Source: Nitrosopumilaceae archaeon (GTDB lineage: Archaea > Thermoproteota > Nitrososphaeria > Nitrososphaerales > Nitrosopumilaceae). From it: a stretch of DNA of 64,000 nucleotides. This document shows, piece by piece, positions 1 through 64,000 of the stretch (within the stretch, counting starts at the first letter, position 1; every line of letters starts with the position of its first letter). The translations under genes were made by a program, and so were the position numbers. The notes under the pieces are model-generated. The model was not told where the DNA came from. It saw nothing but the letters and a program-made list of their open reading frames with translations, and searched no databases. The DNA lies in NCBI GenBank assembly GCA_965208905.1, contig OZ242365.1:800001-864000 (forward strand). Reading direction: 5' to 3'.

Positions 1-16
1 TATGCCTGTTTGATTC

Positions 17-1354
17 ATGGGTAAATTATTTGGGACAAACGGCGTCCGCGGTGTCTTTGGCGAGGACTTTACACTAGATATGGTACATGATCTCACACTG
101 GCGATGGCAAAATACTTTGGTCGGGGTCCAATATTGGTGGGTCGTGATGGGCGCCACACAAGTGATATGGTATCCAAGGTGGTCCGCTCGACACTAAATT
201 ATGCAGGTCTTGATACTGCTGATGCGGGCCTTGTTCCCACCCCGTGCCTTGAGTACTGCGTAAAGCATCTAAAGTATGCTGGCGGCGTAATGGTTACCGC
301 ATCACATAATCCCCCCGAATATAACGGATTAAAACCGGTAGCATCTGATGGTGTTGAAGTATCGCGTCACGACGAGCATATCATTGAAGAGAATTATTTT
401 AATTCCACAAATAGACAGAGTGGACCAAAGTTCGGCACTGACATCCCTGAGGATAGGACCATCTCTACTTATGTGAGTGGTATACTGAATCATCTTGATA
501 CTGATGCCATAAGACAGAAAAACTATACAGTAGTGCTGGACATGGGCAATGGTGCACAGGCGGTCACAGCACCACTCTTATGCAAAAGTCTTAACTGCAA
601 TATAATACCGATACACGATACAGTTCATGGTGACTTTCCTGGCAGGGGGTCTGAGCCAACACCAGAAAATCTTCAAGACTTATCGCATACTGTCAAGAGA
701 AACAACGCAGACATTGGTGTGGCATTTGATGGAGATGGAGATCGTAGCATAATATGCGATGAGAATGGCTCCATACTGACCGGTGATAGATCTGCGCTAT
801 TTCTACTAGATTATATTTTACAAAGACAACCAAATTCCACAGTAGTCACATGCTTGAATTCTGCTCATGCCGTTGAGACGCTAGCAGAACAATATGACTC
901 GAATGTTATTCGTACTAGGGTGGGTAGCGTGGAGGTCTCACGTCGTATGGTTGATGTTGGCGCGCTTGTGGGATTCGAAGAGAATGGCGGTTTTATGTTT
1001 GGTGCCCATAACCAGGTTAGAGATGGCTTAATGACGTTATCTCTGGCATTGTCTGCACTGGCATCTTCAAATAACACAATATCTGCAAACATCTCTAAAC
1101 TACCTTTATCATTTACAACCAAAGAGAAGGTTCATTGCACTCCTGAAGAGTCTGCTCAAATTCTAGAAAAATTACACAATATGCATCCAGAAGCAGATCG
1201 CACAGACGGCATAAAGATAATACTAAAACCCGACACATGGATAATGGTGCGGCCTAGCGGTACAGAGCCCTTGGTTCGCATATATGCCGAGGCCCCATCA
1301 TCAACAGAGTTGAGCAGTATAATCTCAAAATATATCCATGTCATAAAAAGTTAA
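17..1354 (+). CDS. glmM: Phosphoglucosamine mutase / phosphomannomutase (alpha-D-phosphohexomutase)
   Basis: LFGTNGVRG N-terminus, TASHNP phosphoserine loop, DGDGDR metal loop, VRPSGTEP motif. Confidence 0.85.
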   Translation: MGKLFGTNGVRGVFGEDFTLDMVHDLTLAMAKYFGRGPILVGRDGRHTSDMVSKVVRSTLNYAGLDTADAGLVPTPCLEYCVKHLKYAGGVMVTASHNPPEYNGLKPVASDGVEVSRHDEHIIEENYFNSTNRQSGPKFGTDIPEDRTISTYVSGILNHLDTDAIRQKNYTVVLDMGNGAQAVTAPLLCKSLNCNIIPIHDTVHGDFPGRGSEPTPENLQDLSHTVKRNNADIGVAFDGDGDRSIICDENGSILTGDRSALFLLDYILQRQPNSTVVTCLNSAHAVETLAEQYDSNVIRTRVGSVEVSRRMVDVGALVGFEENGGFMFGAHNQVRDGLMTLSLALSALASSNNTISANISKLPLSFTTKEKVHCTPEESAQILEKLHNMHPEADRTDGIKIILKPDTWIMVRPSGTEPLVRIYAEAPSSTELSSIISKYIHVIKS

Positions 1355-1383
1355 AATTTAGCTTATTCGCCATACAATGTATA

Positions 1384-1776
1384 ATGGGAGACGAACCAAA
1401 AGACTCCAAAGAGCCTGACAAACAAGAGGATGATACTCCTGAAGAGTTTATACGACCAGCGTATACGCCTCAGGAAATAGCTGAAATAGATAAGCGCGTC
1501 GAGCAGTTCAAAGATGAGACCCCTGATTATAACCCGCAAAATATACTGAGTCCCGAGTATAATGGCACATCAAACTACGAAGCTGGCATACTCTTGGTCC
1601 GTCAAGAGACCGAAGATCGACTGCGAGCCTTAAAACAGAATCCGAATACCAATAAGCAAGAGCTGTTTCGAGCTAATGAGGATCTAAAGACACTGGATCA
1701 TTTATATGAAAACTATAACATCGGCATGAATGTCTTTCGCACGGCGCATGGTGGCCGCGCCAAACTTCGTAAATGA
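1384..1776 (+). CDS. Hypothetical acidic protein
   Basis: 130-aa ORF filling the gap between glmM and the carboxylase operon; no recognisable motif. Confidence 0.7.
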   Translation: MGDEPKDSKEPDKQEDDTPEEFIRPAYTPQEIAEIDKRVEQFKDETPDYNPQNILSPEYNGTSNYEAGILLVRQETEDRLRALKQNPNTNKQELFRANEDLKTLDHLYENYNIGMNVFRTAHGGRAKLRK

Positions 1777-1836
1777 CTGTACTCAAATTTGGTGATAAAA
1801 AAAATCTATATATGATGCAGTATGAGAAATTGTGCA

Positions 1837-3384
1837 TTGCATGCAGATAAGATGGATGAGTTCAAGCGCAATACGGAAACTTCTCTACTAGGTGGTGGCA
1901 CAAAACGTATTGATGCGCAACACGGCAAGGGAAAACTGACTGCCCGCGAACGCATAACACTACTACTAGATGGAAATTCATTTGTTGAGGTAGACTCCAT
2001 GGTTACCCACCATTACCATGAGTTTGACATGCAGAAACGCCTCCACTATAACGATGGTGTGGTTGGGGGATATGGAACAATCAATAATAGACAAGTCTTT
2101 GTCTTTGCATATGACTTTACAGTATTGGGCGGAACATTAAGCCAGATGGGTGCCAAAAAAATCACTAAATTAATGGATCATGCAATTAGAACCGGATGCC
2201 CCATTATTGGAATAATGGACTCGGGAGGAGCACGAATACAGGAAGGCATAATGAGTCTGGATGGCTTTGCAGATATATTCTATCACAATCAGACGGCATC
2301 TGGTGTCATTCCTCAGATAACTGCCAGTATAGGTCCATCTGCTGGAGGCTCAGTATACTCTCCGGCGATGACCGACTTTATAGTGATGGTTGAAAAAGTT
2401 GGCTCGATGTTTGTTACAGGTCCTGATGTGGTAAAGACGGTACTTGGCGAGGAGATAAGCTTTGATGAGTTGGGCGGTGCCATGGCGCACGGTACAAAGA
2501 GTGGAGTTGCCCACTTTGTTGCCCAGAACGAGTATGAATGCTTTGACTGTATACGGGATTTACTCTCGTATATGCCCCAGAACAACTCTCAGATACCACC
2601 TTCCATATCTGTAAGTGATGATCCCAACAGGACCAATCCGGATATGCTCTCTTTGATACCTGCAAACCCCTTACAGCCATACGATATGAAGGATATAATA
2701 AACGGAGTTGTTGATGATGGAAAGTTCTTTGAGGTGCACAAGCTCTTTGCACAGAATATCGTCGTTGGATTTGCACGGTTGAACGGTATGGCCATAGGGG
2801 TTGTGGCCAACCAGCCAATGTATCTGGCTGGAGCATTGGATATTGACTCATCAAACAAGGCGGCTAGATTCATTAGATTCTGTGACTCGTTCAATATACC
2901 GATTGTGACATTTGTGGATACGCCTGGCTATATGCCCGGTTCAGATCAGGAACACAACGGTATAATCCGTCATGGCAGTAAACTGTTGTACGCATACTGT
3001 GAAGCTACAGTTCCAAAGATAACTCTGGTAATTGGAAAGGCGTATGGTGGTGCCTATATAGCCATGGGCAGTAAGAATCTGCGCACGGATGTGAATTATG
3101 CTTGGCCTACTGCCCGTTGCGCAGTCTTGGGCGCTGAGGCTGCAGTCAAAATCATGAATCGCAAAGACATACAGAACGCCGAAGATCCAGCAAGATTACT
3201 ACAGGAACTCAAAGATAACTTTGAAGAGAAGTTTGACAACCCATATGTGGCCGCATCTCACGGGACTGTTGATGCGGTAATAGACCCGGCGCAGACACGA
3301 CCCATGCTGATAAAGGCACTTACAATGCTATCTAACAAGCGTGATAAGCAATTACCACGAAAACACGGGAACATAAATCTGTGA
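1837..3384 (+). CDS. pccB: Acetyl-/propionyl-CoA carboxylase, carboxyltransferase subunit (3HP/4HB cycle)
   Basis: GKLTARERI, DSGGARIQEG, DTPGY..G..QEH.GIIRHG, RKHGNINL; start probably TTG at 1837 (ORF track starts at 1822). Confidence 0.93.
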   Translation: MHADKMDEFKRNTETSLLGGGTKRIDAQHGKGKLTARERITLLLDGNSFVEVDSMVTHHYHEFDMQKRLHYNDGVVGGYGTINNRQVFVFAYDFTVLGGTLSQMGAKKITKLMDHAIRTGCPIIGIMDSGGARIQEGIMSLDGFADIFYHNQTASGVIPQITASIGPSAGGSVYSPAMTDFIVMVEKVGSMFVTGPDVVKTVLGEEISFDELGGAMAHGTKSGVAHFVAQNEYECFDCIRDLLSYMPQNNSQIPPSISVSDDPNRTNPDMLSLIPANPLQPYDMKDIINGVVDDGKFFEVHKLFAQNIVVGFARLNGMAIGVVANQPMYLAGALDIDSSNKAARFIRFCDSFNIPIVTFVDTPGYMPGSDQEHNGIIRHGSKLLYAYCEATVPKITLVIGKAYGGAYIAMGSKNLRTDVNYAWPTARCAVLGAEAAVKIMNRKDIQNAEDPARLLQELKDNFEEKFDNPYVAASHGTVDAVIDPAQTRPMLIKALTMLSNKRDKQLPRKHGNINL

Positions 3385-3390
3385 TTTGAC

Positions 3391-4866
3391 ATGATAGAGA
3401 AGATTCTGGTGGCAAACCGGGGCGAAATCGCACTTCGAGTTATGCGTACCTGCAAGGCATTAGGAATAAAGTCTGTAGCGGTCTTCTCGGATGAGGATAG
3501 AGACTCACTCCATGTCAAAAAGGCAGACGAATCATATCATATAGGTGAGGCGGCCCCGGCACGTTCATACCTGAACCAAAACAGAATACTTGGCGCAATA
3601 AAAAAGTCGGGTGCCGATGCAGTACATCCCGGATATGGATTTCTGTCTGAGAATGATGAGTTTGCTACCCTGTGTGAGAGGAATAATGTCAACTTTATAG
3701 GCCCAACTGCAACATCAATGAACCTCTGTGGTGACAAGATGCGTTGCAAGGCTGCAATGCTGGATGCTGGAGTTCCCACAGTACCTGGCAGCCCGGGTCT
3801 TGTAAAGGATGCTGATGAAGCCGCAGATATTGCTGCCGAGATAGGCTATCCTGTACTGTTAAAGTCAGTATATGGTGGTGGTGGCCGGGGTATACGGTTG
3901 GTGAATAGCGATTCAGAACTCCGTAATGCCTTTGAGTCTGTAACCGGCGAGTCCATAGCTGCTGTGGGCAAGTCTGCAATTTTAGTGGAAAAATTTCTCC
4001 AAAAGACTCGACACATAGAGTATCAGATGGCCAGAGATGATGGCGGTAACGGCGTACATCTCTTTGAGCGAGAGTGCTCCATACAGCGACGTAACCAAAA
4101 ACTCATAGAACAGACACCCTCACCAGTGGTGGACTCTGAGACTCGCAAAATCGTGGGTGAGTTGGTGGTCAAGGCCTCTGAAGCAGTTGGATACACCAAT
4201 TTGGGAACTGCCGAGTTTCTTAGGGCGGACACTGGCGAGTTCTACTTTATAGAGATAAATGCGCGCCTTCAGGTGGAGCATCCCATAACTGAGATGGTAT
4301 CGGGTCTGGACTTGGTGAAACTTCAGATAGATATTGCCAATGGCGAACCCTTACCATTTGCGCAAGATGATCTACACATGAACGGCTATGCCATAGAGTG
4401 TCGTATAAACGCCGAAGATACATTTTTGGACTTTGCACCATCCACTGGTGCGGTACCTCGAGTGGTCCTGCCTCATGGCCCTGGTGTGCGTTGCGATACC
4501 TATCTTTATCCTGGCTGTACAGTATCACCGTTCTATGACTCTCTGATGGCAAAACTGTGCACATGGGGTGAGACGTTCGAACAATCTCGCACTCGTATGT
4601 TGGTGGCACTTGATGACTTTTACATAAGCGGTGTCCAAACGTCTATACCGCTTTACAAGTCAATTTTGAATACACCAGAATATATGGATGGTGCACTCAG
4701 TACTGACTTTTTAAAACGATATGATATTATAAATCGGCATCGGCAAGACCTAAAACGCGAGAACCAAGAGCTGGCCATCCCTGCATTGGCAGCGGCAGCA
4801 CTAAAGGGAAGACATCATGCAAGTACCATAAAACCTACAAAATCACCAGGCTGGGGGAGTCTATAA
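3391..4866 (+). CDS. accC: Biotin carboxylase subunit
   Basis: ILVANRGEIA, HPGYGFLSEN, GGGGRG, ECSIQRRNQK, EINARLQVEH. Confidence 0.95.
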   Translation: MIEKILVANRGEIALRVMRTCKALGIKSVAVFSDEDRDSLHVKKADESYHIGEAAPARSYLNQNRILGAIKKSGADAVHPGYGFLSENDEFATLCERNNVNFIGPTATSMNLCGDKMRCKAAMLDAGVPTVPGSPGLVKDADEAADIAAEIGYPVLLKSVYGGGGRGIRLVNSDSELRNAFESVTGESIAAVGKSAILVEKFLQKTRHIEYQMARDDGGNGVHLFERECSIQRRNQKLIEQTPSPVVDSETRKIVGELVVKASEAVGYTNLGTAEFLRADTGEFYFIEINARLQVEHPITEMVSGLDLVKLQIDIANGEPLPFAQDDLHMNGYAIECRINAEDTFLDFAPSTGAVPRVVLPHGPGVRCDTYLYPGCTVSPFYDSLMAKLCTWGETFEQSRTRMLVALDDFYISGVQTSIPLYKSILNTPEYMDGALSTDFLKRYDIINRHRQDLKRENQELAIPALAAAALKGRHHASTIKPTKSPGWGSL

Positions 4867-4867
4867 G

Positions 4868-5359
4868 ATGGACTATATGATAGATGATGTAAAGCATTCT
4901 GTTGTATCTGTTGATCATAATACATTAATGATAGATAATACCACGTATGATATCAGTATAATATCGATTAACCCAGATGGGATTGAGTTTCTCTTGGATA
5001 AGCAATACTTTCAGGTGATTTATGCAGAAGAGTCCCGGGGTCAGATGGTTGTTCATGTGAACGGTTCTCCTGTAACACTCAAACTGCACACGGGTCTTGA
5101 TGATATTGTGTACATGAATTCGGGCGGAGCCAGTGCTGCCATGACCAACTCTGCTCTACAAAGCCAGATACCTGGCAAAGTGGTATCCATTGCTGTTGCG
5201 GTAAATGATGAGGTATCGGAGGGTGACACCATCTGCGTTCTGGAATCTATGAAGATGCAGGTATCTGTAAAAGCGCACACATCCGGTAGTGTCAAATCTA
5301 TACGGGTAAAGGTTGGCTCAAGCGTCGCCAAGGGCGATATGATAGCGGAAATAGAATAA
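4868..5359 (+). CDS. accB: Biotin carboxyl carrier protein
   Basis: C-terminal biotinyl domain with ESMKM biotinylation motif; operonic with accC. Confidence 0.92.
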   Translation: MDYMIDDVKHSVVSVDHNTLMIDNTTYDISIISINPDGIEFLLDKQYFQVIYAEESRGQMVVHVNGSPVTLKLHTGLDDIVYMNSGGASAAMTNSALQSQIPGKVVSIAVAVNDEVSEGDTICVLESMKMQVSVKAHTSGSVKSIRVKVGSSVAKGDMIAEIE

Positions 5360-5364
5360 AAAAA

Positions 5365-5832
5365 CTACTTTTGAAGATGTGATGTAATCTCATTGTAATT
5401 GGGCTCTTTTAGTGGACTATCTGAGACCCATCTGTATGTGACTGTACCTTCTTCATCTACGATAAAGACGCTGCGTTTTGCTGCGTTATACCCTTTCACA
5501 TGTAACAAGTCTGGCATCAATATGTCATAATCTCGTATGGTCTTACTGGTATAGTCTCCTAGTACCGGAAATGTCAACTTGTGCTCTGCTGCAAATGCTT
5601 TGTTGGCAAATGGGCCATCATTACTTATGCCGATTACTTGCGCATTCATATTTGATAACTCATCCCATGAGTCGCGGAACGTGCACATCTCTTTCTCACA
5701 TACTGGCGAGCTGGCAGCCACAAAGAAGGCTAAAACTACCTTTTTTCCTCGGAACTCTTGTAGTGTTCGCATCTTTAGTTCTGTATCCACCAGCTCAAAG
5801 TCTGGCGCCTTATCTCCTACGTTTAGTGTCAT
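5365..5832 (-). CDS. Peroxiredoxin (BCP/AhpC-TSA family)
   Basis: VGDKAPDFEL, PVCEKEMC active-site region; likely start ATG 5832. Confidence 0.88.
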   Translation of the reverse strand: MTLNVGDKAPDFELVDTELKMRTLQEFRGKKVVLAFFVAASSPVCEKEMCTFRDSWDELSNMNAQVIGISNDGPFANKAFAAEHKLTFPVLGDYTSKTIRDYDILMPDLLHVKGYNAAKRSVFIVDEEGTVTYRWVSDSPLKEPNYNEITSHLQK

Positions 5833-7202
5833 TGTGTTGCATGTTGCGTTACATATTATGAAGCTTGGCTCCATCGGTTCCTACTGCAAGCACGGGGGTT
5901 CCCGCACCTACAATTACACATCATGCCAGAGGACGACAATGCATGAAGCATCTCGTTCCCCGGTCCGTGCTTGACGCTTCCCAGGGGAGCTAACGCAAGA
6001 ACCCTCCACGTCCAGACACCTCTTGTACAATGGGTGCTGCCGGTGTAGTCCGGCAAATTTCGTAACTTTAGTTGGTCATGTATGGCCCCCCGGCCAAGTT
6101 TCTTCAGCCCCATATCTTCTATGTTTGAGCCCGCATTGCAGTCGGCATGATATGTGTAGCCACACTTCCTGCACAAGAACTTTCTGCCATCCCGGTTGTC
6201 CTCATGCATATAGCCGCACGAGCAGCACCGCTGACTTGTATATGCTGCCGCAACCCAAACTATCTCGCCAGCCAACTTGTACTCCAATAGAGCAGCGAGC
6301 AGCCTCCAACACTGCTCCAGAATGGCCTTGTTCAGCCCAGACTTCTGCGCAACGTTTTTGCCGGGTTCTTCTTCCGTGCCTTTGGCGGACTGTACCATGT
6401 TTTGTATGGGAAGTTTCTCAAGGGCTGCATGTGTGGCGCTGTTAGATATAATGCGTGATATCTTATGCGTGATGGTCTTTCGCATGTTTGCCACCTTGCG
6501 TTTGTTCTTGGCGGCACGTTTGGCGGCTTTCGCCCACCGTCGGGAGCCGGGCTTGCGATTCGTATGCTCCGGCTTCTGCCTGTATGATGCTATCTTTTGC
6601 GCCTTTGAGGCCGTCTTCTCGGCGTTGTTCATGCGGCGTGCCACCTTTTCAGGTATAATTATTACCCAGTCAGGTGTGGTCACATTACCGACATTCCGGT
6701 CTATGCCAATAATAGTCGGTTCCGTCACAACTGGCTCCTCATCAGGTATATTACAAGATATGGTAATTCTCCACCCGCCATCCGGTAGTTGAAACCGTTG
6801 TGCAGTCTTGTATCGGTAATTCAAGACGGGAAACTCCCGCGACAATTTAATCTCGCCCATCTTGGCTATCCTGATTGTACGTGTATCAGTGAAGTGCGCC
6901 TGACCAGTAGTGTTATCATGCGTTATCGTCAACGGGATGGAGATATGACTTCCATGTTTCTTAAAGTGCGGCTCACCAAACTCTACCTTAGGTTCGAGGC
7001 CAGCAGCCTTCAACCTCTCTGTCTCCACATATTGGTCATAATGCCTGCCCAGATCATATAATATTTGGCGCGTCACCCCGGATATGGACTGACTCATCCA
7101 ACGCGGACCCGAACGGTTGCGCAAGTCCGTATATCAGGCGTTTATTCTACCGCGCGTAGTGTTGACCCTCCCAACTCGACGGTACTCTTCCTTGAAGATT
7201 TC

Positions 7203-8246
7203 TGTATTATGTCGAAATTATTTCGCCTAGTCATCGGTGTCCCTCTCCATCCATTCTAAGTCACTCTTCCTGACATCATCTGGTACTTTTTTGTTGTGAA
7301 ATGCCTGTAGCGGGGTCTCGCCATTGTTTATGTCTAAAGACCAGTGCAGTCGCACCTCGTTGTAGTACGCGACAAACTCCGCTAGGCTGCCAAAATGACA
7401 TAGTTCTTCTTCCAAGGTGCGGTGGAACCGTTCAAGCTTGCCGTTTGTTTGTGGGTGGTAGGGGCGGGTGTTGATCAACTCAATACCCCGGTCAAGCAGC
7501 TCTGCCTCAAATATAGTGGGGGTCCATGATTTTGCAGGAATCTTTCTTCTCACACCCACAAAGCACGATCCGTTGTCGGAGAGTATGGTGGCCGGGGTTC
7601 CAAACTCAACAATGCTATTTTGCAGGACTGTTACCGCGTTCTCGGATGTGGCCCCCTTGAATATCATGGCTCCAACCACACATCTTGACGCATCATCAAG
7701 ATATGTGATTAATTGGTAGCCTTGAAAACGTGGATCTTTCATCGCATGCCAGTCCGTATGCCACATCGCATTGGAGTATCTGCGCTCATAGCGTATCCAT
7801 TTACGCCTGCGCGATTTTGCTGCAGATAGAGTGACCATATTGTTTTCTTTCATGATTGTGTATACCGTTTTTTCACTTATTTGTATGCCCTTGTGATTTA
7901 AGTACTTGGTGATCCTTGTGACGCCTGCTGGCATTATACGATGTGCTGCTAGTACGACGTTGGTTTGCTCCTCGGTGGGAGGAATCTTGGGTCTGCCTGG
8001 CATTTGTAGTGTGGGAATCTTGCCCGTTGCACGATACATTGCCCAGAGTTGTTGTACGCGTCTCTGGCTAATCTTCATCTCTGTAGCAATGTGTGATGTA
8101 CTACTACCTTTCCTGCATTGTCGAATGATATAATCTATCTGCTTCTGTGTCAGATTGACTCTCATGGGTTTGCGTGATCTATATAGACTAAAATATTCTT
8201 TGGTTGGCAGTCTAAAGTTAGGGCGAACTAATTTCCGCACAATAGA
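7203..8246 (-). mobile_element. IS481-family insertion sequence (variant A), 1044 bp
   Basis: Imperfect 25-bp TIRs TGTATTATGTCGAAATTATTTCGCC / TCTATTGTGCGGAAATTAGTTCGCC; 15-bp direct repeat TTCCTTGAAGATTTC at 7188-7202 and 8247-8261. Confidence 0.93.
7227..8210 (-). CDS. IS481-family DDE transposase (rve integrase core)
   Basis: HTH, then WHTD / SDNG / PQTNGKLERFH; start CTG 8210 or ATG 8165. Confidence 0.9.
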   Translation of the reverse strand: MPTKEYFSLYRSRKPMRVNLTQKQIDYIIRQCRKGSSTSHIATEMKISQRRVQQLWAMYRATGKIPTLQMPGRPKIPPTEEQTNVVLAAHRIMPAGVTRITKYLNHKGIQISEKTVYTIMKENNMVTLSAAKSRRRKWIRYERRYSNAMWHTDWHAMKDPRFQGYQLITYLDDASRCVVGAMIFKGATSENAVTVLQNSIVEFGTPATILSDNGSCFVGVRRKIPAKSWTPTIFEAELLDRGIELINTRPYHPQTNGKLERFHRTLEEELCHFGSLAEFVAYYNEVRLHWSLDINNGETPLQAFHNKKVPDDVRKSDLEWMERDTDD

Positions 8247-8560
8247 TTCCTTGAAGATTTCCAATAGTTTGTTATACCCATACCTATCCAAGCCGGCCTG
8301 TCCAGCCAACATCCCCTCCTTGAACCCCTTACGGAATCTAACTCTAAATGTATATGTGCGTAACGCCATTAATGTATAGTACGGTCCACACACTTAAAAA
8401 GATAATTGATTATACAGAACCCGACTTTGCGGGAGGAACCAGTTCACGTAATAATAGCGAGGTTAGTATACGTAGGAATACAGTCAGACAAGATTATGGA
8501 CAGTTTGCCTGATGAATTCGAAGGCATGTCGCCAAAACATCACACCTCAAGTCTGGACTC

Positions 8561-8935
8561 TTAGGCTACCTGTTCTACTTGCCAGTCATCGTTTACCCAT
8601 ATGCCGATAACCTCTTTGCCTGACATGTTCTCCCACGATTTTACGACTGATACGGCTTTTTTAATGTCTTGTATGTGTTGCTCATCACTGACAGGATGAC
8701 CAGCACAGTCATAATGCCCAGATATCACTATTGTAGATGAGCCATGGGCATTTACAGATATGGCTACCATATGTTTGATCAGCTCTATGTGTGGCCCACC
8801 TTTCCCTACAAGTACACCGTCCACCCCAGGCTGTGTTACGACATCCACATGTTGCACATTGAACTTTTCTGTGATCCATTTGCGAATAGGCTCTTGTATG
8901 CGCCCATCCATGCAAGATATCGATGTACCAAACAT
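8561..8935 (-). CDS. Putative small beta-class-like carbonic anhydrase
   Basis: CMDGR and GHYDCAG match the CxDxR...HxxC zinc-ligand pattern of beta-CAs. Confidence 0.65.
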   Translation of the reverse strand: MFGTSISCMDGRIQEPIRKWITEKFNVQHVDVVTQPGVDGVLVGKGGPHIELIKHMVAISVNAHGSSTIVISGHYDCAGHPVSDEQHIQDIKKAVSVVKSWENMSGKEVIGIWVNDDWQVEQVA

Positions 8936-9034
8936 CTATTTGGCACTTTTTGTACGGTTTATTTAATGTTGTAGTTTTTACAACTTTGTTATTAGACGAT
9001 ATAGCCGCATAACTTTTTATAGCAAATTTCAAAT

Positions 9035-9421
9035 TTGAGATCTAGATTGGTAGGAGAACTGGCAGGAAACTATGGCAACATACTATTGATGTTTGGTTTT
9101 GCAGTGGTTGCTGTTGGTCCTGCATTGATAATATCCAGAATGATATCTCCCCGTAAACGTAGCAATCCAGTCAAGTTTCTACCCATGGAGTGTGGACAGG
9201 TACCCAAGGGCGAAGGCCGTACCCACTTTATGATGCAATACTATGCATATATACTGATGTTCGTTGTATTTGATGTAATGGCGATATTCCTGTACGCTTG
9301 GGGCGGTTCCATACTGATGTTGCCTAAATCTGCCACACTACCACTGATTGCATTTTTGGGTATAATGTTTGCCGCCATGGCGTTTGCATTATATCAGTCT
9401 CAAAGGAGGAATATATGGTAA
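9035..9421 (+). CDS. nuoA: NADH-quinone oxidoreductase subunit A
   Basis: PMECG, FVVFDV; first gene of operon; exact start uncertain. Confidence 0.9.
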   Translation: MRSRLVGELAGNYGNILLMFGFAVVAVGPALIISRMISPRKRSNPVKFLPMECGQVPKGEGRTHFMMQYYAYILMFVVFDVMAIFLYAWGGSILMLPKSATLPLIAFLGIMFAAMAFALYQSQRRNIW

Positions 9422-9945
9422 TGATTCGAGAGTTGTTGACACCACATAATGCTAATGTATTTGTTGGTAAGTTGGGAGATCTTTTAGAGAAGGCAATTGA
9501 TCAGCCTCTGGGCTACGCAATAAACTGGGGCCGCATATGGTCATTATGGCCCGTCCATATAGAGACGGCCTGCTGTAGTGTAGAGTTTGGCGCCGCATCA
9601 AGTCCTAGATATGATGTTGAACGATTCGGTATAATAGAGGCATTTGGGTCACTGCGTCAGTGTGATCTGATAGTAGTACAAGGTACAATAACCCGCAAGA
9701 TGGCGCCCCGGCTCAGACTAGTATATGATCAGATGCCCGAACCAAAGTACGTCATAGCCATGGGTGCTTGCGCAATCACAGGCGGATTATACTTTGACTC
9801 TTATAACGTCCTACCGGGAATAGATGGCGTCCTACCTGTGGATATCTACGTACCCGGATGCCCACCAAGACCCGAGACACTAATACAAGGATGTATGTTA
9901 CTACAGGAGAAGATGAAGCGAATGAAGGCGAGGAAGTACGTCTAA
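9415..9945 (+). CDS. nuoB: Complex I subunit B
   Basis: ACCSVE, YDQMPEPKYVIAMGAC, YVPGCPPRPE. Confidence 0.95.
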   Translation: MVMIRELLTPHNANVFVGKLGDLLEKAIDQPLGYAINWGRIWSLWPVHIETACCSVEFGAASSPRYDVERFGIIEAFGSLRQCDLIVVQGTITRKMAPRLRLVYDQMPEPKYVIAMGACAITGGLYFDSYNVLPGIDGVLPVDIYVPGCPPRPETLIQGCMLLQEKMKRMKARKYV

Positions 9946-10430
9946 TGAGCACTCCTGTGCCTACAGCCCAACCGTTCTTGGAGAAGTTTCCAGACGCGAC
10001 CATAATATCTGATGATGTGGACCGCCCTGCAATCTTAGTTCCAAAGGAGCATATAATAGACGCTGCAACACTTGCCAAAGAGATGGGCTTTGATCATGCC
10101 GAGTCTGTATCGGGTGTGGACTTCCCAAACGATAATCAGATAGAGGTCGTATATCATCTAGGCTCGTATACAAACGAGAACCTGACAAAGTGTGTTCTGG
10201 CACTGGCCACACGAGCTCCCCGGGAAGATGACCCTAGGCCCGGCCAAGACTCTACACGACTACCCACACTGCGGGAGGTATTCTATTCAGTTGAGTTTCA
10301 TGAGCGTGAGATATTTGAGATGTTTGGCGTATACTTTGAAGGCCATCCGGACAACCGTCGCCTTCTACTCCCCGAAGACTGGGCAGACTTGCCTCCCATG
10401 CGTAAAGACTTTGCTATAAAGGGTCGCTGA
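9945..10430 (+). CDS. nuoC: Complex I subunit C
   Basis: EREIFEMFGVYFEGHPDNRRLLL, PMRKDF; start at TAATG overlap 9945. Confidence 0.92.
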   Translation: MSTPVPTAQPFLEKFPDATIISDDVDRPAILVPKEHIIDAATLAKEMGFDHAESVSGVDFPNDNQIEVVYHLGSYTNENLTKCVLALATRAPREDDPRPGQDSTRLPTLREVFYSVEFHEREIFEMFGVYFEGHPDNRRLLLPEDWADLPPMRKDFAIKGR

Positions 10431-11569
10431 TGACAATGTCTGCACAACTACCTCCCGGCTTGCAACTTGAAAAAGTAGATGAGCGTATAATGACGCTCAA
10501 CGTGGGGCCTCAACATCCAGGTTCTGGTCACATGAGGATAATTGTACAGATAGATGGTGACTATATCGTGGCTTGTGATCCCGATCCAGGGTACGTGCAT
10601 CGTGGCGAAGAGAAGATGGCCGAATACCGAAATTATATCACCAACATACCACATCTGGAGCGACCTGTGATACATGACTCTTGTAATATATTATACCCAT
10701 ATGTACTAGGTGCCGAAGAGTTGTTGGGAATTGAGGTTCCTGAACGCGCCAAGTATGTCCGTGTAATTGCTGCTGAGCTGAACAGGTGTGTATACACACT
10801 ATACTGGCTGGCCATATATGGAATATTCTTGGGCCACTCTACAATGTTCATGTGGCCTTCTGGTGATCGTGAACTCTTTATAGATCTACTAGAGAAGCTG
10901 ACCGGTGCTAGGGTCACACATGCCTACTTTATTCCAGGTGGTGTACGAAATGACATGCCCGCCAACTTTGAGGATGTATGTCTGCGTCAAGTGAGATACT
11001 TTGAGAAGCGCATAGCTGAATATTCAGATATCTTCTATGACAATCCCATACTTATATCGCGTACCGCCAACACCGGAGTACTGTCTCGTAATGACGCCAT
11101 ACGATTGGGCACTACTGGTTCTGTCCTACGCGCCAGCGGCGTAGACTATGATGTGCGCAAAAAAGAACCATACGATGTCTATGACTCTTTAGACTTTGAG
11201 ACTAATGTATTAAAGTCAGGTGATTCATACGCGCGCTCCAAGGTACCATGGCTAGACATGATGGAGTCCTGTCGCATCATACGTGATGCCCTATCAAAGA
11301 TGCCAAAATCTGGCTCGGTCCGTACAAAACTAAAACCAAACCCAAAAGGTGGAGACACATCCGTGTACAAACGCGTCGAGTCTGGCCGAGGAGCTTTGGG
11401 ATGTCATATAGTGTCAAGAAAGAAACCCGAACCGTATAGGGTCAAACTCAGTGTCGGCTCATTCCGTAATCTGATAGCAATGCCATATCTACTAAAGGGC
11501 GAAAAATTAGGCAACATGCCCTCTGTATATTGGAGTTTGAACTACTGGCCTGTGGAGGCAGACAGATAA
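10430..11569 (+). CDS. nuoD: Complex I subunit D
   Basis: LNVGPQHP, GYVHRGEEK, C-terminal EADR. Confidence 0.95.
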   Translation: MTMSAQLPPGLQLEKVDERIMTLNVGPQHPGSGHMRIIVQIDGDYIVACDPDPGYVHRGEEKMAEYRNYITNIPHLERPVIHDSCNILYPYVLGAEELLGIEVPERAKYVRVIAAELNRCVYTLYWLAIYGIFLGHSTMFMWPSGDRELFIDLLEKLTGARVTHAYFIPGGVRNDMPANFEDVCLRQVRYFEKRIAEYSDIFYDNPILISRTANTGVLSRNDAIRLGTTGSVLRASGVDYDVRKKEPYDVYDSLDFETNVLKSGDSYARSKVPWLDMMESCRIIRDALSKMPKSGSVRTKLKPNPKGGDTSVYKRVESGRGALGCHIVSRKKPEPYRVKLSVGSFRNLIAMPYLLKGEKLGNMPSVYWSLNYWPVEADR

Positions 11570-12867
11570 TGTCTGTTATAGCACCCACCTTTCGTCTGAG
11601 CTACTTTCTAAAGAGCATACTGGATAACGTATTCTGGATTATAGTCCTAGTGACACTGGTGGGAATTCCTGCGATACAGATTGTCTTATTCTATATAGAG
11701 ATGCCTGTAATTAACGGCGAGCTGCTTACCCCATTTCTGGCACTCACATGGCTGGCCGACCCCTCGCGTGCCATTCCCATAGTAAAGGCGTTTATGTATA
11801 CTGACTTCTTCCGTATAGCCGTATTTCCAGGATTTGGTCTGGCTGCGCTAGTAGCTGCAGGTACTATCTTTGTAGAACGCAAAATGTTGGCCAAGCTCCA
11901 ACTGCGCGTGGGACCCTTCTACTGTGGTAAGGTGGAAGGAATACTACAACTGGCCGGTGATGGACTCAAACTGATATCAAAGGAGATTATAATCCCCGCC
12001 AAGGCAGACAAGCCAATATTTTGGATAGCACCGGTGGCGTTTGTTGGTACTGCTGCCGCCTTTGTCAGTCTGATACCTGTTGCTCCTGGCTGGGTGGTTG
12101 CCGATGTCGAATTAGGAGTCTTGGCAGTCTTTGCTGTAATAGGATTCTTCCCCATCGTTACAGTGTTGTCTGCATGGTCTGCCAACTCAAAGTTCCCATT
12201 TATCGGTGGAATTAGAGCCTTACATCAGATGATCTCCTTTGAGATCCCACTAATACTATCACTATTGGGAGTGGTGATGCTGGCCGGAACCATGAGTCTG
12301 ACCGGAATAGCAGAGTCCCAGGAATTTATCCCCTGGATTGTATTTCTGCCGGTGGGCGCCATTGTATTCTTTATCTGTATACTTGCCGAGCTGGAGCGCA
12401 TACCCTTTGACCTGCCTGAGGCAGAGTCCGAGATTGTAGCCGGCTGGCTTACCGAGTTTTCAGGTATGATGTACGGTTTGGTGCAACTGGGAACATATCT
12501 TAAACTGTACGCATTTGCCGCCCTCTTCACTGTAATGTTCTTGGGCGGCTGGAGTGGTCCCATGTTGTGGCCACCATTCCCAGAAGAGATTATAACTGAT
12601 GGTATACAACTAGGCCCCATAACGGCTACCATTCCTGGCCTACCACTACTAGACCAGGCAATGCTCAATGGTGTACTGTGGTTCCTGTTAAAGACAGTAG
12701 CAGTCATATTCTTTATCCTATTACCTAGAGGCGTATTTCCTCGCATACGAATAGATATGCTGCTATCTTTAGGATGGTACAAACTCATCGGCCTGTCATT
12801 TATCAACATCTTTATAGCCTTGGCGCTGCTTTACGCTGGAGTACTTGGACCTGGAGGTATAATATAA
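11569..12867 (+). CDS. nuoH: Complex I subunit H
   Basis: ERKMLAKLQLRVGP, RIPFDLPEAESE, PRIRID; start at TAATG overlap. Confidence 0.95.
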   Translation: MSVIAPTFRLSYFLKSILDNVFWIIVLVTLVGIPAIQIVLFYIEMPVINGELLTPFLALTWLADPSRAIPIVKAFMYTDFFRIAVFPGFGLAALVAAGTIFVERKMLAKLQLRVGPFYCGKVEGILQLAGDGLKLISKEIIIPAKADKPIFWIAPVAFVGTAAAFVSLIPVAPGWVVADVELGVLAVFAVIGFFPIVTVLSAWSANSKFPFIGGIRALHQMISFEIPLILSLLGVVMLAGTMSLTGIAESQEFIPWIVFLPVGAIVFFICILAELERIPFDLPEAESEIVAGWLTEFSGMMYGLVQLGTYLKLYAFAALFTVMFLGGWSGPMLWPPFPEEIITDGIQLGPITATIPGLPLLDQAMLNGVLWFLLKTVAVIFFILLPRGVFPRIRIDMLLSLGWYKLIGLSFINIFIALALLYAGVLGPGGII

Positions 12868-13364
12868 TGGGAACTGCGACTGGAATAATCAAAGCTCTAA
12901 ACTCGGGTGTGAAACACTTGGCGCGCAAGCGGTTCACATTACGATATCCTGAACAGAAGCTAAAGTTTGTGGGTGATGGCTACAGATATGATCCCGTCAC
13001 CGGTGTTGGTGTTGCTGGCCTAAAGGGTCGCCATATGCTGTTTCACGATCACTGTACAGGTTGCCAACTATGCTCTATAGCATGCGAGGGTGTGGCAGAG
13101 GCCATCGCTATGGTAAAGGTTCCTGAGACACATAAGCAGAACAAGAAGAGCATAATGCCCCAGATAGACTACGGCAAATGTGTCTTTTGTGGACTATGCG
13201 TGGATGCATGTCCTTTCTATGCATTATACATGAGCAATGACTATGAACTGTCATCGTTCACAAAGGAGGGTTTGATTTACACCCCGGCCCAACTACAGGT
13301 GAAGCCACACGTATCACAAGATGCGGAGATAAAGATAACTGATAGGGGTGCCACCCATGGCTGA
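12867..13364 (+). CDS. nuoI: Complex I subunit I
   Basis: Two CxxCxxCxxxC 4Fe-4S motifs; TLRYPE. Confidence 0.93.
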   Translation: MGTATGIIKALNSGVKHLARKRFTLRYPEQKLKFVGDGYRYDPVTGVGVAGLKGRHMLFHDHCTGCQLCSIACEGVAEAIAMVKVPETHKQNKKSIMPQIDYGKCVFCGLCVDACPFYALYMSNDYELSSFTKEGLIYTPAQLQVKPHVSQDAEIKITDRGATHG

Positions 13365-13860
13365 TGCTGTATTTTTGGCTCTCTCGGTTCTGACTGTGGG
13401 CTCGGCTATTGCTGCCTTGGAGATGCGCTCGCTGATATACGGCTCAATAGCCTTGATGGGTTCACTGGGTGGAGTGGCAGGCTTCTTCTTTTTACTGGAT
13501 GCGCCATTTGTTGCACTCTTTCAGCTGGCCGTCTATGTGGGCTCGATAGCCGTACTGATACTATTTACTGTAATGTTGGTACGACGCGAACTGATATTCA
13601 AAAAGATAGAGGATAAGCGCCGCAAGATGGCAGGTATTGGCTTAATGCTTGTCTTTTTAGTCTCGGTGGGTGCCTTGATAATGTCATCTGGAATTCATCA
13701 GTTGGAGTCTGACTCGCCGCCCATAGACTTTCGGGAGATAGGCGAAGACTTTTTGGTGTACTATTGGCCTGCTTTGGTGGTCATGGCCTTGATACTGTCT
13801 GGGGCCGTAACTGGAGCCTTGGTGTTGGCTAGACGGGAGGTGGAGAATGGCTCTAATTGA
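13357..13860 (+). CDS. nuoJ: Complex I subunit J
   Basis: Hydrophobic; QLAVYVGSIAVLILF. Confidence 0.92.
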   Translation: MADAVFLALSVLTVGSAIAALEMRSLIYGSIALMGSLGGVAGFFFLLDAPFVALFQLAVYVGSIAVLILFTVMLVRRELIFKKIEDKRRKMAGIGLMLVFLVSVGALIMSSGIHQLESDSPPIDFREIGEDFLVYYWPALVVMALILSGAVTGALVLARREVENGSN

Positions 13861-14146
13861 GTTTGTTCTGGTCTCTGTGGCACTACTGGGTATTGGCATA
13901 TATGGCCTAGCAGTCAAACGAAACGCCATACGCATGCTCTTTGCAGTGGAGATTATAATAAACGCCGCAAACTTGAACCTTGTGGCATTCTCTAGATATG
14001 TGGATGACAGTGGGGGACAGACATTGGCACTCTTCTCCATTGCCATTGCTGCTGCCGAGGTTGCAGTGGGTCTGGCGTTGGTGGTGGTGGCGTATCGCAT
14101 GTACAAGGATGTAGACATTGCCAACTTTAGGAGCTTGCGAGGATGA
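13847..14146 (+). CDS. nuoK: Complex I subunit K
   Basis: AAAEVAVGLA, C-terminal LRG. Confidence 0.93.
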   Translation: MALIEFVLVSVALLGIGIYGLAVKRNAIRMLFAVEIIINAANLNLVAFSRYVDDSGGQTLALFSIAIAAAEVAVGLALVVVAYRMYKDVDIANFRSLRG

Positions 14147-15645
14147 TAGAGTTTGGACTGCTTCAGGCAGTATTTCTACCTCTCTTTTTAGCTCCTGTAG
14201 CGTATGTTTTGGGGACTAGATATGGCGCCGGTCCGGCCACGTGGTTCTCCTTTGTTGTTCTATTATATGGTACCATCTTGGTGGTTTGGGGAGCCCTCTC
14301 TGACTACTCTGAGTATTACCCATGGACTGAAGCGTTTGGCGGCTTTGGCTTCTCTTTGGATGGCCTCTCCTCACCGTTTGCCATAATAATATATGTGCTC
14401 AGTACAATCTTGGTGATCTACTCCCGCCCATACATGGTGCACCGCTTTGAGGAGATGGCAGATGGCACGATACAAAAGTCTGCATTGAACAGGCAGGTGG
14501 GGTTGTACTTTGCACTATATCTGGTATTTGCCATGGGCATGCTGGGAACCGTTATGTCTACAAACATGATACAGTTCTATGTATTCTTCGAGATAATGCT
14601 GATACCTGGTTTCTTTTTGGTCTCTTTGTGGGGTGATGGACCTCGTCGCAAGATTGGTCTGATGTTTCTCTTCTGGACGCATGTAGGCGCCGTTGTATTA
14701 TTGTTGGGCTTCCTTATGATCGGTTTGACGGTTGGTAGCTTTGACTTTGCAGATATATCCGAGTCTGCCATACCACAAGATATCGTTCTACTATCGGCAA
14801 TAGCCATATCCATAGGACTGGGCGTAAAGTTGGCAGTCTTTATGTTTCACATATGGCTCCCTTGGGTCCACGGTGCCGCACCTACTCCCATAAGCGCCTT
14901 ACTGTCACCGGCCATGATTGGCATAGGCGCCTATGGTATATTTCGATTAGTAGTTGAGTTCCTTCCTAATACATTTGCAGATATAGCCATATGGTTTCAC
15001 ATATGGGGCCTGGTTACAATGTTGTATGGGGGCGCCATGGCCCTGATGCAAGACGACATAAAACGACTCTTTGCGTATTCGTCTATATCTCAGATGGGAT
15101 ATCTGTTGTTTGGAATAGGATCTTTGTCTGTACTTGGTATGGCTGGAGCCGAGATGATGTACATAACACACGCCCTGGGGAAGGGACTGCTCTTTATGAC
15201 CGCCGGTATACTGATAGTGAAGGCGGGCACGCGTAGCATATCAAAACTGGGTGGTTTGGCAGGAAAGATGCCCATTACAGCAGTCTGTGCCGTTGTGGGT
15301 GCTCTAACCATAATGGGAGTTCCGCCCACTAGCGGCTTTATGGGCGAGTGGATACTCTTCTATGGCGCCTTGGAGACTGCTATATCTGAAGGATCGATGG
15401 TGCGAGCAGTCACATTCGGCCTGGGCCTTGTGGCTACAGTCCTTACAATGTCCTATATGTTATGGATGCTAAAAAGAGTCTTCTTTGGCAAAACTCCACA
15501 GCATCTAGAGAAGGTTCGCGATGCTGGTTGGCACATGACCGCACCCATGATGATTCTGGCCGGCTTTACCATTGTACTGGGCATATATCCAGATATCTTC
15601 CTTGAAGGTATAATTCCGTACATGGAGGGGGTGTTGCGCATTTGA
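14143..15645 (+). CDS. nuoM: Complex I subunit M
   Basis: FHIWLPWVHGAAP, DIKRLFAYSSISQMG, GFMGE. Confidence 0.92.
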   Translation: MIEFGLLQAVFLPLFLAPVAYVLGTRYGAGPATWFSFVVLLYGTILVVWGALSDYSEYYPWTEAFGGFGFSLDGLSSPFAIIIYVLSTILVIYSRPYMVHRFEEMADGTIQKSALNRQVGLYFALYLVFAMGMLGTVMSTNMIQFYVFFEIMLIPGFFLVSLWGDGPRRKIGLMFLFWTHVGAVVLLLGFLMIGLTVGSFDFADISESAIPQDIVLLSAIAISIGLGVKLAVFMFHIWLPWVHGAAPTPISALLSPAMIGIGAYGIFRLVVEFLPNTFADIAIWFHIWGLVTMLYGGAMALMQDDIKRLFAYSSISQMGYLLFGIGSLSVLGMAGAEMMYITHALGKGLLFMTAGILIVKAGTRSISKLGGLAGKMPITAVCAVVGALTIMGVPPTSGFMGEWILFYGALETAISEGSMVRAVTFGLGLVATVLTMSYMLWMLKRVFFGKTPQHLEKVRDAGWHMTAPMMILAGFTIVLGIYPDIFLEGIIPYMEGVLRI

Positions 15646-17678
15646 TGCATGAATTAATCTGGCTAGTCTGGATACTGCCGTTTGTTGCCGCCCTTATAAT
15701 GCCTGGCGTAGGTCGTGCGTCTAAGAAGGCCACAAACTATGTGGCTGTGGGATTTGCATTGGCATCTGCCCTGTCTGCTGCCTCCCTACTGCCCATGGCG
15801 CTAGCTGGTGATGAGATGCACCATCAGATAATGTGGATTGAGGCCATTGGACTAGAAGCAGGTGTCTTGGCAGACCCCGTATCAGTTATAATGGCAAATG
15901 TTGTCGCATGGATATCTTTCCTGATAATGGTGTATAGTACCGGATACATGAAGGGCGATAGAGACATTATACGATTCTGGTTCTGGATGATGTTCTTTAT
16001 AGGTTCGATGCAGATCATAGTCCTCTCAGACAATCTACTACAATTATTCTTTGGATGGGAGGGCGTGGGATTGGCCTCCTACTCGTTGATCTCCTTCTGG
16101 TATAGAGACAAACACAAGGACCATGTGGGTCAGCGTGGCCGTACCGCCTTGGGGCTACTGGACTACTACTCTCCCACACATGCGGGCATGAAGGCATTCA
16201 TCATGACAAAGGTGGGCGATATAATGATGCTGTCTGGCATGCTCTTGATATTTTTGTATGCTGGCACATTCGGGTTCCGGGAGTTGGTGGAGACGACCAC
16301 GTGGGCTACCCAGATGGACGCCGTAGGACTACTGGTGCCTGCCTTTGTGTTACTATTTGGTGGTGCCGTGGGAAAGTCGGCCCAGTTCCCACTGAATGAG
16401 TGGCTACTTGAAGCAATGACAGGACCCACTGCAGTATCTGCATTGATACACGCCGCAACCATGGTAAAGGCAGGTGTCTTTTTGGTGGCCCGGATTGGAC
16501 CTATTATGTTTGCACTGGGAGCTGCGGGAATCCTGGGTGAGCAGTTCTTTGCCATTGTGGCCTGGACTGGCGCCATTACGGCACTTTTGCTGGCCACGCA
16601 AGGCATGACAAACCCTGAGATCAAAAAAGTATTGGCATACTCCACCGGCTCACAGATTGGATACATGATGATGGCGCTGGGTGTCGCTGGCTTATCTCAT
16701 CAGTATGTTGATGGCTATACCGCCGGATTCTTCCACCTTATATCCCATGCCATGTTCAAGGCATCACTCTTTATGGCTGCTGGTTCACTGTTACATGTTG
16801 TGGGTAGCCGCTTTATGACTGATATGGGAGGCCTGCGCAAACACATGAAGAAGACATATGCATTCATGTGGGCCGCGGGGCTAGGCCTGATGGGGGCACC
16901 ATTCATTACTACTGGCTTTTGGAGCAAAGATGCCATATTTGCTGCAGTATACGAATCTGGTGCTGAGTTTGGCATGATACTCTACGGAGTTGCTGTTTTA
17001 ACCGCCATAATTACAGCATTCTACACTACCCGTATGATTGGCATGGTCTTTCATGGAGAGAAGAGTGCACACGTCAAAAAAATGGAGTCTGAAGGCCACC
17101 ACATACATGAGGCACATCTCTCAATGTGGGTACCCTACGGCATACTAGCCGCCCTGACTATAATTATAGGCGTGGCCGGCTTGTACGTGGAAGGCTCACT
17201 GCACCACCTGTTTGATGAGTATCTGGATCACTCATTCCACATACACAGCGAACATGCAGAAGAGTCTGATGCTGGCATATTGGGAGGTCTAAACCCTGTG
17301 GCTTTGATGTCATCGCTTGCAGCCTTTGGTATAGGAATACTGCTTGGATATATCTTTTACATTGGACGGTTCGTCAGTCCTCAGCGACTGATATCTTCCA
17401 ATCTCTTCTTTTATGGCATACACAAACTACTGTTAAACCGGTGGTACCTAAACAGTATGGTATATTGGTGCTTTGTGGTGGCACCACTCTGGCTGGCAAG
17501 AGGACTATTCCGATACTTTGAGCGTACGGCAATAGACTACGGCATGAATACAGGACTTGAGAGGGCCACCAGATGGGGAGCTACTGTGGTACAGGGAACT
17601 CAGACCGGAACCGTGCAATCATATCTATTTGTATTTGGAGCGGGACTACTATTTGTGGTTCTGATGTTGATGGTGTGA
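15645..17678 (+). CDS. nuoL: Complex I subunit L
   Basis: GKSAQFPL..WL..AMTGPTAVSALIHAATMV, HAMFKASLF. Confidence 0.94.
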   Translation: MHELIWLVWILPFVAALIMPGVGRASKKATNYVAVGFALASALSAASLLPMALAGDEMHHQIMWIEAIGLEAGVLADPVSVIMANVVAWISFLIMVYSTGYMKGDRDIIRFWFWMMFFIGSMQIIVLSDNLLQLFFGWEGVGLASYSLISFWYRDKHKDHVGQRGRTALGLLDYYSPTHAGMKAFIMTKVGDIMMLSGMLLIFLYAGTFGFRELVETTTWATQMDAVGLLVPAFVLLFGGAVGKSAQFPLNEWLLEAMTGPTAVSALIHAATMVKAGVFLVARIGPIMFALGAAGILGEQFFAIVAWTGAITALLLATQGMTNPEIKKVLAYSTGSQIGYMMMALGVAGLSHQYVDGYTAGFFHLISHAMFKASLFMAAGSLLHVVGSRFMTDMGGLRKHMKKTYAFMWAAGLGLMGAPFITTGFWSKDAIFAAVYESGAEFGMILYGVAVLTAIITAFYTTRMIGMVFHGEKSAHVKKMESEGHHIHEAHLSMWVPYGILAALTIIIGVAGLYVEGSLHHLFDEYLDHSFHIHSEHAEESDAGILGGLNPVALMSSLAAFGIGILLGYIFYIGRFVSPQRLISSNLFFYGIHKLLLNRWYLNSMVYWCFVVAPLWLARGLFRYFERTAIDYGMNTGLERATRWGATVVQGTQTGTVQSYLFVFGAGLLFVVLMLMV

Positions 17679-17690
17679 GGTGTATGATAC

Positions 17691-19163
17691 ATGATTGAGA
17701 TGAATGCAACCCCATTGGTAATACTAGGTGTGCTGGGCGTGGCTGGTGTTATACTGCCAGTGCTTGATGTGGCGCGTAGGGAGCGATTCACACAGATGTA
17801 TGCTGCCTTGGCGCTAGGTGCCCTCTTTATATCCATAGGATACGTGGGGTATCAGTTTGTGTCAGGTGTGATACAGCCGGGTGCAGTCTTTTCTACAGAC
17901 GTACTGGCCAATGATGCCTTTGGTGGCCTCTTTGCCATTGCAATGCTTATAGTGGCCGTCTTTAGCGTTACAGGCTCTATAAGTTACATGCGAAATCAAA
18001 AGTATCCAGCAGTTTACTACTCCCTGATACTACTATCTGCTATAGGAATGGTGCTGGTCGCATACTCTACTGACCTTGTGATGCTCTTTGTAGCCTGGGA
18101 GTTGATGAGTATACCCACCTATGTGCTGGCAGGCTTTATGAAGCGAAACCCCATATCAAATGAGGCAGCTCTAAAGTACTTTTTGTTCGGCGCCATGTCC
18201 TCGGCCATTATAGTATATGGCATATCGATGGTGTATGGACTAACTGGTACCACCAACATATCTGAGGTTATAGTTGGCTTGACGACACTGGATGCATCAA
18301 TGATACCTCTGGCCATACTGGCAGTCGGTCTGTTCATTGCTGGGTTTGGCTTTAAGATGGGTCTGGTACCATTTCACATGTGGCTGCCCGATACGTATGA
18401 AGGTGCTCCCCAGCCTATAACTGCCCTGCTGGCAGCAGCCACCAAGAAGGCCGGCTTTGCTGCTACAATTCGCATAGTTATAATGGGTATGGCGGCCTTG
18501 CATCTGGACTGGGCGCTGGCTCTAGGTGTCATCGCTGTCATGACCATGACCATAGGCAACGTTGCTGCCATAATGCAGAAGAATCTGTCTAGGATGCTGG
18601 CTTATTCGAGTATAGGACATGCTGGCTATATTCTAATTGGTTTGGCTGTGGCACCTTATTCGGCGACTGGACTACAGGGCTCCCTGTATCATGTACTTAA
18701 TCACGCCGTCATGAAGGGTGCTGCATTTATAGCCATCTCGGGTGTGGTGGTGGCGCTGGCCGTAACACATCTGGATAAGATAAAGGGGCTGGGACGTCGC
18801 ATGCCCATTACAGCACTGGGACTTACCATATCTTTACTGGCACTGGCGGGTGTTCCACCACTGAACGGCTTTTGGAGTAAATTGATGCTCTTTGGCGCAG
18901 CACTGGATTCTGGAAGTGTTGTGTGGTGGGGCCCTTGGCTTGCTATTGCCGCCGTACTGAATAGCGCCTTGTCTTTGGCGTATTATGGTTGGATCATGCG
19001 CAAGATGTACTTTGAGGGTGAGGATGCCAAGCGGGTCCGGGAACCAAAATCAGTTATAGCTGTAATGATATTTTCAATAATATTTATGGTGGGCCTGGGT
19101 GTCTATCCAGACCCCGTAATCCAGTTCGTCGAGATTGCCACACCCACCTTTACGATTCCCTAA
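17691..19163 (+). CDS. nuoN: Complex I subunit N
   Basis: EAALKYF, PFHMWLPDTYEGAP, RMLAYSSIGHAG. Confidence 0.94.
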   Translation: MIEMNATPLVILGVLGVAGVILPVLDVARRERFTQMYAALALGALFISIGYVGYQFVSGVIQPGAVFSTDVLANDAFGGLFAIAMLIVAVFSVTGSISYMRNQKYPAVYYSLILLSAIGMVLVAYSTDLVMLFVAWELMSIPTYVLAGFMKRNPISNEAALKYFLFGAMSSAIIVYGISMVYGLTGTTNISEVIVGLTTLDASMIPLAILAVGLFIAGFGFKMGLVPFHMWLPDTYEGAPQPITALLAAATKKAGFAATIRIVIMGMAALHLDWALALGVIAVMTMTIGNVAAIMQKNLSRMLAYSSIGHAGYILIGLAVAPYSATGLQGSLYHVLNHAVMKGAAFIAISGVVVALAVTHLDKIKGLGRRMPITALGLTISLLALAGVPPLNGFWSKLMLFGAALDSGSVVWWGPWLAIAAVLNSALSLAYYGWIMRKMYFEGEDAKRVREPKSVIAVMIFSIIFMVGLGVYPDPVIQFVEIATPTFTIP

Positions 19164-19318
19164 ATTGTGGCAGTTTTCATCCCGTCTAAATTTATGTAGG
19201 ACTTGCACATACATTCAACAAAATTATATTATATCTCATCATTACTAGAGTCTGTCCTACACCAAATTATACTAGCACCAAACTTTAATTACCGATAAAC
19301 GGCAATTCAATTTACATA

Positions 19319-20170
19319 TTGAACAGAAAAAATATCAGTACTAATCCGCTTTTAAAATTATACGCGCCATACATTACACGAATAAACGAGTCATTGAATA
19401 TGGAGATGGAGGCGTATGCCAACTCAGAGTTTTACGAACCCCTACTGTATTCACTAGATGGTGGAAAGCGTATAAGGCCACTCATACTAGTACTATCGGC
19501 AGAATGTTTTGGTGAGGCGGATGAAAATGCCATGTCTGCAGCATGCGCCGTAGAGTTGCTTCATACAGAGTCCATAATACATGATGACATAATTGATGAT
19601 GAGATGCACCGAAGGCAGAAGAAACCATTCCATGTCAAATATGGTTATGATACTAGTATTCTTAGCGGCGACTTTGTGTTGGGCCTGATACTATCTATAT
19701 CTGCACGGCTGGACAACGCCCGAATAACGGATAATTTGGCTAAGACTGCCATGTTGATGAGTGAGGGTGAGATGATTGAGGAGCGATTAGTGAGCGGAGA
19801 TGATGCCACCTTTGAAGACTACTTAAAGACAATACAGTACAAGACCGCCACGGCATTTGAGGCTGCAGCCAAGATCGGGGCCATAATAGGTGGCGGAGAC
19901 GAGCGTCAGATATCTGATGTAACCAAGTATGGTCGAAATATGGGGATAGCATATCAGATACGCGATGATCTCTTAGACTGGAAGAATGAAGATAAAATAT
20001 TCAACATGCTGGTGAGAAAGAGCACTGACCCTCGCGATGTATTTGATAAGATGGAAGAGATGTCAAAGACATATGCAGGAAAAGCCCGGTCTGCTCTAGA
20101 GGGAATACCTGCAGGAAGCGCACGGTCTGGATTGGAAGAATTAATTGGCTTTGCTGTACTAAAAGCATGA
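19319..20170 (+). CDS. Polyprenyl (trans-isoprenyl diphosphate) synthase
   Basis: GGKRIRP, HDDIIDD...RR, YKTA, YQIRDD. Confidence 0.9.
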   Translation: MNRKNISTNPLLKLYAPYITRINESLNMEMEAYANSEFYEPLLYSLDGGKRIRPLILVLSAECFGEADENAMSAACAVELLHTESIIHDDIIDDEMHRRQKKPFHVKYGYDTSILSGDFVLGLILSISARLDNARITDNLAKTAMLMSEGEMIEERLVSGDDATFEDYLKTIQYKTATAFEAAAKIGAIIGGGDERQISDVTKYGRNMGIAYQIRDDLLDWKNEDKIFNMLVRKSTDPRDVFDKMEEMSKTYAGKARSALEGIPAGSARSGLEELIGFAVLKA

Positions 20171-20348
20171 CACATTTTATTAGAAAATAAAATTATCTTT
20201 ATCTAATTAAACAGTCTCTGTTACTCCTAAAATCAAATTTTAATTAATATACAATTCATTAGCAGTTTGCATATACAACATGAAATAGATATTTGGTCAG
20301 GTCAAACCTCCATCTTTAGACCAGTATTTTGTTTTTTGAAATACTATG

Positions 20349-20448
20349 TATCACCAATTAATATTTAGTACCAATAATTAGTCTTTAATACCAACAATTA
20401 GTATTTGATACCAACAATTAGTATTTGATACCAACAAATAGTTTAAAA
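20349..20448. repeat. Five tandem 20-bp repeats (consensus TACCAACAATTAGTATTTGA) in an AT-rich intergenic region
   Basis: Units start at 20349, 20369, 20389, 20409 and 20429; partial inverted copy at ~20452-20463. Confidence 0.9.
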
Positions 20449-20803
20449 TGTCTATTATTGGTAATTAAAACCCCAAATCAATCATTCAACACATAAGCCG
20501 TTACGTATGATCAACTTCAAAAAGCGAAACAGTGACACATTTAGAAAATAACACGTAATTTATCGATATTTCTATAATAATTGATTATACTGGCATCTAG
20601 ACCAGCTACCGGATAATGTATTGTACGAATGTGTCCGTTAATTTTGATTTTATTTCTCCTTATGATCAGTATAGTTTTTAGATGTCATCTTTTATTCAAC
20701 TACGATATTCTTCTCGAATGTAGCATTACGTTGAAATTTTGATAAATTGACAAAAAACATAATAAAAAACTAGTTGGAGCCACCTGTGACATTTGACAGA
20801 TGA

Positions 20804-21703
20804 ATGAAATTTTTAAATACAATTAGCACCCTAATATATAGCAAGATGCCTATTGATCTGGGAGATTACAATGATCTAGTTGTTGAACCCATCGAGATAC
20901 GATTTATTCGACCCTCGAAATTTCCTGTCAGATACTCTGCTGATGACACCGTAGAGATGATGTCACTCAAGGAGAGCATAAGACAGCATGGTGTACTACA
21001 ACCCATATTGGTGAGAGCATTAGAACAAGGTTTTGAGATTGTGGCCGGGCATCGACGATTCTCTGCCTGCAGATCACTGCGTCACAGGTTTATACCGTGC
21101 CGCATAGGCGAATTTAGCGATCAGCAGGCATTTGAGATACAACTATCTGAGAACCTACAAAGAAAGAGTATGGACCCATTAGAGGAGGCTGAAGCCTATC
21201 AGAAATATGTAACGGAGTTTGGATGGGGTGGTGTTGCGGACTTGAGTGCGCGTATAGGAAAGAGTGAGGAGTATGTGTCACATAGAATACAGCTGTTACG
21301 GCTTCCAGACAGCGTAAAAAGCCACATCATAGACAAGAGTATGAATGTGAGTCAGGCGCTGGAACTGGTGGGATCTCCCAACTCTGATATGTTTGTCGAT
21401 GATATAGTGAATAATAGACTTACAGTAAAACAGATAAGACATCTAAAGACAGACATCCAAGATCCTGGAACTGTGGCCAAACGTAGACGAGACTCCAAAT
21501 CCAAAGAGTCCAACATAACAAAGAGAGGCATATTTGCACTAAAGATAGCACTCTCTCGGTTTGATGACTTGGTGGAGGCCGCCCATGACACCGACCCTCA
21601 ACAGCGAGCTGCCTTGGTTGCTTTTTTGATGGATATGCGATTAAAAGTCCATTCTATGATAGATGAGACCATACGGTTTGAAAAGAGTCGGCCTAAACGT
21701 TAA
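20804..21703 (+). CDS. ParB/Spo0J-family protein
   Basis: GVLQPILVR, IVAGHRRF.A (GxxRxxA), ENLQR, then HTH; start may be ATG 20846. Confidence 0.88.
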   Translation: MKFLNTISTLIYSKMPIDLGDYNDLVVEPIEIRFIRPSKFPVRYSADDTVEMMSLKESIRQHGVLQPILVRALEQGFEIVAGHRRFSACRSLRHRFIPCRIGEFSDQQAFEIQLSENLQRKSMDPLEEAEAYQKYVTEFGWGGVADLSARIGKSEEYVSHRIQLLRLPDSVKSHIIDKSMNVSQALELVGSPNSDMFVDDIVNNRLTVKQIRHLKTDIQDPGTVAKRRRDSKSKESNITKRGIFALKIALSRFDDLVEAAHDTDPQQRAALVAFLMDMRLKVHSMIDETIRFEKSRPKR

Positions 21704-21707
21704 CAGA

Positions 21708-22259
21708 TTATATGCCCAAAAATGGTGGTGCCCATTCCTGCATAAATTTTCTATATTCGGCCTTTGTATACACTAATGCATACATGGAAGCGTCAGTCTG
21801 CGGGACAAAGTCGTATACCTCATACGTCTGTAGTATGTCTCCAAAGAGATTTCTGAATATATCGTTCTCCTCATATGCTATATCTTTGGTCAGAAACGAT
21901 TTCACAGTTATCCAGTCATAGCCCCCCAAGGTCTTTCCAGAGTATGCAACAAAAGGTGCCTCGTTGAGATACTTTTTAAGACCCTCCAACCTCTTTGGCA
22001 GGGCCTGAGATATTCGAAACGTCATTAAATCTATGTGTACTATTCGTCCAGGTATCTTTTTTGTATCTACAGATATTGTATAACCACGAATTACGCCATC
22101 GGCCTCCATCTGTTTGATGCGAGACTCTATCTCATCCTGACTTATGCTGTACCCAAAGCCCCGCAGATAGTCCCATATGGCAAACGTTCCCTGTCGAGCA
22201 TCTTGACTCAGAGCTGATAATATTACATGATCTGCTCCATCCATAATATGTAATAGCAT
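21708..22259 (-). CDS. Lrp/AsnC-like winged-helix transcriptional regulator
   Basis: ILSALSQDAR...RIKQMEADGVIRGYTISVD. Confidence 0.75.
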   Translation of the reverse strand: MLLHIMDGADHVILSALSQDARQGTFAIWDYLRGFGYSISQDEIESRIKQMEADGVIRGYTISVDTKKIPGRIVHIDLMTFRISQALPKRLEGLKKYLNEAPFVAYSGKTLGGYDWITVKSFLTKDIAYEENDIFRNLFGDILQTYEVYDFVPQTDASMYALVYTKAEYRKFMQEWAPPFLGI

Positions 22260-22809
22260 AACGGTTATTTAATTAATTAACCTCTTGTGGTGTGTAATAT
22301 CTGTTAAATCTCTTAAAATATTATAAAATTACAGTCTATGGGCCTGATTGACCAGAAAGGTACCTCACAGCAATGCTGCATGTGCGACAGCACAAACACA
22401 TGGCTCCACAGCAACAATTCAGGCGCCACAATTGTGGCGTTTTAATGCACGTAGGTGTCAACGTGGCATTCAACATATTATTCATTTTTTATGCAGTGCA
22501 GTGGGGTAGGCGTGTGCAAGCTGTCTATGCACTACAAAACAAGATTGGAATGGTCTTGAGAGGAAAGATACATCTTGGCACTTGCACGCTTCCTCCCAGT
22601 GTTAATGACATCATGGTCGGCACAGGCTGTCCAAAGGTTGGGTGTCAAAACCCGACCAACAAAAGACATCTCAATGGAGCTCCTCTGAATGGCGGCTCAT
22701 CGCCAACATCTGTGGAAACACAGGCTGTTTATCCCTCGGATTTAACACTCAGTTTCATCCCTCAGTAACTTAACAGTTCCCTTATATGAAACAAGGATTA
22801 TACTGTAAC

Positions 22810-23805
22810 ATGGATTATGCACACCCAGAAATTCTTGTAGATACAGACTGGGTGGAAGATAACTGTCTAAAAGAAGGTGTTCGATTAATAGAGGTTAACT
22901 ATCGCCCAGAGAAGGCATACTTGAAGGGCCATATACGAGGCGCGACACTGATTCGATGGGGGGACCTGATCAAAGAAGACAGCTATGTGGACAACGCATT
23001 TGGGCAGACATGGCTACCTGGAATGGACTCGTACGATGATAGCCTTCCTCAGGACATACTGGACAAGAAAGAGTTTGAACAGATGATGTCAAACCACGGT
23101 ATAGATAGAGATACAAAAGTTGTGCTGTACGGAGATCATGGCAACTGGTTTGCTGCCTATGCATTCTGGCTCTTTAAGATATACAATCATCAAGACCTTT
23201 GTCTTATGGACGGGGGTAGAATAAAGTGGGAACTAGAAGGGCGCGAGTATGTTACCGAGGAGGTACAGGTGCAGCCTACCAAATACAAAGTAAAGTCCAA
23301 CAATGAGGGTGACTTTCGTGCATCATTAGATGATGTCTACGACTCTCTTGAAAGTAAAGATGTGACATTGGTCGATATAAGATCTCCTGAAGAATATTCG
23401 GGCAAGACCACATCCAACAAAGATTTGGGATTAGACGAGATGGATAAGAGAGGTCATATACCCGGAGCCGTCAATGTCCCAGCAAGTCAGACAGTTAACA
23501 AGGATGGTACATTCAAGAGTTATGATGAGCTATTGGAGCTGTATAAATCCCATGGAGTGATATCCGATGATGATGTAGTAACGTATTGCCGACTTGGAGA
23601 GAGGGCTGCTCACTCATGGGTCGTTCTTAGGTACCTGTTGGGTTACCCTAACGTGTCCAGCTACGATGGTTCTTGGGGCGAGTGGGGGACTGCCCATGGT
23701 GTACCTATAGTGACATCTGATACGCCAAAATATACAGATTCAAAGAGAGAAGATGATGCACCAAAGAAATCCAAAGGTTGGGGCGGTCGTTTTTGGAACA
23801 AGTAA
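22810..23805 (+). CDS. Thiosulfate/mercaptopyruvate sulfurtransferase (tandem rhodanese)
   Basis: YAHPEILVDTDWV, GHIPGA, YCRLGERA active site, YDGSWGEW. Confidence 0.9.
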   Translation: MDYAHPEILVDTDWVEDNCLKEGVRLIEVNYRPEKAYLKGHIRGATLIRWGDLIKEDSYVDNAFGQTWLPGMDSYDDSLPQDILDKKEFEQMMSNHGIDRDTKVVLYGDHGNWFAAYAFWLFKIYNHQDLCLMDGGRIKWELEGREYVTEEVQVQPTKYKVKSNNEGDFRASLDDVYDSLESKDVTLVDIRSPEEYSGKTTSNKDLGLDEMDKRGHIPGAVNVPASQTVNKDGTFKSYDELLELYKSHGVISDDDVVTYCRLGERAAHSWVVLRYLLGYPNVSSYDGSWGEWGTAHGVPIVTSDTPKYTDSKREDDAPKKSKGWGGRFWNK

Positions 23806-24297
23806 GAAAACACATGCCCAATTATAATGAGCAGGATGTCTAGCAACGTGAGGAATGGCTTTACTGATTGTACAAACAGTACACCACCTAGCAGACACGT
23901 ATTTCAAACTGGCCTATATCATAAAAGAGATTGACCCTGATACGTCAAGTTATATGAGATGCGCAGTCTATACCGACTGACACACATCAATCAACATTGC
24001 GTATCTGCCTAAAGCGGCCCTGTTCATGTCTGGTAAGTTGCGCCGTCTGGAGACTTTGACATTCCACCAGAACTCATTAAGCCGTCCGACTGTCGTATCA
24101 CAACCATATACAATACATGCTGTGGAGCCATGTGATTATTTATAATTCATATGCTCGAACTCTATCAAAGATGAGCGCTCGTTGCAAATATGTCGTACTA
24201 ATTATAATCAAATTTAGAGGATTTTGAAACATTCTTTGTATCTGCGGCAGTCTACAGCGATAACTCTTTTAGGTATGCTAAGCGTAATTTCGAGCTA

Positions 24298-26598
24298 TTG
24301 GAGTTTGTGCTATCACCAACTATCGGATATGTGGTACTCATAGGTGTGGGACTAGCGATGGCGGCCGTTGTTACCATGATGGTCAAGGTTGAGACCAAGT
24401 GGTTGGGAACCCGTAAGACTTCTGAATGGTTCTATACGGCAGGCCGTACCATAAAGACGGGACTCATTGCTGCATCCATAGTTTCAGCTTGGACTTGGGC
24501 AGCCACACTGTTGCAGTCGTCTACTGTAACGTTTGAGTTTGGTATGGCCGGAGCCTTTTGGTATGCCGCCGGAGCCAGCATACAGGTGGTCCTCTTTTCA
24601 ATAATCGCCATAGAGCTGAAACGCAAGGCCCCCATGACCCATACATTTCCCGAGATGATATATGTCCGATACGGGAAACACCCGCACAAAGTATTTCTCT
24701 TCTTTGCATTACTGACTAATACTATAGTTACTGCAATGCTGGTTTTGGGAGGCGCAGCAGTGGTGAACTCCCTGACCGGCGTGGATATTACACTGGCCGC
24801 ATTTCTCTTGCCCGTGGGGATAGTTGCGTATACAGTCTTTGGAGGACTAAAAGCTACATTCTTTGCTGAATATATCAATGCCGGCTTCATATTTGTGGTT
24901 GTTCTGATATTTGTCTTGGCGATATATTTTACTGGCCCGACTATAGGGGGCATACCTGGGATGTACGACAAACTCACTGAGGCGGCATTACTTAACCCTG
25001 TGGAAGGAAACGTTGCAGGCAGCTTTCTCACTTTGGCCTCGGCTGGAGCTTTGGTCTTTGGGATAATAAACATTGTAGGGAATTTTGGAACCGTCTTTGT
25101 GGATCAATCATATTGGCAGAGGGCCATTGCCGCGCGGCCAAAATCAGCTACTGGTGGCTTCATACTGGGCGGTCTGGCGTGGTTTGCAATTCCCTTTGCG
25201 CTGGCCACTACGTTGGGTCTGGCAGCAGTAGCCAGCGGTGTGATATTGACCGAAGATCAGGTGGGTCAGGGCCTTGTGGCACCCACTACTGCATCAGTAC
25301 TGATGGGTGATGTGGGCGCAATCTTGATACTAACAATAATCTTTACGGCCGTCACTGCCGCGGGTTCATCACAACTAGTAAGTGTCTCATCACTGGTGAC
25401 ATATGATGTATACCGGACATACATGAAGCCCTCGGCTACAGGCCGCCAACTCATACGGGTGTCGCGATATACAATACTGTTATTTGGTATGGGCATGGGA
25501 TTGTTGGGGCTAGCATTACTCCATATTGGACTATCGCTCCAGTATGTGTATCTTCTGATGGGCATATTGATAGGCTCTGCGGTTGCACCAATTGCCATGT
25601 CGCTATTGTGGTCTAGAACTGGCCCACATACGGCAATATCTGGAGCCATAGTGGGATTGGTGGCCGGCGTAGCAGTCTGGCTGGCATCAGCATATGCCAT
25701 ACACGGCGAGATCACTGTATTGGCTACAGGAGATACAATTCCAATGCTGGCTGGAAATATATCTTCCATATCTACTAGTCTTGTAATATGCGTGGCTGGC
25801 AGCATGTTGACTCGCAACCGCTTTGACTTTCAGATGCTGCGACAAAAGATTGTTGTACTCGATGAGAAGATGCGCTCCATTATAGATAGGGATGCAGATG
25901 AGAATATGTTACGTCGTGCCTCGACAATATCTAAAAGGATAGGGTTGGCAGCAACAATGACGGTGGTGGTGGTATGGCCGGCGCCTCTGTTTTTAAGCGG
26001 ATATGTCTTTACATTGTCATCATTTACTGTGTGGGTCTGGTTGGCGGCTCTATGGGCGGTGGCCGGCGCCATAGTGGTGATCGTACTGCCACTCTTTGAG
26101 GCTAGACGAAGTATATGGCATGTCATATCTCATACGGACTCTGAAGATCATAATGATGTAATATATGATCAAGACACTGTAATGGGTACGCCTTCAATTA
26201 GTGTTCTTGTACCTATAGATGGTTCAATACAATCTTTACGTGCCATGAGTAAGATGCATAATCTACTTCAGGAGATGGCTGGCGTCAGACTATATCTATT
26301 ATACGTGATAGAGTGGCCCGAGGAGAATAAAGAGACCGATGAAAATATCATGCATCAGATGCAAAAAGAGGGTTACTTGGTACTACAGAGTGTGGTGGTT
26401 CCCAGAGAAGCTGGAGACGTGCACCGTATAGTGAAGGTTGGAGACCCATCTACACGAATAGTCGAGATGGCCGAGAGCCTCCATGTAGATATGATAGCCA
26501 TGGGGCGCCGGGGCCTGGGAGGCACTGATGATACTTTGGGCCATGTCACTCAAAATGTAATCCGGACCACGCGCCAACCGGTCATACTACTGGACTAA
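24298..26598 (+). CDS. DUR3-type urea/solute:sodium symporter fused to a C-terminal universal stress protein domain
   Basis: SAWTWAATLLQS, GNFGTVFVDQSYWQRAIA; C-terminal VLVPIDGS...GDP...IAMGRRG...LGHVTQNV. Confidence 0.85.
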   Translation: MEFVLSPTIGYVVLIGVGLAMAAVVTMMVKVETKWLGTRKTSEWFYTAGRTIKTGLIAASIVSAWTWAATLLQSSTVTFEFGMAGAFWYAAGASIQVVLFSIIAIELKRKAPMTHTFPEMIYVRYGKHPHKVFLFFALLTNTIVTAMLVLGGAAVVNSLTGVDITLAAFLLPVGIVAYTVFGGLKATFFAEYINAGFIFVVVLIFVLAIYFTGPTIGGIPGMYDKLTEAALLNPVEGNVAGSFLTLASAGALVFGIINIVGNFGTVFVDQSYWQRAIAARPKSATGGFILGGLAWFAIPFALATTLGLAAVASGVILTEDQVGQGLVAPTTASVLMGDVGAILILTIIFTAVTAAGSSQLVSVSSLVTYDVYRTYMKPSATGRQLIRVSRYTILLFGMGMGLLGLALLHIGLSLQYVYLLMGILIGSAVAPIAMSLLWSRTGPHTAISGAIVGLVAGVAVWLASAYAIHGEITVLATGDTIPMLAGNISSISTSLVICVAGSMLTRNRFDFQMLRQKIVVLDEKMRSIIDRDADENMLRRASTISKRIGLAATMTVVVVWPAPLFLSGYVFTLSSFTVWVWLAALWAVAGAIVVIVLPLFEARRSIWHVISHTDSEDHNDVIYDQDTVMGTPSISVLVPIDGSIQSLRAMSKMHNLLQEMAGVRLYLLYVIEWPEENKETDENIMHQMQKEGYLVLQSVVVPREAGDVHRIVKVGDPSTRIVEMAESLHVDMIAMGRRGLGGTDDTLGHVTQNVIRTTRQPVILLD

Positions 26599-27406
26599 CT
26601 GCATGATGGCGCACTACACGCACAACACTATACATCATATGTAGGATCGCCTCAGTTTTGTTAGCGAGCATTCGTACTATTATGCCATCTTTACTATGCG
26701 TTATACTGGCACCACATGACACGTCCTTATGATGCAACATTGTGTCATTTATGTCACTGTATACTTTTGGTATTATACTGGCAGGTGCTAGTATGTATAT
26801 GGTGGATACAATGTCGTATGTACCCATTATGCCATATTTAGAGATGCTATTTTGTGTGGGCTCGATCTGAGATGCATCGTACAGCCGCCATGTATCTGTA
26901 TCACTTTTGGCAGATACTGTACTTTTAAACGATGAATATTCGAACATCTCCCCAAAAGCCCGCCGCCCTGAAGACAGTATGTCTGTGTATATTATGGTGG
27001 CCGACGGATGACAGACAATATCGACACTCTGTACATATCTGGAGTTCCTATACGGTATTGTGATGTCTGGCAGAAACTCCAGGTACGAGTCCTGCTCCAA
27101 GGTGATGGATATACTCTGGGTAGCCACCATACCCTGAGTATCATATATGCGCGTGGCTCCCTGAGTGGTCAGGCGGGCACGTGCCTTACCCTTTAATGTT
27201 ATCTGTATGGTGTGATTATCTTTACCAAGAATTCCACCTGAACTACTCATCATGTATAGATGCGCCATATCGTATATTGTGTCATCACAGTGAATGGCTC
27301 TCTGTATGTGGTATGGTGGTTGCACAAACTGTTCTGTAATGGTGGTCTTTCTACCTCCACTTAGCACCAATCGCAGAACCCCCTGCCTCCCTACATGATA
27401 CGTCAT
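26582..27406 (-). CDS. ureD: Urease accessory protein UreD
   Basis: SSGGILGKD, LTTQGATRIY, GRRAFGE; cluster context. Confidence 0.88.
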   Translation of the reverse strand: MTYHVGRQGVLRLVLSGGRKTTITEQFVQPPYHIQRAIHCDDTIYDMAHLYMMSSSGGILGKDNHTIQITLKGKARARLTTQGATRIYDTQGMVATQSISITLEQDSYLEFLPDITIPYRNSRYVQSVDIVCHPSATIIYTDILSSGRRAFGEMFEYSSFKSTVSAKSDTDTWRLYDASQIEPTQNSISKYGIMGTYDIVSTIYILAPASIIPKVYSDINDTMLHHKDVSCGASITHSKDGIIVRMLANKTEAILHMMYSVVRVVRHHAVSPVV

Positions 27407-28056
27407 TGCGTATGCGCCTTTGGTGCCTGATCAAACAGTATATCTGATATGATATGGTCTACTATGCTATCTACACCTGTATTATGTCTACAGTCGGACA
27501 TCAAAAACGGCCTTTGGTCCCTCATGCGCAACGAGTCTTTACTCATGGTCTCTAGATTTGCATCAACGTGTGGGGCCAAATCTATCTTGTTTATCACTAA
27601 AAGATCACAACTCTGTATGCCTAGCCCACCCTTACGGGGATACTTGTCTCCCCCGGCTACATCTATTACATATATGAAGTAGTCCGCCAATACTGGACTA
27701 AAGGTAGTGGTGATGTTGTCTCCACCACTCTCTATAATTATAATGTCCAGCTCAGGATGACTCTGCTCCATCTCCTCTATTACTGCCAGATTCATGGAAG
27801 GGTCTTCGCGAACAGCCGTGTGTGGGCAGCCGCCGGTCGCCAGTCCGACTACTAAATCTTTGGGTATAATGTTCAGATTTGTAGACAGTGTATGTCGAAT
27901 TCTATCTGCATCCTCTTTTGATATGACATCATTTGATATTATGCCCGTCACATAGCCTCGGTCATACAATATGGGAACCATCCGCTCTATCAACAGACTC
28001 TTGCCAGAGCCCACCGGACCTCCAATACCGACCCGGGGAATCCTACTGATCACCAT
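27403..28056 (-). CDS. ureG: Urease accessory GTPase UreG
   Basis: GGPVGSGKS, TGGCPHTAVRED, ESGGDN, INKID. Confidence 0.95.
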   Translation of the reverse strand: MVISRIPRVGIGGPVGSGKSLLIERMVPILYDRGYVTGIISNDVISKEDADRIRHTLSTNLNIIPKDLVVGLATGGCPHTAVREDPSMNLAVIEEMEQSHPELDIIIIESGGDNITTTFSPVLADYFIYVIDVAGGDKYPRKGGLGIQSCDLLVINKIDLAPHVDANLETMSKDSLRMRDQRPFLMSDCRHNTGVDSIVDHIISDILFDQAPKAHTQ

Positions 28057-28070
28057 TTTATACCATCGAA

Positions 28071-28751
28071 TTATGTAATAAACATCTTGGCATCCATACG
28101 CTCATGAGCCATCTGCATTATCTCTGCCTGCGGACAGAACTGCCAGATATCTTTTGATGTATATCCGTACTCTGCGGCCTGTAGTATATTTGGCTGAAGT
28201 GAATACATTATACTTTGAGCCTCTAGATGATGTATCATGCCCAACCTCAGGGCCGCCCCCATACTTGAAGTCACAAAACTGTACGATACGGCCAGCGGCG
28301 CCATCATATGCTCCAGATTCATGGCGCAGCAACATACGCCAATTGCTACAGGATGTGAACCTGAACCTGCATCAGATACATACTGTAGATACCACTTTAA
28401 TGTGTCATTTTGTATAAAGTTGGCCACACATCGCGCCGTCTGTATACCTGACCTCCTATATGCTCTGCGCGACTCTTGTACCGTCTTGATAGCCGTGATC
28501 TTTTGATCTAACAACTCCAGTTCTTTGATGTTGTGTGTGGTGGTATACTTGTACGCTAAAGCGGCAGTCGTACAGTCGGTTGGTCCCACCTGATTCTGTA
28601 AATATGCAGCACAGAACTCTTCTAGGTCTACACCTGACGTTATATCTTTAGCCAAATACATGGACTCTATTCCATTGGACGTACTAAACAGGCCAGCTGG
28701 AAACATGCTGTCGCACAACTGCATCATGTTTAGCATGTTACGCATGGCCAC
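28071..28751 (-). CDS. ureF: Urease accessory protein UreF
   Basis: QLCDSMFPAGLFSTSNGIE, C-terminal HE...KMFIT. Confidence 0.9.
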   Translation of the reverse strand: MAMRNMLNMMQLCDSMFPAGLFSTSNGIESMYLAKDITSGVDLEEFCAAYLQNQVGPTDCTTAALAYKYTTTHNIKELELLDQKITAIKTVQESRRAYRRSGIQTARCVANFIQNDTLKWYLQYVSDAGSGSHPVAIGVCCCAMNLEHMMAPLAVSYSFVTSSMGAALRLGMIHHLEAQSIMYSLQPNILQAAEYGYTSKDIWQFCPQAEIMQMAHERMDAKMFIT

Positions 28752-29199
28752 TCACATTGGCGTTGTTGTGTGGTACAAATACCCGCATCTCAACTGCGAT
28801 GTCATCGATGTCTAGCCTGTTTAATATGCGTCGGAATGTCGCCTCTTCAGATACATCCTGTATGGGGAGTAGTATCTGATTATTTTGTATGTCTATGGGG
28901 CGATGTAGATTTCCCAAGATGTGGCCCAACAGTACGAGTGTGGATGGTGCAACATTACGGGGCATCTGTATGACACATACCAACTCTGGCATCTGTTGTA
29001 TGGTGACGATGTGACCATCGCCTTGCAGTATTATACCATTGTATAAAGTCATGCCGACAGGCAAATCGATACCCATATCGTAACCCTTCTTCGACTGATG
29101 TCTGATGCGACTCTTTTGCATCTGTACCCTGTCTAATGATATGACATCCAAGTTCTTTGTGTTTGTTGTATCATCTAAGATTGTATCTAGCCTTATCAC
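28738..29199 (-). CDS. ureE: Urease accessory protein UreE
   Basis: [16 protein letters not shown]. Confidence 0.85.
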
Positions 29200-29250
29200 A
29201 TCATACAGACACCATTAATGATTATTAAGTACGCAGTATCTTGTAGAGTA
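29200..29250. promoter_or_regulatory. Compact divergent promoter region between ureE and ureA
   Basis: About 50 bp between divergent starts with central AT element ATTAATGATTATTAAG at TATA-like distance from both. Confidence 0.5.
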
Positions 29251-29553
29251 ATGATGCTGACCCCTCGCGAGACAGACAAACTACAGATATTTGTAGTAGC
29301 AGAGCTGGCCCGGAGGCGACAAGGAAGGGGTTTGAAACTGAATAGACCTGAGGCGATAGCCTTGATTGCAGATCATGTACTTGAGGGTGCCCGAGATGGG
29401 CGTTCAGTAGCCGAATTGACCAGCTCAGGTCGTAATGTATTATCAAGTGATGATGTACTGCCTGGTGTTGCAGACCTGATAGATTCAGTACAGGTTGAGG
29501 CTACATTTGATGACGGGACAAAGCTGGTAACGGTGCACAATCCGATACGGTGA
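29251..29553 (+). CDS. ureA: Urease gamma subunit
   Basis: [27 protein letters not shown]. Confidence 0.95.
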
Positions 29554-29556
29554 TGC

Positions 29557-29922
29557 ATGATGATACCTGGAGAGTACTACATATCAGAAGGAACAATACA
29601 AGCCAACGAGGGTATGCCGACCAGAACTATACAGGTAGAGAATACTGGAGATAGGCCCATACAAGTAGGGAGTCACGTACACTTCTTTGAGGCCAATAAG
29701 ATGCTCAAATTTAACCGTCAAGAGTCATACGGATTTCGTCTGGATATACCTTCAGGAACATCCATACGGTTTGAACCCGGCGATGCCAAGACAGTACCAT
29801 TGGTGCAATACGGAGGTAATAAGGTGGTGTATGGTTTTGGAGGATTAGTGAATGGTTCTTTAGAGGAGAGATATGAGGATGCCAAAAGACTGGCTGTTCA
29901 GCGGGGGTATAAGGGGACATGA
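29557..29922 (+). CDS. ureB: Urease beta subunit
   Basis: [24 protein letters not shown]. Confidence 0.95.
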
Positions 29923-31625
29923 CAAGCAGCATACCTCGTCGACGATACGCATCTTTGTATGGACCTACTGTCGGTGATCGTATACGGCTGGCAGATACAA
30001 ATCTAATTATGAAGATTGAAAAAGATCTTGTACGGTATGGAGATGAGGCCGTCTTTGGTGGAGGCAAAAGTATACGAGATGGCATGGGACAGTCCAGTGG
30101 AGTATCTGATACAGATGCTTTGGATTTGGTGATTACAAATACTATAGTGCTAGACCCGATACTTGGTATAGTCAAAGCCGACATTGGTGTAAAGAATGGC
30201 CGTATTGTAGGAGTGGGGAATGCTGGAAACCCTGACACCATGAATGATATAGATATGACCATAGGATCAACTACCGAAGTAATAGCTGGTGAGCACACCA
30301 TATGCACACCAGGCACAATAGACAGCCATGTCCATTACATATCGCCGCAACAGGTGATAGATGCCATATGCTCGGGTATTACCACAATGATTGGTGGAGG
30401 TACAGGACCTGCTGATGGAACCAACGCCACAACCTGCACCCCTGGCAGATGGAACCTACATCGCATGATGGAATCCGCCGAAGAGTTTCCCGTAAATATG
30501 GGATTTCTGTGCAAGGGGAACGATTCACAGATTGATGCCTTGTTGGAGCAAGTAGAGGCAGGTGCTTGTGGCTTGAAACTGCACGAAGACTGGGGTACCA
30601 CACCGGCCACAATAGATGCCGCACTCAAAGTGGCAGATAAGACCGATACTCAGGTGGCAATACATACAGACACATTAAATGAGTGCGGCTATGTGGATGA
30701 TACCATATCTGCCATTGGTGGCCGTACGATTCATACGTACCACACTGAGGGCGCCGGGGGCGGTCATGCTCCAGATATAATGAAGATGGCCGGCGAGAGT
30801 AACGTATTGCCCTCATCCACAAATCCAACACGGCCATTTACAGTAAACACACTTGCCGAGCACCTAGATATGATGATGGTCTGCCACCACCTAAACTCTT
30901 CAGTACCTGAAGATGTATCTTTTGCGGAGTCTCGCATACGGCGGGAGACCATTGCTGCAGAGGATATACTACATGACATGGGCATCATAAGTATGATGTC
31001 ATCAGATAGTCAGGCCATGGGTCGTGTAGGTGAGGTCACACTGCGAAACTGGCAGACGGCAGACTGTATGAAGATCTCTCAAGGCCGCCTAGCTATGGAG
31101 GATGGTGATAACGACAACTTTAGAATCAAAAGGTACCTGGCAAAGATAACAATAAACCCGGCAATTACACATGGCATATCAAAGCATGTGGGCACACTAA
31201 AGCCGGGCAGACTTGCAGACATTGTAATGTGGAGTCCCAAATTCTTTGGCGTGAGGCCAAAGATGATAATCAAGGGCGGCATGATTGCATACTCTATAAT
31301 GGGCGATGCAAACGCATCCATACCCACTACCGAACCCATAATGTATCGGCCCATGTGGGGGGCGCTGGGTACGGCGCGCAACTCGATTGCAGTAACATTC
31401 ACATCCAAAATTGCACTAGAGAAGGGTCAGGTGTCTGGAAATAGGCAGTTTGTAGCTGTCGAAGACTGTCGAAACATAACAAAGCAAGACATGATGTATA
31501 ATGATGCGACCCCGGACATTCAGATAAACCCTGAGACATATGAGGTGCGTGTTGATGGCAGTATAGTGTCTGATGGGGAACCTGCCAGTGTAGTGTCCAT
31601 GTCCCGTCTGTATAATCTGTACTAA
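29919..31625 (+). CDS. ureC: Urease alpha subunit
   Basis: [41 protein letters not shown]. Confidence 0.97.
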
Positions 31626-31763
31626 ATACTGTATATTGTGTGAGTTCGTACTTGCGCACTTTTGTCAATATTGCCGATATCGACAGAACTACATCGTCAA
31701 AAAACAGCTATATAAAGAAAATTATCTGTAAAAGATCTAGTATAACATAACGTAATAGTATGC

Positions 31764-33731
31764 ATGGTAAATCGCACTATGTTGTGTTTGATGGTTCTAG
31801 GTATTGCAGCTGTTATGGGGCCATCATCCGCCTATGCAGCGGGCGCCATTGGTGAAGGATTCGCAATAGGTGATGTACTTGATGAGTCCTGGGGCTGGTT
31901 TATAGTAGTGGGATTGGGTGCTGTATTTGCCATTGTAATTACAATTGAGACCAAGATAGAGGAGAGATATCTGGGTGTCTCGCAAACTTCTGAATGGTTT
32001 AACACTGCTGGTCGTGTAATAAAGACAGGTCTTACGGCCGCAGCCATAGTATCCGCCTGGACTTGGGCGGCAACCCTACTACAATCATCTACAGTAGCGT
32101 ATCAGTATGGTATCAGCGGACCGTTCTGGTATGCAGCGGGCGCATCCATACAAGTACTATTATTTGGTATACTGGCAATAGAGCTGAAGCGCAAAGCGCC
32201 AAATGCTCACACATTCTTGGAGATAATTAGAGCCAGATACGGTGAAGCGGCGCACCGGGTCTTTTTGGTATTTGCATTAATGACAAACATGATAGTCACC
32301 GCAATGCTTCTTTTGGGCGGTGCAGCAGTCGTAAACGGTCTGACTGGCATGGACATATCACTGGCGGCATTTTTGATACCCATAGGAGTCATGATATACA
32401 CGTTAGTAGGTGGTCTTAAGGCGACGTTTGTGGCAGACTATATGCATACTATAATTATATTTGTGGTGATCTTAACATTTGTAGGTACAGTGTACTTTGT
32501 GAGTCCAGTGACCGGGGGTGTTGAAGGCATGTTTGAAAAACTGACCGAAGCTGCTGCCATAAATCCCGTAGAAGGGAATGCTGCTGGAGCATATCTTACG
32601 ATGGCCTCACTAGGCGGCCTCATATTTGGTATCATAAATATAGTTGGAAACTTTGGTACTGTCTTTGTGGACCAGGCCTATTGGCAACGTGCTATAGCGG
32701 CGCGACCCCAGTCTACAGTAAAGGGCTTTTTATTGGGTGGTGCTTGCTGGTTTGCTATTCCATTTACACTAGCCACCACGATGGGCCTTACTGCAGTAGC
32801 CTTGGGCGTTGATCTTACACCCGAGGAGGTACAACTAGGTCTGACTGTCCCCGCAGCCGCATCAGTCCTGATGGGTGAGGTTGGAGCCGTATTAGTACTG
32901 ACCATGCTGTTTATGGCAGTTACCTCTGCAGGATCTGCCGAACTGATTGCGGTCTCGTCGTTGGTGACGTATGATGTGTATAGGACGTATAAGAATCCGA
33001 AGGCATCGGGGCAGAAACTGTTAAAGGTCTCTCGATATACCATAATCGGCTTTGGTATAGGCATGGGTGGCCTGGCAGTAATACTACTATCGATGGGACT
33101 TAGCTTGGGATTCGTCTATCTGGCCATGGGAGTTCTCATAGGCTCGGCGGTCATACCCATAGCATTGACGATAACATGGAAGAGGACCAACAAGTATGCG
33201 GCTACGGCAGGTGCAATAATTGGCTTGGTTGTGGCACTTATAACTTGGACCGGAGTTGCCGCGGCACAGTATGGCGAGGTAACCCTTGCTAGCCTGGGAG
33301 ATAACTACTCAATGCTATTTGGTAATATCGCGGGTATATTGACCGGTGGCGCCATTGCGGGCTTTGGCAGTCTGGCTACTAGAACCAAGTTCGATTGGGC
33401 CGAGATGAAAGAACGTATAAAGCTTGTAGATATATCAGAAGCTGAGATGGAACAGCTAGAAGTGGATGAGGCCACACTCAAGAAGGCATTCAAATTCAGT
33501 CTAAAGGGTGGCGGTCTTATGACTTTGATTCTAATAATAGCGTGGCCCATGCCCCTATTCTTTGCGGACTATGTCTTTGATATAGGGTTCTACTCACTAT
33601 GGGTAGGTATATCCATAGTGTGGGTGAGTGTTGCTACGTTCTTTATAGTGGGTCTGCCCATAATAGAGGCTAGACACGGTATCGCCAAGGTGGCCCGAGG
33701 CCGCAAAGCTACTCCTACAGGAGAAGAGTAA
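31764..33731 (+). CDS. DUR3-type urea active transporter (SSS family)
   Basis: Paralogue of 24298..26598 with signal-like N-terminus; directly after ureC. Confidence 0.88.
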   Translation: MVNRTMLCLMVLGIAAVMGPSSAYAAGAIGEGFAIGDVLDESWGWFIVVGLGAVFAIVITIETKIEERYLGVSQTSEWFNTAGRVIKTGLTAAAIVSAWTWAATLLQSSTVAYQYGISGPFWYAAGASIQVLLFGILAIELKRKAPNAHTFLEIIRARYGEAAHRVFLVFALMTNMIVTAMLLLGGAAVVNGLTGMDISLAAFLIPIGVMIYTLVGGLKATFVADYMHTIIIFVVILTFVGTVYFVSPVTGGVEGMFEKLTEAAAINPVEGNAAGAYLTMASLGGLIFGIINIVGNFGTVFVDQAYWQRAIAARPQSTVKGFLLGGACWFAIPFTLATTMGLTAVALGVDLTPEEVQLGLTVPAAASVLMGEVGAVLVLTMLFMAVTSAGSAELIAVSSLVTYDVYRTYKNPKASGQKLLKVSRYTIIGFGIGMGGLAVILLSMGLSLGFVYLAMGVLIGSAVIPIALTITWKRTNKYAATAGAIIGLVVALITWTGVAAAQYGEVTLASLGDNYSMLFGNIAGILTGGAIAGFGSLATRTKFDWAEMKERIKLVDISEAEMEQLEVDEATLKKAFKFSLKGGGLMTLILIIAWPMPLFFADYVFDIGFYSLWVGISIVWVSVATFFIVGLPIIEARHGIAKVARGRKATPTGEE

Positions 33732-34258
33732 TGGCTCACTGTAGTGGATGCGGCTGTACATTGGGCTGGAAGAAGTACAAGTTTCAACGTATGTGGCGCA
33801 TACCAGGGTACTACTGTAAATCTTGTATGATGGAGCTGGGCAAAGAGTTTGACAAGTATGGCCGTTTGACCAGCATTGCCTCACCCTGTCACATGTGTGG
33901 TGTCGAATACTACTTTTTAAAGTCTGGCAAGGGAGAAGGCAAGCACCACAAGTACTGTGTGATATGTAATGAGGCAATTAAGAATGGAGTTATACCAAAG
34001 AAAGCAAAGAAGTCGGGACCTCGCCCCCCTCCAAAACAGTTACCACTCACAATGATGATATTTGCAGGATTGGGGGGACTGATGATGGTCATGGGACTGA
34101 TATTCACAATGATGTCCACCGGCGAAGATGCAAACGTTCTAAACATTGTATTTGGTGCTGCCACCACCGCCATGGGATTTGTATTGGTCCGCCGGACACT
34201 CAAGTCCAGAAGTCTGCTGTTGGGTGCAAAGAGACCTTCCCCACCTGACATGTCGTAA
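33731..34258 (+). CDS. Hypothetical zinc-ribbon protein with two C-terminal TM helices
   Basis: Four CxxC pairs, then two hydrophobic segments; TAATG coupling to the transporter. Confidence 0.75.
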   Translation: MAHCSGCGCTLGWKKYKFQRMWRIPGYYCKSCMMELGKEFDKYGRLTSIASPCHMCGVEYYFLKSGKGEGKHHKYCVICNEAIKNGVIPKKAKKSGPRPPPKQLPLTMMIFAGLGGLMMVMGLIFTMMSTGEDANVLNIVFGAATTAMGFVLVRRTLKSRSLLLGAKRPSPPDMS

Positions 34259-34295
34259 AAAGACTGGAGTTACAACCATACAAGACGAAAAGTAG

Positions 34296-34347
34296 ACTGG
34301 GCTGACAGACTATCTTGGAAAGTGTAGATAGCTTTGCGGGAGGAACC
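34296..34347 (+). mobile_element. Orphan right end of the TnpB element family (candidate omegaRNA remnant)
   Basis: ACTGGGCTGACAGACTATC (18/19 to 40512-40530), then CTTTGCGGGAGGAACC identical to 40557-40572. Confidence 0.7.
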
Positions 34348-34463
34348 TTAAGTTCAATCTAAGTATAACTGAAACAAAACCTTACATGATCCAGCGTAAA
34401 ACTGGGGTGGCACATTGCCAAAGGATACATGCCCAAATGGGTCTTCTCTAAACTAATAGAACT

Positions 34464-34838
34464 CTAAGCCTTGGTATAGTCGTGGTAGAGCACCTCGTTG
34501 AGCACCTTGTCGATTATCTGCTGCTGCCCACCATCATTACCAAAGGTGACCAGAAGGATATTTCCACTCTTAAGGGGTACTGTAATCCTGCGTACCTTTT
34601 CATAGACCGCAAGTGTATAGATGCCCGCACCTATCTTGTCATAATGGTCCATGCGGGATTTCCAAGCGGTTACCGAATGCTTTAACGTCTTTTTAGTATC
34701 TGCGAGTCCAAGGTGTATTGCTAGTCCTGGCCTTGCTTTGTGGGCGATAAGGTCGCCCTCCATGTCTGCGACTGCAACGAATCTAATATTGCTGTCCAAA
34801 CCTAGTACACGATCAAGCCTGTCATCATAACTGTTCAT
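34464..34838 (-). CDS. Thaumarchaeal roadblock/longin-like small protein
   Basis: IRFVAVADMEG...IG...YTLAVYEKV pattern; similar to 59623..60009. Confidence 0.65.
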   Translation of the reverse strand: MNSYDDRLDRVLGLDSNIRFVAVADMEGDLIAHKARPGLAIHLGLADTKKTLKHSVTAWKSRMDHYDKIGAGIYTLAVYEKVRRITVPLKSGNILLVTFGNDGGQQQIIDKVLNEVLYHDYTKA

Positions 34839-35036
34839 GGTGATGTGTTATTTTGAGTCCTCAAAAAGGTTTCTATCATACATGCTGTGGTATATGATCA
34901 GTTACACTTCCATCTGTTGATAATGGCAAGTCCATCTTGAAGGATGCCGCGTCCAGACTTAAAATATCTACACACAGTATATAGACAACACCGCCTAATG
35001 GAATAATTTTTAGAGCAGTAGATTTGTAATTATTGT

Positions 35037-35663
35037 ATGAATACAGGCAAGGCCCGTAGCGTACTAAATGTAAAAGAGGGATCAACTCCAACGCAGATAA
35101 AAGCAGCATATCGAAAACTTGTCTTGGAATATCATCCCGACAAAAAAGGCGGGGACGAAAAACAGTTTCAACTCATCACTGAAGCATACCATACATTAAC
35201 AGACAGTGAACATGTAGATGAAGAACCAAAGACACAAAACGTGAATAGGGCTCAATGGGGTGCTGGACCCACAGATCATATACCAGAAGAGGATTGGAGT
35301 AAATACACCAAAGAGTTTGAGGAAGATGAGGCATGGTGGAAGGCATATGAGACCCGTTTCTGGGAGGAGTATGAGGGCAGAAACAATGGCGGTGGTAAGT
35401 CCGACAATGCCCGGGAACCTGATGCGCAACCCCGCCTGCGAGTTAATGTGGATCAGAGTTTGTGTATAGGATGTTGTAGTTGCGAGACGATAGCACCCAA
35501 TGTATTTGAGATAAATCGTAACGCTAGATCCAACCCAAAGTCTACTGTAAAGAATGAAGCCGGTGCAGGAGTGAATCGTATCATGAATGCTGCCGAGACA
35601 TGCCCCACTAAAGCCATATTGGTAGACAATATGGATACTGGCGAGAGATTGTATCCGTTTTAG
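35037..35663 (+). CDS. DnaJ-ferredoxin fusion protein
   Basis: J-domain with YHPDK; C-terminal CIGCCSC...AETCP ferredoxin. Confidence 0.9.
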   Translation: MNTGKARSVLNVKEGSTPTQIKAAYRKLVLEYHPDKKGGDEKQFQLITEAYHTLTDSEHVDEEPKTQNVNRAQWGAGPTDHIPEEDWSKYTKEFEEDEAWWKAYETRFWEEYEGRNNGGGKSDNAREPDAQPRLRVNVDQSLCIGCCSCETIAPNVFEINRNARSNPKSTVKNEAGAGVNRIMNAAETCPTKAILVDNMDTGERLYPF

Positions 35664-36064
35664 TCTCGCAGTCTCTCAAATATTCTGGCGGTATCTTTCT
35701 CAGATGATGTAGTCTTTTTAAACATACCATGAATTGGCCCGGCACCATCATTCCCATATCTGGGCACTAAATGTACGTGGACATGGGGTATCTCTTGACC
35801 TGCATATGGTCCGTTATGTATGGCCAACAACGTGGACCCTGATAGGGCATCAGTTCTGGATATCAACTTTGCTGCTAGCTCAAACACATCCGATACTTCT
35901 GCAGTGACCATATCTTGTAATCTTTTACGGTGCTTTTTTGGTATGATTATAAGATGGCCCCGAGTTAACGGGAAGGCATCCATGAAAGCTAGGGCGTTAT
36001 CATTCTCGGATATCTTCTTTGATGGTACCTCTCCAGATACAATACGACAAAATATACAACTCAT
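35660..36064 (-). CDS. HIT family nucleotide hydrolase
   Basis: CIFCRI, GQEIPHVHVHLVPR. Confidence 0.92.
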   Translation of the reverse strand: MSCIFCRIVSGEVPSKKISENDNALAFMDAFPLTRGHLIIIPKKHRKRLQDMVTAEVSDVFELAAKLISRTDALSGSTLLAIHNGPYAGQEIPHVHVHLVPRYGNDGAGPIHGMFKKTTSSEKDTARIFERLRD

Positions 36065-36342
36065 GGCTCAACTATTACTGCCCATGCCAGGCCCTCGCCG
36101 TATTTTATGGTCACAGTGTCACCCGCATCATATGTGCAGTTCTCGATATGTTTTGGTATCTCATCAGAGGTGTCCGCAACACATACGCCATTATTGTTTG
36201 ATAGTATTGTAACATTCTCATATACGTCCTCACGAATGAGATTCCAGAAAGGAAATACTACCGTGGATATTATAATTCCGGCCAGAGCTAGAATCCCTAC
36301 AAAGATGAGTGTATACTTTCGGCCAAAGGTCATCTCGCCCAT
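36061..36342 (-). CDS. Hypothetical membrane-anchored protein
   Basis: N-terminal TM helix; overlaps the HIT start (operon). Confidence 0.7.
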   Translation of the reverse strand: MGEMTFGRKYTLIFVGILALAGIIISTVVFPFWNLIREDVYENVTILSNNNGVCVADTSDEIPKHIENCTYDAGDTVTIKYGEGLAWAVIVEP

Positions 36343-36503
36343 TACCAGACACTACCGCCTACATCACCAGGGTCCATCTTCTTTTCTGGCACATTACCGT
36401 GAGCTTTTTTAAGATGACGTTGTAGTCTTTCTGTAGTATGCAACTCTACACCACATTCAGGGCATTTAGTACCCTTATTCTTCTTCTTACCAAAGAGTCC
36501 CAT
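36342..36503 (-). CDS. Small C2H2 zinc-finger protein (53 aa, not in ORF track)
   Basis: MGLFGKKKNKGTKCPECGVELHTTERLQRHLKKAH...; TAATG coupling with next gene. Confidence 0.75.
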   Translation of the reverse strand: MGLFGKKKNKGTKCPECGVELHTTERLQRHLKKAHGNVPEKKMDPGDVGGSVW

Positions 36504-36557
36504 GGGTATTATCAATATGCCTATGTATTATAAAGGGTTCTTATTGCATCCATGTAG

Positions 36558-37712
36558 TTGAAGAGTATCAAAAACGTTACAGTGCTAGGATCCGGAGTCA
36601 TGGGTCATGGAATAGCCCAGATATCTGCAACAGCAGGCTACAATGTCAAACTGCGAGACATAAAAGAAGAGTTTCTAGACAATGCCATGGCGAAGATACG
36701 CTGGAGTCTGAGTAAAATGGTAAAAAAGAACAAGATAACTGTGCAAGAAGAGTCCTCCATACTATCACGTATTGTACCGGTTGTGGAGATAAACCAAGCA
36801 CTTGATAACTCTGATTTGATTATAGAGGTCGTCCCTGAAAATATGGACCTAAAACGTAAGGTATATGCCGAGTTGGATGATATCGCTGCTCCAGACACAA
36901 TATTTGCCTCTAATACCAGCACATTACCGATAACAGAGATTGCCAAGACTACAAACCGCAAAGACATGGTTATAGGAGTACACTTCTTTAACCCGCCCCA
37001 ACTGATGAAACTAGTGGAAGTCATACCTGGCACTGATACATCATCTAGTATAACAGAGACAATGGAGAATTTTGTTAAAACTTTAGGGAAGACTCCTGTT
37101 ATATGTCGTAAAGACGTACCGGGCTTTATCATAAATCGGTTGTTCATACCAATGGTTCATGAGGCTTTATACACGATGGATAGGCAGAATATCTCCAAAG
37201 AGGCGATAGACTCATCTGTAAGGTTCGATATGGGCTTTCCCATGGGAATATTTGAGCTGGCGGACTTTACAGGGCTAGACGTAATCCATAAGGCCAGCAA
37301 TGAGATGTTTGCCCGAGATAAAAAAGTCCTACGACAACACCCTACAATACAACAACTATTCGAGGAGAATCGATTGGGCCAGAAGAGTGGGGAGGGGTTC
37401 TACAAGTATTCAGATACAAAGTATGAGAGGGTCGAGCTATCTGCAGAATTGGCCAAAGAGTGTAATCCCATAGATATGATATCTAACATAACAAATAATG
37501 CTGCATGGTTAATTACAAACAAAGTTAGCAATATTGCCGAGATAGACAAAGCTGCCGCTCTGGGACTGGGTCTTAAAAGGCCACTTTTTGATACTGCCGC
37601 AGAGGTGGGCATACAGAGAATAATAGATTCGTTGGATGATCTGGCAAAGCAACACGGCCCGTTCTATGAACCAGATCCATTCTTACGATCCCTTGTCGAG
37701 AATACCAAATAA
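36558..37712 (+). CDS. 3-hydroxyacyl(butyryl)-CoA dehydrogenase (3HP/4HB cycle candidate)
   Basis: GSGVMGHGIA, ASNTSTLPI, GVHFFNP, PGFIINR. Confidence 0.9.
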   Translation: MKSIKNVTVLGSGVMGHGIAQISATAGYNVKLRDIKEEFLDNAMAKIRWSLSKMVKKNKITVQEESSILSRIVPVVEINQALDNSDLIIEVVPENMDLKRKVYAELDDIAAPDTIFASNTSTLPITEIAKTTNRKDMVIGVHFFNPPQLMKLVEVIPGTDTSSSITETMENFVKTLGKTPVICRKDVPGFIINRLFIPMVHEALYTMDRQNISKEAIDSSVRFDMGFPMGIFELADFTGLDVIHKASNEMFARDKKVLRQHPTIQQLFEENRLGQKSGEGFYKYSDTKYERVELSAELAKECNPIDMISNITNNAAWLITNKVSNIAEIDKAAALGLGLKRPLFDTAAEVGIQRIIDSLDDLAKQHGPFYEPDPFLRSLVENTK

Positions 37713-38195
37713 AGTATCAATGGATTCTGATGGCGAGTCGGCACCAACAATTAAAACATGTTTACGGTGATCTAAATATTCATCAGCATACTTTTCTGCC
37801 ATGCCCCCACTACTTCGGATTGCCACCATGGGCTTGTTGTGCATGTAGGCAGCACACATCTCAGATAATGTTCCCACGCCCCCTCCAACTATGATTATGC
37901 CATCTGCTGCATATGCGTTTACAAAGTCACGCATCAACCCAAGACCTGTAGGTATTACGATATCACAAAACTCATTGGCAGCATCAGCATCTTTTGGCGG
38001 TATTATCCCCACTACGGTACCACCTGCGTCCTTTGCTCCCGATGATGCTGCCCTCATGACTCCGCCCATACCACCAGTTAAAAGTATAGCCCCCCTCTCT
38101 GCTACAAGATGCCCCACATCATAAGCTATCTTTCTGTGTAGCGGCAGGCAGCCGTTATCATTATGACCAATTACCAATATCTGAGTCTTTTTCAC
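37683..38195 (-). CDS. LOG/TIGR00725-like Rossmann-fold protein
   Basis: TGGMGGVM, GGGVGTLSE; likely start GTG 38195. Confidence 0.82.
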   Translation of the reverse strand: MKKTQILVIGHNDNGCLPLHRKIAYDVGHLVAERGAILLTGGMGGVMRAASSGAKDAGGTVVGIIPPKDADAANEFCDIVIPTGLGLMRDFVNAYAADGIIIVGGGVGTLSEMCAAYMHNKPMVAIRSSGGMAEKYADEYLDHRKHVLIVGADSPSESIDTLFGILDKGS

Positions 38196-38564
38196 ATATT
38201 TGTGGTGCAATTTAGCACTAATAGGGATTCCTATGGCTGGTCTCTCCCGTAAAGACAGGCTATACCACAAAATCAGTTCATACTTAACATGTAGTGTGCT
38301 GATGGTGACCGGCGTGGGCAACTCGCTGCGCAGCATTGTGGTCTTGGTATAGACCTTGACTGTTTTGTCACATTTTCATTAACTGCTAAAGAGCGTATCT
38401 TGTGACCCTATAGCAATAATGCCAGATTTCGTGCTATTATTTATGATCTAATTGAATTTTGCCCAAAAACCACATTCGCATGTAGAACCATCCAATCCAT
38501 TAATATCGCATAATTCTGAGGAATTTGGTCTATAATCCAGCTTTGGACGAGGAACCAGATTCTG

Positions 38565-38755
38565 GGCATTGTTGCAAATCCAACTGATGACATTATGCTT
38601 CATGGCATAGCTTCAGAACAACGATTTTTCATTTCGTCTTAAGCATGTGCATGGTTGTTTTGAGTATGCCAATAACTTGTATTTGTGCTAAATAGCGTCT
38701 CAAAAACGAAAATAACACTTTGTTATATCTTATCAGTCGAATTTGCAGCAATGCC
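38565..38755. mobile_element. 191-bp MITE with IS6-like terminal inverted repeats
   Basis: TIRs GGCATTGTTGCAAATCCAACTGAT / GGCATTGCTGCAAATTCGACTGAT (21/24); 9-bp direct repeat CAGATTCTG at 38556-38564 and 38756-38764. Confidence 0.85.
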
Positions 38756-38958
38756 CAGATTCTGTAACAGATATTAACTAGCAATCTTACATGTATGGTA
38801 TGGTCCATCGTTCCATGCCAGTCTGTTTTAGTATTGAGCAGTACAAAACAATAGAGGCATACGCTAAGAAGCATGGCATGCTTAATGCAAGCCAAGCTCT
38901 AGAAGAGTTACTAGAAAGGCGGTAGGCGCCTCTCTGCTTATTTTATTATATGTTTAAT

Positions 38959-40572
38959 GGTTCCTCCCGCAAGGACGGGTGGTGGTTGATGTGTGTTGGA
39001 TAGTGTTAAATACGTTATTGAACCGTACTATGTAGTGGCATCAGTAAAAAATAGCAGGGCAGTAACACGTCCATACACAAAAAATTTGGGCATGCGACAT
39101 GTGTTTGAACATGTCAGGAAGGTGGCAGAAGTGGCGTACATTATAGCAGATAACACGGGGAAGAATACCTATGGTGTTAATGCATTGATGTATAGTACAA
39201 TGCGCGGTCCTGACCCCAAAGTATATTCGTCCATAACGCAGACCGCCATACGGGACGGGGTTGCCGCCCATAAAACGTACAATACAAAGGCTGCGCAGGG
39301 CACGAAGGTGTCTGAGCCCGTGTTTCGCAATCCGGTTGTAAAGTTAACAAATCAAAGTTGGAGGCTGAATCCGATAGCGGGTGGATATATGGCTATTGCA
39401 AATGTTGGCTCATCAAAACACCCACATATGATAGCAATTCCCGTCTCTTCAGATGTGGTACGTAAAATAGGGCAAAATGAGTTGGGCGAGTTGTGGATCA
39501 CGCCAACCACATATACCATTACATATTACAACAAAGTGCCCAAGGTTGAAAAGTCCCACCCACACGGCAAGTCAGAGATTATCGAACTACTTACGGATGT
39601 GGGCTGTGTGGGCGGTACACCAAGGGATGTAATTGGCATAGACATCAATGAAAAGAACATCACCGTAGGTGATAAAAACACGATGGTACGATTTGATCTA
39701 TCATACACGATACAGGCCATTGAGGAGGCAAAGACTGAGGATACAAACAATACGTATACCCGTACACATGATAATATCGCATATGCGGCACGTACCGGAA
39801 GGCGCGTTGTACACAAGAAAGAGGAGGAGCGCAGAGAAAAGCAACAAGTCACACATGGTGGTCACAAGTTACACAGCAAACTCAAACGCAGATACAATAA
39901 ACTCAAGAGGGAGGGCAAACACAAGAGGGCCGCCGAGATAAAGAAGCAGATGAGCAGATGCATATTGAGCATACCACATAACCACACAAAATCAAGGAAG
40001 AATGCTAAAAAGCGCAGGATGGCCAAAGCCATGCGCCACCACGAACACGTGCTGAATGTAATAGCATTATGTATAGCACAGTGGGCCGCACAATCCGGGT
40101 GCTTGGTGATGTTGGAGGATTTAACCAATATATCGTATGGTTGGCAGAAGAATGGGAAGTTTGGCCATAATATGCGTCGCAGGTTACATTCTGCCATGAT
40201 GCGAAAAGCATCGAATTTAATTTATGAAAAGTCCCGGTTTTTGGGAGTGGAGGCATTACATATGCGCCCACACAACACATCCAAGTTGTGTGCTGCATGC
40301 AGAACCACATTAACTGGAACTTATCATAAAAAAGACTGCATCCGCTGCCATACGGTTGGCGTAGATCGCGACGTCAACGCAGTGGAGAACATACGGCGAA
40401 CAAGCGCCGTATCCCGATATGGTCGTAAGGTTTCGGCCAGTCTGGGCGAAGTCCGTCGTGGTGTGGATGTAATCCTCGATCCCACACCACTCATACAGGG
40501 TTGCTGGAGCAACTGGGCCGACAGACTATCCCGCGTGGCGATGTGACATCACCCGACTTTGCGGGAGGAACC
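38959..40572 (+). mobile_element. TnpB-carrying non-autonomous element 2 with 23-bp inverted termini
   Basis: GGTTCCTCCCGCAAGGACGGGTG vs reverse complement of right end GGTTCCTCCCGCAAAGTCGGGTG (21/23); no transposase, no TSD seen. Confidence 0.82.
38993..40546 (+). CDS. tnpB: TnpB/Cas12f-like RuvC nuclease, apparently intact
   Basis: VIGIDINE (RuvC-I), VMLEDL (RuvC-II), TSKLCAAC..CIRC zinc finger, DRDVNAVENI (RuvC-III); start uncertain. Confidence 0.85.
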   Translation: MLDSVKYVIEPYYVVASVKNSRAVTRPYTKNLGMRHVFEHVRKVAEVAYIIADNTGKNTYGVNALMYSTMRGPDPKVYSSITQTAIRDGVAAHKTYNTKAAQGTKVSEPVFRNPVVKLTNQSWRLNPIAGGYMAIANVGSSKHPHMIAIPVSSDVVRKIGQNELGELWITPTTYTITYYNKVPKVEKSHPHGKSEIIELLTDVGCVGGTPRDVIGIDINEKNITVGDKNTMVRFDLSYTIQAIEEAKTEDTNNTYTRTHDNIAYAARTGRRVVHKKEEERREKQQVTHGGHKLHSKLKRRYNKLKREGKHKRAAEIKKQMSRCILSIPHNHTKSRKNAKKRRMAKAMRHHEHVLNVIALCIAQWAAQSGCLVMLEDLTNISYGWQKNGKFGHNMRRRLHSAMMRKASNLIYEKSRFLGVEALHMRPHNTSKLCAACRTTLTGTYHKKDCIRCHTVGVDRDVNAVENIRRTSAVSRYGRKVSASLGEVRRGVDVILDPTPLIQGCWSNWADRLSRVAM

Positions 40573-40648
40573 TGCGACATAGCGACTCCTTACCAAAGTA
40601 TGATTCTATGGCAAAGGGCTTAAAGATATGTTTACTTCATAATTGTAT

Positions 40649-41060
40649 AATGGGATTGCTTAGTAGAAAGCCCTCGTATTGTAAGATGTGTGGTGCCAAA
40701 CTAAAACACAAGAACAAACCAAAACGTGAGTGGGGTGTGAAGGGACCTTTATGCGGAGACTGTTACGTAACAAAGACCACAGAGTTCTATGAGGCAAAGA
40801 TAATTCAACCATGTGTAGTTTGCGGTGTACGTCGTCGTGTCGCGGACATGTGGGAGCCGCGCTGGCAATGGGACATGGATGGACTACTATGTAAGGACTG
40901 CTTTGAAAAGAAAGAGACCGGCCATAAAAATGAGAAATCAACGTGTTCACATTGTGGTACCAAGCTGGGGTTTATACGATACAACCCAAAGCCGAAATGG
41001 AATATGAACGGGCAGCTATGCAGAGAGTGCTGGGACAATACAAAGGCAGAACTTGGATGA
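40649..41060 (+). CDS. Hypothetical protein with three zinc-ribbon repeats
   Basis: 3x CxxCG...PxxxWxxxGxLCxxC; likely start ATG 40649. Confidence 0.78.
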
Positions 41061-41249
41061 TTTCAGAGTAATAGTCTGATATGTGCAGCAAGTCTACTCC
41101 TAAAAAATCAGGTAGCATACGACCTGTCAAGACAAATTCGTACGGGAAGCAGTATTTTTGTGATGATGTGACACGGGAATTGTAACAGACTGCATGCAAG
41201 CTGGCATAGCTATGACCTATGCTCTATCTGATGCGCAGGTAGGTGAACT

Positions 41250-41432
41250 TTAAACGGCGCGAATAGTTTTGACTATTCCGGGTCGACGCTTGACAAAGAC
41301 GCGAAATCCGCATATACACTTTATCTCTGGTAATCGCGAGAGCTCGTCATTGGATGTGACGGTGGCGCATTTTAGGCACGAATAGAGCACCTCAAATTTT
41401 TCATTTTCATTCTCTGACATTATATCACTCAT
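41250..41432 (-). CDS. rpoP: RNA polymerase subunit P (Rpo12)
   Basis: YSCLKC...IKCICGFRVFVKRRP. Confidence 0.85.
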   Translation of the reverse strand: MSDIMSENENEKFEVLYSCLKCATVTSNDELSRLPEIKCICGFRVFVKRRPGIVKTIRAV

Positions 41433-41737
41433 GTCAGCAACAGCTCGATATAAACGTCATCGGGTATGCGCAGACGCATTAACTGGCGAATCACCTTGTC
41501 ATCGGCACTAATGTCAATCACCCGGCGATGCAGACGCATCTCCCATTTTTCATAAGTTTCAGTCCCGTTCCCACAGGGCGATTTACGCGTAGCGACATGA
41601 AGTCTTTTTATGGGCAGAGGCGTGGGTCCTTTCATACGAACACCGGTATTTTTACCGATTCCCATAATTTCACCACATACACCGTCGAGTTTTGGTAGAC
41701 TGATACTGGTCAGTTTAACTCGGGCGGTCTGGGCCAT
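41429..41737 (-). CDS. rps10: 30S ribosomal protein uS10
   Basis: KGPTPLP, TRKSPCGNG.ETYEKWEMRLHRR; follows tuf. Confidence 0.95.
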   Translation of the reverse strand: MAQTARVKLTSISLPKLDGVCGEIMGIGKNTGVRMKGPTPLPIKRLHVATRKSPCGNGTETYEKWEMRLHRRVIDISADDKVIRQLMRLRIPDDVYIELLLT

Positions 41738-41747
41738 CCAGATCTAC

Positions 41748-43046
41748 CTACGGGTTATACTCTTCGGAGATTTCCTTTACTACTCCGGCAGCGATAGTAG
41801 CGCCCATATCGCGCAGTGCAAATCTGCCCAATTCAGGAAATTCTTGGAATGTTTCAATTGGGGTTGGTCTCACTGGGCGAATCTTTACCATTGCCGAATC
41901 TCCAACCTTTAGGAATTTTGGATTCTCCTCTTCAACAGCGCCAGTTGCAGGATTCATCTTTTGCAAGAATTCAGTAATAGTGGCGGCTACCTGTGCCGTA
42001 TGACAGTGCATCACCGGGGTGTATCCTGGTGCTAGTGCTGTAGGGTGGTGTATGACTATAATTTGTGCCTTAAACTCCTTGGCAACCTGTGGCGGTTTGT
42101 CTGGAGTACCCAGAACATCGCCCCTTTTGATATCTTTCTTGTCTATTCCCCGAAGGTTAAAGCCTATGTTATCGCCGGCCTGAGCTGACGGCATTGCAGT
42201 GTGGTGAGTCTCTATTGACTTTATCTCGCCTACAGAGCCTGATGGCATCACTATGATCTTGTCACCTGGTGCCATCTTGCCTGTCTCGACTCGACCGACA
42301 GGAACGGTTCCGACTCCTGTGATTGTATATACGTCTTGTATTGGTACTCGTAATGGCTTGCCTATGGGCTTTTCATCGGCTTTAAAGTCGTCAAATGCCT
42401 CGAGCAACGTCTTTCCTTTATACCACGACATGTTATCAGATCTCTTAACTAGGTTATCACCCTTCCAACCTGAGACTGGAATAAATGGCACAGCATCTAC
42501 CTTGTATCCGACGGATCTTATCAGTGCAGTACCTTTTTTGACTGCCGCATTGTAGCCTTCCTCCTTGTAGTCTACAGCATCCATCTTGTTTATGGCAACA
42601 ACAAGTTGTTTTACGCCCAATGTCCGTAGCAGAAAGGCGTGTTCACGAGCCTGTCCACCAGGAGCTACTGCGGTATCAGTCTCTCCCTCCTTTGCAGACA
42701 AGACAAGCACTGCACAATCTGCTTCCGAAGCACCAGTAATCATATTTTTAATAAAGTCCCTATGGCCGGGAGCATCAATCAAAGTGAAGAAGAATTTTTT
42801 TGTCTCGAATTTTTGAAATGCCAAGTCAATTGTAATGCCCCTCTCACGTTCGTCCTTAATGTTATCCATAACCCAAGCATACTTGAAAGTATCACCCTTG
42901 CCGGTCTTTTCTGATTCGGCTGCGTGTGATGCAATTGTTCGTTCATCAACCACGCCCAAATCCATCAGAAAATGGCCCATTGTAGTGGATTTACCATTGT
43001 CTATGTGACCTGTTATTATCAGGTTTAGATGGTCTTTTTCTGCCAT
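41748..43046 (-). CDS. tuf: Elongation factor 1-alpha
   Basis: GHIDNGKST, ERERGITID, DAPGHRDFIKNM, NKMD. Confidence 0.97.
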   Translation of the reverse strand: MAEKDHLNLIITGHIDNGKSTTMGHFLMDLGVVDERTIASHAAESEKTGKGDTFKYAWVMDNIKDERERGITIDLAFQKFETKKFFFTLIDAPGHRDFIKNMITGASEADCAVLVLSAKEGETDTAVAPGGQAREHAFLLRTLGVKQLVVAINKMDAVDYKEEGYNAAVKKGTALIRSVGYKVDAVPFIPVSGWKGDNLVKRSDNMSWYKGKTLLEAFDDFKADEKPIGKPLRVPIQDVYTITGVGTVPVGRVETGKMAPGDKIIVMPSGSVGEIKSIETHHTAMPSAQAGDNIGFNLRGIDKKDIKRGDVLGTPDKPPQVAKEFKAQIIVIHHPTALAPGYTPVMHCHTAQVAATITEFLQKMNPATGAVEEENPKFLKVGDSAMVKIRPVRPTPIETFQEFPELGRFALRDMGATIAAGVVKEISEEYNP

Positions 43047-43260
43047 ACAAATCTAGAATTCTGTCTGTATATATACCAATCCATCTTGATTTTTTTGTAA
43101 TTAATGGCTCCTCTCTTAAAGATGTGTGATGAATGAGAGACAGTATTCTGTATAGTCTTGCATTACTAACAATCATACGTGTATAAATAGCGAATATGAC
43201 CTTGATTATTACATATTCTTGCAGAAATAAACTAAAATAATAACGGCGTAGTACAGATAC

Positions 43261-44316
43261 TCTGTTGTACAAAAATTAGGTTCGACTAAGTTCTGGTTGC
43301 AAGCAAAGGAATACTTCACGCTTTATCGATCACGAAAAAAGATGAAAATGACAAAGTTGACGGATAAACAGATACGATACGCCATAAGGGAACGTGGTAA
43401 GGGTAAGACGCTTGTTGACATAGCAGACGATATAGGTGTAACACCACAACATGTAGGACGACTATGTGCAGAGTTTACAAGAACAGGACAGATACACGTG
43501 CAACAAAAGCCAGGCCGGCCAGTCCACCCACCACCGTCGGCAGAGGAGGTCCGAACCGTGTTGAACAAACATGCAGAGGAAGATGTAGGCATCATACGAA
43601 CAGCAAGGAGGGTCAGAAAAGACAATCCGAATATAAGCTATGCCACCATATATCGCATAATGAAAGAACATGGACTAGTCACATCATCTGTAGCAAAATC
43701 CAAAAAAAGAAAATACGTTAGGTATGAGCGCAAATATTCCAATGCCATGTGGCATGTTGACTGGCATATAATGAAGGATCAACGCTTTGCAGGGCTCAAC
43801 CTAGTCACATTTCTAGATGATTCATCAAGGTGTATAACGGGTGCTGCCCTATTCAAGGAAGCCACCTCAGAAAACGTAGTAGATGTGCTGCGACAAGCAA
43901 TAGCGAGATTTGGTACACCGGCCACTATCCTCTCAGATAATGGTAGGTGTTTTAACGGGGGAAGAAGGCATGACGATTCACCTAAGGGCAAATGGAAGCC
44001 TACTGCGTTTGAGGCCGAGTTGTTAGACCGTGGAATCGAGATGATAAACTCACGACCGTATCATCCGCAGACAAACGGCAAACTGGAACGCTTTCACGGT
44101 AGTATAGAGACAGAGATACATCATTATGATAGTCTATCTTCCTATATAGAGTACTATAATGAGCGCAGACTTCACTTTTCGTTGGATATTGACAACTACG
44201 AGACACCACTACAGGCATTTTCTGTCAGAAAGGCCACAAAAGCGATCAGAGAAAAGGACCCAAAATGGATGGAGAGAGATACCGATGATTAACGAACATA
44301 ATTTTCATATAAAACA
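43261..44316 (+). mobile_element. IS481-family insertion sequence (variant B, copy 1), 1056 bp
   Basis: Ends TCTGTTGTACAAAAATTAGGTTCG / CGAACATAATTTTCATATAAAACA; 15-bp TSD GCGTAGTACAGATAC at 43246-43260 and 44317-44331. Confidence 0.94.
43297..44292 (+). CDS. IS481-family DDE transposase
   Basis: WHVD / SDNG / PQTNGKLERFH. Confidence 0.92.
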   Translation: MQAKEYFTLYRSRKKMKMTKLTDKQIRYAIRERGKGKTLVDIADDIGVTPQHVGRLCAEFTRTGQIHVQQKPGRPVHPPPSAEEVRTVLNKHAEEDVGIIRTARRVRKDNPNISYATIYRIMKEHGLVTSSVAKSKKRKYVRYERKYSNAMWHVDWHIMKDQRFAGLNLVTFLDDSSRCITGAALFKEATSENVVDVLRQAIARFGTPATILSDNGRCFNGGRRHDDSPKGKWKPTAFEAELLDRGIEMINSRPYHPQTNGKLERFHGSIETEIHHYDSLSSYIEYYNERRLHFSLDIDNYETPLQAFSVRKATKAIREKDPKWMERDTDD

Positions 44317-44368
44317 GCGTAGTACAGATACATTTAACAATAAATCATAGTAAATTGTTTTGTTTAGT

Positions 44369-45502
44369 ATGGATGTAACAATCTCCGCCATAAAAGCAGA
44401 TGTGGGTGGTATTGGGGGGCACACAAGACCCAGTGACGGACTACTTGATGCTGTACGGCGAGTAGTAAGAGGTTCTGAAGATCTCTTGCTGGATCACTAC
44501 ATTGGATACTGTGGTGATGATGTTCACATAATAATGAGCCATACTCATGGTGTGGATAACACAAAGATACATGCATTGGCATGGGAGGCATTTATGGCAG
44601 GTACACAGGTAGCAAAAGATGAAGGGCTGTATGGAGCAGGACAAGATCTACTGAGTGACTCGTTTTCAGGTAATGTAAAAGGAATGGGACCAGGTGTGGC
44701 AGAGATGCAGTTTGAAGAGAGACCAAATGAGGCATTTGTTGTCTTTGCTGCTGATAAGACAGAGCCTGGCGCTTTCAACTATCCCATGTATCGACTCTTT
44801 GTTGATTCACTGAGTAATACAGGGCTGATAGTCAACAAATCACTGGCACAAGGGGTTAGATTTAGAATTATGGATGTAGAAGAGGGCACCGTGGCAGATT
44901 TGGAGTTGTGGCAGGATAAACCAACACTAGAGGCAGCCTTGATGTATCCGGGTCGTTACGTTATAGATTCTATTGAGACTAAGGATGGTGAACCCATAAT
45001 GGCGGCATCAACTGACCGATTACACAATATAGCAGGAACATATGTGGGCAAAGATGATCCCATCTGTGTTGTAAGGACACAGAAAAAATTCCCTGCTACC
45101 GAAGAGGCTGGTAGCGTATTTAGCAATCCACATCTGGTGGCAGGCAACACCCGCGGAAGTCATAATATGCCCCTAATGCCGGTGACTCTCAACTCTGCGG
45201 CCACCATTAACTTTTGCATACCCATAGTTGAATCGGCTGTGTTTAGTATGAAGATGGGTAAATTTACAGGACCATTTGATGGGTTCTCGACGGCAGACTG
45301 GGATGCAGTGCGCAATATTGCTGTACAGAGGGCTCAGTCTATACGGAGTCAGGGCTTTATTCATCCGGCTACACTGGTACCCTCAGAGTTGGAGTATGCT
45401 GAAGGGTACCGAGCTAGAATATCTGATTTGGAGCAAAAGATGAAATCATTAGAAAAAGTAAAAAGCATACAACGCAAAGAAGCATATGAGGATCCGGACT
45501 AG
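44369..45502 (+). CDS. fbp: Fructose-1,6-bisphosphate aldolase/phosphatase (class V)
   Basis: IKADVGGIGGH, GLYGAGQDLL.DSFSGNVKGMGPG, YVGKDDP. Confidence 0.95.
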   Translation: MDVTISAIKADVGGIGGHTRPSDGLLDAVRRVVRGSEDLLLDHYIGYCGDDVHIIMSHTHGVDNTKIHALAWEAFMAGTQVAKDEGLYGAGQDLLSDSFSGNVKGMGPGVAEMQFEERPNEAFVVFAADKTEPGAFNYPMYRLFVDSLSNTGLIVNKSLAQGVRFRIMDVEEGTVADLELWQDKPTLEAALMYPGRYVIDSIETKDGEPIMAASTDRLHNIAGTYVGKDDPICVVRTQKKFPATEEAGSVFSNPHLVAGNTRGSHNMPLMPVTLNSAATINFCIPIVESAVFSMKMGKFTGPFDGFSTADWDAVRNIAVQRAQSIRSQGFIHPATLVPSELEYAEGYRARISDLEQKMKSLEKVKSIQRKEAYEDPD

Positions 45503-45979
45503 ATGCACCCCATACAGCGTACCATGAAGACGATGTACAGTAATATCTCTCCCTTGCTTAACTGGAAGGGATATATGCTGATGGTTGTAGCATCAATAAC
45601 ATTTGTAAATATTGTACTTGTGATATTTGGAAATACAATACCCAATGTGTTTTTGGTGATATTTGGAAATACAATACCTGGCGTATTTCAGACTGTATTC
45701 AAAGTAGCTGCTGGCGGTGTGATATTGGGAGCGGTAGTTGTATTTGCCATGGCATGGTTGCTGAGGGCCAAACCACAAAACCGACCTCGGGCGTATCGTG
45801 TAATGATATTTGATGTCTTTGGAAGAGAGTCTGTAGTTGAGGGTTTGCGGCTTGACTTTCGAAACCATGATGTTGCATGGAGCCACATGAAGGATTACAA
45901 GAAGAGATACCCGTTGCACAACTTTGCCTTGGTGGGGGACGTAAAAGGAAACAAGCCTACCATATATCGATATATCTGA
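45503..45979 (+). CDS. Hypothetical membrane protein with internal 12-aa duplication
   Basis: Hydrophobic N-half; LVIFGNTIP occurs twice; start uncertain. Confidence 0.65.
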   Translation: MHPIQRTMKTMYSNISPLLNWKGYMLMVVASITFVNIVLVIFGNTIPNVFLVIFGNTIPGVFQTVFKVAAGGVILGAVVVFAMAWLLRAKPQNRPRAYRVMIFDVFGRESVVEGLRLDFRNHDVAWSHMKDYKKRYPLHNFALVGDVKGNKPTIYRYI

Positions 45980-46254
45980 CAAGAAGACGGCAAGAGATAG
46001 CAACCTAGAAAAAGTTGGACATTTTGCGATCTAGACTGCATATGTGGTATTTATAGTCGTGTGAAGATGTTGACTGCCCTTTACAGAATGAAGAGATGTT
46101 TACCAGGCTACGAGATTTACAACTTTGAGTCCCTATCTCCTTTGACAACCGCCCTTTGCTTATACTCGGCACATTTAGCTTCAAACATGTATTGCAAACT
46201 TTTAAAGTTTGATTTTGAAACCAAAACATCCGAATATATGATTCAACAACTAAT

Positions 46255-46707
46255 TTAGATTCTCCCAGTTATGGTATTTTTGTTGGTGTTGTACCATGTG
46301 GTGATGTATTCTCCTACGCCACAGGGTCGATTGTTTATTGCCAAATGAGAGAATGTCTTACCTGGGTTGATCGAACCGTGAGTATGCAATGTATTATGGG
46401 GTATATGTACAACATCACCAATATCCAGTGGTATCTCACCGGTCTTTGTAATTTTAAATGATCCATCAACACCCTCCTCGGTATCTGCTTGGTATATCTC
46501 AAGACTGCCCCTGCCCTCTGTTACTATGAGTGTCTGCGATCCATCATGCTTGTGAACCTTTGTTCTTGAACCTCCTTCAAAGTGGACATGATACATATCT
46601 GCTGCTGTACTGTTTAATGAAACATCCTTCATCCATACATGACCCGTAAACCAAGCAGGATTTACCTCCCGCCGTCCATCTGAGCCATGAATGTTGGCCT
46701 TTTCCAT
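46255..46707 (-). CDS. Cupin-domain protein
   Basis: HKH...Q.LIVTEGRG and GDVVHIP....HTHG cupin motifs. Confidence 0.82.
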   Translation of the reverse strand: MEKANIHGSDGRREVNPAWFTGHVWMKDVSLNSTAADMYHVHFEGGSRTKVHKHDGSQTLIVTEGRGSLEIYQADTEEGVDGSFKITKTGEIPLDIGDVVHIPHNTLHTHGSINPGKTFSHLAINNRPCGVGEYITTWYNTNKNTITGRI

Positions 46708-46708
46708 T

Positions 46709-46993
46709 TTAAATTCTTCCTAAAAGCTTACTCTTTGCCACTTTATACTCCTCGTCGGTTAGTAGGCCTTCTTTCCACATACTTCCCAACTTCTCTAGAG
46801 CATCCACATCTGACTCTCTTAAGGCTATTTTTTTGGCCTCCTTTAAGCCACCTTTGACATTCTTGTCTCCGGCTTTATAGGCCTTGTCAGCCGTATCTAT
46901 GACTCCTTTTATACTGCCTTTTACTGCCTTGTCTCCGGTTTTATAGGCCTCGTCAGCCTTATCAATGGTCTTCTTCAAATAATCTTTAATCAT
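46709..46993 (-). CDS. SHOCT-domain small protein with internal repeat
   Basis: LEKLGSMWKEGLLTDEEYKVAKSKLL; duplicated IDxADxAYKxGDKxVKG. Confidence 0.72.
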   Translation of the reverse strand: MIKDYLKKTIDKADEAYKTGDKAVKGSIKGVIDTADKAYKAGDKNVKGGLKEAKKIALRESDVDALEKLGSMWKEGLLTDEEYKVAKSKLLGRI

Positions 46994-47521
46994 AGATGTA
47001 GTTAGCAGATATCTACTATATATTTAAGGTGTTTTGGGAAGTTACATGGCCATGGATGATGGTGGAGAGTTAGACACATGATGACTCTTCGAAACTGCTA
47101 GGAGAGTATGTTACCTAACTGTGCATCTCCCAGCTTTGGCTATCTTGTCCGTGAGCGAGATCACATACAACCGTTCCTTGTCATAATCGACATGGTCGTT
47201 TATTGGTGATTCAGACTTTGTCACATTCGCAGTTATAGACGAGCTGGGGGATTGATACCAAAGTATCTAGATGTGTGTTTTATCAAACCCCTGCATACAC
47301 AACTTGAAATTTGACTAGTCTTTAACCTTTCACAGATGCCAATGTATAGTGTAACTGTGCAGCAAATTCAACTTATGCCCCAATCCTGTACTAGCCGACA
47401 GCGTTTCATAATTTACATGCCTTTTGACTACGGGCCGGCATGCGAATACGAAACGCTGTCAACTAACCAAAAACCATATAGCAACTGTGCATCATGTTGT
47501 CTATATGGGTGGGCATGATAC

Positions 47522-49156
47522 ATGTTAGGCAAGACACTGGGCATAGTGATAAATCGACTTACCGTAGGATTTGTCTTTGCCTTCATATATCAAGCACTCA
47601 CCGGAGCAGCCACCTCTCTACTCTCCATACCTCTTACGGGTACAATTCAAGACCTCCTATGGGGTCTGGAGAGGACTAACCAGACAGACAGTTCGTGGGC
47701 CATTGTATGGTGGGTGATATCTACCATACTGTTTACCACGATAGCCACACAATTGGTACGATTCCGTAGGTTCATATCCCCATACAAGGGCGAGAAGAGA
47801 ATCTATGAGCCACTCACCATAACTCTTCCTACTATAGTGATACTGGGAGCTGTAATGTCGTTCATATTCTTTGTCGTAGACTTGATTATAGGCACGACGA
47901 CCAATGTAACTGATATCAGTACAATATACATGGCGGCCACTACTGGAGACTATGGACCGCTGGGCATAAGCATACTCTTCTCTCTGGTGGCAGGATTTGT
48001 TGTTGTGGGTGTGATAAGTCGGGCCAGCAGAAAGGTCAAGGAACTGACTCGGGGTATGGGGGCAATAGACATGGAGCGCCTAAAGAAGAAGTTCGGCAAA
48101 GAGAAGGTAAAGACCACCGCGGATACTTTAGGTATGGCGCCCGGGGAGCTGGTCCATATAGGAAAAAAGAAGGTCGATCAGATATGGTTCTCGACCATGC
48201 AGTATGAGCGAGAACAGCTAAACGAGATAGAGCGAACCTACGATATAGATGAGTGTCTTGCCGCAGAGCCGATGAGGGTAAATTGGCTGAACATGACCGG
48301 TCTGCATGATGCCGAACCGGTTCAAGAGTTTGGAAGGAGGTTTGGTCTGCACGAGTTGCATCAGGCAGACATAATGAACACTGAGTTGCGTCCTTCTATT
48401 GATATCAGCGAGGACCACATATTCATGGTCCTAAAGATGCCGCGTTACGACGCAAATGATAACCTTGTCGTTGAACACCTGAGCATCATACTGGGAGATG
48501 AATACGTTATATCCTTTCAGGAGGATGATGGAGATGTCTTTGATCGTGTTCGCGAGAACATAAGAAAGTCTAGAGGAGAGTTCCGCAATATGCGTAGCGA
48601 TTATCTGGCATATGCCCTAATTGATGCTATAGTGGACAACTTTTTTGTGATACTAGAGAGAATCGGCAACCAGACCGAAGATTTGGAGAAAGAACTGATG
48701 GACAATCCGGATCCCCACACCCTACAAACAATATACACTCTCAAGCGTCAGATGGTGACACTGCGCCGGGTGATATGGCCCATGCGGGAAATCATAGATG
48801 GACTGGAACGAAACGACTCCCCCCTAATACACGATGGTACAAAACGCTATCTGCGAGATGCATATAACCATACAGTTCAGACCATGGATACAATAGAGTC
48901 TCTCCGAGATATGATAGGTGGAATGCTGGACACATACCTCTCTAGTGTGAGCAACAGGATGAACGAGGTTATGAAGACGCTCACCATAATCGCCAGCATA
49001 TTCATCCCAATTACATTTATCGCCGGTCTATATGGCACCAACTTTGCCCACGTTCCTGAACTGGAACTGGAGGGTGGCTACTTTATTATGCTTGGCGTAA
49101 TGGGAGTGATCTCCACCATAATGCTGATATGGTTCAAGAGAAAGGCATGGCTGTAG
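47522..49156 (+). CDS. corA: CorA Mg2+/Co2+ transporter with N-terminal membrane extension
   Basis: MNEVMKTLT..F.P.TFIAGLYGTNF...PEL; about 190-aa hydrophobic N-terminal extension. Confidence 0.88.
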   Translation: MLGKTLGIVINRLTVGFVFAFIYQALTGAATSLLSIPLTGTIQDLLWGLERTNQTDSSWAIVWWVISTILFTTIATQLVRFRRFISPYKGEKRIYEPLTITLPTIVILGAVMSFIFFVVDLIIGTTTNVTDISTIYMAATTGDYGPLGISILFSLVAGFVVVGVISRASRKVKELTRGMGAIDMERLKKKFGKEKVKTTADTLGMAPGELVHIGKKKVDQIWFSTMQYEREQLNEIERTYDIDECLAAEPMRVNWLNMTGLHDAEPVQEFGRRFGLHELHQADIMNTELRPSIDISEDHIFMVLKMPRYDANDNLVVEHLSIILGDEYVISFQEDDGDVFDRVRENIRKSRGEFRNMRSDYLAYALIDAIVDNFFVILERIGNQTEDLEKELMDNPDPHTLQTIYTLKRQMVTLRRVIWPMREIIDGLERNDSPLIHDGTKRYLRDAYNHTVQTMDTIESLRDMIGGMLDTYLSSVSNRMNEVMKTLTIIASIFIPITFIAGLYGTNFAHVPELELEGGYFIMLGVMGVISTIMLIWFKRKAWL

Positions 49157-49926
49157 CAGAACGAATCTACAGTATAATGGAGAATGGCGACGGACGGGCA
49201 GGTGTTGCATTTCAGATTAGCATAACTGTTTTGATAATTTTGAATATCTTATTTGTCATAATAGAGACTGAACCATCCATACATACACTATATGGGGCGC
49301 ACATGGAGGCATTTGCAACAGTATCGTTAATTATATTTGCTGGTGAGTATATACTGCGTCTGTCACTATACCGTCATAAAATGGGATCCCGCCGATTCGC
49401 TCTGATCCGTTTTGCCGTATCACCCATGATGATCGTAGACCTGATAGTCATACTTCCACTACTCTTGCCTTTCTTTGGAGTGGATACGCGCCTCATTCGT
49501 ATACTGCGTCTACTACGCCTCTTTAGTGTATTCAAGCTGGCTCGTATGTCCGATGCCATGTCAGAATTTGCCATCGTACTGAGGTCTAGAGCGTCGGACT
49601 TTGCATTGGCGTTTTGTATATTTTTCATAGTGTTGATACTTGCATCCAGCTTTATGTATTACATAGAAAGAGATGCGCAGCCAGATGTGTTCTACAGTAT
49701 ACCTGCATCCATGTGGTGGGGCATAGTGACATTGACCACCATTGGATATGGTGACACTGTACCTGTAACTCCCATAGGCAAGGCCATTGGGGCGGGTGTT
49801 GCGATACTGGGAATAGCCGTCTATGCCGTACCCACAGGAATAATCGCCACCTCCTTTAACGAGTACCGCCGGAACAAAAAAGGTGACAGATGCCCACACT
49901 GCGGCAAGAATATAGGCTTTAGATGA
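49147..49926 (+). CDS. Voltage-gated potassium channel-like ion transporter
   Basis: S4 RLIRILRLLRLF; pore WWGIVTLTTIGYGD; C-terminal CPHCG. Confidence 0.88.
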   Translation: MAVAERIYSIMENGDGRAGVAFQISITVLIILNILFVIIETEPSIHTLYGAHMEAFATVSLIIFAGEYILRLSLYRHKMGSRRFALIRFAVSPMMIVDLIVILPLLLPFFGVDTRLIRILRLLRLFSVFKLARMSDAMSEFAIVLRSRASDFALAFCIFFIVLILASSFMYYIERDAQPDVFYSIPASMWWGIVTLTTIGYGDTVPVTPIGKAIGAGVAILGIAVYAVPTGIIATSFNEYRRNKKGDRCPHCGKNIGFR

Positions 49927-49971
49927 ATCTTATACGTGACTTGTAGAACTGTCTGATGCGCAGTATAATAT

Positions 49972-51333
49972 ATGCAACAGTCTTGTTCTGTAAACAAATA
50001 TTGGGCTTACAACAGATGGCAATCATTGAATAGATGGGAAGAGACATATCGTAAAAATACGCCTACATCCAGAGCGTTATTCGACAAGTCAAGACAGATG
50101 CACATCAATGGAGTCTCTCACAACATACGATACTACGAACCATATCCATTTGTAACTGCACATTCATCTGGGAGATACCTGATAGATGTGGATGCTAACA
50201 AGTATGCTGATTACTGGATGGGTCATTGGTCTCTGATATTGGGGCATGGTTCAGATTACATACTCACAAAGATCAAAGAACAGCTAAACCTTGGCTGGAT
50301 GTATGGTACAGTAAACAGACAGACTCTGGAACTATCTGAGCTAATCTCCAAAGCGATACCCGTCGCCGAGCGTATACGCTATGTAACATCCGGAACAGAA
50401 GCGGTCATGTATGCCACAAGACTTGCTCGAGCATTCACAGGTAGACGCATAATAGCCAAGATTGATGGGGGGTGGCACGGATATGCATCAGATCTCTTAA
50501 AGACGGTAAATTGGCCGTTTACAGAGCCTGAAAGTAGCGGCATTACATCAGACGAATACGTAATCTCAATTCCGTATAATGATATAGAGAAATCTCTAGA
50601 GATACTAACCAGCGTTAAAGAGCAACTGGCCGGAATTATGGTGGAGCCCATTCTTGGTGGAGCTGGGTGCATACCCGCCGAATATGACTACCTGGCAAGC
50701 TTGCAGGAATTTGCCTCAAAGTCTGGAGCACTATTCATGCTTGATGAGATAGTTACAGGGTTCAGATTAAAGTATGGGGGAATGTATGATGATATTGGAT
50801 TATCCCCAGATATCATAACCTTAGGTAAAGTAGTTGGTGGAGGGTTGTCCATTGGAGTCATCTGCGGCAGAAGTGAAGTAATGGATGTTGCCAACACCTC
50901 ACAAATGTCCCGAAAGAGACGTTGCTACATAGGCGGTGGAACATTTTCTGCAAATCCGGTATCCATGGTTGCAGGTGCTGCCACCCTAGAGACATTAAAA
51001 AATAATCCTGCAATATATCAAAAGATAAATCGTCTGGGAGCGCAGACTCGAGATAAAATTGGCAAAATATTAAAAGATAAATTACAGATGACCGGTGCTG
51101 GTTCCCTCTTTATGATGCATTTTCCCAAAGATATCACCAAGCCAATAAAAGATGCAGCCACTGTATTTGAGTGCGATACAAACATGCTGTATAATTATCA
51201 CATGTATCTGATGGCAAAAGAGAATATATTTTTTCTACCGGGCAAACTAGGGGCAGTATCAAATGCTCATGATGAGTCCGATGTTAAAGATATTATTCGG
51301 GCAACCGAAAGGTTTGTTGCCGATGAGCTATAA
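49972..51333 (+). CDS. hemL: Glutamate-1-semialdehyde 2,1-aminomutase (class III aminotransferase)
   Basis: SGTEA, DEIVTGFR, LGKVVGGG, GGTFSANP; true start probably near 50026. Confidence 0.8.
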   Translation: MQQSCSVNKYWAYNRWQSLNRWEETYRKNTPTSRALFDKSRQMHINGVSHNIRYYEPYPFVTAHSSGRYLIDVDANKYADYWMGHWSLILGHGSDYILTKIKEQLNLGWMYGTVNRQTLELSELISKAIPVAERIRYVTSGTEAVMYATRLARAFTGRRIIAKIDGGWHGYASDLLKTVNWPFTEPESSGITSDEYVISIPYNDIEKSLEILTSVKEQLAGIMVEPILGGAGCIPAEYDYLASLQEFASKSGALFMLDEIVTGFRLKYGGMYDDIGLSPDIITLGKVVGGGLSIGVICGRSEVMDVANTSQMSRKRRCYIGGGTFSANPVSMVAGAATLETLKNNPAIYQKINRLGAQTRDKIGKILKDKLQMTGAGSLFMMHFPKDITKPIKDAATVFECDTNMLYNYHMYLMAKENIFFLPGKLGAVSNAHDESDVKDIIRATERFVADEL

Positions 51334-51371
51334 AGCGTTAGACTAAAATCGATGTATTATGTTGTAACTGT

Positions 51372-52193
51372 GTGGGCCTATTTGGTAGAGACGAGAATCC
51401 TGAATATTTAATGCGTCAAGCCATGCTATTTATGCAAAAAAATCAACACAAAAAAGCTGTTGGAGAATTTAAAAAAATATTAAAACAGGAACCAAGAAAT
51501 GAAAAAGTTCTATATCAAATTGGGATTGCTCTGAATGGTTTAAAAAAACACAACGACACAATAACATATGCAGATAGAATTCTTGAAATAAATCCTAAAA
51601 ATACTGGCGCCTACAACAATAAAGGAAAAGCCTTTGCAGAGATGGGCAATCTTGAATCGGCCATTAAATGTTATGATGAAGCTATTATTGCAAATTCTAA
51701 GGATTATGAGGCGTATTTTAACAAGGGTGTACTTTTAGCAAAGATTCAAGACTATGACACCGCCTTAGAACTGATTAAAAAAAGCATATCTTTGAATAAA
51801 AAAAACCCTGCTCTGCATCTGCACTCGGGAATAATTTTAGGAAAGATGAAGAAAAATAAAGAGGCATTAAAAGTTCTTGAAAACATTGAACGTAAATTTG
51901 GAGCCCATCCGGATGTTACCTTCCAGCAGGGAATACAGCTGGCAGAGATGGGCGAACACAAAAAAGCAATAAAAATATTTGAAAATATGGGAGAGTCTCA
52001 TGCAGATAATGTAAATATAATATATGCAATATCGCGTAGTCGGGCTGCCATAGGCGAGTACGATGATGCATTACGTCTGTTAAAGAAGGCCGTATCCAAG
52101 AGTCCCAAAGTAATACGGGCATGGGCCAAAGATGAAGACATCTTTAATCCACTACATGCGAATAAAGCCTTTAGACGTCTGGTAAAGATGTAG
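51372..52193 (+). CDS. Tetratricopeptide repeat protein
   Basis: Repeated AYNNKG / AYFNKG TPR units. Confidence 0.85.
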   Translation: MGLFGRDENPEYLMRQAMLFMQKNQHKKAVGEFKKILKQEPRNEKVLYQIGIALNGLKKHNDTITYADRILEINPKNTGAYNNKGKAFAEMGNLESAIKCYDEAIIANSKDYEAYFNKGVLLAKIQDYDTALELIKKSISLNKKNPALHLHSGIILGKMKKNKEALKVLENIERKFGAHPDVTFQQGIQLAEMGEHKKAIKIFENMGESHADNVNIIYAISRSRAAIGEYDDALRLLKKAVSKSPKVIRAWAKDEDIFNPLHANKAFRRLVKM

Positions 52194-52464
52194 ACTGTCT
52201 CTTTAGTGTGTCCGATAATAGTGCCGATATAAAACCATCAAATTCATCATCAGAAAAATCCACATAATCAATGAACTCCTCCTTTGATGCACACTTCAAG
52301 TGATAGCATTGTACATTGGGGTTGTAATAGTATGCAGGACAAGAACAGTAATTAAAAGATGGGGCCATCCAATGCTCGGCCTCCTTGCCAATCATGGTCC
52401 ATATGCATCTGCCACTGGGCATAAATCGATGCACCTTGACCCTTCCGTTAGATGTACTCTTCAT
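52171..52464 (-). CDS. SWIM zinc-finger protein
   Basis: YCSCP.......CYH; overlaps carB stop (ATGA). Confidence 0.75.
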   Translation of the reverse strand: MKSTSNGRVKVHRFMPSGRCIWTMIGKEAEHWMAPSFNYCSCPAYYYNPNVQCYHLKCASKEEFIDYVDFSDDEFDGFISALLSDTLKRQSTSLPDV

Positions 52465-55400
52465 GTTTTATTATCTGTAGGTGGTATAAGATATGGTTGT
52501 ATGGGATAGCGGGTTGTCTTGTTTGTCTTCATCCATTCGAGTGTATTTACAAAGGCGTCTGCCAGCTCTATGGTGGTCAGGACAGGTATCCCCAGCTCCA
52601 ATGCCTTGCGCCGTATCTGATACTCGTCCTCAAGCATACCGATGTACTTTTCTAGTGTGGATGTACTGGGAATATTGATTATAAAGTCTATCTTCCGGTT
52701 GTATAACATGTCGGCGATATTTGGCTTTCTATTTGGCTCAGATATTTTATGGACTACTTTGATGGCGCCTAGTCTCTCCTCAAAGAACTCTGCAGTATGT
52801 TCGGTGGCCAATATATTAAAGCCCAATTCATGTAGTTTGGCCACACTAGGTAGTAGTTTCTCTTTGTTTCGTATGCCGCCTACAGTTACCAGCGCCGTGC
52901 CATGAGACGGCAAGTTGTAGCCTACCGCCGTCAGCCCCTTGGATAATGCATCATAAAAACTCTGTCCAAAACATGCCGCCTCACCAGTAGAGTGCATCTC
53001 CACACCCAATGTCAAATCGGCACCCTCCAACTGCATAAAAGAGAACTGCGGCACCTTTATGCCAAAGTTGGGTATACCTCTCCAATGATCAATGGGTACT
53101 TTGGGTAGTTTCATACCTAGTATGGACATGGAGGCCAGTGATATCATGTTTATGCCCACCAGTTTTGATACAAACGGCATGGACCGTGATGCGCGTATAT
53201 TCAGCTCTATAACATACACCTCATTATCATGTATTAAGAACTGTAGATTGAACGGCCCCCTTATACGAAATGTACGGGCTATCTTGATGGTGTACTCAGT
53301 TATGGTCTCTATGGTCTTGTTGTTCAATCGCCATGGTGGTATGGACATCATGGCATCGCCAGAGTGAACCCCGGCGCTGTCTATATGTTCTACTATGGCA
53401 CCAATTATAACATCGGTACCATCAGATACGCCATCCACATCCACCTCCAGTGAGTCTAACATGAACTTTGATATCACCACCGGATGGTTTGGCGAGAGGT
53501 TTGTGGCTTTGCGTGTGTAGGTGCGCAGCTCATCATCGGACCAGACCACCTTCATGGCGGCGCCTGAGAGTACATAAGATGGTCTTACCAGTACAGGGAA
53601 TCCCACCTCCCGGGCAAAGGAGCGAGCTTCGGGTAACTGGGAGAATGCTCGCCATTGAGGCTGACGAATGTGTAATTTATCTAAAGCTGCGCTGAACTTT
53701 GAGCGGTCTTCTGCGCGGTCCACATCTGACGCAAGCGTCCCTAGTATGGGAACCCCGCCCAGAGCCAAGGCCGGTGTAAGATTGTTGGCGGTCTGACCTC
53801 CTACACATGTAACTACCCCCCGGGGCTGCTCAAACTCAATTATATCCATTATGCGCTCAAATGTAAGCTCCTCAAAGTATAACCTCTCGCATATATCATA
53901 GTCGGTGGAGACAGTCTCAGGATTGCAGTTTACCACCGAGACGGGCATCTTGCCGTGTTCCCGAATGCCCCAGACCATATTGACCGTTCCCCAGTCAAAC
54001 TCCACACTACTTCCTATTCTGTATGGCCCGGCCCCAATGACCATTATGCCTCTACCATCATCGTTGGGTGTGGCTATATCGTGAGTCTCTCCTCCATATG
54101 TCATGTATAGGTAGTTTGTGGCAGCAGGCCATTCGGCCGCCAACGAGTCTATCTGTTTGAGACTGGGCAGTATGCCCATCTCTTTGCGCATACTGCGTAC
54201 TTGCGCATCTGTCTTCTGCCACGCTCTGCCAATCTGTACATCCGAAAAACCAGCAGCTTTGGCCTCCCGCAATATACTGGTATCTTTTGATGATGCCATG
54301 GATGTCTGAACCTGCACAATATGTCGTATCTTTTCTATAAACCACGGGTCTATGGCTGAAAGTTTTGTTATTCTCCTTGTACTGAATCCTGCCATGATGG
54401 CTGTCACAACATGATACAGTATGCTATCATCAAGATGGACAAGTCTGTCTTCAAGCTCTTCCTCTGTATACTCTTTAGTTGCAAACCTGTTCAGCACCAG
54501 ACCATCCATGCCTATATCCAACATGCGTATGGCCTTTTGAAGGGACTCTTCAAATGTACGCCCAATTCCCATGACCTCCCCGACAGACTTCATGGTGGGG
54601 CCTAATCTACGCTCTACCATGTCAAATTTGGCAAAGTCCCATCTGGGATGTTTACATACTATATAATCCAATGACGGCTCAAAACATGCAGTAGTCTTTT
54701 TGGTTATTGTGTTTGTCAACTCGTGCAGTCCATATCCCAAGCCTATCTTGGCAGACATGTACGCCAACGGGTACCCGGTAGCTTTGCTGGCAAGGGCTGA
54801 TGAGCGAGAAAGTCTGGGATTTACCTCTATGGCCACATACTTTTCAGAGTCTGGACTCAGAGCAAACTGTATGTTACACTCGCCCACTATGCCTATGTGC
54901 TTGGTGGCCCGGAGTCCTGCAGATCTTAGTATGTGATACTCTCGGTTTGTCAATGTCTGTGAGGGTGCAACAACTATGTTGTCGCCTGTATGTACCTTCA
55001 TGGATAGCACATTCTCCATATTGCATACAATGACACCATTGTCTTCTGCATCCCGCATTATCTCATATTCGATCTGCTTCCATGCTCCAATGTACTCCTC
55101 TATCAGAACCTGCCCAACCATACTGGCCTTGAGGCCTCTCTCTACAATCTCGTGCAGGTCCAGTTCGTTATATGCAACACCGCCACCCTTGCCCCCTAGA
55201 GTATATGCTACTCGGACTATTACCGGAAAGCCTAACCTTTGGGCTGTCTTTTTGGCATCCTCAAAGTTGGTTACTGTATCACTTGGCAGTACCGGTACGT
55301 CGCAGTCCACCATGGCATCCTTGAAGAGTTGTCTATCTTCGGTCATCTGTATACCTTCTATCTTGGTACCCAACACTTCAACACCATACTTTTTTAGCGT

Positions 55401-55740
55401 GTCACTTTGAGCCAGACTTACGCCACAGTTTAGCGCAGTCTGTCCACCGTATGAGAGCATTATTGCATCAGGACGCTCTTCTTCAATAACAGATTTGACA
55501 TAGTCTGGCGTAACTGGTAAGAGGTACACCTTATCGGCAAAGCGTGTGTCGGTTTGGATGGTGGCAACGTTGGGGTTTATGAGTATGCTATGAAGCCCAT
55601 CTTCCCTTATGGCTTTGAGGCATTGGCTGCCGGAGTAGTCGAACTGGCGGTCGATTTTGGCGACTTTCGCCGGCTTCTCCGATCTTTATTGCCCCACTAC
55701 CAAGTACCAGTATATTCCTTAATGTCTCACGTCTAGGCAG
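52461..55740 (-). CDS. carB: Carbamoyl-phosphate synthase large subunit; two exons (55740-55666 and 55643-52461), 1085 aa if spliced
   Basis: Exon 1 (CTG) PRRETLRNILVLGSGAIKIGEAGE + exon 2 FDYSGSQCLKA...INPNVATIQTD; two ATP-grasp domains and an MGS domain with no other disruption. Confidence 0.92.
55644..55665 (-). other. Candidate 22-nt BHB-type mRNA intron in carB
   Basis: GGCG-AA^A-GTCG-CCAAAAT-CGAC-CGCC-AG^T: 4-bp central helix and 3-nt bulge; cutting after the 2nd bulge nucleotide on each strand restores GGC GAA TTC GAC TAC. Confidence 0.8.
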
Positions 55741-56851
55741 GCCGGGGGTCCTCCATCATACTCTGCAACTCCTTGAAGATAAATTCACAATCGTACGGCC
55801 CTGGCGATGCTTCAGGGTGAAACTGCACAGCAATGCATGGCCGAGTCTTGTGTCTTATACCTTCAACGGTACCATCATCGGTATTGGTAAACCATAAATC
55901 AAACTCCGAATCCGCCAAGGATTCGGGACTAATAGCATAGCCATGGTTCTGACTGGTTACGTGAACCTGGCCTGTGGATACATCAAGACATGACTTGTTC
56001 TGACCTCGGTGCCCATACTTTAGTTTGTAGGTCTTTGCATTGCCAGCTAGGCTTATGATTTGTGCCCCCAAACATATTCCCAACATCGGTATGTCCTCAT
56101 CTAGTATTTTACGTGCAGCATGTATGGTGTCTGGACAATGAATTGGGTCTCCGGGCCCATTACTGATAATTACGCCTGCAGGATCGTACGAGAGTATGTC
56201 TGATACTTTTGTATTATATGGAACCTTTACTGCACGATAGCCTAGATTTACAACGTGGCGCAGAATTGCATTCTTCGCACCCGTATCTACAACTACCACG
56301 TTGCGACCTGAACCAAACGTCAAATGTTTCTTGGTAGATACATCATCCACTAGATGTTCTGAGTTATACTGGGGAGCATCTGGCAGTTGCTCTTTTAGTA
56401 TGTCTGTATCTATGGGATGCTCTGAGACCTTTAGGGCGGCCATGCGCACGCCATCTTCGCGTAGGGATTTTGTGAGGTGTCTTGTATCTATTCCAGATAT
56501 GCCTGGTATGTTGTTTTTGTAGAGCCATTCATCTAAAGTCATAGATAGATTCCAATGACTGGCAACTTTGGTTAACTCGTGTATGACAAGACCACGTACC
56601 TGTATACTGTCAGATTCAAAGTTCAATGGTATTCCTGAATCATCAGTCACTGCGGGGTCGGGGACGCCATAATTTCCCACCAAAGGATATGTTATGGATA
56701 AGATTTGGCCTTTGTATGAGGGATCTGTCAGTGTCTCGATATACCCCACCATTCCTGTGTTGAATACGGCCTCACCGAACACCGTCTTTGGGTACCCAAA
56801 ACCCTCTCCCTCAAGAACAACCCCATCATCTAGAACTAATGCTGCAAACAT
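55733..56851 (-). CDS. carA: Carbamoyl-phosphate synthase small subunit
   Basis: GEAVFNTGMVGY, SNGPGDP, LGICLG, SQNHGY, QFHPEASPGP. Confidence 0.96.
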   Translation of the reverse strand: MFAALVLDDGVVLEGEGFGYPKTVFGEAVFNTGMVGYIETLTDPSYKGQILSITYPLVGNYGVPDPAVTDDSGIPLNFESDSIQVRGLVIHELTKVASHWNLSMTLDEWLYKNNIPGISGIDTRHLTKSLREDGVRMAALKVSEHPIDTDILKEQLPDAPQYNSEHLVDDVSTKKHLTFGSGRNVVVVDTGAKNAILRHVVNLGYRAVKVPYNTKVSDILSYDPAGVIISNGPGDPIHCPDTIHAARKILDEDIPMLGICLGAQIISLAGNAKTYKLKYGHRGQNKSCLDVSTGQVHVTSQNHGYAISPESLADSEFDLWFTNTDDGTVEGIRHKTRPCIAVQFHPEASPGPYDCEFIFKELQSMMEDPRPA

Positions 56852-57416
56852 TCCGGTATGTTTTGACTCTTTGGTTACTATTTTAAACCCTTCATGAAGG
56901 TATTTCAGTCATGATTTAAGTGTAACAGATTATATGATACAACAAAAATTATGCCAGCACTGACTATACACTGTCTAGCATCAGATATTCCAAAATCTCC
57001 CCAGTCTTGAGATGGACAACACTGCCAAGTTGTGCCATTACAGTTAAACTCTGTGTTTTTTGTTGTGCATTGCGATCATTTCACACTACTATACATTATA
57101 CGAACTCAGTATTATCTCTGATACAACTTTACATGGAAATTATATACATTGTTTACAGAACTCTGTATACCTGTTGGCGTGTTCGCCATTCAGTATATGA
57201 GGTTGCTGAGGGTGCCCGTGCCAGCAGCCCGGCCACCAGAGAAGTCGTACGGTTATCAAGATGCATTCTATCTTTCAAGGCCAGCCCGGCCTTGTCGTAC
57301 GACTTGTCGTAAGACTTGTTGTATAGTTTGGCGGCGCCCGTGTATTATATGGGCCCTTGCGCAGGTGCGTATAACTTTCATTTTTTGTTGTTTACCATGC
57401 CATTGCGTGATTAAAT

Positions 57417-57509
57417 TGGTGCTCCAGTCGGGAGTTTCATCTGTGATTTTGAACCCGAGATCTTCGCCTTGAAAGGGCGAAATGCTTGACCGGTCTACAC
57501 CACTGGAGC
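57417..57509 (-). tRNA. tRNA-Glu (anticodon TTC) with 14-nt non-canonical intron in the T-loop; encoded CCA
   Basis: Acceptor GCTCCAG/CTGGAGC, anticodon arm TCGCC-CTTTCAA-GGCGA, T-arm TCGGG/CCCGA enclosing 21 nt; intron 57434-57447. Confidence 0.93.
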
Positions 57510-57688
57510 TTAACATGTGTTTTGTAATGCGAAATTAAACCCTTTGCAGGGACCGCGCCCCCAAAGATATTACTGTAGTCGTTTTTAGTCTGAACCCTGT
57601 ATCTTGTGTGGTACAACGCGATGCGTAGAGCCTGATCAACCAAACAAATTATCTAATCTATATATCTAAAGTCTCTCATCATACATCA

Positions 57689-58261
57689 TTGGCAGATTTT
57701 AATAGTCTAGATGAGGTCGCAGATGCAGTCTCCACATGTACAAAATGCGACTTGTGTCAGAGTCGTACCAACGCAGTACCTGGCATAGGTAACAAAGAAT
57801 CAAAAGTTCTATTTGTGGGAGAGGCTCCTGGCCGAAGCGAGGATCTTAGGGGGCGGCCGTTTGTAGGCAGGGCAGGCCAGATACTTACAGAGGCATTAGA
57901 GAAGGCAGGTGTATCTAGACGTGATGTGTACATCACCAACACTGTAAAATGCAGGCCCCCAAAGAACCGCAACCCTAACAAAACAGAACGAGAGTCTTGT
58001 AAAGACTATCTGGATGCCGAGTTGCGCATACTAAAACCTCATGTAATATGCATACTGGGAAATGTTGCATTAAAGTCACTATTGGGCGATGATAAAATCA
58101 CATCAAAGCGCGGCAATATTATTCAAAAAGATGACATGTTGTACTTTCCCACAATACATCCTGCTGCAGTACTGTATAACCCACAATTGGCCCATACACT
58201 TGAGCAGGATATTAAAAAACTATTTGATATAATACAATTGAATGACGGTGCAGTAAATTGA
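57689..58261 (+). CDS. Uracil-DNA glycosylase family 4
   Basis: CxxC, GEAPG..ED..G.PFVG, KCRPP.NR.P, HPAA. Confidence 0.93.
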   Translation: MADFNSLDEVADAVSTCTKCDLCQSRTNAVPGIGNKESKVLFVGEAPGRSEDLRGRPFVGRAGQILTEALEKAGVSRRDVYITNTVKCRPPKNRNPNKTERESCKDYLDAELRILKPHVICILGNVALKSLLGDDKITSKRGNIIQKDDMLYFPTIHPAAVLYNPQLAHTLEQDIKKLFDIIQLNDGAVN

Positions 58262-58809
58262 TTCTGCCTCGAAAGTTCTATTGCAATAAAACCAATCTAG
58301 TTGCAACATCACTCTTGGGAAAACGACTAGTTAGAACCATAAACAATGTGAAACTCTCGGGAATAATACAGGAGACCGAAGCGTATGGCCACCACGATGA
58401 TCCCGACAGTCATGCATATAATGGTCGCACCAATAGAAATTCTCCCATGTTTGGAGAGGTAGGTAGAGTCTATGTCTACTTCATATATGGTATGCATTAC
58501 TGCTTTAATGTAGTGTGTAGGGCTCCAGATGTAATGGCAGGTGCCGTGCTTATACGATCCATAAAACCCGAAGATGGAGTATCTCACATGATGGCAAATC
58601 GTAAAAGAGAGACACTCACAAATCTGACTGATGGGCCAGCCAAACTGACACAATCTCTACGTATAACCACAGAACAGAACAATGAAGATTTGACCACATA
58701 TGGTACAATACACATTGAGGATGCCAATATGGCCCCACAAAACATAGTACGTAAATCACGTGTGGGCGTGAAATCCACCATAGATTGGAATTTTAGCTGT
58801 TCGTTTTAG
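58258..58809 (+). CDS. 3-methyladenine DNA glycosylase (MPG/AAG family)
   Basis: ETEAY, YVYFIYGMHYCFN, AVLIR, GPAKL. Confidence 0.92.
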   Translation: MILPRKFYCNKTNLVATSLLGKRLVRTINNVKLSGIIQETEAYGHHDDPDSHAYNGRTNRNSPMFGEVGRVYVYFIYGMHYCFNVVCRAPDVMAGAVLIRSIKPEDGVSHMMANRKRETLTNLTDGPAKLTQSLRITTEQNNEDLTTYGTIHIEDANMAPQNIVRKSRVGVKSTIDWNFSCSF

Positions 58810-59443
58810 TGTCATCATTATCATCCGAGTCCAGTGTCCATGGCGCAACCCTACCTAAAACCCGTGCCCAATCCATTCGTAGCAGCAATACGACTGCCAG
58901 CGTAGTTCCAACACCAAATATTATGATACCAATGTAGATGTCGGTGACTTTTATGACGTCCCCCAGATATGTCTCCACTATGGATAGTCCTAGGTAGTGT
59001 GAGAGTACGACTATGACATAATGTAAAACCAATTTGCCACAAAGTGTGGATATAAAGAACCGTCTGGGATTATACTTTGCCAAACCCAACGGCACATAGA
59101 CCATATCATCAGGTATGGGAGTGGCTGCGGCAACAAAGACAGCTGCTGCACCATACCGCTTGACCAATCGTTGGAATGGAACTATCCGCTTGCGGGTTTT
59201 TTTGTTCATCATGCGGCGGCCACTATAACTGACATAGAATATTATCTGTTTGGCTGCAGTTGCGGCCAGCGCCGATGTTATGGCTAAAATATGCAGATTG
59301 AACGTCTCCCCCACTGACATCGTAACTAGTAGTATGAAAGAAGGTACGGGGATGAATGGCGCCAGTGACCCAAAAAAACTCAACAGTACCAAACCCAGAT
59401 AACCTAATTCTGAATCAAATGGAAGCAATGCTGCAATATCCAC
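58793..59443 (-). CDS. VTT/DedA-like membrane protein
   Basis: Hydrophobic; AATPIPDD...PLG; GK motif. Confidence 0.75.
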   Translation of the reverse strand: MDIAALLPFDSELGYLGLVLLSFFGSLAPFIPVPSFILLVTMSVGETFNLHILAITSALAATAAKQIIFYVSYSGRRMMNKKTRKRIVPFQRLVKRYGAAAVFVAAATPIPDDMVYVPLGLAKYNPRRFFISTLCGKLVLHYVIVVLSHYLGLSIVETYLGDVIKVTDIYIGIIIFGVGTTLAVVLLLRMDWARVLGRVAPWTLDSDDNDDTKTNS

Positions 59444-59622
59444 ATCGAATTTATTGTGGCGTGATATTTAACACACACTAAGTCGAAATCCCCCCACACA
59501 GTCGGGCGTGTCACACCAGTCATAAATCCAGCGGAGTCTCCCCCGGTAGCCCTACACCAGTGGAATACGCCACACACAATCTAAATGGATAAATATAAAA
59601 CAGATAAAATTAAAGGATACTC

Positions 59623-60009
59623 ATGCTAAGTTCCGAGGACTGCGGAAAGATCTGTAGCACCATACGGACATTTAGCCCTGCAGTTCGATTCGTCGGGGTG
59701 CTAGGGGAGCGTGGTGAGCTGTTGGCATATAGTAGACGTAAAGACCTTGAACCTTTACTGGACTCTAAAAGTACACATTATCAGTTCTCCCATATTGCCA
59801 TTAGGACTGGCCTTGATGCTTTCTTTGATAAGAGTCTGGGCAAAGTGCAATTTGTATGGGAGGAGCGAGATGGGGTGCAGATAATCTACTTTACCATAGG
59901 TAGCCTACATATCTGGATGTCGATAGACAAGATGGTGGTTAGATCCGAAGTACTCCGAATAATAGATTCATGTCTACCACTAGTAAAAGAATACTCACTG
60001 AAACTCTAA
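59623..60009 (+). CDS. Thaumarchaeal roadblock/longin-like small protein
   Basis: VRFVGVLGERGELL...LEPLL...LG.VQF. Confidence 0.65.
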   Translation: MLSSEDCGKICSTIRTFSPAVRFVGVLGERGELLAYSRRKDLEPLLDSKSTHYQFSHIAIRTGLDAFFDKSLGKVQFVWEERDGVQIIYFTIGSLHIWMSIDKMVVRSEVLRIIDSCLPLVKEYSLKL

Positions 60010-60010
60010 A

Positions 60011-60943
60011 CTACTCATACAACCAACATTTTACCATGCCGTTTGCTGTGACCAAGTCTGGTGGATCTCTTTGACACTTATCCATCGCCTCAGAACACCT
60101 ATCAACGAATCTACATGTAGTGGGGGGAGTTAGGAGATTTGGTGGCGTTCCAGATATGTATGATGGCTGCGAGCCGTGCAGACGAGGTACGGACTCTAAC
60201 AGCTTTTTGGTGTACGGATGTTGTGGGTTGTTGTATATATTCTCAGAAGTACCAAACTCTACCAACTGACCACCATACATTATGCCTACCTTGTCGGCTA
60301 TCTCAGATAGTAAAGCCAGATCATGAGTTATGAATAGAAACGACATACCTGTGGACTTTAAGTCCTTTAACATGTTTATGATTCGAGCTTGTATGAGAAC
60401 GTCCAGCGCCGTGGTGGGCTCATCTGCAATGACAAGGCGAGGATTTAGCAGTAACGCCATGGCAACTATTACTCTCTGCTTCATTCCTCCACTCAGTTCG
60501 TGTGGATATCTACCAAGTACTGACTCTTCCAGATTTACTGCTGCAATGGCACCAGAGATGGCATCGTTAGTATTGCCGTCAAACTTGTGATGTTGTAGTA
60601 TCTCGGTGAACTGTTCTTGTATAGTGTATACGGGGTCTAGTGAGCTCATGGCCCCTTGAAACATCATGGATATCTGTTTCCATCTATATTTTTGATCAAA
60701 CTCCGTATCGGATATGTCATTTATATTATGTCCATCAAAGATGACTGAGCCGCCTGTTATACTCCCTCCAGATAGACTGCGTATTATGCCCAAACCCAGT
60801 GTACTCTTGCCACATGCACTCTCGCCCACTATGCCTACGGTCTCACCAGACTCCATCTCAAAGCTGGCATGCTCCACAGCATAGACTGGACCTGCCATCG
60901 AATTATATTGTATAGACAAATCTTGAACGGATAGTAACGCCAT
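60011..60943 (-). CDS. Oligopeptide/nickel ABC transporter ATP-binding protein (OppD/DppD-like)
   Basis: GESACGKST, YPHELSGGMKQR, IADEPTTALD, PQHPYT, Cys-rich tail. Confidence 0.9.
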   Translation of the reverse strand: MALLSVQDLSIQYNSMAGPVYAVEHASFEMESGETVGIVGESACGKSTLGLGIIRSLSGGSITGGSVIFDGHNINDISDTEFDQKYRWKQISMMFQGAMSSLDPVYTIQEQFTEILQHHKFDGNTNDAISGAIAAVNLEESVLGRYPHELSGGMKQRVIVAMALLLNPRLVIADEPTTALDVLIQARIINMLKDLKSTGMSFLFITHDLALLSEIADKVGIMYGGQLVEFGTSENIYNNPQHPYTKKLLESVPRLHGSQPSYISGTPPNLLTPPTTCRFVDRCSEAMDKCQRDPPDLVTANGMVKCWLYE

Positions 60944-61207
60944 GTTACACACTACACATTATGTTAATTTTTATATTTATTTATTCCATAGCACCCGCGG
61001 CTTGACTCAATAACTTGGATTGCAGGCACGGCTAAACAAGGATCAATTTATGTAATATGTGTATGGTGTCGCGCTTTTTTGCCTCAACTTTGTCAGTTGG
61101 TGGATTTGCCATGACTTACTTTTTGACAAGCTAACTGTGGTGGAGATTTTTAACGGGGTGTTGACATGCGTTTAGGTGCTATATGTCTGTCCCACAAGGA
61201 TCCAGGA

Positions 61208-62263
61208 TCTGTTGTACAAAAATTAGGTTCGACTAAGTTCTGGTTGCAAGCAAAGGAATACTTCACGCTTTATCGATCACGAAAAAAGATGAAAATGACA
61301 AAGTTGACGGATAAACAGATACGATACGCCATAAGGGAACGTGGTAAGGGTAAGACGCTTGTTGACATAGCAGACGATATAGGTGTAACACCACAACATG
61401 TAGGACGACTATGTGCAGAGTTTACAAGAACAGGACAGATACACGTGCAACAAAAGCCAGGCCGGCCAGTCCACCCACCACCGTCGGCAGAGGAGGTCCG
61501 AACCGTGTTGAACAAACATGCAGAGGAAGATGTAGGCATCATACGAACAGCAAGGAGGGTCAGAAAAGACAATCCGAATATAAGCTATGCCACCATATAT
61601 CGCATAATGAAAGAACATGGACTAGTCACATCATCTGTAGCAAAATCCAAAAAAAGAAAATACGTTAGGTATGAGCGCAAATATTCCAATGCCATGTGGC
61701 ATGTTGACTGGCATATAATGAAGGATCAACGCTTTGCAGGGCTCAACCTAGTCACATTTCTAGATGATTCATCAAGGTGTATAACGGGTGCTGCCCTATT
61801 CAAGGAAGCCACCTCAGAAAACGTAGTAGATGTGCTGCGACAAGCAATAGCGAGATTTGGTACACCGGCCACTATCCTCTCAGATAATGGTAGGTGTTTT
61901 AACGGGGGAAGAAGGCATGACGATTCACCTAAGGGCAAATGGAAGCCTACTGCGTTTGAGGCCGAGTTGTTAGACCGTGGAATCGAGATGATAAACTCAC
62001 GACCGTATCATCCGCAGACAAACGGCAAACTGGAACGCTTTCACGGTAGTATAGAGACAGAGATACATCATTATGATAGTCTATCTTCCTATATAGAGTA
62101 CTATAATGAGCGCAGACTTCACTTTTCGTTGGATATTGACAACTACGAGACACCACTACAGGCATTTTCTGTCAGAAAGGCCACAAAAGCGATCAGAGAA
62201 AAGGACCCAAAATGGATGGAGAGAGATACCGATGATTAACGAACATAATTTTCATATAAAACA
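61208..62263 (+). mobile_element. IS481-family insertion sequence (variant B, copy 2), 1056 bp
   Basis: Appears identical to 43261-44316; 15-bp TSD CACAAGGATCCAGGA at 61193-61207 and 62264-62278. Confidence 0.94.
61244..62239 (+). CDS. IS481-family DDE transposase
   Basis: Same protein as 43297..44292. Confidence 0.92.
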   Translation: MQAKEYFTLYRSRKKMKMTKLTDKQIRYAIRERGKGKTLVDIADDIGVTPQHVGRLCAEFTRTGQIHVQQKPGRPVHPPPSAEEVRTVLNKHAEEDVGIIRTARRVRKDNPNISYATIYRIMKEHGLVTSSVAKSKKRKYVRYERKYSNAMWHVDWHIMKDQRFAGLNLVTFLDDSSRCITGAALFKEATSENVVDVLRQAIARFGTPATILSDNGRCFNGGRRHDDSPKGKWKPTAFEAELLDRGIEMINSRPYHPQTNGKLERFHGSIETEIHHYDSLSSYIEYYNERRLHFSLDIDNYETPLQAFSVRKATKAIREKDPKWMERDTDD

Positions 62264-62369
62264 CACAAGGATCCAGGACTTATCCCTGTAACTGTAACCT
62301 AAAAACAGCCAGACTTGTAAACCCATCTCATGAGTTAGGTTTTTAAAGTACTATAGTGTATAGAACGGT

Positions 62370-63696
62370 ATATATAGATCACATAGTGTCCGCATAGACC
62401 TGACACGCCCTCAGGCGCGTCACATATCCAAAATACGGAACTCACAGCGGTTCGTGTATAATTGGGCCGTAGAAAAGTTGCTGGTCGACCCCACACTCAC
62501 CGCATACGATCTCCAAAGTGAGTTTACCAAACTTCGCAGATGTACACCGCACCTACAGGAAGTGGAGCGCATATACCAAAATACGGCCATCAAGCAGGCC
62601 CGCACTGCTGCGGATGTCTCAAACAAATACGGCAACGGCAAACTAGGTTTCCGCTCCAGAAAGCGCGACAATACAAAGGCAGTATCATGTGGTGTACAGC
62701 CGCGATTTGTGGACAACAAGCATGCGTCATTGCCGGGCCTTGGTGTTGTTGAGTTGCCTGAGGAGCAGCCATACCAATTTCCACACAACTGGCTGTATGG
62801 CTCAAGGTCTTCCCGTTTGGTATGTGTAACACCAAAGTCGTGGATACATTATACGCCAAGTGACCACATATACAGGCTGCACATAACATATGACGTACCT
62901 ACACCCGAACGGCGCGCCAAAACCGGTGTTGTTGCCGGCATAGATGGGGATAACAAATCCAACGGTTGTCTGTAAGACAGACCACAACACTTCGTGTATA
63001 ATATCGTACGACACGGCAACCGCATTCCGCACGAACCGTACATGGAATGATGATGCGCGTCGCACCATATCACACCGCAACAAGCATTCCCGTACAACAT
63101 ACAAGATGAAACGTAAGCGAGAAAAGTACAATCGTGGTAATGCGAATGACCGCGAGTATGCGGAGTGGCTTCTAGCCAAGAAGATATGCGAGGGCGTGGA
63201 TGTGATATATGTCGAGCAGCTCCACCTTGAGGCCATGAGCAGGCGCGGTGGTAGGCACAAAAAGGGCATGAATCGTGGTATGCGGTTCATTCGGCATTAT
63301 GCAATACTGCGAAAGATACGCATTATCGCAGAGCGGTTGGGCATCCGTGTAGTAGAAGTGAATCCAAAACACACAAGCCAGGAGTGCAGTGTGTGCGGCT
63401 ACACAAACAAGGAGAATCGAAATGGGGAGATGTTCAAGTGTCTCAAATGTGACCACATGGCAAACGCCGACGGCAATGCGTCGGTGAATATAATTCAACG
63501 GGGGACCGGTATGAAGGTTCCCGCGGGGGAAGGAATAGTCCTCGAAAGGCGTGAAATGGGCCGGACCCGGAAGCCACCTGTTTGTGCAGTTCCGGACGCC
63601 AGACGGCGGCGTGAGAATCAAGCGTGCAATCGACCCAAAACATCAAGCGTCATGAAGCACCTGGGAATGTACGCGTATGTTACGTATGTTCAGTAA
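62370..63696 (+). pseudogene. tnpB: TnpB, frameshifted
   Basis: Frame open from ~62370 (IYRSHSVRID...QRFVYNW) without an ATG; frameshift in RuvC-I (VAGID / GITNP, ~62945); YVEQL, TSQECSVCG..CLKC, NADGNASVNI. Confidence 0.85.
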
Positions 63697-64000
63697 GGTG
63701 GATAATTCCCAAGGATCCTAATGTTGCACCAATACTTATCCAGAACACAGTGGCAGAGACGGCAGTCATTGCGCGATATCATTCAATGTTGGGCAAGTAG
63801 GCCGGTGCATCCGGCTACTCTTCTGCATTATGCGGGTCTCCTCATGGAAGCCTAAATGTGTATGCCTGAAAAGTTGATGTTATATCTTTTAATTACTATC
63901 AATCATACGAGTTGTTTTTTTGTGTTTGTTAAAAAGTAGATTGTGCTTCTATGATGATCATGGGGACTATGTGGGTCAGTCGATATCTATACATTCTATG

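Follow-up and report, generated by a model that had tools for sequence, protein, structure and literature searches.

The element at positions 38959 to 40572 of the window (the whole 64,000-nucleotide stretch of DNA that was analysed) is, with a probability of roughly 80%, a non-autonomous derivative of an IS6-like DDE insertion sequence (IS), which has kept its 23-bp ends and exchanged its transposase gene for tnpB and a putative omega-RNA. Because the element carries only tnpB, its movement needed a borrowed transposon enzyme. No intact cognate transposase is present in this genome, and its trans-mobilisation was therefore reconstructed from congeners. The element and the related features of the window are as follows.

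38959-40572: type B tnpB element, 1614 bp, 23-bp terminal inverted repeats (TIRs) and one intact gene
38959-38981, plus strand: left TIR, the tnpB-upstream end, GGTTCCTCCCGCAAGGACGGGTG
40550-40572, minus strand: right TIR, GGTTCCTCCCGCAAAGTCGGGTG
38993-40546, plus strand: tnpB, ORF of 517 aa for a predicted TnpB/Cas12f-like RuvC nuclease whose D-E-D triad is intact and which has a CxxC..CxxC zinc finger
38951-38958, plus strand: the 8 bp adjoining the left end, TGTTTAAT, at the position of the left copy of a target-site duplication (TSD)
38948-38951, plus strand: ATA+T, the window copy's instance of the WTA+Y motif and candidate TAM of TnpB, directly 5' of the former 8-bp target duplication
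40353-40572, plus strand: candidate omega-RNA scaffold, overlapping the tnpB 3' end and the right end
40573-40592, plus strand: right flank, the would-be guide of a read-through omega-RNA, placed solely by analogy with characterised TnpB systems
34270-34347, minus strand: decayed type B right-end remnant, in which a repeat tip leads into GATAGTCTGTCAGCCCAGT, also present in the type B 3' region
5876-8440, minus strand: element 1, a type A copy that shares the repeat tip and encodes an unrelated TnpB

The two TIRs of the type B element are inverted and identical at 21 of 23 positions, and they tightly bound a single intact TnpB-like ORF, as the original prediction held; the CCCG-N6-CGGG hairpin it described is likewise found within each repeat. 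The tnpB stop codon falls 26 bp short of the right element end. No transposase gene lies inside the window copy, and a right-hand match to TGTTTAAT is absent, so that the earlier statement that neither transposase nor TSD is visible was correct for this copy, but it does not extend to the family, in which 9 of 12 full type B copies have TSDs. The 14-mer GGTTCCTCCCGCAA, with up to two mismatches, has five occurrences in the window, where 0.22 would be expected (none of 100 shuffles reached five), and 75 in the 2.21-Mb genome, most of them in inverted pairs with a spacing of about 1.51 or 1.61 kb. It is tied to mobile elements and not randomly scattered.

The boundaries of the element can be read from an empty site. 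RNA-library contigs of a near-identical strain (runs X2 and X3, from one study) join both flanks, following the sequence up to 38958, then nine different letters, and then the sequence from 40573, which places the element boundaries exactly at the repeat tips and nowhere else. The nine additional letters indicate that the insertion came with a small neighbouring loss. A reciprocal partner for the missing TSD, of the kind that recombination between copies would leave, was not found, the swapped 8-mers being absent from every other TSD-less copy.

The product of tnpB is predicted to be a compact nuclease. The 517-aa protein matches Pfam PF07282 with 28.9 bits (cut-off 26.3) and NCBIfam guided_TnpB with only 26 bits (cut-off 100). 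Among 16 homologues, down to 37% identity, D217 (GIDIN), E375 (LEDL) and D460 (DRDVN) are invariant, as are C433 and C436 of the zinc finger between RuvC-II and RuvC-III, whose C449 and C452 are at least 90% conserved. An AlphaFold model (pLDDT 68) gave Foldseek E-values of 4.6e-14 to Cas12f and 1.1e-10 to TnpB 8h1j; each of the best 15 matches is a Cas12f or a TnpB (E 4.6e-14 to 9e-8), with alignments that span about 500 columns, yet TM scores that are low (0.22-0.28). A sequence search of solved structures returned weak Cas12f/TnpB matches (E 0.03-0.5) and spurious integrin matches. The dN/dS ratio is 0.23 for type B tnpB (35 pairs from nine intact copies) and 0.17 for type A, which places tnpB under purifying selection and means that TnpB function matters.

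Type B is present in 12 full-length copies of 1608-1644 bp, 88-96% identical to one another. The nine TSDs are unrelated in sequence and comprise eight perfect 8-mers and one 9-mer with one mismatch; perfect 8-bp TSDs also flank two copies with internal deletions, 496 and 585 bp long. Type A has nine full copies, six of them with a TSD. Element 1, which is split at 7203-8246 by a 1044-bp IS481-like IS, has the 14-mer motif at 8427-8440, its tnpB-upstream end, and its TnpB has no BLASTP similarity to the type B TnpB of the window (best E 1.4). The earlier observation that the motif is shared with a very different tnpB element thus stands; the accompanying claim that the motif lies downstream of tnpB in the present element does not, since it occurs at both ends. 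Types A and B would represent two new, very divergent compact nucleases. About seven TnpB families occur in this genome, and TIRs with 8-9-bp TSDs were found in six of the seven examined.

These ends, the variable 8-9-bp TSDs and the deletion derivatives identify a DDE element. One such element, IS6-like and decayed, lies at genome positions 926302-927837 and has the same TIRs as type B; the first 27 nt of the window element's left end are identical to its transposase-upstream end. Its gene contains at least three in-frame stops, and still matches the genome's IS6-like proteins (tblastn E 1e-10) and the NCBIfam IS6 model (E 2e-3). The outer TSD TTAAACTC is common to a unit made up of a type A copy, 8 bp and this decayed element. 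Intact counterparts are found in congeners, between matching repeats with 8-9-bp TSDs. They encode transposases of 388-402 aa in which an N-terminal SWIM finger, a Zn ribbon and a DDE domain are predicted, with IS6 as the best family match. At locus L039 of congener G009, an IS of 1442 bp, bounded by perfect 25-bp repeats GGTTCCTCCCGCAAAGACGGGTGGT and flanked by the TSD CCAATTTG, contains an intact 388-aa ORF that matches Pfam DDE_Tnp_IS240 at 31.8 bits (cut-off 27); its best NCBIfam model is transpos_IS6 (77 bits, below the cut-off of 125). In the same genome, an intact 402-aa transposase (L118) lies between GGTTCTATTGCAAAGTCGGTTGAT repeats, and the same 24 nt stand on a B-like TnpB element (L045), so that the repeat variant of the TnpB element matches that of an intact transposase IS. 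The autonomous copy that the original prediction had called for is therefore an IS6-like DDE element with the same ends, and the prediction of a TnpB family with symmetric ends mobilised in trans is supported by this element, decayed here and intact in congeners.

Perfect 8-bp TSDs flank 8 of the 16 transposase-bearing congener copies examined (that of L119 is CAAGCCAG), and several copies have no TSD. In one pair, L117 and L120, inverted copies 5.5 kb apart have reverse-complementary 8-mers on the same side, a pattern that would be the signature of intramolecular replicative inversion. In congener G007, an 893-bp repeat pair contains about 340 N bases. The 13 other IS6-like genes of the present genome were considered as partners and rejected by Smith-Waterman and motif searches, a cruder seed-based search being uninformative: their ends differ, beginning GGAACTGGTGCATC.. 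or [T/G]GAACTGTCCCA.., and repeats of the second kind could often be recognised on one side only.

That no intact cognate transposase remains in a genome where six of seven TnpB families have TIRs and 8-9-bp TSDs, and where tnpB is under purifying selection, could also mean that transposition is catalysed by the TnpB-like protein, whose RNase-H-fold RuvC domain would cut and join the ends and make the 8-bp duplications. We consider this highly improbable, since the same ends bound DDE-transposase elements that have no TnpB, deletion derivatives without TnpB carry TSDs, and the unrelated TnpBs of types A and B sit within one repeat type, related repeats instead tracking IS6-like or IS1595 transposases. 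Studied systems are also said to transpose without need of TnpB in the sections of a 2026 review drawn on here (PMC13565253). We give practically no credence to an ordinary IS200/IS605 (IS1341-type) or IS607 element, in which the 23-mers would be subterminal hairpins for a Y1 or serine TnpA. The tnpB-only content and the small palindrome in each end are what such an element would offer, but here true inverted repeats lie at the very tips, the 8-bp TSDs are variable, and the palindrome is lost in related repeat variants such as GGTTCTCTCGAAAATACGGTTGATG. Moreover, a search of the genome (a single contig of 2.21 Mb, 99.6% complete) returned no Y1 (PF01797) or serine (PF00239) transposase, whereas control profiles matched. 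A match of the ends to IS605 or IS607, which had been named as an outcome that would overturn the original prediction, was thus not found. With this, all three outcomes so named, the other two being a scattered motif and boundaries elsewhere, were decided in favour of the prediction. The preferred reading remains that of an IS6-like derivative mobilised in trans.

The 3' region of the element is where an omega-RNA would be expected. Its last 130-220 nt are the most conserved part of the element; diversity is lowest at element positions 1441-1560 (pi 0.035 versus about 0.10 elsewhere), and third-codon diversity in the 3' region is 0.092 versus 0.159. The predicted fold has an energy of -85.1 kcal/mol, with a z-score of only -1.63. 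Variable columns make up 26 of 126 paired and 39 of 99 unpaired positions, and the single double compensatory change is too few for a covariation test. No Rfam family matched this region. RNA-library contigs cover 40172-40561, from which strand and RNA ends are not resolvable, and the higher depth at the 3' end is explicable by k-mers common to the copies or by DNA. Neither stretches lacking contig cover nor differences in depth are taken as evidence.

A one-sided motif precedes the insertions. In all 14 oriented type B copies, position -11 is T or A, -10 is T, -9 is A and -8 is C or T (p about 1e-21 against local flank composition), and the mirror positions on the right side hold less than 0.3 bits. 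The TTAAT next to the left end, given as the left flank in the original prediction, is not what is conserved; the conserved WTA lies 8 bp further out, before the TSD. In the empty-site contig, the stretch from 40573 is preceded by ..CCTA, again with TA before T. Type A copies have TT at -11/-10 in nine of nine, followed by G in six, A in two and T in one (TT(G/A) in eight of nine; overall form T[A/C]TTG), and the T1 family has G at -9 in 9 of 10 copies (motif A.T.G). Among A-like subfamilies of congeners, the corresponding triplets are TTA (3/3, G005), TTG (3/4, G001/G006) and TCA (3/3, G009/G002); repeats there were delimited by local alignment, the window 14-mer having missed them at 18 of 19 A-like loci, where the repeat variants differ. 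The B-like elements of G009, G007 and G002 have GCA, TGG and ACA, respectively, and the five copies of the G005 B-like family have no common motif (GTG, TTA, TTA, TGC, CAA). In transposase-only copies of congeners, WTA is found in 0 of 8 on one side and 1 of 8 on the other, a control that comes from other, more GC-rich genomes and was oriented by longest ORF, which is unreliable.

Were the guide read from the right flank, the TAM of TnpB would lie just 5' of the TSD, which is where the motif sits. This TAM reading is post hoc, and WTA is a candidate. The motif could instead be unrelated to TnpB, either because the DDE transposase chooses its targets asymmetrically or through selection for a TATA-like promoter element supplied by the flank, about 45 nt before the tnpB start codon. 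Transposase-only copies do show a weak T/G excess before the TSD (TGT, TTG, CTT, TGG, TTG, CCC, TGC, GTG), and in G009, GCA precedes the TSD of the B-like TnpB element as well as that of the autonomous IS whose repeats it shares (n=1 each); the flanks upstream of the motif are A/T-rich, and the G005 B-like family does without it. We nevertheless judge such an origin rather unlikely. Types A and B have a common repeat tip but different motifs, T[A/C]TTG versus WTA+Y; the motif stands at one exact distance in 14 of 14 copies, a tighter spacing than a promoter would require; the T1 motif A.T.G is unlike TATA; and the mirror positions are uninformative, though DDE target preferences are usually palindromic.

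We propose that the transposase, supplied in trans, would bind the repeats and insert the element by IS26-like copy-in. For the role of TnpB, we hold at even odds that WTA is its TAM, that the nuclease cuts its own empty site, and that repair restores or spreads the insertion. An omega-RNA read through the right end would take the TSD and right flank as guide, with WTA just 5' of the left TSD as TAM. Because TAM, TSD and right flank are contiguous in the unoccupied allele, the TnpB of each copy could cleave the empty site that belongs to that copy. Repair that draws on an occupied copy would then restore or spread the insertion, and insertions not placed behind a TAM would not be retained. It is also possible that transposase target choice and TAM co-evolved. 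A replicative transposon never leaves its donor site empty, so that a benefit from empty-site cutting needs other chromosome copies or other cells. As their cognate transposase is dead, the copies of this genome, which have diverged by 4-12%, would now be immobile fossils. More tentatively, and with odds somewhat against it, we suggest that TnpB is not idle cargo but that its TAM decides the survival or placement of DDE-made insertions, the nuclease and the IS6-like transposon forming a two-enzyme homing system. The guide of each copy, taken from TSD and right flank, would then match that copy's own empty allele behind a TAM of the form WTA in type B or T[A/C]TTG in type A. Such a system would correspond, among prokaryotes, to the Fanzor-bearing TIR transposons, and its TAM would lie outside the TSD.

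The role of TnpB is currently tied to scarless excision by Y1 or serine transposases, and DDE transposons are said to profit little from it (2026 review, in the parts drawn on here; PMC13565253). This lineage spreads several TnpB families in DDE shells only; its nuclease is under purifying selection, and the one-sided motif, which differs between families, stands precisely where a TAM would have to be for the guide to match the empty site. As the genome has about seven TnpB families but neither a Y1 nor a serine transposase, TnpB may normally travel in DDE shells of IS6-like or IS1595 type in this lineage. These data yield candidate TAMs for both nucleases and a defined pair of transposase and mini-element, and they bear on whether RNA-guided cutting helps DDE transposons too.

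Compared with known systems, the element combines features of several groups. IS1341-type elements have no TIRs or TSDs, depend on a Y1 TnpA and insert 3' of a fixed 4-5-nt site that is also the TAM; IS607 elements use a serine recombinase TnpA and likewise have neither TIRs nor a TSD. Like the IS1341 group, the present element has a single tnpB and a conserved 3' region that runs up to the right end, the site of the omega-RNA in studied elements. Unlike that group, it has TIRs and TSDs in a genome without Y1, and the TSD lies between its TAM-like motif and the left end; unlike IS607, it has TIRs and TSDs in a genome without a PF00239 match. On TnpB elements with inverted ends the original prediction is out of date, as TIR-bounded TnpBs with DDE partners were described in 2023 (Altae-Tran et al., 2023, PNAS; PMC10691335). 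TnpB within TIR-ended DDE transposons has thus been known since then, and the window element is a variant. That work distinguishes branches DDE-1 to DDE-6 and takes solo TnpBs with the ends of transposase-bearing copies as trans-mobilised. As there, tnpB lies between TIRs with its 3' end near one end; here the TIRs are common with a DDE element, and the distance, 26 bp, is within about 250 bp. The main text names IS630 as partner, and the 2026 review, in the sections drawn on here, names ISL2, IS630 and IS1031 (PMC13565253), whereas the present element is paired with an IS6-like SWIM/Zn-ribbon/DDE transposase. Neither the 8-9-bp TSD nor the one-sided motif before it is mentioned for DDE-associated TnpBs in the parts of PMC10691335 drawn on here. 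Relative to these sources, the IS6-like partner, the purifying selection and the one-sided motif appear to be new. A literature search on TnpB with IS1595, IS6 or DDE/TAM/TSD, outside of which lay many subscription papers and supplements, returned no description of this arrangement.

In the portions used here of a review of the IS6/IS26 family (Varani et al., 2021; PMC7986276), repeats start with GG, insertion makes an 8-bp duplication by copy-in replicative transposition, a few long members (1230-1460 bp) have an extra zinc finger, and a passenger gene is noted in only one member. The elements described here resemble IS6/IS26 and its MITEs in their GG-starting repeats, 8-bp TSD, TSD-less copies and inversion signature. 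They depart from the family in a transposase that scores 77 bits against the 125-bit NCBIfam cut-off and has an N-terminal SWIM finger, and in a derivative that keeps the ends and trades transposase for tnpB. Finally, as in the eukaryotic Fanzor TIR transposons, a TnpB homologue rides as passenger in a TSD-making DDE transposon. The 5' TSD of Fanzor elements is said to form part of the TAM (PMC13565253, in the parts drawn on here); in the present archaeal elements, the TSD is variable and the conserved motif stands just outside it.

The window element is a 1614-bp unit whose outermost 23 nt form inverted repeats matching at 21 of 23 positions and whose single ORF, encoding a 517-aa product, fills the interior, confirming the original observation of a TnpB gene enclosed by inverted ends. 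It belongs to type B, one of two TnpB element families in this archaeal genome (G000; a single contig of 2.21 Mb, 45.6% GC, 99.6% complete) that have a common repeat tip. The window covers 800001-864000 of that contig. The features in the window are as follows.

5876-8440, element 1, a type A copy interrupted by a 1044-bp IS481-like IS
7203-8246, the IS481-like IS, encoding an rve-type transposase frame of 339 aa; its terminal repeats are imperfect and its target duplication, TTCCTTGAAGATTTC, is 15 bp long
38959-40572, the type B element
38993-40546, its tnpB ORF
62389-63684, near the window's end, a partial copy (~1.3 kb, 87% identity) of T3, another TnpB family of the genome

At up to two mismatches, the 14-mer tip GGTTCCTCCCGCAA occurs five times in the window (0.22 expected; 0 of 100 shuffles reached five). 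Genome-wide there are 75 occurrences, most of them as inverted pairs around type B or type A units, ~1.61 kb or ~1.51 kb apart, respectively, rather than randomly placed. The boundaries are fixed by RNA-library contigs (two libraries, one study) that follow the left flank without difference to 38958, then read TATATCCTA, and then continue with the sequence from 40573 on. Because these contigs join both flanks, the site is empty in a near-identical strain, and this empty-site comparison shows that the element stops precisely at the tips of its repeats. The nine additional letters and the absence of a target-site duplication (TSD) suggest that a little neighbouring DNA was lost, either during insertion or later; deletion of 17 adjacent bp would fit. 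Separately, in contig record 1 of library run X1, 39152 is followed directly by 40493 (1340 nt missing), and the flank beyond is a different one. This contig represents a type B derivative with an internal deletion in a related strain; its 3' region is kept, as in the two deleted copies in G000.

Type B comprises 12 full-length copies, 88-96% identical to the window copy, along with a copy truncated at its 5' end, two left-end stubs and two copies reduced to 496 and 585 bp by internal deletion. TSDs of unrelated sequence flank nine full copies; eight are perfect 8-mers and the ninth is a 9-mer with a single mismatch. Perfect 8-bp direct repeats flank both deleted copies. The remaining three full copies have none, the window copy among them, as had been noted from its sequence. 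Six of the nine full type A copies, which include element 1, carry TSDs. Inverted ends with variable 8-bp TSDs mark the work of a DDE transposase rather than of IS200/IS605 or IS607. Searches that were positive in control genomes found no Y1 transposase and no serine recombinase in G000. One stub (1116780-1116853, 74 bp) and the 5'-truncated copy (161563-163066) have the flanking 8-mers CGGTATAA and CGGCATAA (7/8), and the stub abuts an 8.2-kb repeat also present at 140415-148679; the two seem to be one copy split by rearrangement. The IS481-like IS has ~15 other genome copies that are 99.7-100% identical, so it looks currently active, unlike the TnpB elements.

A 1536-bp element at genome positions 926302-927837 bears the type A/B repeats, its first 27 nt being identical to the window copy's left end. 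Its gene remains encode a Zn ribbon and DDE motifs, with at least three in-frame stops, and match IS6-like proteins of G000 (tblastn E 1e-10) and the NCBIfam IS6 model (E 2e-3). At 924780-927837, a type A element, the 8 bp AGCGTTGA and this decayed element lie end to end within one outer 8-bp TSD, TTAAACTC, as if both had moved as one composite through the outer ends. The ends of the 13 other IS6-like genes in G000 differ from the type A/B repeats, and no intact cognate transposase remains in this genome, a loss that fits the 4-12% divergence of the TnpB copies.

The repeat motif is genus-specific, with many copies in 8/9 congeners and single chance-level hits elsewhere among 41 genomes; the decayed element has relatives in 7/9 congeners. 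In congener G009, a 1442-bp copy with perfect 25-bp repeats and the TSD CCAATTTG carries an intact 388-aa SWIM/Zn-ribbon/DDE ORF, which scores best with Pfam DDE_Tnp_IS240 (31.8 bits, above its cut-off of 27) and NCBIfam IS6 (77 bits, under the cut-off of 125). Among 22 transposase-type loci in congeners, we found 16 repeat pairs, eight with perfect 8-bp TSDs. Distant B-like and A-like TnpB genes there also lie between repeat variants, with 8-9-bp TSDs, and in G009 the variant GGTTCTATTGCAAAGTCGGTTGAT flanks a B-like TnpB element and also an IS whose 402-aa transposase is intact. Also in G009, a 1716-bp IS6-like sister IS is present as two inverted copies separated by 5.5 kb (1775594-1777309 and 1782773-1784488), with the reverse-complementary 8-mers GGCGCTGG and CCAGCGCC on the same side of each; this pattern reads as the classic footprint of intramolecular replicative inversion. 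The same repeats thus bound DDE elements, decayed in G000 and with intact transposases in congeners, which supplies the autonomous partner that had been sought and supports mobilisation of these symmetric-ended TnpB elements in trans.

Pfam recognises only a Cas12f1-like TNB domain in the 517-aa protein (28.9 bits, cut-off 26.3), and the NCBIfam TnpB model scores far under its cut-off. The RuvC motifs GIDIN, LEDL and DRDVN and a CxxC..CxxC finger vary little or not at all across 16 homologues with identity down to 37%. Foldseek with an AlphaFold model (pLDDT 68) gave as top matches exclusively Cas12f, TnpB and Fanzor structures, with low TM-scores (E 4.6e-14 for AsCas12f; 1.1e-10 for TnpB 8h1j). 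A search of 5.8 billion proteins yielded only 30 relatives; those with names are annotated "transposase" and come from Cenarchaeum sp. MAGs. BLASTP detects no similarity between type A and type B TnpB, in keeping with the earlier view that element 1 carries a very different protein.

The low dN/dS among nine intact type B genes (0.23; 35 pairs, range 0.15-0.29) and four type A genes (0.17) argues that the nuclease was under selection during the family's spread, although it is not required to explain mobility. The least variable part of the type B element is its last 130-220 nt, where third-codon diversity falls to 0.092 from 0.159. This stretch folds at -85 kcal/mol, whereas its antisense counterpart at the left end reaches -41. 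For the 3' stretch the z-score is only -1.63, with almost no covariation and no Rfam match. A candidate omega-RNA at the type B 3' end is plausible.

Orienting copies by tnpB revealed a one-sided motif outside the upstream TSD (-8 to -1). In type B (n=14, the 12 full and two deleted copies; the copy without a left end and the two stubs, which read CTA and ATA, were left out), every copy has T/A at -11, T at -10, A at -9 and C/T at -8, the TSD's first base. Against local flank composition, WTAY in 14/14 has a chance probability of ~1e-21, a post hoc figure; mirror positions past the right TSD hold <0.3 bits. Type A (n=9, omitting the copy abutting the decayed IS) reads TT at -11/-10 in all nine copies, with G (six), A (two) or T (one) next, and T at -13 in 8/9. 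Family T1 (n=10; scoring left out five shorter hits and two copies that could not be oriented) has G at -9 in 9/10.

A guide read through the right end would consist of TSD plus right flank, and in the empty allele that sequence would be directly preceded by the conserved motif, the arrangement that a TAM (the motif TnpB needs beside its target) requires. We give roughly even odds that the motif is such a TAM. The alternatives are an asymmetric transposase preference and selection for a promoter element supplied by the flank. Among transposase-only copies in congeners, 0/8 carry WTA on one side and 1/8 on the opposite side; A-like subfamilies there have recurrent triplets of their own (TTA 3/3, TTG 3/4, TCA 3/3); five B-like copies in congener G005 share no flank motif, which speaks against generality. 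The TAM-before-TSD rule is the part of the finding worth testing.

Elsewhere in G000, which lacks Y1 and serine transposases, seven TnpB-like clusters comprise 76 ORFs of at least 150 aa. TIRs and 8-9-bp TSDs occur in six of these families; in the seventh, T4, none were seen. The tip GGGAATTATA is common to T1, T3 and 2.1-kb IS1595-type elements, and [T/G]GAACTGTCCCA to T2 and ends beside IS6-like genes. A 3.6-kb transposon at 1337692-1341293 has 50-bp inverted repeats and carries the gene for a 414-aa IS6-like SWIM/DDE transposase together with two ORFs, one of 353 aa that resembles a DNA methyltransferase and one of 281 aa; an identical second copy begins at 1851328. The transposon may be a mobile unit for restriction-modification.

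According to Altae-Tran et al. 2023 (PMC10691335), DDE-associated TnpBs with inverted terminal repeats form six branches, and there are also solo TnpBs whose ends are identical and which presumably move in trans. A 2026 review (PMC13565253) names ISL2, IS630 and IS1031 as partners and argues that DDE transposons should gain little from TnpB. For IS6, a review (PMC7986276) gives 8-bp repeats and notes that a few members are long and have a zinc finger and that a single member carries a passenger gene. The pertinent main-text passages of these three papers contain neither an IS6-like partner nor a motif before the TSD, though supplements might list the partner. Like the DDE-associated TnpBs of Altae-Tran et al. 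2023, the window element is a tnpB between TIRs with ends common to a DDE element; its packaging is of an already known kind, and its novelty is moderate.

Follow-up and report, generated by a model that had tools for sequence, protein, structure and literature searches.

The carB message of a sponge-associated ammonia-oxidising archaeon loses a 22-nt segment with the relaxed bulge-helix-bulge form of archaeal introns

Archaeal introns of the bulge-helix-bulge (BHB) type are cut symmetrically, after the second nucleotide past each strand of a central helix, and this spacing is the signature of the splicing endonuclease EndA; the archaeal enzyme has reportedly been found to cut two nucleotides past the central-helix strands. 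An intron of this type is also said to interrupt the cbf5 pre-mRNA of Crenarchaeota. Outside the archaea, the HAC1/XBP1 messages lose a very short intron through a protein endonuclease and a tRNA-type ligase, with no spliceosome, and their reading frame is altered by it. In gene 60 of phage T4, a 50-nt gap is bypassed in translation and stays in the mRNA. The accessible text of Yokobori 2009 (PMC2738675) gives pre-mRNA splicing as unconfirmed for any gene other than cbf5, and in its table Cenarchaeum symbiosum and Nitrosopumilus maritimus each have 0 cbf5 introns. As of 2020, going by the accessible part of a later paper (PMC7714728), cbf5 was the sole reported coding-region case, besides the 5'-UTR intron which that paper itself describes. 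The available portions of two papers (PMC13149111, PMC4090602) present the splicing of these mRNAs by IRE1 and tRNA ligase as unconventional.

Here we describe a 22-nt segment inside carB, which encodes the large subunit of carbamoyl-phosphate synthase, of a sponge-associated ammonia-oxidising archaeon. Like the cbf5 intron, as the latter is described in the accessible text of PMC2738675, it is short, lies inside a protein-coding gene, has a relaxed BHB at the exon-intron borders and is patchily present and lost, in lineages with a hetero-oligomeric splicing endonuclease (for the present genome, a predicted type). Unlike cbf5, carB is the gene of a metabolic enzyme, and the lineage is Nitrososphaeria. 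The 5'-UTR BHB intron of Haloferax volcanii HVO_1309, in the part of PMC7714728 that is accessible, is similar in that an mRNA is (or, for carB, would be) the substrate of the tRNA splicing endonuclease and in that its removal matters for expression, but it sits in an untranslated leader, interrupts no reading frame and belongs with a euryarchaeal enzyme type. The BHB introns of archaeal tRNA and rRNA share the motif, a 4-bp helix between two bulges, and presumably EndA and RtcB as well. In contrast to theirs, the host RNA of carB is a translated message, so that splicing must precede or compete with translation, and its closing helix consists of codons, so that synonymous sites are constrained. 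HAC1/XBP1 offers a parallel in the tRNA-type removal of a very short intron that changes the frame of the message, although its endonuclease, IRE1, is unrelated and stress-activated. At the DNA level the arrangement also recalls T4 gene 60, where an essential gene likewise contains a short stretch that is not translated; unlike the phage message, the carB RNA does not carry the insert. A literature search, with most subscription journals outside its coverage, found no description of a carB intron, in agreement with the preliminary description of this DNA, and as far as this search shows carB is the second protein-coding gene family with a BHB intron, after cbf5.

The source genome is a single contig of 2.21 Mb, from which a stretch of 64,000 nucleotides was analysed (the window). 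On its minus strand carA is followed by carB, the carA stop codon TAG (55735-55733) lying within 8 nt shared with the carB start (CTGCCTAG); downstream of carB lie an ORF of 97 aa that has no Pfam match and a TPR protein. The parts of the locus are as follows.

55733-56851, minus strand: carA, small subunit, 372 aa (ORF list; Pfam CPSase_sm_chain and GATase)
55666-55740, minus strand: carB exon 1, 25 codons from CTG (55740-55738) to ...GGC GAA (positions 3-20 of the CPSase_L_D1 profile)
55644-55665, minus strand: 22-nt segment read as a BHB intron, AGUCGCCAAAAUCGACCGCCAG (absent from RNA contigs X12 and X17, junction in X20, present in DNA run X8, homologous inserts in class genomes)
52461-55643, minus strand: carB exon 2, 1060 codons and stop, opening with FDYSG (TTC GAC TAC; NCBIfam TIGR01369, PRK05294)

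The insert, AGTCGCCAAAATCGACCGCCAG at 55665 to 55644 on the minus strand, lies between the end of exon 1, ...GCCGGCGAA (55666), and the start of exon 2, TTCGACTAC... (55643), and splits carB between codons 25 and 26, GE/FDYSG (here and below, a slash marks the cut). The Pfam profile CPSase_L_D1, the pre-ATP-grasp domain, is broken precisely at this place: exon 1 accounts for positions 3-20 and exon 2 for 21-117, while in an intron-free homologue from a relative the match runs unbroken from 3 to 117. Exon 2 matches the NCBIfam carB models TIGR01369 and PRK05294 from profile position 25-26 through the end. The spliced product has 1085 aa (25 + 1060 codons), with IGEAGEFDYSGSQCLK as the predicted peptide across the junction. 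Without splicing, the frame of exon 1 reaches a stop at the 26th codon past the exon, which yields a product of 50 aa. Since exon 1 holds no ATG, GTG or TTG, the N-terminus of CarB is predicted, from a CTG that in the alignment coincides with the start codons, ATG or TTG, of relatives. The gene is present as a single copy, the sole other match in the genome being an ATP-grasp enzyme of 25% identity. The preliminary description, written from the sequence, had placed a 22-nt insert in a conserved motif of an otherwise clean carB, given the spliced reading as GGC GAA TTC GAC TAC within a 1085-aa CarB, predicted a stop after 50 aa in unspliced RNA, and named another intact carB, with this copy decaying, as one of the findings that would speak against it. 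Its coordinates, lengths and motif are correct; the reading frames agree with it in each of these respects, exon 2 is one intact frame of 1060 codons, and the search for a further intact carB in the genome returned only the ATP-grasp enzyme.

All or part of the stretch occurs in 20 public runs, mostly labelled sponge or marine metagenome, five of which are recorded as RNA. Over positions 55200-56100 we compared three RNA runs from three studies with one DNA run from a fourth, as assembled contigs and not raw reads; in metatranscriptome contigs rare variants are dropped and a ratio of spliced to unspliced RNA is not obtainable, and RNA and DNA here stem from different studies. In RNA run X12, a contig of 922 nt misses 22 letters at 55644 and is otherwise identical, and the 770-nt contig of run X17 has the identical 22-letter gap at 55644. 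The contig of the third RNA run, X20, stops at 55643 and then continues with TTCGCCGGC, the final nine letters of exon 1 in reverse complement, so that X20 has the same junction. The DNA run X8 contains the insert in a contig of 2114 nt. Because the letters beside the two cuts differ (first intron letter A against first exon-2 letter T; last exon-1 letter A against last intron letter G), the junction GGCGAA/TTCGAC fixes both cuts unambiguously, and both fall exactly 2 nt past a strand of the central helix. The same spacing restores GE/FDYSG in 148 of the 148 inserts parsed among the matches listed. Thus in the region 55600-55740, for which the preliminary description had proposed to look for spliced RNA, contigs of three RNA studies lack exactly the 22 nt that the DNA contig retains. 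The segment is removed at the RNA level and the exons are joined.

These contigs bear directly on two other explanations. One holds that the 22 nt stay in the mRNA and that the ribosome copes, either through programmed frameshifting or through a translational bypass like that of T4 gene 60. In its favour, the insert is short and non-coding, lies in an essential gene and folds into a hairpin, but the contigs of three RNA studies are without the 22 nt, and the homologous inserts, whose lengths of 17-38 nt fall into every frame class, are not accounted for by any single frameshift rule; we consider this explanation extremely improbable. The other regards carB as a decaying pseudogene, or the insert as an artefact of assembly or sequencing. 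A frameshifting insert close to the 5' end, behind an exon without canonical start codon, could give that impression. It has next to no probability in view of an intact exon 2 of 1060 codons with full-length carB profile matches in the only carB copy, of the same insert in the independent DNA run X8, and of inserts with compensatory changes throughout the other 8 genomes of the genus and in 230 of the 401 sampled from the class.

We then turn to the fold in which the cuts lie. Its elements, all on the minus strand, are as follows.

55672-55682, minus strand: exon-exon closing helix, 5' strand, UCGGAG (55682-55677) and AGC (55675-55673) (RNAalifold pairs 4-9 with 67-72, 11:65, 12:64 and 13:62)
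55668-55671, minus strand: central 4-bp helix, 5' strand GGCG in exon 1 (alignment columns 15-18 paired with 53-56, 96.9% paired; variants GGUG with CACC and GGUG with CACU)
55667-55665, minus strand: 5' bulge AA/A of 3 nt (5' cut after 55666)
55650-55664, minus strand: intron hairpin, GUCG (55664-55661), loop CCAAAAU (55660-55654) and CGAC (55653-55650) (two-sided changes at all of the first four pairs across relatives)
55646-55649, minus strand: central helix, 3' strand CGCC in the intron (covariation, RNAalifold)
55645-55641, minus strand: 3' loop AG/UUC of 5 nt (3' cut after 55644, fixed by the RNA junction)
55630-55640, minus strand: exon-exon closing helix, 3' strand in exon 2, G (55640), CU (55638-55637) and CUCCGG (55635-55630) (RNAalifold; loci found by protein search)

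The 3' splice site thus occupies a loop of 5 nt that faces a single unpaired base, and not the canonical 3-nt bulge, and for this reason the motif is a relaxed BHB; in this relaxed form the carB insert has the BHB intron motif. Taken singly, the window's own 66 nt do not stand out: the minimum free energy of -17.2 kcal/mol belongs to a competing hairpin, the BHB fold reaches -15.3 kcal/mol, and the single-sequence z of -1.28 is not exceptional. That the fold exceeds chance follows from the comparative and RNA evidence and not from the single sequence.

For the comparison we aligned 113 distinct sequences with MAFFT, each consisting of 20 nt of exon, the insert and 20 nt of exon; all gaps fell in the loop. 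Across these 113 rows, 96.1% of the cells of the BHB structure are paired, against 88.2 +/- 0.4 in shuffles, with 154 cells of double-sided change against 55.8 +/- 10.6 and a covariation score of 0.318 against 0.175. None of 500 shuffles reached the observed value on any of five measures, and a control in which the partner was slid by 1-3 columns gave at most 52.8% paired. The covariation signal is borne by the intron hairpin, where one pair is UA in 65 rows, CG in 37 and UG in 11, another CG in 85, UA in 21, UG in 6 and AU in 1, and a third AU in 51, GC in 46 and UA in 7. In the central helix, relatives combine GGCG with CGCC, CGUC, CGCU or CGCA, and a few lineages have GGUG with CACC or CACU, a synonymous exon change that is matched by a change in the intron. 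When no structure was given, RNAalifold found the same fold de novo together with three extra exon-exon pairs: exon-exon columns 4-9 with 67-72 plus 11:65, 12:64 and 13:62, central helix 15-18 with 53-56, bulge 19-21, hairpin 22-25 with 49-52, and the 3' loop AGUUC. The 5' bulge has 3 nt in every aligned row and the intron hairpin 4-5 bp; the sequences of the intron loop are not conserved among relatives. A search of 55300-56000 against Rfam 15 gave 0 matches at E <= 1. All elements that the preliminary description had given, namely GGCG with CGCC, the AAA bulge, GUCG with CGAC around a 7-nt loop, and a relaxed second bulge closed by exon-exon pairing of CGGAG with CUCCG, exist and are recovered by RNAalifold (the second bulge as the loop AGUUC), and the same-site inserts with compensatory stem changes that it proposed to look for across Nitrososphaerota are present in the 113 distinct rows.

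Among the matches listed, a search pattern with fixed exon letters supplied 89 of the 113 rows, so pairing in the exon-exon helix and on the exon side of the central helix is partly built into the counts; those for the intron hairpin and for the intron side of the central helix are unaffected. The exon-exon helix was for this reason judged on 46 loci found by protein search. All five core pairs (CGGAG with CUCCG or CUCUG) are present in 27 of the 28 intron-bearing loci, compared with 2 of the 18 intron-free ones. The glycine codon is GGC in 26 of the 28, and the 18 intron-free genes use all four glycine codons. Synonymous sites are therefore frozen only where the intron is present.

With respect to the enzymes, genes for two EndA paralogues (177 and 178 aa), both with N- and C-terminal endonuclease domains and above the TIGR00324 cut-off, are present in the genome, together with one RtcB gene whose open frame has 483 aa; ARAGORN predicts an intron in 6 of 48 tRNA genes. 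Two paralogues would fit an enzyme of the hetero-oligomeric, broad-specificity type, and the available text of PMC5829648 has (alpha-beta)2 and epsilon2 splicing endonucleases cutting non-canonical introns. From the geometry of the cuts and the gene content, EndA and RtcB are the probable acting enzymes. A removal by others, such as a hairpin-recognising endonuclease or an ATP-dependent RNA ligase, might be considered, since the 3' site departs from the canonical bulge and the role of EndA and RtcB here is a predicted one. We hold it to be very unlikely: the geometry, a 4-bp helix with a cut 2 nt beyond it on both strands, is fixed in 113 of 113 distinct inserts, and a departure from the canonical form is what the broad-specificity enzymes of PMC5829648, in its accessible part, can deal with. 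The proposal of tRNA-type splicing of the carB mRNA in the preliminary description is supported by the RNA contigs, by covariation in the 113 inserts and by the presence of the two EndA genes and RtcB.

The cbf5 gene of the same genome is uninterrupted, with one open frame of 333 aa. We also screened the genome for further introns like that of carB under a strict definition, so that relaxed or very short forms are missed. A candidate had a helix of exactly 4 bp, a bulge of 3 nt, a hairpin of 4 bp or more and a length of 18-60 nt; it was preceded by 20 or more open codons and followed by 250 or more, and its unspliced reading frame was broken. Of 1072 raw candidates, filters for start codon, coding score and exon helix left 2, one of which is carB. 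The second, in a gene resembling gamma-glutamyltranspeptidase, is a false positive, as its unspliced reading continues as a normal C-terminus.

The occurrence of the insert was determined in two ways. By searching with the exon-2 protein in 40 relatives, ten further genomes of the class and seven more places, 46 carB loci were classified (locus L053 failed the motif filter and was left out), of which 28 have an insert at exactly the same codon boundary and 18 do not. A pattern scan over one genome per species added at least 120 further insert-bearing stretches. The titles among the matches listed include Nitrosopumilaceae, Nitrososphaeraceae, Nitrosotalea, Nitrosarchaeum, Nitrosocosmicus, Nitrososphaera, Cenarchaeum and Nitrosomirales, with the cultured strains Nitrosotenuis chungbukensis MY2, Nitrosopumilus salarius BD31, Nitrosopumilus sp. 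b1 and Nitrosotalea bavarica. When genomes of the class were sampled evenly, 230 of 401 contained the pattern GGYGAR-N(12-42)-AN-TTYGAYTAYTCNGG (225 of 396 without the five unpublished genomes G159, G250, G299, G340 and G376, all of which match), and 0 the reversed-pattern control; carB itself was detected in 350 of the 401. By family, the pattern is present in 150 of 223 genomes of the window's family (f1), 69 of 78 (f15), 4 of 4 (f4), 3 of 11 (f10), 1 of 1 (f13), 1 of 1 (f2) and 1 of 9 in a family of another order (f18), and in 0 of all other families of the class sample, f9 with 0 of 10 among them. Within this sample it occurs in 8 of 8 genomes of the window's genus and in 23 of 84 of another genus (g14). 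In a sample of the phylum, 27 of 301 genomes match, all in the window's family, with 0 of 257 outside the class; both patterns fix some exon letters (in the phylum scan GGYGAR and TCN for Ser), and other forms are missed.

The insert is non-coding. Among the matches listed, 148 inserts reduce to 96 distinct ones of 17-38 nt, and their lengths modulo 3 (40, 31 and 25) cover all frame classes. Each of the 40 distinct in-frame inserts brings an in-frame stop, 32 inside the insert, 3 in the last codon and 5 in both; in the other two frames of the same inserts a stop occurs in 1 of 40 and 7 of 40, and in 29% of shuffles. The rows being related, 40 of 40 is to be taken as a pattern and not as a probability.

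It might be supposed that the intron, besides being spliced, serves as a control point, in that CarB and hence the supply of arginine and pyrimidines would be throttled either by the competing fold or by EndA and RtcB, through their capacity or their regulation, the in-frame stops acting as a fail-safe against translation of unspliced RNA. A single essential carB copy, the retention of the intron in so many of the sampled genomes, the excess of stops over shuffles and, in the window's genus, a competing hairpin slightly more stable than the BHB fold would all suit such a role. Several observations argue against it, however. Conservation is lacking in the loop sequences; relatives with GUCA and UGAC stems cannot form the competing hairpin; many lineages have lost the intron without visible consequence (f9 throughout, and 61 of the 84 genomes of g14); the RNA contigs show the spliced form only; and the stop codons may be largely inherited, the rows not being independent. 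A control function on top of splicing is therefore unlikely in our judgement, and a regulatory role of the carB intron, which the preliminary description had thought possible, is currently unsupported. Splicing of carB is probably constitutive.

With regard to the history of the BHB intron, a quick CarB tree of 48 rows (locus L137, with only 32 aa before a stop, was left out) requires 8 changes of the label 'intron', at least 4 of which are forced by well-supported branches. Intron-bearing genes in it come from Nitrosopumilaceae and Nitrososphaeraceae as well as from several smaller families of the order. Genes without the intron branch from within this set, such as L012, L013 and L015 beside the intron-bearing N. 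salarius, which fits an old intron with repeated loss. The CarB of L091, a locus labelled 'Heimdallarchaeota', sits inside Nitrosopumilaceae, and its label is for this reason no evidence for an Asgard occurrence. We infer that the intron is old and has been inherited mostly vertically in ammonia-oxidising archaea, with several losses; gain by transfer may be an alternative to some repeated loss.

Outside the class, four inserts that measure 17-18 nt and have another stem were seen among the matches listed, in MAGs labelled Methanosarcinales (L111, L139), Woesearchaeota (L137) and 'archaeon' (L154). The Woesearchaeota-labelled L137 has a 17-nt insert, and a 451-aa ORF with LAGLIDADG_3 and HTH domains immediately upstream of carB. 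Its insert and that of the window are at the same GE/FDYSG boundary and both are of a short hairpin type, but in the window carB adjoins carA. No LAGLIDADG gene lies beside the window's carB (carA abuts it upstream with the 8-nt overlap), and the profile PF14528 (LAGLIDADG_3) has 0 matches in the whole genome. A more far-reaching scenario, which we regard as speculative and rather improbable, would make the carB mini-intron a single ancient mobile element aimed at the invariant GE/FDYSG codons. It would have spread across phyla (ammonia oxidisers, DPANN and Methanosarcinales-labelled MAGs) by means of a free-standing LAGLIDADG endonuclease; in ammonia oxidisers the endonuclease would have been lost and the intron domesticated, with the exon codons frozen for the splice helix, a stop kept in every in-frame variant, and carbamoyl phosphate synthesis gated by the capacity for RNA cutting and joining.

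The reading that we prefer, with a probability of roughly 0.94, is that the 22 nt are a genuine archaeal BHB intron within the coding sequence of carB. In the proposed course of events, carA and carB would be transcribed and the first 100 nt of carB would fold into the relaxed BHB. GGCG of exon 1 would pair with CGCC at the 3' end of the intron, with the AA/A bulge presenting the 5' splice site; the hairpin of GUCG and CGAC would close the intron side, and UCGGAG.AGC together with G.CU.CUCCGG the other. EndA would cut at GGCGAA/A and AG/U and RtcB would ligate the exons, both steps being suggested by the geometry and the gene content. The ribosome would then make the 1085-aa CarB from spliced mRNA only, while ribosomes on unspliced RNA would halt after 50 aa in this organism and, in its relatives, at the in-frame stop.

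Splicing of protein-coding mRNA in archaea has so far rested on one gene, cbf5, according to the accessible part of PMC7714728 (2020). What is added here is a central metabolic gene with a BHB intron in more than half of the sampled genomes of a class which holds globally abundant ammonia oxidisers, cultured strains included. In the frame of exon 2 the first ATG, GTG or TTG comes 38 codons beyond the junction, so a gene caller is expected to truncate carB or to call it broken. A problem of annotation is therefore likely, and if it exists, metabolic reconstructions and pseudogene counts would be off for hundreds of genomes. The carB intron is also an experimentally tractable case of how a message is spliced in time despite coupled transcription and translation, and it bears on how a splice motif built from codons is reconciled with synonymous sites and on how introns enter and leave protein genes. 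As carB is present in a single copy, production of CarB depends on splicing, which is the dependence that the preliminary description had proposed for arginine and pyrimidine synthesis. It follows that intron-bearing organisms would make no arginine or pyrimidines de novo by the carB route without their tRNA-splicing enzymes.

The carB intron is predicted to be capable of an alternative fold. Since introns in this genus begin with GUCGCC or GCCGCC, the intron's 5' part offers the exon sequence GGCG(A) a second pairing partner (55646-55671, minus strand, in the window), and in the window the resulting hairpin is the predicted minimum free energy structure, at -17.2 kcal/mol as against -15.3 kcal/mol for the bulge-helix-bulge fold. 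Relatives with GUCA stems cannot form this hairpin.

Inserts were also found in carB genes of contigs and MAGs bearing other taxonomic labels. A 2484-nt contig labelled Candidatus Heimdallarchaeota (L091) carries a 21-nt intron of the Nitrosopumilaceae type; its CarB was placed inside the Nitrosopumilaceae in a quick tree, and the contig is probably mis-binned. At the same codon boundary as the window's intron (GE|FDYSG), we observed 18-nt inserts in three further loci (L111, L139 and L154), two from MAGs labelled Methanosarcinales and one from a MAG labelled 'archaeon', with stems (UCU/AGA or CCUU/AAGG) unlike that of the window. In the quick tree CarB of L111 fell outside the ammonia oxidisers, on a long branch, and carA, with no endonuclease, lies upstream of its gene.

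The same site is occupied by a 17-nt insert in the carB of a Woesearchaeota-labelled MAG (L137:1412-1500), where a neighbouring frame terminates just ahead of the carB start:
L137:1584-2939, minus strand, ORF of 451 aa with LAGLIDADG_3 and HTH domains
Exon 2 of this carB contains an in-frame TAG 32 codons past FDYSG, at a conserved position, which could mean that the gene is broken, or could stem from an error or from recoding. Two genomes in the class sample scan, G325 and G402, gave two intron-pattern matches apiece, those of G325 on separate contigs; these double matches could come from an additional copy of carB, from mixed strains or from contamination.

Directly downstream of carB in the window, and overlapping its stop codon, is a short frame for which a Pfam search returned no match:
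52171-52464, minus strand, ORF of 97 aa

At the other end of the gene, the open exon-1 frame spans just 30 codons, none of them ATG, GTG or TTG. Alignment with the starts of relatives points to the following codon:
55738-55740, minus strand, putative carB start CTG
Among loci L001-L052, the aligned column holds ATG in 13 loci and TTG in 5, and CTG occupies the position in 17 of 46 loci. It seems that carB starts at CTG. This codon overlaps the end of carA on the minus strand and GGAGG lies about 10-14 nt upstream of it, an arrangement that points to re-initiation that is coupled and uses a non-canonical start codon. Unusual carB starts may extend beyond the CTG case, since four deeper-branching loci (L029, L031, L037 and L052) have an exon-1 frame in which none of ATG, GTG, TTG and CTG occurs at the aligned start codon or close to it; in the last three, such a codon is present only 6-12 codons further in.
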